Shown in pieces: positions 1 to 25,346 of a stretch of DNA of 25,346 nt (positions are counted from its first letter, which is position 1; the number at the start of each line of letters is the position of its first letter). Both the position numbers and the translations under genes were made by a program. Origin of the DNA: a virus (lineage: Duplodnaviria > Caudoviricetes); IMG/VR virus record IMGVR_UViG_3300025103_000142, positions 1-25,346 of that record; one strand, given 5' to 3'. The notes beneath the pieces were generated by a model, which worked only from the letters and a program-made list of their open reading frames with translations, had not been told where the DNA came from and did not search any database.

Positions 1-1
1 T

Positions 2-1237
2 AAATGTATGATGGGCTCAACTTCAAATGCTTTAGATAAAGGTGGAGAGAATTTTAAAAAACTATACAATGCCTCAGATGTCACGAAACGAAATAGAAAT
101 GGTCAGACAAAGTCTGGCTTATACTCTTTGTTTATCCCAATGGAATGGAACTATGAAGGGTTTATTGACGAGCATGGAGTTCCAGTCTTTACTACTCCTG
201 ATATCGATAGATTCGCACCAGACGGTGAACTGATAGATGTAGGTGTAATAGATAACTGGCAGAATGAGGTTGATGGGTTAAAAGACGATCAAGATGGATT
301 AAACGAATTTTACCGTCAATTCCCAAGAACAACTGAACACGCGTTTAGAGATGAGACGAAAGGAAGTATATTTAACTTAGTTAAAATATACGAGCAGATA
401 GACCACAATGAGGAGTTGTCTAGAACCTTAGGGGTTACAACAGGTAATTTTCAATGGGTAAATGGTATAAAAGATTCTCAAGTTATATTTTATCCAGATC
501 CAAAAGGAAGATTTAAAGTTAGTTGGGTTCCACCTCAACAACTACAAAATAGAGTTGTACTTAAAAACGGTATTAAATATCCTGGTAATGAACACATGGG
601 AGCTTTTGGTTGTGATAGTTACGATATATCAGGTACAGTAGATGGAGTTGGATCCAAGGGAGCTTTGCATGGCTTAACTAGATTTAGTATGGAAGACGCT
701 CCGGCTAACAGTTTCTTTTTAGAATACTTATCAAGACCACCAACAGCTGAAATATTTTTTGAGGACGTTCTAATGGCTCTAGTATTTTACGGGATGCCTA
801 TACTCGCAGAGAACAATAAACCTCGTCTATTGTATTATTTAAGACGAAGAGGATACAGAGGGTTTTCCATGAACAGACCTGATAAGATATGGAACAAACT
901 ATCTGTAGCAGAAAAAGAAGTTGGTGGAATACCTAACTCCTCAGAAGATATTAAACAAGCTCATGCTGCTGCAATTGAGATGTATATACAGGATCACGTT
1001 GGAATGAAACAAGATGGAACGTTTGGAGATTTATATTTCAACGAACTGTTAAATGATTGGAGTAAGTTTGATATAAACAAAAGAACAAAGCATGATGCGT
1101 CTATAAGTTCTGGTTTAGCTATCATGGCTAACAATAGACATTTATACGCACCAAACGCTAAGGTTGAAAAACAACCACTAAACATAAACATTTCCAAGTA
1201 TAGTAATACTGGAAGCAATTCACAAATAATCAAATAA
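2..1237 (+). CDS. terL: Terminase large subunit, C-terminal part (5'-truncated by window edge)
   Basis: Frame is open from base 2 (KCMMGSTSN, resembling ATPase motif III), so the ATG at 8 is probably internal. RNase H-like nuclease acidic motifs GCDSYD, LAENN and HDASISSGLA follow. Lies directly upstream of a portal-sized gene. Confidence 0.88.
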   Translation, partial: KCMMGSTSNALDKGGENFKKLYNASDVTKRNRNGQTKSGLYSLFIPMEWNYEGFIDEHGVPVFTTPDIDRFAPDGELIDVGVIDNWQNEVDGLKDDQDGLNEFYRQFPRTTEHAFRDETKGSIFNLVKIYEQIDHNEELSRTLGVTTGNFQWVNGIKDSQVIFYPDPKGRFKVSWVPPQQLQNRVVLKNGIKYPGNEHMGAFGCDSYDISGTVDGVGSKGALHGLTRFSMEDAPANSFFLEYLSRPPTAEIFFEDVLMALVFYGMPILAENNKPRLLYYLRRRGYRGFSMNRPDKIWNKLSVAEKEVGGIPNSSEDIKQAHAAAIEMYIQDHVGMKQDGTFGDLYFNELLNDWSKFDINKRTKHDASISSGLAIMANNRHLYAPNAKVEKQPLNINISKYSNTGSNSQIIK

Positions 1238-1242
1238 TAAAT

Positions 1243-3660
1243 ATGGCAGAGTCTGGCATTAAAAGTTATTTCCCGAGTCAAACAGTTAGCGATGCTGAAA
1301 AGTTAAGTTACGATTATGGTTTGAAAGTAGGTAAAGCAATAGAACAAGAGTGGTTTAACAACGATAGAAGTAATAGTAGGTATAAATCTAATCATAATGA
1401 TTTTCATAATTTAAGATTGTACGCTAGAGGCGAACAGTCTATCCAAAAGTATAAGGATGAGTTATCTATAAATGGTGATTTGTCCTATTTAAATTTAGAC
1501 TGGAAACCAGTTCCAATTATATCTAAATTTGTGGATATAGTTGTAAATGGTATTGCTGAAAGAACTTATGACATAAGTGCTTTTGCACAAGATCCGACTA
1601 GTTTAAAACAACGAACTGACTATGCGGAAAATTTAATATCGGACATAGAGATGAAAGATATTAATGATTTTGCGGCTCAATTCGGGATGGATATAACCAA
1701 AGGAGATAAATCACAAAACCCTCAAACCGTTGACGAGGCTAGGCTACACATGCAACTTAGTTATAAGCAAGCCATTGAAATCGCTGAAGAGCAAGCATTA
1801 AAAGTTTTGTTTGAAGGAAATAATTATGAATTAATAAAGAAAAGATTTTATTATGATCTAACGGTTCTGGGTATTGGCGCTGTTAAAACTTCATTTAATA
1901 CAGCTGAAGGAGTTGTTATTGATTACGTTGATCCAGCTAACTTGGTTTACTCTCATACTGATTCGCCTTATTTCGAGGATATATATTATGTTGGTGAGGT
2001 GAAATCTATCCCAGTAAACGAATTAGCAAAACAATTCCCTCATTTATCAGAGAGCGATCTTGAAGATATAATGAAGAATAAAACGTTTAATAAAAACAAT
2101 AGTAGTACTAGGTACTCTTCGGGCAATGAAGATAACAACATTATTCAAGTTTTATACTTTAATTATAAAACCTATATGAACGAGGTTTACAAAGTTAAAG
2201 AAACTGGAACAGGTGCTGACAAAATCATACCCAAGGATGATAGTTTTAATCCACCAGAAGACAAAGAGGGTGGATATGGTAGAATGCTAAGATCTATAGA
2301 GTGCCTTTACGATGGGGCTATGATTTTAGGTACAGACAAGCTACTTAAGTGGGAGATGGCTAAAAACATGATGCGTCCAAAAAGTGATTATACTAAAGTT
2401 AAAATGAACTATAATATTGTCGCTCCTAGAATGTATAACGGCAAGATAGATTCGTTAGTAAAGCGTATAACAGGTTTTGCTGATATGATTCAGTTAACAC
2501 ACCTCAAATTACAACAAGTAATGTCTAGAATGGTTCCAGATGGAGTTTATTTAGATGTTGACGGTTTGGCTGAGGTTGATTTAGGTAATGGAACAAACTA
2601 TAACCCACAAGAAGCTTTAAACATGTTCTTCCAAACAGGTTCTGTTATTGGAAGAAGCTTTACAAGTGAAGGTGATCACAATCCGGGCAAAGTACCCATT
2701 CAAGAAATTACATCTGGATCTGGTGGTAACAAAATGCAGGCGCTAATTGGCACATATAACTACTATCTACAAATGATAAGAGATGTGACTGGGCTCAACG
2801 AGGCTAGAGACGGTAGTATGCCAGATAAAAATGCTTTAGTTGGTATTCAAAAAATGGCAGCTGCTAATTCAAATGTAGCAACAAGACATGTATTACAAGC
2901 TGGTTTGTTTTTAACAGCCGAAACAGCAGAGTGTTTGTCACTTAGAATATCTGATATTATAGAATACTCGCCAACAAAAGACGCTTTTATACAAGCGATA
3001 GGTGTTCACAACGCGGCCACCTTAGAAGAAATAAAAAATTTACACTTGTATGATTTTGGTATATTTATAGAGTTAACCCCAGATGAAGAGGAAAAACAAT
3101 TACTCGAAAATAATATTCAAATGGCACTACAGCAGCAAAGCATAGAACTTGAAGATGCTATTGATCTTAGAGAAATACGTAACATAAAATTAGCTAATCA
3201 AATGCTAAAAATACGTAGACAGAAAAAACAAGAAGAAGATAGGGCTATGCAATTAGAAAATATTGAAGCTCAAACAGAGTCTAATACTAAAGCTGCGCAA
3301 GCTGCGGCTCAAACTGAAGTTCAAAAAAACCAAGCGTTAAATGCTGGTAAAGCTGAGCTAAACCAAATGCAAGCTCAAATTGATATACAGAAAATGCAAC
3401 AAGAAGTTGTTCTCAAAAAAGAACTTATGGCCTTAGAGTTCCAGTACAATATGCAGCTTAAGGGAATTGAGGTTGATGGAATGAAAGATAGAGAAAAACA
3501 AAAAGAAGATCGTAAAGACGAAAGAACAAAGATACAAGCAACACAACAATCAGAGATGATTGAGCAAAGAAATAGTGGAAAACCACCTAAAAACTTTGAG
3601 TCCGCAGGTAATGATATACTAGGTGGGGGATTTGATTTAGGTTCGTTTGACCCTAGTTAG
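1243..3660 (+). CDS. Portal protein
   Basis: 805 aa, immediately after terL. Helical body with portal-like segments (DLTVLGIG, IRDVTGLNEARDG) and a long Q/E/K-rich C-terminal coiled coil like the P22-type portal barrel. Confidence 0.85.
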   Translation: MAESGIKSYFPSQTVSDAEKLSYDYGLKVGKAIEQEWFNNDRSNSRYKSNHNDFHNLRLYARGEQSIQKYKDELSINGDLSYLNLDWKPVPIISKFVDIVVNGIAERTYDISAFAQDPTSLKQRTDYAENLISDIEMKDINDFAAQFGMDITKGDKSQNPQTVDEARLHMQLSYKQAIEIAEEQALKVLFEGNNYELIKKRFYYDLTVLGIGAVKTSFNTAEGVVIDYVDPANLVYSHTDSPYFEDIYYVGEVKSIPVNELAKQFPHLSESDLEDIMKNKTFNKNNSSTRYSSGNEDNNIIQVLYFNYKTYMNEVYKVKETGTGADKIIPKDDSFNPPEDKEGGYGRMLRSIECLYDGAMILGTDKLLKWEMAKNMMRPKSDYTKVKMNYNIVAPRMYNGKIDSLVKRITGFADMIQLTHLKLQQVMSRMVPDGVYLDVDGLAEVDLGNGTNYNPQEALNMFFQTGSVIGRSFTSEGDHNPGKVPIQEITSGSGGNKMQALIGTYNYYLQMIRDVTGLNEARDGSMPDKNALVGIQKMAAANSNVATRHVLQAGLFLTAETAECLSLRISDIIEYSPTKDAFIQAIGVHNAATLEEIKNLHLYDFGIFIELTPDEEEKQLLENNIQMALQQQSIELEDAIDLREIRNIKLANQMLKIRRQKKQEEDRAMQLENIEAQTESNTKAAQAAAQTEVQKNQALNAGKAELNQMQAQIDIQKMQQEVVLKKELMALEFQYNMQLKGIEVDGMKDREKQKEDRKDERTKIQATQQSEMIEQRNSGKPPKNFESAGNDILGGGFDLGSFDPS

Positions 3661-3662
3661 AA

Positions 3663-3692
3663 TTTATTAATTATTATTATATTATATTATGG
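3663..3692 (+). promoter_or_regulatory. AT-only leader motif, copy 1 (upstream of scaffold gene)
   Basis: TTTATTAATTATTATTATATTATATTATGG, nearly identical to the leader at 6363-6393. Confidence 0.45.
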
Positions 3693-4843
3693 AAGAAGAA
3701 AACGAAAAAGTAGTCGAAGAGACTACCCAAGAACAGACCGTAGAAACGGTTGATGAAAGCAAATTTGAATCTGCCAATGACGATAGCGTTATTAAGGTAG
3801 ATTTAAACGCACCTCCACAAGAAAAAGTAGAAACAGAAGTTGTGGCGGAAGAAAAATCTGAAGAAGTTGTGACTGAGGTTACGGGTGAAACAGATGTACA
3901 ATCAGAAGCTGAAACTCAAGAAACCCCAGTATTAGAAGAAATTACTGAAGACGAGGTTGAAGAGGTTGAAGAGCAGATTGAAGAAGCTGTTGCTGAAGCT
4001 GAGGCTACTGGAAAACCATTACCAGAGAATATCCAAAAGTTAATGGACTTTATGGAGGAAACTGGAGGTGATTTAAGTGATTATGTTAAGCTTAATCAAG
4101 ATTATTCAAAGTTAGACGACCAAAGTCTATTGTACGAATACTACAAGCAAACGAAACCTCATTTAAATAATGAAGAAATTAACTTCCTTATGGAAGATAC
4201 ATTCTCATTCGACGAAGATATTGACGACGAAAGAGATATACGTAGAAAGAAATTAGCGCTTAAAGAGCAAGTTGCCAGCGCTAAAAGCCACCTAGACGGG
4301 CAAAAGTCTAAATACTATGAAGAGATTAAAGCTGGATCGAAACTCACAACTGAGCAACAGAAAGCAATTAATTTCTTTGATAGGTACAACAAGGAGTCAG
4401 AAGCAACTCAAAAAACAGTTAAAACGAACTCTGATATTTTTACACAGAAAACTGAAAATGTTTTCAACGACAAATTCAAAGGTTTTGAATATAACGTCGG
4501 TGACAAGAAATACAGGTTTAATGTAAACAATGCTGAAGAGGTTAAAAACACTCAGAGCGACATAAGCAATTTCACCAAAAAGTTTTTGGACAAGAACTCT
4601 GCTTTAACAGACGCTAAGGGTTATCATAAATCTCTATACACAGCAATGAATGCGGACGCTGTTGCAAAACACTTTTACGAACAAGGAAAAGCAGATGCTA
4701 TGAAAAATAGTATTGCTAAATCCAAAAACGTTGATATGAACCCAAGACAAAGTCATGGAAAAATTGAAGCGGGTGGTATGAAGTTTAAAGTGTTGGGTGA
4801 TGATTCTTCTGATTTTAAGTTCAAAATTAAAAATAGAAAATAA
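3689..4843 (+). CDS. Probable capsid scaffolding/assembly protein
   Basis: 384 aa between portal and MCP. Very acidic, low-complexity E/V/T N-terminus, helical core and basic C-terminal tail (FKFKIKNRK), typical of scaffolds. Confidence 0.6.
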   Translation: MEEENEKVVEETTQEQTVETVDESKFESANDDSVIKVDLNAPPQEKVETEVVAEEKSEEVVTEVTGETDVQSEAETQETPVLEEITEDEVEEVEEQIEEAVAEAEATGKPLPENIQKLMDFMEETGGDLSDYVKLNQDYSKLDDQSLLYEYYKQTKPHLNNEEINFLMEDTFSFDEDIDDERDIRRKKLALKEQVASAKSHLDGQKSKYYEEIKAGSKLTTEQQKAINFFDRYNKESEATQKTVKTNSDIFTQKTENVFNDKFKGFEYNVGDKKYRFNVNNAEEVKNTQSDISNFTKKFLDKNSALTDAKGYHKSLYTAMNADAVAKHFYEQGKADAMKNSIAKSKNVDMNPRQSHGKIEAGGMKFKVLGDDSSDFKFKIKNRK

Positions 4844-4869
4844 TTACAAATTTAAAACATTTATAAAAA

Positions 4870-6315
4870 ATGGCAAGTGCAATAGGAACAATTACGGCTG
4901 GTGGGAGTTTAAACTCGGTACCAGCTCCAGGTAAACAAACTGTAGCTTCAGCATACGTTGATTTAAGAAACAGCGGTTGGGCTCAACAATATTTACCTGA
5001 TTTAATGGAAAAGGAAGCTGAAGTTTTCGGTAACAGAACAATTTCAGGTTTCTTAGCGCAAGTAGGCGCTGAAGAAGCAATGCAAGCTGATCAAGTGGTT
5101 TGGTCAGAGCAAGGACAATTACATTTATCAGCGGCAGGTGTTATCGACGCTGACGGTGGTGCGGCAACAGGTGCTGGACAAGTAACAACAACGGATACAA
5201 CTCATACAATTAGACTTGGTGATACAGTTGTATTAAACAGATCGGGCGTAGGAACTCTTAAGTGTTACGTTACAGCTGTAGCGTCTGATGGTACTACTTA
5301 TGACTGTATACCTTATACTCAATCAAAAATGGATTCTAGTGCTACGGGTGACCTCACATTTACTGATGGAGCTGTTACAGGTTTCGTTTTTGGATCTGAA
5401 TACACTAAAGGTGTAGCTGGAAGAGGAGAATCTGTTCAACCAGCATTCTTATCTTTCACTAACAAACCGGTTATCTTAAAAGACCTTTACGAAGTATCAG
5501 GATCTGATGCTTCTGCAATTGGTTGGATTGAGGTTTCTGGAGAAGATGGTCAAAACGGTTACTTGTGGTATTTAAAAGCTGCTGGTGATACTGTGTCTAG
5601 ATTCGCTGATTACTGTGAAATGACATGTATTGAGGGTGAATTAACTGCTGATGATGGTGATGGTGGTGCAGCTGCAACAGAAGCTGTATTAGGCGCTCAG
5701 TCTGGTACTGAAGGTTTATTCTCTGCGATTAAGAAAAGAGGTAACTCTATCGATCAACTTAATACGGATGATACAGCGGCGCATAACTTAGCTTCATTTG
5801 ATTTAATTCTTGCTGAGTTTGATAAGCAAGGCTCTATTGAAGAAAACATGATGTTCTTAAACAGAGGAACTGCTCTAGCGATCGACGACATGTTAGCTTC
5901 TATGAACTCTTATGGTGCTAGTGGTACTTCTTATGGAGTATTCGATAACTCTGAAGATATGGCGTTAAACTTAGGTTTCTCAGGTTTCAGACGTGGATCT
6001 TATGATTTCTACAAATCTGATTGGAAATACTTAAACGATGTTACTACAAGAGGTGCTTTTAGTGATGTTGATGGTGTTATCGTTCCAGCTGGAGTTTCTT
6101 CAGTTTACGATCAGTCTTTAGGTAAAAACCTTAAGAGACCATTCTTACATATAAGATACAGAGCTTCACAAACTGAATCAAGAAAAATGAAAACTTGGAT
6201 CACTGGATCTGTTGGTGCAGCTACATCTAGCTTAGATGCTATGGAAGTACACCACTTATCTGAAAGATGTTTAGTTACTCAAGGAGCTAATAACTTCATG
6301 TTATTAACTGCTTAA
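4870..6315 (+). CDS. Major capsid protein (HK97 fold inferred)
   Basis: 481 aa in the canonical slot after portal and scaffold. Codon usage biased toward GCT/GGT/TCT/TTC/AAC, suggesting high expression. Followed by an intrinsic terminator. Confidence 0.85.
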   Translation: MASAIGTITAGGSLNSVPAPGKQTVASAYVDLRNSGWAQQYLPDLMEKEAEVFGNRTISGFLAQVGAEEAMQADQVVWSEQGQLHLSAAGVIDADGGAATGAGQVTTTDTTHTIRLGDTVVLNRSGVGTLKCYVTAVASDGTTYDCIPYTQSKMDSSATGDLTFTDGAVTGFVFGSEYTKGVAGRGESVQPAFLSFTNKPVILKDLYEVSGSDASAIGWIEVSGEDGQNGYLWYLKAAGDTVSRFADYCEMTCIEGELTADDGDGGAAATEAVLGAQSGTEGLFSAIKKRGNSIDQLNTDDTAAHNLASFDLILAEFDKQGSIEENMMFLNRGTALAIDDMLASMNSYGASGTSYGVFDNSEDMALNLGFSGFRRGSYDFYKSDWKYLNDVTTRGAFSDVDGVIVPAGVSSVYDQSLGKNLKRPFLHIRYRASQTESRKMKTWITGSVGAATSSLDAMEVHHLSERCLVTQGANNFMLLTA

Positions 6316-6327
6316 GCATTTATATTT

Positions 6328-6365
6328 AAAACCGTCCCCTGAAACACGGGGATGGTTTTTATTTT
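6328..6365 (+). terminator. Rho-independent terminator after major capsid gene
   Basis: AAAACCGTCCCC-TGAAACAC-GGGGATGGTTTT stem-loop (one G-U pair) running into TTTTTATTTT, 12 nt after the MCP stop. Confidence 0.85.
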
Positions 6366-6393
6366 ATTAATTTTATTATATATTATATTATGG
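6363..6393 (+). promoter_or_regulatory. AT-only leader motif, copy 2 (upstream of the 273-aa gene)
   Basis: TTTATTAATTTTATTATATATTATATTATGG. Shares the first 10 and last 15 nt with copy 1. Confidence 0.45.
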
Positions 6394-7211
6394 CAAAAAA
6401 ACAAAAAACACAAAAGGTCGTAGAACCTTTAATAGAAAAAGACTTCGAAGAAGTTGAAACACCGGTTATGGAAAAACCATTACCGAAAAAAAATAATTGG
6501 GAAATGAAGGATAGGCGCTATATTTTAAAAAATGGAGCTGCACTATCTCACACTTTAAAATCTTCAAACATTTATTACTTCGATGAGGAGAAAGGATATG
6601 AAAGAGAATTAAAGTACACCACTAATCAAAAAACACCTTTTGTTGACGAGTTTAAGGGTAATGCTAGATTAGCACATATCACTTTTAGAGATGGAGTATT
6701 ATATGTTCCTAAAAACAAACAAACTTTACAAAAGTTATTATCTTTATACCATCCAGATTTAAATAAAAAATATGCGGAGCACAAACCCGTTGCTATAGCT
6801 AGCAATCAAGTAGAGCTTATTGAATTAGAGATAGAAGCATTAAATGCTGCTCAAAACATGGATATAGATATGGCTGAAGCAGTCATGCGTGTAGAAAAAG
6901 GTTCTGAGGTATCAGGGATGAGTTCTAAGGAGCTTAAAAGAGATTTACTATTATACGCTAAGAGAAACCCAGGTTTGTTCTTAGAATTAGTAAATGACGA
7001 AAACGTTGTGCTTAGAAACTTTGGTATCAAAGCAACTGAAATGGGGATATTAAAATTATCCTCTGATCAAAGAACATTTACGTGGGGTTCTAATGATAGA
7101 AAGCTAATGAATGTTCCATTTGATGAACACCCTTATTCAGCTTTAGCCGCTTGGTTTAAAACTGACGAAGGAATGGAGATTTACTCCAATATTGAAAAAA
7201 GATTAAATTAA
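6390..7211 (+). CDS. Conserved hypothetical phage protein (possibly virion or assembly related)
   Basis: 273-aa ORF with normal composition, directly downstream of the MCP terminator. No recognisable catalytic motif. Confidence 0.6.
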   Translation: MAKKQKTQKVVEPLIEKDFEEVETPVMEKPLPKKNNWEMKDRRYILKNGAALSHTLKSSNIYYFDEEKGYERELKYTTNQKTPFVDEFKGNARLAHITFRDGVLYVPKNKQTLQKLLSLYHPDLNKKYAEHKPVAIASNQVELIELEIEALNAAQNMDIDMAEAVMRVEKGSEVSGMSSKELKRDLLLYAKRNPGLFLELVNDENVVLRNFGIKATEMGILKLSSDQRTFTWGSNDRKLMNVPFDEHPYSALAAWFKTDEGMEIYSNIEKRLN

Positions 7212-7217
7212 TCTAAC

Positions 7218-7256
7218 TGTAGATGCGGTCGCTCTACGGGGCGATCGTAAACTACA
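7218..7256 (+). other. Intergenic RNA hairpin with cUACGg tetraloop, no U-tract
   Basis: TGTAG-A-TGCGGTCGCTC-TACG-GGGCGATCGTA-AA-CTACA: 11-bp inner stem (3 G-U pairs) plus 5-bp outer stem, UNCG loop closed by C-G. Confidence 0.7.
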
Positions 7257-7271
7257 AATTAAAAAGAAATT

Positions 7272-7985
7272 ATGGTAAGTGTAGATGTGGTGTATCAAAA
7301 AGTTTTAGCAATAGCTAACAAAGAGCAAAGGGGTTATATAACACCCCAGGAGTTTAACCTATTTGCCGATCACGCGCAAAAAGATATTTTTAGACAGTAT
7401 TTTTATGAGTTAGAGCAGTTTGAGAGAAAAGCCAATAGCGATATAGTTGAATTATTAGAGCAAAAAATTAGTGCTTTCGAAAAGTATGACCAAGTTGCGG
7501 GGCTTTCGGCAAACTGGGGTGATGTGAGCCTACCCCCCGATATATATAGGTTAGGAATGGTGAGGGTTGATTACGGTATCACGGGCAGTTTTAAAACCGC
7601 CGAACATGTTAAGCTTAGCGAACTTAACGCTGGGCTTGGTCCGTTAACGGATTGGAATTATTCGAGACCTGTTTACACTATGATATCAAGTTCCAGCGGA
7701 GGAAGTAAACTTAGAGTTTATCCATACCCAGTACCGCCTGAACGTGTTTTGCTTTCTTACGTAGCCGAACCTAGTAAACCAAACTGGACATATGTGGTAG
7801 TCGGTGAATCCGCTATGTTTGATGATTTAGTTCCTGGATTTCAGGATTTTGAATTACACCCCTCAGAGGAAACGTTGCTTGTAATAAAAATATTACAACT
7901 AGCGGGTATCAACGTCAAAGACCCGGCGTTAGTTCAATTAGCTTCTCTAGAAGAGCAGAGAAAAATACAACAAGAAAAACAATAA
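7272..7985 (+). CDS. Tail tubular / head-tail adaptor (ring) protein
   Basis: 237 aa. N-terminal helical motif (NKEQRGYITPQEFNLFA) and C-terminal FELHPSEE..LVIKILQLAG pattern resemble podovirus adaptor/ring proteins. Synteny after the head genes. Confidence 0.6.
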   Translation: MVSVDVVYQKVLAIANKEQRGYITPQEFNLFADHAQKDIFRQYFYELEQFERKANSDIVELLEQKISAFEKYDQVAGLSANWGDVSLPPDIYRLGMVRVDYGITGSFKTAEHVKLSELNAGLGPLTDWNYSRPVYTMISSSSGGSKLRVYPYPVPPERVLLSYVAEPSKPNWTYVVVGESAMFDDLVPGFQDFELHPSEETLLVIKILQLAGINVKDPALVQLASLEEQRKIQQEKQ

Positions 7986-7988
7986 TAA

Positions 7989-9590
7989 ATGGGATTACTA
8001 GACAACAATACTCACAAAGAATACTATCAAGGCAATGATTATGGTAATTATCAATTTACATCTTTAGAAGATATTATAAACCAATTTATGGTGGTATATG
8101 TTGGTGAGAATAAGGTGATACCAAAAGCAAGAAGAATAGATGTGGCTTTCCACGCTCAAAGAGCGCTAGCGGAATTATCCTTTGATACTTTCAAGTCTAT
8201 AAAAGCACATCAAATAGATTTACCCCCCACATTAGTTATGCCACTCCCTCAAGATTATGTGAGTTACACAAAGTTATCATGGGTGGATACCGCTGGTATT
8301 AAACACCCGTTATATCCAACAAACTCTACTTCAAATCCATTTCAAATCCGCCAACAAGATGATGGTAAGTATTTCTTTGGAGTGGAGGATAACTTGGTGG
8401 TAAATGGAGATTTTGCTGATGAGCTAGATGGTACTTGGACTACTACTAAGCCGGGGAAAAGTAAAGCTTGGGATAGTACGTACACAAACAATGCTGGGAC
8501 TAAATATTATGTTAACAACATATACGATACGATAAACTTGGTTAACGAAGAGCTAGAATTTGGACAGCTCTGGCACGCCCCCGGTAGTAGAGCGTATGGC
8601 GCTTGGCAAGAAGTTAGCGTTTCACACACTAATAGCATTACTCTTCAGGCATCTGGTTTATCTGGTGCTCAACAAACAAACGCTGGTGGTGATTTGATTT
8701 GTGATTTTGGAGTATTAAGAATTGGTATCACCTCTACTGATCCAGGTGTTGGGTGGTCCGTGACAAATAACAGTGGTAGCAGTGTGTTTGTTGACGGTAA
8801 TCACACTGTTCAAAACCACAGTACATATCCAACTCCAAACACTAATTCTGACAACTTCGACATTGGATACTTAGAGTGGAGCGATGGGACATCTAGTCAA
8901 AAAGAAATTGAAGACATCGATGTTACAGCCCATGATACAATCTGGGTGTATGTGCAGAGTTATTCACCTTGGAATTCTGACGCACAAACAGTTTATAGTC
9001 AAGGAACGGTTGGTGGCAGCACTCCAATACTTCCAACAGAATCAGAGAATAACACACACCAAAAAAATACAGTAGACAGTATATCACTAATAGATTCAAC
9101 AGCACAACCGTCTCTTCAAGCTAAAGCTGGACACGCGACTAATTCCTCAACTTGGAATAGCTACAAGTCAGGTACGCCTTCAGAAAATCAAGACGATTAT
9201 CAAGATGATACTTATTGGCCAGCGGGTGGAGAAAGATATGGATTGGACCCACAACACGCACAAGCAAATGGATCTTTTTATATAGACCCTAGGTTAGGAA
9301 GAATACATTTTTCATCTAATATTTCAGGAAAAACTGTGATCTTAGATTATATAAGTGATAGTCTTGGTACGGACGCAGAAATGCAGGTTCATAAATTTGC
9401 TGAAGAAGCGATGTACAAATGGATATCTCACGCTATGATATCTACATCTCTCTATGGCCAGCAGTTAGTACCTAGGTTTAAAAAAGAGAAATTTGCAGCA
9501 ATCAGACAAGCGAAGTTAAGATTATCTAGCATCAAGTTAGAAGAACTTACTCAAGTTCTAAGAGGTAAGTCGAAACAAATAAAACATTAA
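7989..9590 (+). CDS. Second tail ring/adaptor-type structural protein with an internal CBM-like insertion
   Basis: 533 aa. Helical N- and C-terminal parts (VAFHAQRALAELSFD, LPQDYVSYTKLSW, VILDYISD, VHKFAEEAMYKWI) flank a W/S/T/N/G-rich beta-type region beginning NLVVNGDF. Confidence 0.6.
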   Translation: MGLLDNNTHKEYYQGNDYGNYQFTSLEDIINQFMVVYVGENKVIPKARRIDVAFHAQRALAELSFDTFKSIKAHQIDLPPTLVMPLPQDYVSYTKLSWVDTAGIKHPLYPTNSTSNPFQIRQQDDGKYFFGVEDNLVVNGDFADELDGTWTTTKPGKSKAWDSTYTNNAGTKYYVNNIYDTINLVNEELEFGQLWHAPGSRAYGAWQEVSVSHTNSITLQASGLSGAQQTNAGGDLICDFGVLRIGITSTDPGVGWSVTNNSGSSVFVDGNHTVQNHSTYPTPNTNSDNFDIGYLEWSDGTSSQKEIEDIDVTAHDTIWVYVQSYSPWNSDAQTVYSQGTVGGSTPILPTESENNTHQKNTVDSISLIDSTAQPSLQAKAGHATNSSTWNSYKSGTPSENQDDYQDDTYWPAGGERYGLDPQHAQANGSFYIDPRLGRIHFSSNISGKTVILDYISDSLGTDAEMQVHKFAEEAMYKWISHAMISTSLYGQQLVPRFKKEKFAAIRQAKLRLSSIKLEELTQVLRGKSKQIKH

Positions 9591-9595
9591 TAAGT

Positions 9596-12500
9596 ATGCC
9601 AGAAGTTAGACACAATTTTACCGGGGGTAAAATGAATAAGGATCTTGACGAGAGACTAGTACCAAACGGACAATACCGACACGCTTTAAATGTTGAGGTC
9701 TCTACGTCTGAAGGATCTGACGTTGGTACTGTTCAAAACATTCTTGGAAACAAAAGAGTGGATAGCTTAGTTGGAGCAGATTTCAACTGTGTTGGTAGTA
9801 TTGCCGACGAAAAAAGCAATAAGCTATACTGGTTCATATCTAAGTATGATAAAGACGTAATATTAGAATATGATATTGACCACGATATAGCTTCACCTGT
9901 ATTGGTAGACTTAAAAGGGGGTACTCAAAAAGCTGTTTTAAAGTTTTTTGGAAACACAATAACAGGTATTAATATTATTGGTGATTTATTATTTTGGTCA
10001 GACAACAAGGGTGAACCAAAAAAGATAAATATAAAAAGATGTAAAGAAGGAACCACAAATATAAATACCCACACGCAATTAAGTTTTGGTAACAATAGTT
10101 TTACTGGTATTGCGGTGGAATACATTATCAACCTTAATAACCCTGGTGATGGTGGTTGGGGCTTTCATGCAGCCTATCATCCCCCGCTTACTCCTATAGA
10201 AAAAAGACCTAAAATTGGGTTGTATTCTGCATATGAAAGAAGAAGGTTAGCAGCTGCGGTTGGCGTAGATTTTAACGATTTTGTGGATGATTACGGGAAT
10301 ATTAAAGATGCCAATGGTGGTTATATAGATAATTCAACCTCTAGTTCTTATGATGCGGATGGGAATTCAAGCACTGGTAACTTACTGGGATATAGTGGAG
10401 CGGGGTACGATTTTAAAGCCAGGCATTATAGAGATGGGGAGCTTTTGGGTAGTAAAGTACTTAGGGCTTTTGATAATAATAACGGCCTGCATTTTAGATA
10501 TAGGTCCGGTCATACTGAAAAAGACTTTAAAGTTGGGGATGTTGTTTTTGCTGAAAACATAAAACTAGATATAGAAGAAAAACATATAACGGTTATAAAA
10601 CCTAAACCTTTAAAAGCTCCTTCTGTAAAAATAAATTACAAAGAACAAACAAAAACAACAAATAAAAAACCAAATTTATTTGAAGAGCAATTCCCAAGAT
10701 TTTCTTACAGATATAAGTACGCGGATGGAGAGTTTTCTGCATTTGCCCCTTTTACAGAACCTGTATTCAACCCTCAATATACGCAAAATACTGATAAATC
10801 AACCGATGGTAGTATTTTATACAGTAAAGACGATGCGTATAGCGTAAAGGATCCTAAAAATAAGGCTATGGTTAATGCTATTCATTCTGTAGATTTAATG
10901 GATTTTATAACTATAAATACGCCAGAGGATGTTGTGGAGGTAGATTTATTATATAAAAAAGAAGATTCACCAATTATATATTCTATAGGCACGGTTAAAC
11001 ACACTGATTTTGAGTGGCACGCGTCTGCTTTTAACCACGAGCACGGGCAAAGCTTTGTTGGTGGTATAGGGAGATATGATAGTAACTTATCTTCCCCTAA
11101 GGCTTGGATGCCAGCTGCTGACGCCGGTTACAACTCAGGTAAGTACACTGTTAAAAACGAAAATATTTATGCGGCTTTACCAGCTAATCAATTATTAAGA
11201 CCTTGGGACAATGTTCCTAGAAAAGCTTTAGCGCAAGAGGTTAGTGGTAGTAGAATTATTTATGGTAACTACTTACAAAACTATACGATAGGATCTAAGC
11301 CAAAAGTATTTGTAGATTATACTGACAGAAAGAAAACTGTTGGGAGTTTTGACACCAAAGGATTACCATCAATAAAATCTCAAAGAAATTATCAGTTAGG
11401 AGTTATATACTGCGATGAATTTGGTAGAGAAACACCTGTATTCACATCAAGTGGTGGCGCTGTCAATGTTCCTTGGGCAGAAAATGATGGCACAAAAAAC
11501 GCTAGTAAATCAAACCAAATGATTGCTAGTGTTGAAAGTAATTTTCCAGATTGGGTTGATTCAATAAAGTTTTTTGTAAAAGAAAATAGTGGAGAGTATT
11601 ACAATCTAGCCATGGAACGCGCTTGGACGGGTAAGAGTACTTATGAGTTAGATAATTCAGAAGGGCATTTATGGATGTCGTTCCCATCGTCTGATAGAAA
11701 TAAAATATCAAAAGAAGATTCTATAATCTTAAAAAAGAAAATAGGCGTTGGGGAAGAACAAATTAGTTTTGAAAACAAATTTACTGTTATTGATATTCAA
11801 GACGAAGCTCCTGACGCTATAAAGTATGAGTTAGTTAATTTAGGTACTTGGTCAAACACCACAAACAACCACATGACTGATCAAAACGCTACATCTTCAT
11901 ACGACAGGCTTTTTTCTCACGCAAGTCAAAGACCGGATAAATTCAATCAAGATACTATTATCCTTGATATCACTGCTTGGAACGGTGGTGGTGCGTATAG
12001 AAGTGAGTTAACTGAAGGTGTGTCTGTGTCCGGTGTAAGCTCCGAACACAAGAAAATGCCTGAAAATCTTTACGTCTCTTGGTTTAGAGATGGTGGAGCG
12101 TCTTCTTCAAAGTATAAAGTTTCTGGTGGTTGGAAGGGGAGTAGCGGATACGTTTTAAAACTAAATAGAGACATAACTGAAAAAGATGCTAATATAGCTC
12201 ACGTGAACGGTACTGCGATAGATTCTCAAAATGAAACTCATGTTCATGAAGATTTAGTTTTGCAAGTAGAAAAAAGAGTTGCTAAAGACGATGAAAATTT
12301 CTCAGGGCAATTTTTTGTTAAAATATCAAAAAACCACATAACAAGTATAGTAGAAACTGGTAATGAGTTAAGCAACTTAGATAAGTTTGAGGTAATGGCT
12401 GATCAAGGTGTTTGGTATTGGAAAGATGATCACAACGGCGATACGCAGAACCATTCATCTAATCCATTTATATTTCAAAGTGGTAACCCTTATGGTTTAA

Positions 12501-15500
12501 CAAATTATTCTGGAGACCCAACTTATCATGATGGCGGCAACAATGTACAATCGGATGGAGGTAATAACACTAACCTCAACCCTTTGGGTGGGTACGCTAG
12601 ATTAACCGATTGGCATGAAATGTGGGAAAATATCTTAGGTGAACTAGATGGTAAACCAAGGTGGTTTGTAGATTCTATGCACATGGCCTCTGGACAGAGT
12701 GATGAAAGTGATTATGCAAAATATAATTGCGTAACTTGGGCTGGTAGTCGAGATTATGATCCTGGACACCAGTGGGTTTGGCCAGCTAAATCAGCTTGGA
12801 GTTACCCACCATTAAAAAAATGGTTTACAGAGATTACAGAGAACGAAATTGAAGTTGGGGGTAGTGAAGGTGGTTATTTCACTGAAGATAATCCTATCGA
12901 CATTGTGTCAACATCTAACCTGTTTGACCCACATGAAAACTGGTTAGTCTATGACGAGGCTACTGAGGAAAATGTTGGGTTACAAATAGATGGTTGGGTT
13001 GGCGTTCCGCAAAATGTTAGCAGATGGACATCGGTAGACTCATCTGGAGATCACCATAACAACACTATTTCCCAAAATCATATTAATGGTTTGGAGGGTA
13101 TGGTAACGACAAATGAATACCACACTACTGGGCCTAGAAGATGGGTGAGCGGTATGAATGGTACTGAATTTGGAAATGGCGAAGACACTAAAACATACTC
13201 TAGTACTGGTGATGAAGCCGAAAAACACTTTATGCATTTATCTTTCTTCGCGCCAGGTAAAGATTTACACGACAATACTTGGCATTTTGACGAGCCGACT
13301 CTATATGGTAAAAATACATGGATGGATAATCTTCAAGGTATATGGGGTGGTGGTGTTTTCACGGGAACATCTAAAGATCAAAAGTTTGGTAGCGAAACCG
13401 ATGATGCTGACAAGCATTTTCATTTAGCTATGGAAGGAAACTATGCTGATGGAGAAGACAACGATCACCAAGTTTACCACACGCCACCTGGGCCTGGTTC
13501 TGGTTTTGGATATGACTTAGACTACAGAGAGTTACACGAGAGACAATGGGATCCTACTTTTAACTCTGAAAACGATCCAACAAATAGAATACGTGATTTC
13601 ATTAGAAACTTACATGCGGGATCAAGGTTTAGATTTAATCATAAGAAACCAGGGGTCGCGGGTACGGATCCTGAGCTTGATGACGCGGTTTATACTATCA
13701 AAAAAGTTCACGTAAAAAAACTTTACAACCACACTTCTTGGAGAACTCCTCACAATCAATATTTTAGTGACAACGGTGGATATGTTTGGGATGATCCGAG
13801 CGCGGCACATGATGCTTATAATAGCGTTGAAGATATGGCTTTGATTTGGTTGAATAATGTTGATGCGGATGGACAGCACACATCAACTATGGTTGAAACC
13901 GCTGCCTCGGCTTATGGTAATACTCAACAGGAAAATCTTAAAAAGAAAATCGTAGATTTTGGAGCCGCTCATAATAGAAGAGTTTGTTATATAATTGAAT
14001 TAGATAAAAACCCAGCAACATGGGGTCCTGAAAGTGGCTCTGTAATGGGTAATCCATTAAACTCTAACGAAAATGGCGCGGATGGAATGTGTGCTGATTT
14101 AGACAATGATAACTACACTCATGTGGAGTTTTTAGACCCCGTGCAAGATATTGTGTTAAAGGATTTAAGTAAGTTTCCGGCTATATGGGAGTTAAGTCCC
14201 CAAAAACAAGACGTTGATTTAGATATATATTATGAGGCTAGTAACAACATACCTGTTAGAATTAACAGACACACAAACGAATTATTTGCTCCAAAGGGTT
14301 GTTTAGTAGAAATGATAAACCCACCCTCTAACCAAAGTTATAGTGAAGTTCGTTTAGTAGAGTGGGACGGTAACACCGCTATTTTAGAACCAGGTTTTGA
14401 TAGAGGTGCTAACGGTGATGAGGTTGATTACTCTAATGTTAAATTTAAATTTATTAGAAGAGATGGTAGTTACACCGTTGCCAACACTGGATTACAACAA
14501 TTAACTACCACTACAAGTGGTTATAAAACACGTTTTGTTTTCAAACAAAATATAGGAGCTAAAATACAAGTTGGATTAGCTTGGTATAATTGTTTTTCTT
14601 TTGGAAATGGGTTAGAGTCAAATAGAATACAAGATGGTTTTAATAACATGTTTATAACTAACGGTGTTAAAGCGTCTACAACAGCCCAAGAAACATACGA
14701 AGAAGAACACCGTAGGCATGGTATAATATATTCTGGACTGTACAACTCTAACTCTGGTATAAACGATTTAAATCAGTTTATAATGGCAGAGAAAATTACT
14801 AAAGATTTAAACCCCACTTATGGTAGTATACAAAAACTATTTAGTAGAGATACTGATTTAATTGCTTTCTGTGAAGACAAGGTGTTAAAAGTATTAGCAA
14901 ATAAAGACGCTGTATTTAACGCCGATGGAAACGCTCAGTTAACATCTAATCAAAATGTATTAGGTCAAGCTGTTCCATTTCAAGGTGAATATGGTATATC
15001 TAAAAATCCAGAATCATTCGCCGCAGAGTCTTATAGGGCTTATTTCACAGACAAACAGAGAGGAGCTGTTCTTAGGTTATCTAAAGACGGTTTAACACCT
15101 ATATCTAAAGCTGGTATGCATGATTGGTTTAGAGACAATTTATCTAAACACACATCTTTAATAGGTACTTATGATAGTTATAAAGAAAATTATAACATAA
15201 CGCTAGCCAACACTTACGCGGAAAATATAATATTCAATACTTATTTTAGGTTAGGGGCTGAGAGTGAAGCAATAGATGCTTCGGTTTTAAGTTCTGTTGC
15301 TGGTGGCGCGCCTGTGTCGGGTAACGGGTATACACACACTTGGGAGTCACACAATATCTTAACACATTCTGTATACAATTTTAATGGAGGAAGTTCTAAC
15401 GTTGTTGATCAAAAGTTTAAGCACACCGTAAAAGTGGTAAACCACCCAGAAATACCGATTGGTCATTTTCAATCATACGCGGCTGGTACAAATACCCCAC

Positions 15501-18500
15501 CAACGGCAATTATAGCTCAGGGGGAAATTTTGTATGGTGTTGGAGCTACTCCTGAGGTGGTTGGCCAAGACTACATCGCTGCTGAAGCTGAGATTCCCTA
15601 TGTACCACCATTGTATGGTCATGGTGTAAGTACTGGTGGAATGAATCAGTACCAGATAGCAAACTCGGTTCCCTTAGAAGACAGTGGTAATATATACTGG
15701 CCTGGAGATTTCGCTTCTCTTACCGGTTGGTCAGGTAGTTGGGCTACGAGAACGTACTCTGGTAACAACTTATTCGGTCCTTTAGCTATTAGTGATTCGG
15801 ACCCAAACATACACTCTAAGATCGCTAGAATTCAGAATGGCGCAGAGGTAGTAGAATCCAGCACGACAAACAGCCAATACGTGCATGAAAACTACACTGT
15901 TCCAGTTGTTCATCTGCTTGGTTATGGTGGTCCAAGTTATTACGGTGGTAACGACCCTGAGGCAACCAATACAATTCTGCAAAACTACGAAACTGGCGGT
16001 ATTTTGTTTAATAGACTGATACAAACTACAAACAATTACAACAACTACGTTGAGTTTAGAAACCTTGGTCTTAACGATGGTATGGGTAATTTTTTATATG
16101 ACAACTCGCCAGACACACCGGGTAACGGTGGTCACTCAGCGATGTATGCTGGTGACGAGATAGAAATTAGAATAGAAATAAAGGTTAACGACACAGGCAC
16201 ATATAATTATAACGCTGGTGGATCGGCTTGGGAAACTCATACATCGTACAATCACATAAGACCTTTTGTTCAGATACGAGACGGCGGCAACTGGATACCG
16301 TCAAGTTACCTTATGGAGCCATTAAGTAGTTCCACTGGATTGGCTGGGGAAGGTCAAGCGTATAATACAACAACTGTTTCTCAACATTATTTTTGGCAAA
16401 ACCACCTTATGGCGGTAAGTGGTGGTGGTGGGCCAATCTCCTGGCAAAGTAGTTACGGGAACTTGGGATCTTCTACAGATAAAATTTCAGCTTATTGTGG
16501 AAACAGTTACCTGGCTGTGTTCCCCACGACAACAACAAGTGACAACGGGGGTACTCTAGGTGATCCAATGCCAGAAACATATACTCTTCTTCTAAGATAT
16601 AAATTTAAAAGCCCATCCCAAACCTATAGTCTTAATACCGAGTTTGTAGACGAAAAAGTTGTAGACGACCTTCGAATACGTATTGGTAATTATAAGAAAA
16701 ACTCAACAGGTATATATCCAAACGGTAGTTATTTAGGGGATGAAAGTGCTCAAGCTCAAAAATGGGAGATAACGAGCGTGAAAGTTAGAAAACTATTGGG
16801 TATAGTAGCTCCAGACACAGAGTTTGTGCAAGAGGTGGTTGGACAAGCGTATATAGCGTATGAGGCTGAGAATTTGGGACAAACGGTCTATTACTGGGAC
16901 GACCCAGCAATTAACGGTAATGAACAGTCAACCTCCGCTGAAATAACAAATGCCTACGCGGGTGCTATGTTAGACTCAAACACTGGAAATTATATTTTAA
17001 ACCAAGCCGCTATAAACGCTTGGAACATTGCTAACCCTGTGTGGGTTTATCCTCAAGACCCTATACCGCCGGCGACCGTACCTGCTTTTGTAGAAGTAGT
17101 ACATAGTGGACTTAATTGGGATAAAGCTCTTTACAACACGGGTAGTAGTCATGGTAATTGGGAAAGCACAAAACTCCCAAATTACTTTGGTAACAATAGA
17201 TCAGCTATCCTTAAATGGGCATATAAAACTGATCCAGCCACTGGTACACTTACTAACAATCTAGTGCAGTGGTACGAAGCAGGACCTGATCCATCTGGTC
17301 AAAGTGGTCAAGAAGGTAATTATGGAAATAACTCTAGTACTAATGCTGTTCACGCTGACTCTGGTTATTTTAGCAAAACAAACCTTAGAGATGGCGAGGG
17401 CAACCAGTTTATTCCGCCAATAGAAAACCCAACTCCAGCTCTTGGGAGTAACGGTTTGGGTTACGATCCAAACTGTACAAAAACACATGTAGATTGGGTG
17501 GCGGATTATTGGGTTACTTATACAAATTCAAATAGCTCTACTTCTTACAGCCGAACTTTTCCCTTAAGTGCAGGTGAAGAACTTGAGGTTGGACAATGGT
17601 ACATGGTAGACGTTGAGTTAAATGACGAACAGCACGCGGGTCTTTATACTGGTGGCGTATCAAACATGCCATCATACCTCGCTAATGGTGGTAGTGTTGA
17701 GGTTATGGGTGTTTGTGATACAAACGCTCCGACTGGTGTTAATTTTGGTGAAACTGGTGGTTACGGAGCAACGGGTAACGGTACATCTTCAAGCAGTGGT
17801 CAAGGACGACACGCTAGGTGTGCTCCAGTGTTTAGGACTAAGTATAATACAACAACATATGATGTTGCAACTGGTACTACTAACACTAGCGATAAGTGGG
17901 TTTTAAGAACTGTGTTTAAATTAGATTCTAATAGCTGGGTAAACACTGCCCCAACAAAACTTGATGAAATAACACTAAGGTTTTATAATTGGAATCAAAA
18001 CACGGCAAGTAGAATATACGTTGATAAAATTATTTGTAAAAAAGTTTCGTACACAAATAACACTGGCGCCGCGACAAATTGGGATAGAACTATTCATGGT
18101 AACACGGATCACGACTTACAGGTAAACGCTTTTACGGAATCAAAGAAATACTACCGTCAAGGAATGCTTTGTTATGATAATTGCTTGGGATGGGACAACT
18201 ATCTAAACGGAACCTCTGGACCATATGAAGGTTGGTGGAATCAAGTGTTCGCTGCTGGCAAAGAGATTACAAACACTGGTAGTGGTTGGATACTTAACTT
18301 TAAGGTAGCTGCAAATCCAAAAACAAGTAATTTTAACGGTTCGCTTGGTGTTAAAGTTACTGGGCCTTACGGAGATGTAACAAACGCTGGTTTAGCATAC
18401 AACGAGTTTACTGGAGTCCTAGCGCGAGTAGAGCACGAAGGGGATTATCAGATTAAGTTCAATATGAGTGGTACTAAAGATAGCGATTGGAGTATTGAAA

Positions 18501-20041
18501 GAGATAATAGTACTTACTCTGCTACGTATTTTAAGGAGTATGGTGATTATTGGAGTGACACCAACGCTGGAGTTGATGGAATAATAAACACTGCAGACGA
18601 TTACGGTATATCTAATTCGATTGGGTTTTACAACGCGGTTGGAAACACTCCCCTTTCTTGTGGTATTTCCGATATATATTTAACGCAGTCAGAAACTATA
18701 TTCTCTGGGGGTCAGGCTGGTTCTTGGGGTTTTGATGGTTTTGACTCTACATCTGAACAATATATAACATGGGATAGGTATTGGCCTGATGGTATGGTTG
18801 GTACTAGCAATGTTGATGGTAGAATACAATTTTCAAGTTGCCCTAATTTTGACCCTAACTTTGGAAATGGAAACGTTATGATATCCGCTAATCAATATAT
18901 AGATAAAGTTATAGATAGGTATGAGAAATATGAGATTAGCTTTAACTTTAAAATGGAGGAATATGTTGATATCAACGGTTCTCTTACAGCTGTTGATGGT
19001 ACTGGAATGTTCCATATGTATTACTTCAACGGTTCTGGTTTTGGCTTTAGAATAAATGATATTGGTGACGAGGCGTTTTCTAACGTTGTTAATCCTAACT
19101 ACACAAAAACAGCTGTTAACGACAGTAATGGTGACTTTATGTGGTGGAGAGTAACTAAAATTATTGGGATTGGCGATGGTAGCACCCCAGATGACAACGC
19201 TTATTCAGAGTATCAAGGCCAAAACGTCGAGGCTCTTAGAGATACTTTGGTAATTAGAAGAGATGCTAGTGACTCTAATGATTTAACAGGTTGGATAGAT
19301 GATATATCTATGAAACGTGTTTATGATGTAGAAATGACTCCAGGTCCAGATGGAATACCTGGTAACGAGGACGATGTACCTGTTTACCCGGAAACAACAC
19401 TAACGTTTAGTGAAGATATTAAGGGTTGGACTAGCTTTAAATCTTTTATACCAGAAAGTGGTTTAAGTGTATCTAAAAAATATTTTACATTTAAAGACGG
19501 TTATTTATACCAACATTACAAGCCATTAAAACTTAATGAAGGTGGTTCACATTGGGATGATTGTAACTATAGTGACGCTGAAAATTACAACCACTTTTAT
19601 AATCACTTGCCAGTTTCACAGTATAATTACTCTGAAATAGTAGCTGTTATAAACGTAGAACCAAATGTTGTAAAAACTTTTAAAACGATAAACTACGAGG
19701 GTAGTCAAGCTCACATTACTAATCCAGGTGCGCCTGCTTTAACAAACCCAAAACTTGTAAACCAAAACAACGCTATCGCATGGGCTTTAAACGACTACAA
19801 CGTGGGGTTGTATCCTAATGTTGATGGTTGGAAATGTGTAGACGTGAAGACGGATTTAGACGATGGTAAGTTGTTAGATTTCATTAAAAAAGAAGGCAAG
19901 TGGTTTGGATACATAAGAGGAAAGAAAATCACTGGTAAACTAGACACATCAAAATTCAGCGTTCAAGGTATCGGGAAACTAGGTGGTCTTAATAACATAT
20001 CACCACCATCAACTCTCCAATTGGAACTTGCCAGTGATTAA
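9596..20041 (+). CDS. Giant tail stabilisation / nozzle (P22 gp10-like, 'muzzle'-type) protein with large inserted domains
   Basis: 3481 aa uninterrupted. Starts with FTGGKMNKDLDERLVPNGQYRHALN, similar to tail-tube-B/gp10-type N-termini. Beta-propeller-like blocks (FSYRYKYADGEFSAFAPF, YGSIQKLFSRDTDLIAFCEDKV, YGISKNPESFA, YFTDKQRGAVLRLS, GWTSFKSFIPE) are separated by long low-complexity inserts. Confidence 0.7.
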   Translation: MPEVRHNFTGGKMNKDLDERLVPNGQYRHALNVEVSTSEGSDVGTVQNILGNKRVDSLVGADFNCVGSIADEKSNKLYWFISKYDKDVILEYDIDHDIASPVLVDLKGGTQKAVLKFFGNTITGINIIGDLLFWSDNKGEPKKINIKRCKEGTTNINTHTQLSFGNNSFTGIAVEYIINLNNPGDGGWGFHAAYHPPLTPIEKRPKIGLYSAYERRRLAAAVGVDFNDFVDDYGNIKDANGGYIDNSTSSSYDADGNSSTGNLLGYSGAGYDFKARHYRDGELLGSKVLRAFDNNNGLHFRYRSGHTEKDFKVGDVVFAENIKLDIEEKHITVIKPKPLKAPSVKINYKEQTKTTNKKPNLFEEQFPRFSYRYKYADGEFSAFAPFTEPVFNPQYTQNTDKSTDGSILYSKDDAYSVKDPKNKAMVNAIHSVDLMDFITINTPEDVVEVDLLYKKEDSPIIYSIGTVKHTDFEWHASAFNHEHGQSFVGGIGRYDSNLSSPKAWMPAADAGYNSGKYTVKNENIYAALPANQLLRPWDNVPRKALAQEVSGSRIIYGNYLQNYTIGSKPKVFVDYTDRKKTVGSFDTKGLPSIKSQRNYQLGVIYCDEFGRETPVFTSSGGAVNVPWAENDGTKNASKSNQMIASVESNFPDWVDSIKFFVKENSGEYYNLAMERAWTGKSTYELDNSEGHLWMSFPSSDRNKISKEDSIILKKKIGVGEEQISFENKFTVIDIQDEAPDAIKYELVNLGTWSNTTNNHMTDQNATSSYDRLFSHASQRPDKFNQDTIILDITAWNGGGAYRSELTEGVSVSGVSSEHKKMPENLYVSWFRDGGASSSKYKVSGGWKGSSGYVLKLNRDITEKDANIAHVNGTAIDSQNETHVHEDLVLQVEKRVAKDDENFSGQFFVKISKNHITSIVETGNELSNLDKFEVMADQGVWYWKDDHNGDTQNHSSNPFIFQSGNPYGLTNYSGDPTYHDGGNNVQSDGGNNTNLNPLGGYARLTDWHEMWENILGELDGKPRWFVDSMHMASGQSDESDYAKYNCVTWAGSRDYDPGHQWVWPAKSAWSYPPLKKWFTEITENEIEVGGSEGGYFTEDNPIDIVSTSNLFDPHENWLVYDEATEENVGLQIDGWVGVPQNVSRWTSVDSSGDHHNNTISQNHINGLEGMVTTNEYHTTGPRRWVSGMNGTEFGNGEDTKTYSSTGDEAEKHFMHLSFFAPGKDLHDNTWHFDEPTLYGKNTWMDNLQGIWGGGVFTGTSKDQKFGSETDDADKHFHLAMEGNYADGEDNDHQVYHTPPGPGSGFGYDLDYRELHERQWDPTFNSENDPTNRIRDFIRNLHAGSRFRFNHKKPGVAGTDPELDDAVYTIKKVHVKKLYNHTSWRTPHNQYFSDNGGYVWDDPSAAHDAYNSVEDMALIWLNNVDADGQHTSTMVETAASAYGNTQQENLKKKIVDFGAAHNRRVCYIIELDKNPATWGPESGSVMGNPLNSNENGADGMCADLDNDNYTHVEFLDPVQDIVLKDLSKFPAIWELSPQKQDVDLDIYYEASNNIPVRINRHTNELFAPKGCLVEMINPPSNQSYSEVRLVEWDGNTAILEPGFDRGANGDEVDYSNVKFKFIRRDGSYTVANTGLQQLTTTTSGYKTRFVFKQNIGAKIQVGLAWYNCFSFGNGLESNRIQDGFNNMFITNGVKASTTAQETYEEEHRRHGIIYSGLYNSNSGINDLNQFIMAEKITKDLNPTYGSIQKLFSRDTDLIAFCEDKVLKVLANKDAVFNADGNAQLTSNQNVLGQAVPFQGEYGISKNPESFAAESYRAYFTDKQRGAVLRLSKDGLTPISKAGMHDWFRDNLSKHTSLIGTYDSYKENYNITLANTYAENIIFNTYFRLGAESEAIDASVLSSVAGGAPVSGNGYTHTWESHNILTHSVYNFNGGSSNVVDQKFKHTVKVVNHPEIPIGHFQSYAAGTNTPPTAIIAQGEILYGVGATPEVVGQDYIAAEAEIPYVPPLYGHGVSTGGMNQYQIANSVPLEDSGNIYWPGDFASLTGWSGSWATRTYSGNNLFGPLAISDSDPNIHSKIARIQNGAEVVESSTTNSQYVHENYTVPVVHLLGYGGPSYYGGNDPEATNTILQNYETGGILFNRLIQTTNNYNNYVEFRNLGLNDGMGNFLYDNSPDTPGNGGHSAMYAGDEIEIRIEIKVNDTGTYNYNAGGSAWETHTSYNHIRPFVQIRDGGNWIPSSYLMEPLSSSTGLAGEGQAYNTTTVSQHYFWQNHLMAVSGGGGPISWQSSYGNLGSSTDKISAYCGNSYLAVFPTTTTSDNGGTLGDPMPETYTLLLRYKFKSPSQTYSLNTEFVDEKVVDDLRIRIGNYKKNSTGIYPNGSYLGDESAQAQKWEITSVKVRKLLGIVAPDTEFVQEVVGQAYIAYEAENLGQTVYYWDDPAINGNEQSTSAEITNAYAGAMLDSNTGNYILNQAAINAWNIANPVWVYPQDPIPPATVPAFVEVVHSGLNWDKALYNTGSSHGNWESTKLPNYFGNNRSAILKWAYKTDPATGTLTNNLVQWYEAGPDPSGQSGQEGNYGNNSSTNAVHADSGYFSKTNLRDGEGNQFIPPIENPTPALGSNGLGYDPNCTKTHVDWVADYWVTYTNSNSSTSYSRTFPLSAGEELEVGQWYMVDVELNDEQHAGLYTGGVSNMPSYLANGGSVEVMGVCDTNAPTGVNFGETGGYGATGNGTSSSSGQGRHARCAPVFRTKYNTTTYDVATGTTNTSDKWVLRTVFKLDSNSWVNTAPTKLDEITLRFYNWNQNTASRIYVDKIICKKVSYTNNTGAATNWDRTIHGNTDHDLQVNAFTESKKYYRQGMLCYDNCLGWDNYLNGTSGPYEGWWNQVFAAGKEITNTGSGWILNFKVAANPKTSNFNGSLGVKVTGPYGDVTNAGLAYNEFTGVLARVEHEGDYQIKFNMSGTKDSDWSIERDNSTYSATYFKEYGDYWSDTNAGVDGIINTADDYGISNSIGFYNAVGNTPLSCGISDIYLTQSETIFSGGQAGSWGFDGFDSTSEQYITWDRYWPDGMVGTSNVDGRIQFSSCPNFDPNFGNGNVMISANQYIDKVIDRYEKYEISFNFKMEEYVDINGSLTAVDGTGMFHMYYFNGSGFGFRINDIGDEAFSNVVNPNYTKTAVNDSNGDFMWWRVTKIIGIGDGSTPDDNAYSEYQGQNVEALRDTLVIRRDASDSNDLTGWIDDISMKRVYDVEMTPGPDGIPGNEDDVPVYPETTLTFSEDIKGWTSFKSFIPESGLSVSKKYFTFKDGYLYQHYKPLKLNEGGSHWDDCNYSDAENYNHFYNHLPVSQYNYSEIVAVINVEPNVVKTFKTINYEGSQAHITNPGAPALTNPKLVNQNNAIAWALNDYNVGLYPNVDGWKCVDVKTDLDDGKLLDFIKKEGKWFGYIRGKKITGKLDTSKFSVQGIGKLGGLNNISPPSTLQLELASD
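15554..16870 (+). repeat. Degenerate direct repeat pair (39 nt / 13 aa) within the giant gene
   Basis: 15554-15592 EVVGQDYIAAEAE and 16832-16870 EVVGQAYIAYEAE: 11/13 aa and 30/39 nt identical. Confidence 0.75.
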
Positions 20042-20076
20042 AATAGTGAAAATAAACAATAACAGACATTTACAAT

Positions 20077-21390
20077 ATGGGTAGAATAACTAATTTATTA
20101 ATGGATACATCTTTAATGGGGTATGGTGCTGAAAGTAGGGTTCTCACCGTGAAAGGTAAGCCTGGCTCTGAGTTTATTATAATAGTTGTTCAAGATGGCA
20201 CTCTAAAGTATTACAATTTTGAAACCAACTTATTCGAATTAGGTCATACTTCAAAAAATAACTTAAAAATTAAATTGTCTATTTCTTCTCTATATAGACA
20301 TACTATTGACTTTCCTAGTGGGGGTGGAACTTACGTCGTTAAACTTTTAACAGAAGAAGGTACTGTTGCTAAGAATAATAAAAAAGTAATTTCAAAAAAA
20401 ATAGAGAAACAAAGTGGTGAAACCACTATAACTTTTAAACCCGCTACTATTAACACTAGTAATTATTCAACGTTTCCCACGGTTGCTTCAACGGGTTCGG
20501 TTGGTGAGGGAGCGAGTTTAAGTGGTAATTTTTTAATTAATAACGCATCTACAGACGCTGGTGGATTTGGTTTAAAAATAAACACAACTAATTTTGGAAA
20601 ATGGATTTTAGATCCTAAGTATGGTTTTGAAGGTACATTATCAAGGGGTGTATTTGATAGTTATTGGTACGTGCAGTATGATAAAGATATAGTTGTAAAC
20701 ACCGTGGGCGATGGGTTGGATAGCAGCACTGTAACGGCCGCTAATTCAGACGGTATATCGGTTGGTATGAAATTGTTTTACCACAAAACCACAACAACAC
20801 CTGTTAACGTCGCTGGTGATGCTTTAGAAAATGTACTTATAACAAGTATAGAGGAAGGTTTAGGTGAAGTTATTATAACGTTTAACAAAGCCGTGGCTTT
20901 TGAAAACGGGGAAACAATGAGACTTAGAGCTTATGGTTCTAAAAACATTCACCTCAACACGGGTGTCACAATTACGATGGGTGGCGATTGTTCTATTACC
21001 GCTCCAATACTTACAAAAACAGTTAGAGCGGATTCCGATGGAGATTTAACCCCATCAACAACAATAACGCTGACCGACACTCATGGTATATCTGGTGGTG
21101 ATACCATATCGTACACGGGTCTCGATGTAGATAATTCTAGTAGCAATAATGTTTCCGTTATAACTCCAGATTGCCCAGACGCTGGTGATGGGGATAGCTT
21201 GGATAACGACGGGGCTGTAACTGTTCAATTAACACAAACCTTAAAAAAGGGGACGATATTATCATTTAAAGGCGTCTACAATCAGTTTACAATGAAGTTC
21301 AACATAAAAATAGACAAACACCCGGAATCTAACACAGATGTTTTATTTGATTTAGATAAAATAATTACAGTGGGAGTTTCTGGATCATAA
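20077..21390 (+). CDS. Tail-associated structural protein with two repeated small beta modules
   Basis: 437 aa, T/S/G/N-rich and beta-like. Repeats SSTVTAANSDGISVGM and STTITLTDTHGISGGD. Confidence 0.55.
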   Translation: MGRITNLLMDTSLMGYGAESRVLTVKGKPGSEFIIIVVQDGTLKYYNFETNLFELGHTSKNNLKIKLSISSLYRHTIDFPSGGGTYVVKLLTEEGTVAKNNKKVISKKIEKQSGETTITFKPATINTSNYSTFPTVASTGSVGEGASLSGNFLINNASTDAGGFGLKINTTNFGKWILDPKYGFEGTLSRGVFDSYWYVQYDKDIVVNTVGDGLDSSTVTAANSDGISVGMKLFYHKTTTTPVNVAGDALENVLITSIEEGLGEVIITFNKAVAFENGETMRLRAYGSKNIHLNTGVTITMGGDCSITAPILTKTVRADSDGDLTPSTTITLTDTHGISGGDTISYTGLDVDNSSSNNVSVITPDCPDAGDGDSLDNDGAVTVQLTQTLKKGTILSFKGVYNQFTMKFNIKIDKHPESNTDVLFDLDKIITVGVSGS

Positions 21391-21399
21391 ATATAAATA

Positions 21400-21753
21400 A
21401 TGGAAATTAAATTTAACAAAAAAAGAAATCATTCGCTGCAGGTTGGTGATACTTTGTACTACGCTACGGTTGTAAATGGTGTGACTACTAAGCCGGAGGT
21501 TTGGGGTGAAATAGTAGGGGTGTATAACGAGATAGCTGGTAGTTTTACAATAATGACAAATCCTAGTAGTGATATTGTGTTGAATTATACCACTATAGTA
21601 GACGATAACACGTATTTTCTATTTTCAAAAAATATTAAAGTAAACGAGTCTAGTCTTAAGGGTTATTATGCAGACGTAACTCTCCAAAACCATTCTAAAA
21701 AAAGAGCAGAGTTATTTGCTATTGGCTCAGAAACGGTTTCTAGTAGTAAATAA
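21400..21753 (+). CDS. Small tail protein, possibly the detached C-terminal domain of the nozzle protein
   Basis: 117 aa with SLQVGDTLYY and FLFSKN..NESSLKGYYADVTLQN...ELFAIGSE...SSK. I recall this pattern as a nozzle-protein C-terminus in related phages (unverified). Confidence 0.5.
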   Translation: MEIKFNKKRNHSLQVGDTLYYATVVNGVTTKPEVWGEIVGVYNEIAGSFTIMTNPSSDIVLNYTTIVDDNTYFLFSKNIKVNESSLKGYYADVTLQNHSKKRAELFAIGSETVSSSK

Positions 21754-21761
21754 AGAGCAGA

Positions 21762-21785
21762 AAGTGTGACTATATAAGTACACTT
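21762..21785. promoter_or_regulatory. Inverted repeat in the intergenic gap upstream of the sulfotransferase-like gene
   Basis: AAGTGT-G-ACT-ATATA-AGT-ACACTT: 6-bp plus 3-bp arms around a TATATA core, 12 nt before the ATG. Confidence 0.4.
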
Positions 21786-21797
21786 AAATTAAATGAA

Positions 21798-22391
21798 ATG
21801 AAAAATGAATTAGCGAATAAATTTTTTATAACAGGTTTACCTAGAAGTAGAACAGCTTGGTTATCTTCTTTTTTTACAGGAAATAATTGTTTTTGTTATC
21901 ACGAGGTTATTAGGATTAGTAAAAGTTTTGATGAGGCGATTGGAAAGATGTTAAATAGAAAAGAAACGTATGTGGGTAATAGTGATAGTTCTTTACCTAT
22001 TTGGGCAAATGAAATAGATCACATACTTCAACATTCTCCAATAGTGATTGTAGAAAGAGATATTGATGAAGTTACCAACAGTTTAATAAACCTATGGGGT
22101 TGTGATCCTACTAGGTTTCTAGATTTAACATTAGAACATTTAGAAATCTTAAAAAAAAGATATAATTATATATCTATAGATTACAATAAATTAAGCGATC
22201 AATCATGTTTAGAAAGTATTTGGGATTTTTGTATTCCAAATATTGATTTTGATGAAGATAAATTTAAAATGCTAAAAACAATAAATATATCCATCGATAA
22301 AGAATCTTACATGAAGGATTTAATAGACAAAGATGGAAATATAAAAAAAGGTTTAGAAAACCTTACTCAATATATTAATAAAAAATATTAA
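21798..22391 (+). CDS. Sulfotransferase-like P-loop protein
   Basis: N-terminal FFITGLPRSRTAWLSSFF matches the sulfotransferase 5'-PSB loop (hhhhG.PRSGT) followed by a C..HE segment. IVIVERDIDEVTNSL resembles the 3'-PB motif (R.P...h.S). IDYNKL and IWDFC resemble the family's YEDL and ..FL motifs. Confidence 0.65.
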   Translation: MKNELANKFFITGLPRSRTAWLSSFFTGNNCFCYHEVIRISKSFDEAIGKMLNRKETYVGNSDSSLPIWANEIDHILQHSPIVIVERDIDEVTNSLINLWGCDPTRFLDLTLEHLEILKKRYNYISIDYNKLSDQSCLESIWDFCIPNIDFDEDKFKMLKTINISIDKESYMKDLIDKDGNIKKGLENLTQYINKKY

Positions 22392-22406
22392 CTAAAAATT
22401 AAAATT

Positions 22407-23186
22407 ATGCCATTAGGATGGGCACTAGCCATATCAGCAGGTCTTTCGTATCTTGGTCAAAAAGACGCTACGGCAGCCGCTGGGCGAGCGAATAATCAAG
22501 CAAATGCTTTAGCAGCTGAAAATATGAGAATGCAAAACGAGATTACACAGAAGCAATTAGAATTTCAAAAAAAGCAAGCAGCTAAACTTGAAGCACAGAA
22601 AGATATTTATAGAAATTTTGAATTTAAAAATCCATATGAAAATGTTACGAATCAGTTTGCCGATAATATATACGAAGATTTAACTATAAATTGGCGTGCT
22701 GCTAATTTTCAGAAAGAACAAGGACAGCAACAAAGAGCTAATATAATGCAAACACTAAGAGGTGCTGCTGGTAGTTCTGGTGTAGCTGGTTTAGCTCAAG
22801 CTATGGCAAATCAAGGAGCTTTACAAACACAGCAGATATCAGCTGATATCTCTCAACAAGAAAGACAAAACCAAATGATGGAACGTCAAGGTGAGATTAT
22901 GAGAAGACAAGGTGAGGGCGCTGCGGAAATGGCAAGATTAGGTGGCGCGGCTTCAGTACAAGAGATGGAGATGAGTAGACAATCAACTTTGTTAGGTATA
23001 CAAATGGGACAAACGTCTGGTGCAAACACGGCCGTACAACAAGCGTACGCTAATCAAATGTCCGCGGGAGCAAATCAAGCTAATATGTACGGTCAGCAGG
23101 CGGCTTCACAATGGCAGTTAGCCGGACAATACCAGCAAAATATGACCAATACCTTAGGTAACTACATGATGTATACAGGTGGTTAG
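22407..23186 (+). CDS. Probable DNA ejection / internal virion (pilot) protein
   Basis: 259 aa. Hydrophobic Gly/Ala N-terminus (MPLGWALAISAGLSYLG), Q/A/M/G-rich coiled coil and GAAGSSGVAGLAQ segment, as in P22 gp7 / T7 gp14-type ejection proteins. Position after the tail genes. Confidence 0.6.
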   Translation: MPLGWALAISAGLSYLGQKDATAAAGRANNQANALAAENMRMQNEITQKQLEFQKKQAAKLEAQKDIYRNFEFKNPYENVTNQFADNIYEDLTINWRAANFQKEQGQQQRANIMQTLRGAAGSSGVAGLAQAMANQGALQTQQISADISQQERQNQMMERQGEIMRRQGEGAAEMARLGGAASVQEMEMSRQSTLLGIQMGQTSGANTAVQQAYANQMSAGANQANMYGQQAASQWQLAGQYQQNMTNTLGNYMMYTGG

Positions 23187-23212
23187 ACGTAGAATTTAAA
23201 CAAATATAAAAC

Positions 23213-24916
23213 ATGAAAGCAGATCCAACATTAGTAGCGGCGGGATATAGATTAGGTCAATCTTATATACCTGGAGATTACTCTAAAATTTTTGAAAAAC
23301 AATACGAAGGCCTTATAGCCGCTAACAAAGCAAAAGCGCAAGCCGCGGCGGATTTTTCAAAAAGTATCTCAGATAATCTTGGTGAATTTATGGAGTTTAA
23401 AAAAGCAAAAGAAGAAGAAGATCAAGAAATATTAGATAATTTTAAAGAGTTAAATGAAATTGGAAATACTTACACAGACCACAAAGCTGGGGAGTTTGCT
23501 AAGGACATGGAGGATGGTAATTCTTTACCTGGATTTCAATTTGACGCCGCTGAAACATTTATGGAAGAAACAGCAAATGAATATGAAAGGTTAAGTAAAA
23601 TAACTTTTCCAAACGCTGAGCAAAAAAAACAAAAAAGAGCTTTGAAAAAAGCGATACTTGAGTTTAGACCTGCCATTGTAAAAAGTAGAGCTAACCAGTC
23701 CACTAAAGCAACCCTATGGAACACTGGGCAGATAAACAAAGATTTATCGTTTAAAGGACGACCAAACGAGCAAGCGCTCTATAGTTTAACGATAGATAAA
23801 CATCAAACCACAGACAAGCTCGCGGCAAAGGGTGTTAAATCATATTGGGAAAATGGTGAAAAAATCTATAGCTATCCAGATGGATTATGGGGCGCTATAT
23901 ACGGTGAGGTTTCTGATGGCGGTGCAGACGGCGTGGATGTTATACCTGTGAATAAAAAAGGTGCGCTAAACACAATTACAGAAACAAATTTGTTAGCCAT
24001 GTTATCACCGAAGGACTCTAAAACAGAGGAAGATCTAAACGGGATAAGTACAAAGGTGTTAAATGATATTAACAAAACTGCGACAAACCCGATAACTAAT
24101 GCTAAAGTGAGAACAATAAAAGACTTTGCTTCGATAGAGGATAAAGTAGAGAGACAGTATTATGACGCTACAATGTTAAGTGAAAACCCTACTGATATAT
24201 ATACGAGGAATATTTTAGTTGGAAATACATCTAGAGTTTATAAAGATGATTTAGAGTCAAATAGAAATATTGATGAGGCAGTTATAAATCAAATGGGGAT
24301 TGGTAGTGATGTTTTTACAGCTAAAGAACTTGAAGATGGTGTGATAGATCCAGCTGAATTAGCTAAGCACAAAGATGCTAAAACCCAAATAATAGAAATA
24401 CTTACTAATCCAAAAACAGCTAAACAAAAAGAAATCGCAGCTGGTGAATACGCTAAGTATAGAACAAGTATGTTAAGGGAGGTGTTTGACGGCGAGAGAA
24501 CGAGAGTTGATGAGGCTGAAAAACCAAAAGTAATAACATCCCCAACAACTAAAACAACTGATTACTTTGCTAGTGTTGGTGACACCAAGTCCTTAAGTTT
24601 AGACGGTACTTTTGTAAACAAAGGAGAGTTAGAAAACAAAAGAACCGCTATTGAACAAAGACGAGGTTTCTACATAGGTGATAATAATTTTAGACCAGAT
24701 GGTAAAAACGGTTGGATAAGAGAGACTTCTGATGGACAAGAAACAAAATACCCAAGTGTAAGCTCTTTGATAAAATCAGGGCTTAGAACTAATCACCCAG
24801 GTTTTACAAGTTTAATTAATATGGACGTTGACAACGATGGCACTCCAGATGGTCCAGTGCGTTTAGATTTCTTAAACAATAAATATTACGATTTAATAGA
24901 TAAAAAACAACCTTAA
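23213..24916 (+). CDS. Probable internal virion / ejection protein
   Basis: 567 aa, largely helical and charged. Follows the pilot-like gene in the usual podovirus order of increasingly large ejection proteins. Confidence 0.45.
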   Translation: MKADPTLVAAGYRLGQSYIPGDYSKIFEKQYEGLIAANKAKAQAAADFSKSISDNLGEFMEFKKAKEEEDQEILDNFKELNEIGNTYTDHKAGEFAKDMEDGNSLPGFQFDAAETFMEETANEYERLSKITFPNAEQKKQKRALKKAILEFRPAIVKSRANQSTKATLWNTGQINKDLSFKGRPNEQALYSLTIDKHQTTDKLAAKGVKSYWENGEKIYSYPDGLWGAIYGEVSDGGADGVDVIPVNKKGALNTITETNLLAMLSPKDSKTEEDLNGISTKVLNDINKTATNPITNAKVRTIKDFASIEDKVERQYYDATMLSENPTDIYTRNILVGNTSRVYKDDLESNRNIDEAVINQMGIGSDVFTAKELEDGVIDPAELAKHKDAKTQIIEILTNPKTAKQKEIAAGEYAKYRTSMLREVFDGERTRVDEAEKPKVITSPTTKTTDYFASVGDTKSLSLDGTFVNKGELENKRTAIEQRRGFYIGDNNFRPDGKNGWIRETSDGQETKYPSVSSLIKSGLRTNHPGFTSLINMDVDNDGTPDGPVRLDFLNNKYYDLIDKKQP

Positions 24917-24921
24917 TAAAT

Positions 24922-25346
24922 ATGCCAGATATAAAAGAAGTAATTGACATGATGGTTGCTGATGGTAGACCAGAATCTGAAATTATAGCATTAATAGATC
25001 GTTATAATAAAGATAATGAAGTGGGAAAGACAGACGGCTCCTCGACAGAGACCCAGACGGTGGAGTCAAGCGTTACGGATTCAGGGTCGGACGATGGTTC
25101 ATCGGAATCACAAGGCAGCCTGCTAACACAAGAAGTTATGGGAGTGTCTTACCAAGTAAGCAAAGAAGCCATAGCTAGTGGTAAAAAAAATAGGGAAGCA
25201 GCAAGAAATTTTTTCTCAACAAAAAAATCAAAGCTAGAGCAAGCCTTAGACAACGTTAATATTGAAGTACCATTAACCAAGAAGGATATTGCTAGTGTGG
25301 ACGCCGACTTGCAGCTAGCACAATCACCTAAAATAAAAGAATTAGA
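24922..25346 (+). CDS. 5' part of a further ORF (probably a large internal virion protein), 3'-truncated; absent from the supplied ORF track
   Basis: ATG at 24922 with AAT upstream. Reads MPDIKEVIDMMVADGRPESEIIALIDRYNKDNEVGKTDGSST... with no stop to the window end. Confidence 0.75.
   Translation, partial: MPDIKEVIDMMVADGRPESEIIALIDRYNKDNEVGKTDGSSTETQTVESSVTDSGSDDGSSESQGSLLTQEVMGVSYQVSKEAIASGKKNREAARNFFSTKKSKLEQALDNVNIEVPLTKKDIASVDADLQLAQSPKIKEL
25023..25109 (+). other. Candidate -1 programmed ribosomal frameshift signal (slippery heptamer plus kissing/pseudoknot structure)
   Basis: In-frame G_GGA_AAG at 25023-25029, 6-nt spacer, then four complementary pairings (see findings). About 57% GC over 25021-25110 by hand count. 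Confidence 0.5.

Follow-up and report, generated by a model that had tools for sequence, protein, structure and literature searches.

The window analyzed here is a whole contig of 25,346 bases. It carries a phage morphogenesis module in which PHROGs identify a terminase, a portal, and several virion structural proteins, and its genes run in the order terminase, portal, capsid module, large virion proteins, and giant gene. The last ORF, which is the 5′ end of the giant gene, is 100% identical across its 141 amino acids to a database protein of 1539 aa; complete syntenic giants in relatives are 2332 to 2397 aa long. The nearest records are a Manatee Spring phage (its portal 52% identical), Maribacter phage Panino, Elemovirus, and Cellulophaga phages of Pervagoviridae and Pachyviridae. 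Since these are the nearest records, a flavobacterial host is likely.

The window's giant had no match in Pfam or PHROG, and its residues 860 to 1200 matched only unnamed clusters in the ESM Atlas. The giant of one relative begins with a lysozyme domain (PF00959, E = 1e-14), and the record of phi18:3 carries an MS/MS virion note on gp120, gp121, and gp123, the last of which is syntenic to the giant. From gene order, this virion annotation of syntenic isolate genes, and the relative's lysozyme domain, we infer that the giant may be an ejection protein. Gene order and the syntenic virion genes also agree with the earlier note on this DNA, which had placed the site in a virion gene and not in a tail chaperone. 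By eye, residues of about 930 to 1170 of the window's giant (P0001) contain an apparent HExxH motif as well as a segment that looks like sigma-factor region 2; this pair suggests an injected polyvalent protein. A scan for promoters and terminators between 24600 and 25346 found none. Elsewhere in the window, the gene at 9596–20041 encodes a virion structural protein of 3481 aa that contains long insertions and whose PHROG profile, at 1474, is less than half as long, and the AT-rich 197-aa gene at 21798–22391 (PHROG "hydrolase") occupies a slot that holds an acetyltransferase-like gene in many relatives.

The features considered below lie at the 3′ end of the window.

24922–25346, plus strand: giant virion-module gene, 5′ end, zero frame; an open ORF that runs off the contig end.
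24922–25029, plus strand: N-terminal part of 36 residues common to the long and the predicted short product; 34 to 68 residues in relatives and, in one, 247 with a lysozyme domain.
25023–25029, plus strand: slippery heptamer G_GGA_AAG, in phase.
25030–25035, plus strand: spacer of 6 nt; the same length in 39 of 60 distinct cassettes and in 31 of 43 in an independent set.
25029–25178, plus strand: −1 frame tail of 49 codons plus TAG, net charge +7, without a start codon of its own; the upstream stop is TGA at 25017–25019.
25036–25041 with 25062–25067, possible extension 25042–25044 with 25058–25060, plus strand: stem 1, with covariation.
25050–25054 (loop) with 25084–25088, plus strand: stem 2 of a predicted H-type pseudoknot, the loop complement lying downstream.
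25068–25115, plus strand: 16-codon −1 frame motif, a predicted two-strand beta-hairpin; two Gly in 60 of 60 sequences, third base free.
25078–25109, plus strand: hairpin 2 of the earlier note, outside the signal; possible in the window (pair probabilities 0.2 to 0.26 in a nested-only ensemble), not conserved.

The earlier note had proposed a −1 frameshift signal at this place, and its reading of the letters was accurate. Every stretch that it quoted was found where it had been located, the heptamer G_GGA_AAG at codons 34 to 36 has the correct X_XXY_YYZ phase, and a −1 slip would add 49 codons up to the TAG at 25176–25178, giving a product of 36 + 49 = 85 aa. The GC island is there as well (58% at 25030–25120, the top 90-nt window of the contig, whose mean is 37%). 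In-phase canonical heptamers occur 60 times in the 8334 codons of the window's 14 ORFs, five of them in the last ORF. Among these 60, the site at 25023 ranks first for a helix starting 5 to 8 nt downstream, and it is the only one whose −1 frame stays open for at least 28 codons. The sequence at 25030–25115 folds no better than its shuffles (z = +0.90; 169 of 200 shuffles as good), and a search of Rfam returned no match for the proposed structure (best E = 5.8). By themselves, the letters of the window are weak evidence for a frameshift signal.

Giant 5′ ends of related phages were therefore gathered through two upstream genes, except for three loci that were found with the ORF itself. The marker gene was present in 174 of 178 sequences, the giant was reached in 146, and 114 distinct 5′ ends remained. 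A profile of the −1 peptide, built from 11 seeds, gave a two-humped result in which 60 of the 114, seeds included, scored above 15; L177 (score 7.9) was added by eye, and L079 (score 8.3), which has a stop within its motif, was excluded as a cassette. In 453 control scans, the 99th percentile was 1.1, and the single high value was a true cassette behind a lysozyme domain. When all loci were scanned in six frames (4.0 million positions), just two more copies turned up, each again in a giant: this one behind the lysozyme domain and another in a truncated giant. The cassette is present in 62 of the 114 distinct giant 5′ ends and absent from 52, and 63 cassettes were found overall. In L036 (7494–8330), it follows a phage lysozyme domain, and the short product there would be a lysozyme with a hairpin tail. 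Two loci whose giants have, by eye, a transglycosylase-like start (L073 and L113) are without the cassette.

The cassettes have in common a slippery site in frame, then a spacer, typically of 6 nt, and a stem that covaries and whose loop is complementary to sequence farther 3′. Of the conservation that the earlier note had anticipated for GGGAAAG, the in-phase slippery class stood, but the exact heptamer is found in only 16 of the 63 cassettes and is replaced in the others by GGGAAAA (12), GGAAAAG (9), AAATTTT (8), GGGAAAC (7), AGTAAAG (5), TGATTTT (3), AGCAAAG (2), or GGATTTT (1). All nine words retain a homopolymeric A-site triplet. A canonical heptamer is present in 43 of the 63 cassettes, compared to 1.1% per codon elsewhere in the giants, and 20 of 63 are noncanonical. 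Slip sites in this first set were picked partly on stem strength, and three were set by hand; a second, independent set therefore matters (see below).

On a quick marker-gene tree of 114 rows, presence and absence of the cassette need 29 changes, compared to a shuffled mean of 37.8, and at least 12 of the 29 are forced by branches with support of 95 or more. The cassette has thus often been gained or lost and, with about half of the related phages lacking it, is an optional accessory.

Stem 1 corresponds to hairpin 1 of the earlier note. In 17 aligned cassettes of equal length, 89% of its cells are paired, and four of its eight pairs are changed on both sides. Its mean energy is −9.0, compared to −1.9 in shuffles, with 42 of 60 cassettes at p 0.05. 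When mean helix energy is sorted by spacer, it is −8.1 kcal/mol at 6 nt and near zero at 4 nt or less. The pairing of the hairpin loop, GACCC, with GGGTC farther downstream was borne out as complementarity across cassettes by a register-free test: 52 of 60 loops hold GA-N-N-C, and an exact complement of the loop 5-mer was sought in the cassette's own downstream 45 nt. Such a complement is present in 37 of 52 cassettes, compared to 10.9 when permuted (maximum of 21 in 5000), and in 14.8 of 24 compared to 5.5 when one cassette per 80% cluster is taken. The window's own cluster is counted as a miss, the blind rule having settled on an overlapping 5-mer there. Singly, stem 2 is weak (shuffle p 0.31 in the window; p 0.05 reached by 12 of 60 cassettes), and at fixed columns the loop helix is just 58% paired because its register moves. 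Stem 1 and the loop pairing together show more covariation than all 500 shuffles.

The second hairpin of the earlier note did not survive the comparison: its helices are 66% and 61% paired, compared to 89% for stem 1, in the same 17 cassettes, and its middle pairs are broken in 11 of them. With it falls the multi-stem kissing model, since no conserved second stem-loop holds the pairing strand. The GACCC/GGGTC pairing is better read as stem 2 of an H-type pseudoknot than as a kissing loop.

The −1 frame that follows the slip site encodes a conserved peptide. The consensus of its motif is Y-G-x-x-x-G-x-W-F-F-G; in 60 distinct sequences, the two Gly are invariant, and Phe is kept in 58. The Tyr codon alternates between TAC and TAT, thereby swapping Thr and Met in frame 0. 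For single-base codon differences between close pairs, the synonymous share within the motif is 0.56, 0.19, and 0.08 in frames −1, 0, and +1, respectively; these pairs are related, and the counts are not independent events. In the stem part, the corresponding shares are 0.33, 0.27, and 0.34, with no frame favored, as would be the case if that part were held by the RNA. A stop within 27 codons is found in 1 of 61 sequences in the −1 frame and in 55 of 61 in the +1 frame (the background chance of an open frame is 0.016); the single −1 case is a deletion variant whose slip site lies 3′ of that stop. Tails are 23 to 49 codons long, with a median charge of +4, so the shift is not followed by an immediate stop. 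Upstream of the motif and in its frame, ATG, GTG, or TTG occurs in 4 of 174 loci and is absent from the window.

These patterns indicate that the −1 frame is coding and under purifying selection. The cassette appears to be constrained in its first half as RNA and in its second half as −1 peptide, the 3′ strand of stem 2 overlapping the motif. The earlier view of the shift as mere truncation is set aside by the conserved peptide. The odd Ser/Asp/Thr linker in the zero frame, which had been attributed to selection on the RNA, is explained by the RNA in part, but the RNA is not its sole cause, since the −1 peptide is conserved too. AlphaFold2, run on a 62-sequence alignment, returned a pair of strands with a turn of two residues between them (mean pLDDT 68); the strands of the tail are predicted with modest confidence.

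Searches for the peptide outside these loci gave little. A tblastn search of the −1 frame against 50,697 phage records returned two chance hits (E of 7 to 8), and the tail had no usable match in Pfam, PDB sequences, or the ESM Atlas. A profile search of 1.84 billion proteins gave 20 matches, 19 of which are short (49 to 110 aa) and end in the motif; most of the 19 look like an N-domain and the tail joined in a single frame. Ten of the matches were looked up; each forms a cluster with a single member, and one of them is a Mycoplasma protein that is unrelated. The short matches may thus be assembly indels and were not counted as support. In GTDB genomes, there were 28 pattern matches, 11 of which have the architecture by eye, all on short metagenome-assembled genome (MAG) contigs; the remaining ones, including two Flagellimonas isolates, are chance matches, and no isolate prophage with the cassette was found among these genomes.

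The independent set was collected with a DNA pattern of the motif alone. An estimated 650 IMG/VR stretches match the strict pattern; 120 were taken from 12 of 64 IMG/VR parts, of which 117 are distinct and 111 new. A long or open frame lies at +1 to the motif in 110 of the 111 new loci. These loci split into 59 without an A run and 52 with an A8 to A11 run. In the 59 loci without an A run, a first-set heptamer is in frame in 51, compared to 3 and 1 in the wrong frames, and 43 have the stem too. Loop pairing in the independent set was found in 38 of 54, compared to 12.0 permuted. Both cassette sets thus support the −1 frameshifting architecture of the earlier note (heptamer, 6-nt spacer, hairpin 1, and loop pairing) and its short N-terminal product, to which a conserved tail is now added.

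In the poly-A class, run length is 10 in 37 of 52 loci, the run lies within 11 nt of the motif in 32, and a helix of −6 or better is present in only 4. In many of these loci, the motif frame opens just four codons upstream of the motif. Passages of PMC5009743 describe bacterial RNA-polymerase slippage on a 9-base run. As a run of 9 is the described length, transcriptional slippage is likely in the poly-A loci, a ribosomal slip on the run being the alternative. In this class, the output would be kept and the mechanism swapped. Five poly-A loci (L190, L204, L290, L321, and L210) have the N-domain off the giant's frame or a giant frame that closes early; in L190, which has an A8 run, the N-domain is in the motif frame. 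They may be natural variants or homopolymer errors.

Cultured relatives carry A runs at the same place. In elemoA, phi38:1, Calle, and the Manatee Spring record, the run is A10 to A11, the giant is in frame, and the −1 frame is open; motif scores are weak (9 for Manatee and negative for the other three). A run of A9 is found in phi18:3, phi19:3, phi13:2, phi46:3, and Panino; their N-domain and giant are not in one frame, and the giant needs one extra A or a −1 slip. The giants of the four Cellulophaga A9 phages are annotated from TTG, with no Met for 127 residues. A recognizable motif lies one frame further in Panino (score 13); in the four Cellulophaga A9 phages, no more than its W-F-F-G end can be seen (score −4). 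Sequencing error is an unlikely cause of the offset, which recurs in five records whose N-domains are of three different kinds. The annotated small gene and giant of these five phages are probably one recoded gene. The split giants are at L182:25056–25400 (phi19:3), L183:5310–5650 (phi18:3), L184:6119–6400 (phi13:2), L185:6119–6450 (phi46:3), and L180:28700–28900, minus strand (Panino).

Closer to the window, contigs of three marine runs share 25023–25115, stacking up over 25030–25115, and diverge at 25022–25023 and 25105–25114. Among 40 of the 41 listed population variants, the heptamer shows no variant. Variants at 25037 and 25041 keep the pairs of stem 1; read in the −1 frame, the changes at 25070, 25076, and 25079 leave the amino acid as it is, and the one at 25080 turns Phe into Val. 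One contig is changed at 25042, 25058, and 25059, altering the optional stem extension.

The alignments demonstrate the signal, its phase, its covariation, and purifying selection on the −1 peptide; that ribosomes shift at this site, and at what rate, we infer from them. Very probably, the conserved cassette shifts a share of ribosomes, so that the gene gives both the giant and an 85-residue protein with a conserved, basic, predicted beta-hairpin end. Some share or most of the ribosomes would continue in frame 0 and make the giant protein, and a share would pause at the pseudoknot, slip on G_GGA_AAG, and make the 85-aa protein.

The rival that fares best accepts the shift but holds that it merely lowers the copy number of the giant, the short product being waste and its tail a degradation tag at best. 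Indeed, more than 97% of the protein would be lost by a shift at codon 36, and the cassette is gained and lost frequently (29 changes, at least 12 forced). Hydrophobic C-ends can act as protease signals, and a degron role for the tail is possible. However, bare truncation needs just a near stop, yet the tails run for 23 to 49 codons, with two invariant Gly and a near-invariant Phe that are retained in the poly-A class as well; we consider this explanation improbable. Less probable still is a structure that acts without recoding, be it as an RNA for regulation or processing or as a cassette for DNA recombination. The segment 25023–25115, common to three marine runs and diverging at both borders, does look exchanged as a module, but the reading-frame phase of the heptamer (51 versus 3 and 1), the codon-position pattern of the −1 frame, and the low-structure poly-A class would all be left unexplained, which makes this reading very unlikely. 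A separately initiated overlapping gene would account for a −1 peptide that behaves as a coding frame; with no −1 start codon in the window or in 170 of 174 loci, and a frame that opens just four codons 5′ of the motif in many poly-A loci, it is hardly credible. Chance heptamers and hairpins in a GC-richer linker, which the 60 heptamers and the folding z of +0.90 in the window would allow, are refuted by all comparative results and by conservation in phase, and we give this reading next to no weight.

Two products from one gene by recoding at the cassette, the reading that we prefer, has partial precedents. To our knowledge, most of the conserved frameshifts described in phages belong to tail chaperones or produce capsid extensions. 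G_GGA_AAG is also the gpG/gpGT site of phage lambda, where, as proposed here, a −1 shift in a phage morphogenesis gene gives two products with one N-terminus in a fixed ratio. Unlike lambda G/GT, the gene here is not between the major tail protein and tape measure genes but is a giant virion-module gene of a short-tailed-type phage, and the shift, at codon 36 of at least 1539, would shorten the product, whereas lambda's lies near the 3′ end and extends it. Another likeness is to E. coli copA, in which function resides in the shared N-domain: there, as predicted here, ribosomes that slip by −1 close to the 5′ end make a short product with the N-terminus of the long one. The cassette differs from copA in that it lies in a phage virion gene and that the added −1 tail is long and itself conserved. 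According to passages of PMC5009743, the copA product has 70 aa and shares its N-terminus with an 834-aa protein, G_GGA_AAG is highly shift-prone in E. coli, and the same heptamer is found at the g-t site of HCTV-5.

The dnaX tau/gamma pair is made by a ribosomal −1 shift in E. coli and by transcriptional slippage on a 9-base run in Thermus thermophilus, with polarity reversed in a few bacteria, as the same source describes (PMC5009743). The cassette resembles dnaX in that a long/short pair would arise via a ribosomal shift or a homopolymer run, with polarity sometimes reversed. In dnaX, the stop comes one codon after the shift, two-thirds along the gene; in contrast, ribosomes here would shift after about 2% of the gene and enter a frame whose peptide is under selection, and the stimulator is a predicted pseudoknot. 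The −1 shifts in phage structural genes of T7/T3 (gene 10) and Lactobacillus A2, mentioned in PMC5009743 along with the use of pseudoknots by bacterial ribosomes, extend the capsid protein at its C-end, unlike the cassette here. Our search of the literature, which covered titles and the starts of abstracts, found no description of the cassette; the main texts of PMC8776804 and PMC7077304 do not mention frameshifting or slippage. We regard the recoding cassette as real and widespread and apparently undescribed, a variant form of programmed −1 frameshifting.

If this is true, then an unannotated small-protein family is added to a widespread aquatic phage group, bacteria offer a natural frameshift pseudoknot with many covarying variants, and dnaX is joined by a second gene in which ribosomal and transcriptional recoding stand in for one another. 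The question is testable in the five cultured phages whose giant is split at the A9 run and annotated as two genes; virion proteomics of phi18:3 exists, by its record.

With an acidic N-module, drawn from several unrelated families, ahead of an amphipathic hairpin that is basic, the short protein may be a small adaptor or a helper bound to the membrane. It would retain the giant's N-module, which is probably a signal for loading or docking, and have the body replaced by the hairpin, which would bind a membrane or a virion partner. Such a protein could serve as an assembly or injection accessory in fixed ratio to the giant, a proposal that we offer tentatively. Docking of the N-domain on the C-end of the upstream protein was considered and rejected, as no co-segregation was visible by eye. 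A wider generalization, to which we give slightly less credence again, is that a swappable dual-coding cassette of ~90 nt, present in hundreds of flavobacterial phage contigs, might be placed behind any N-module, even a lysozyme. It would make a small protein with a membrane- or partner-binding tail by a pseudoknot shift or by poly-A slippage, and it would be inverted in cultured Pachyviridae and Panino, where the giant needs the slip and one A9 run may serve three frames. One predicted protein, P0009, a single-member cluster, carries a tandem pair of cassettes, of which the first is read in frame 0 and the other in the −1 frame.
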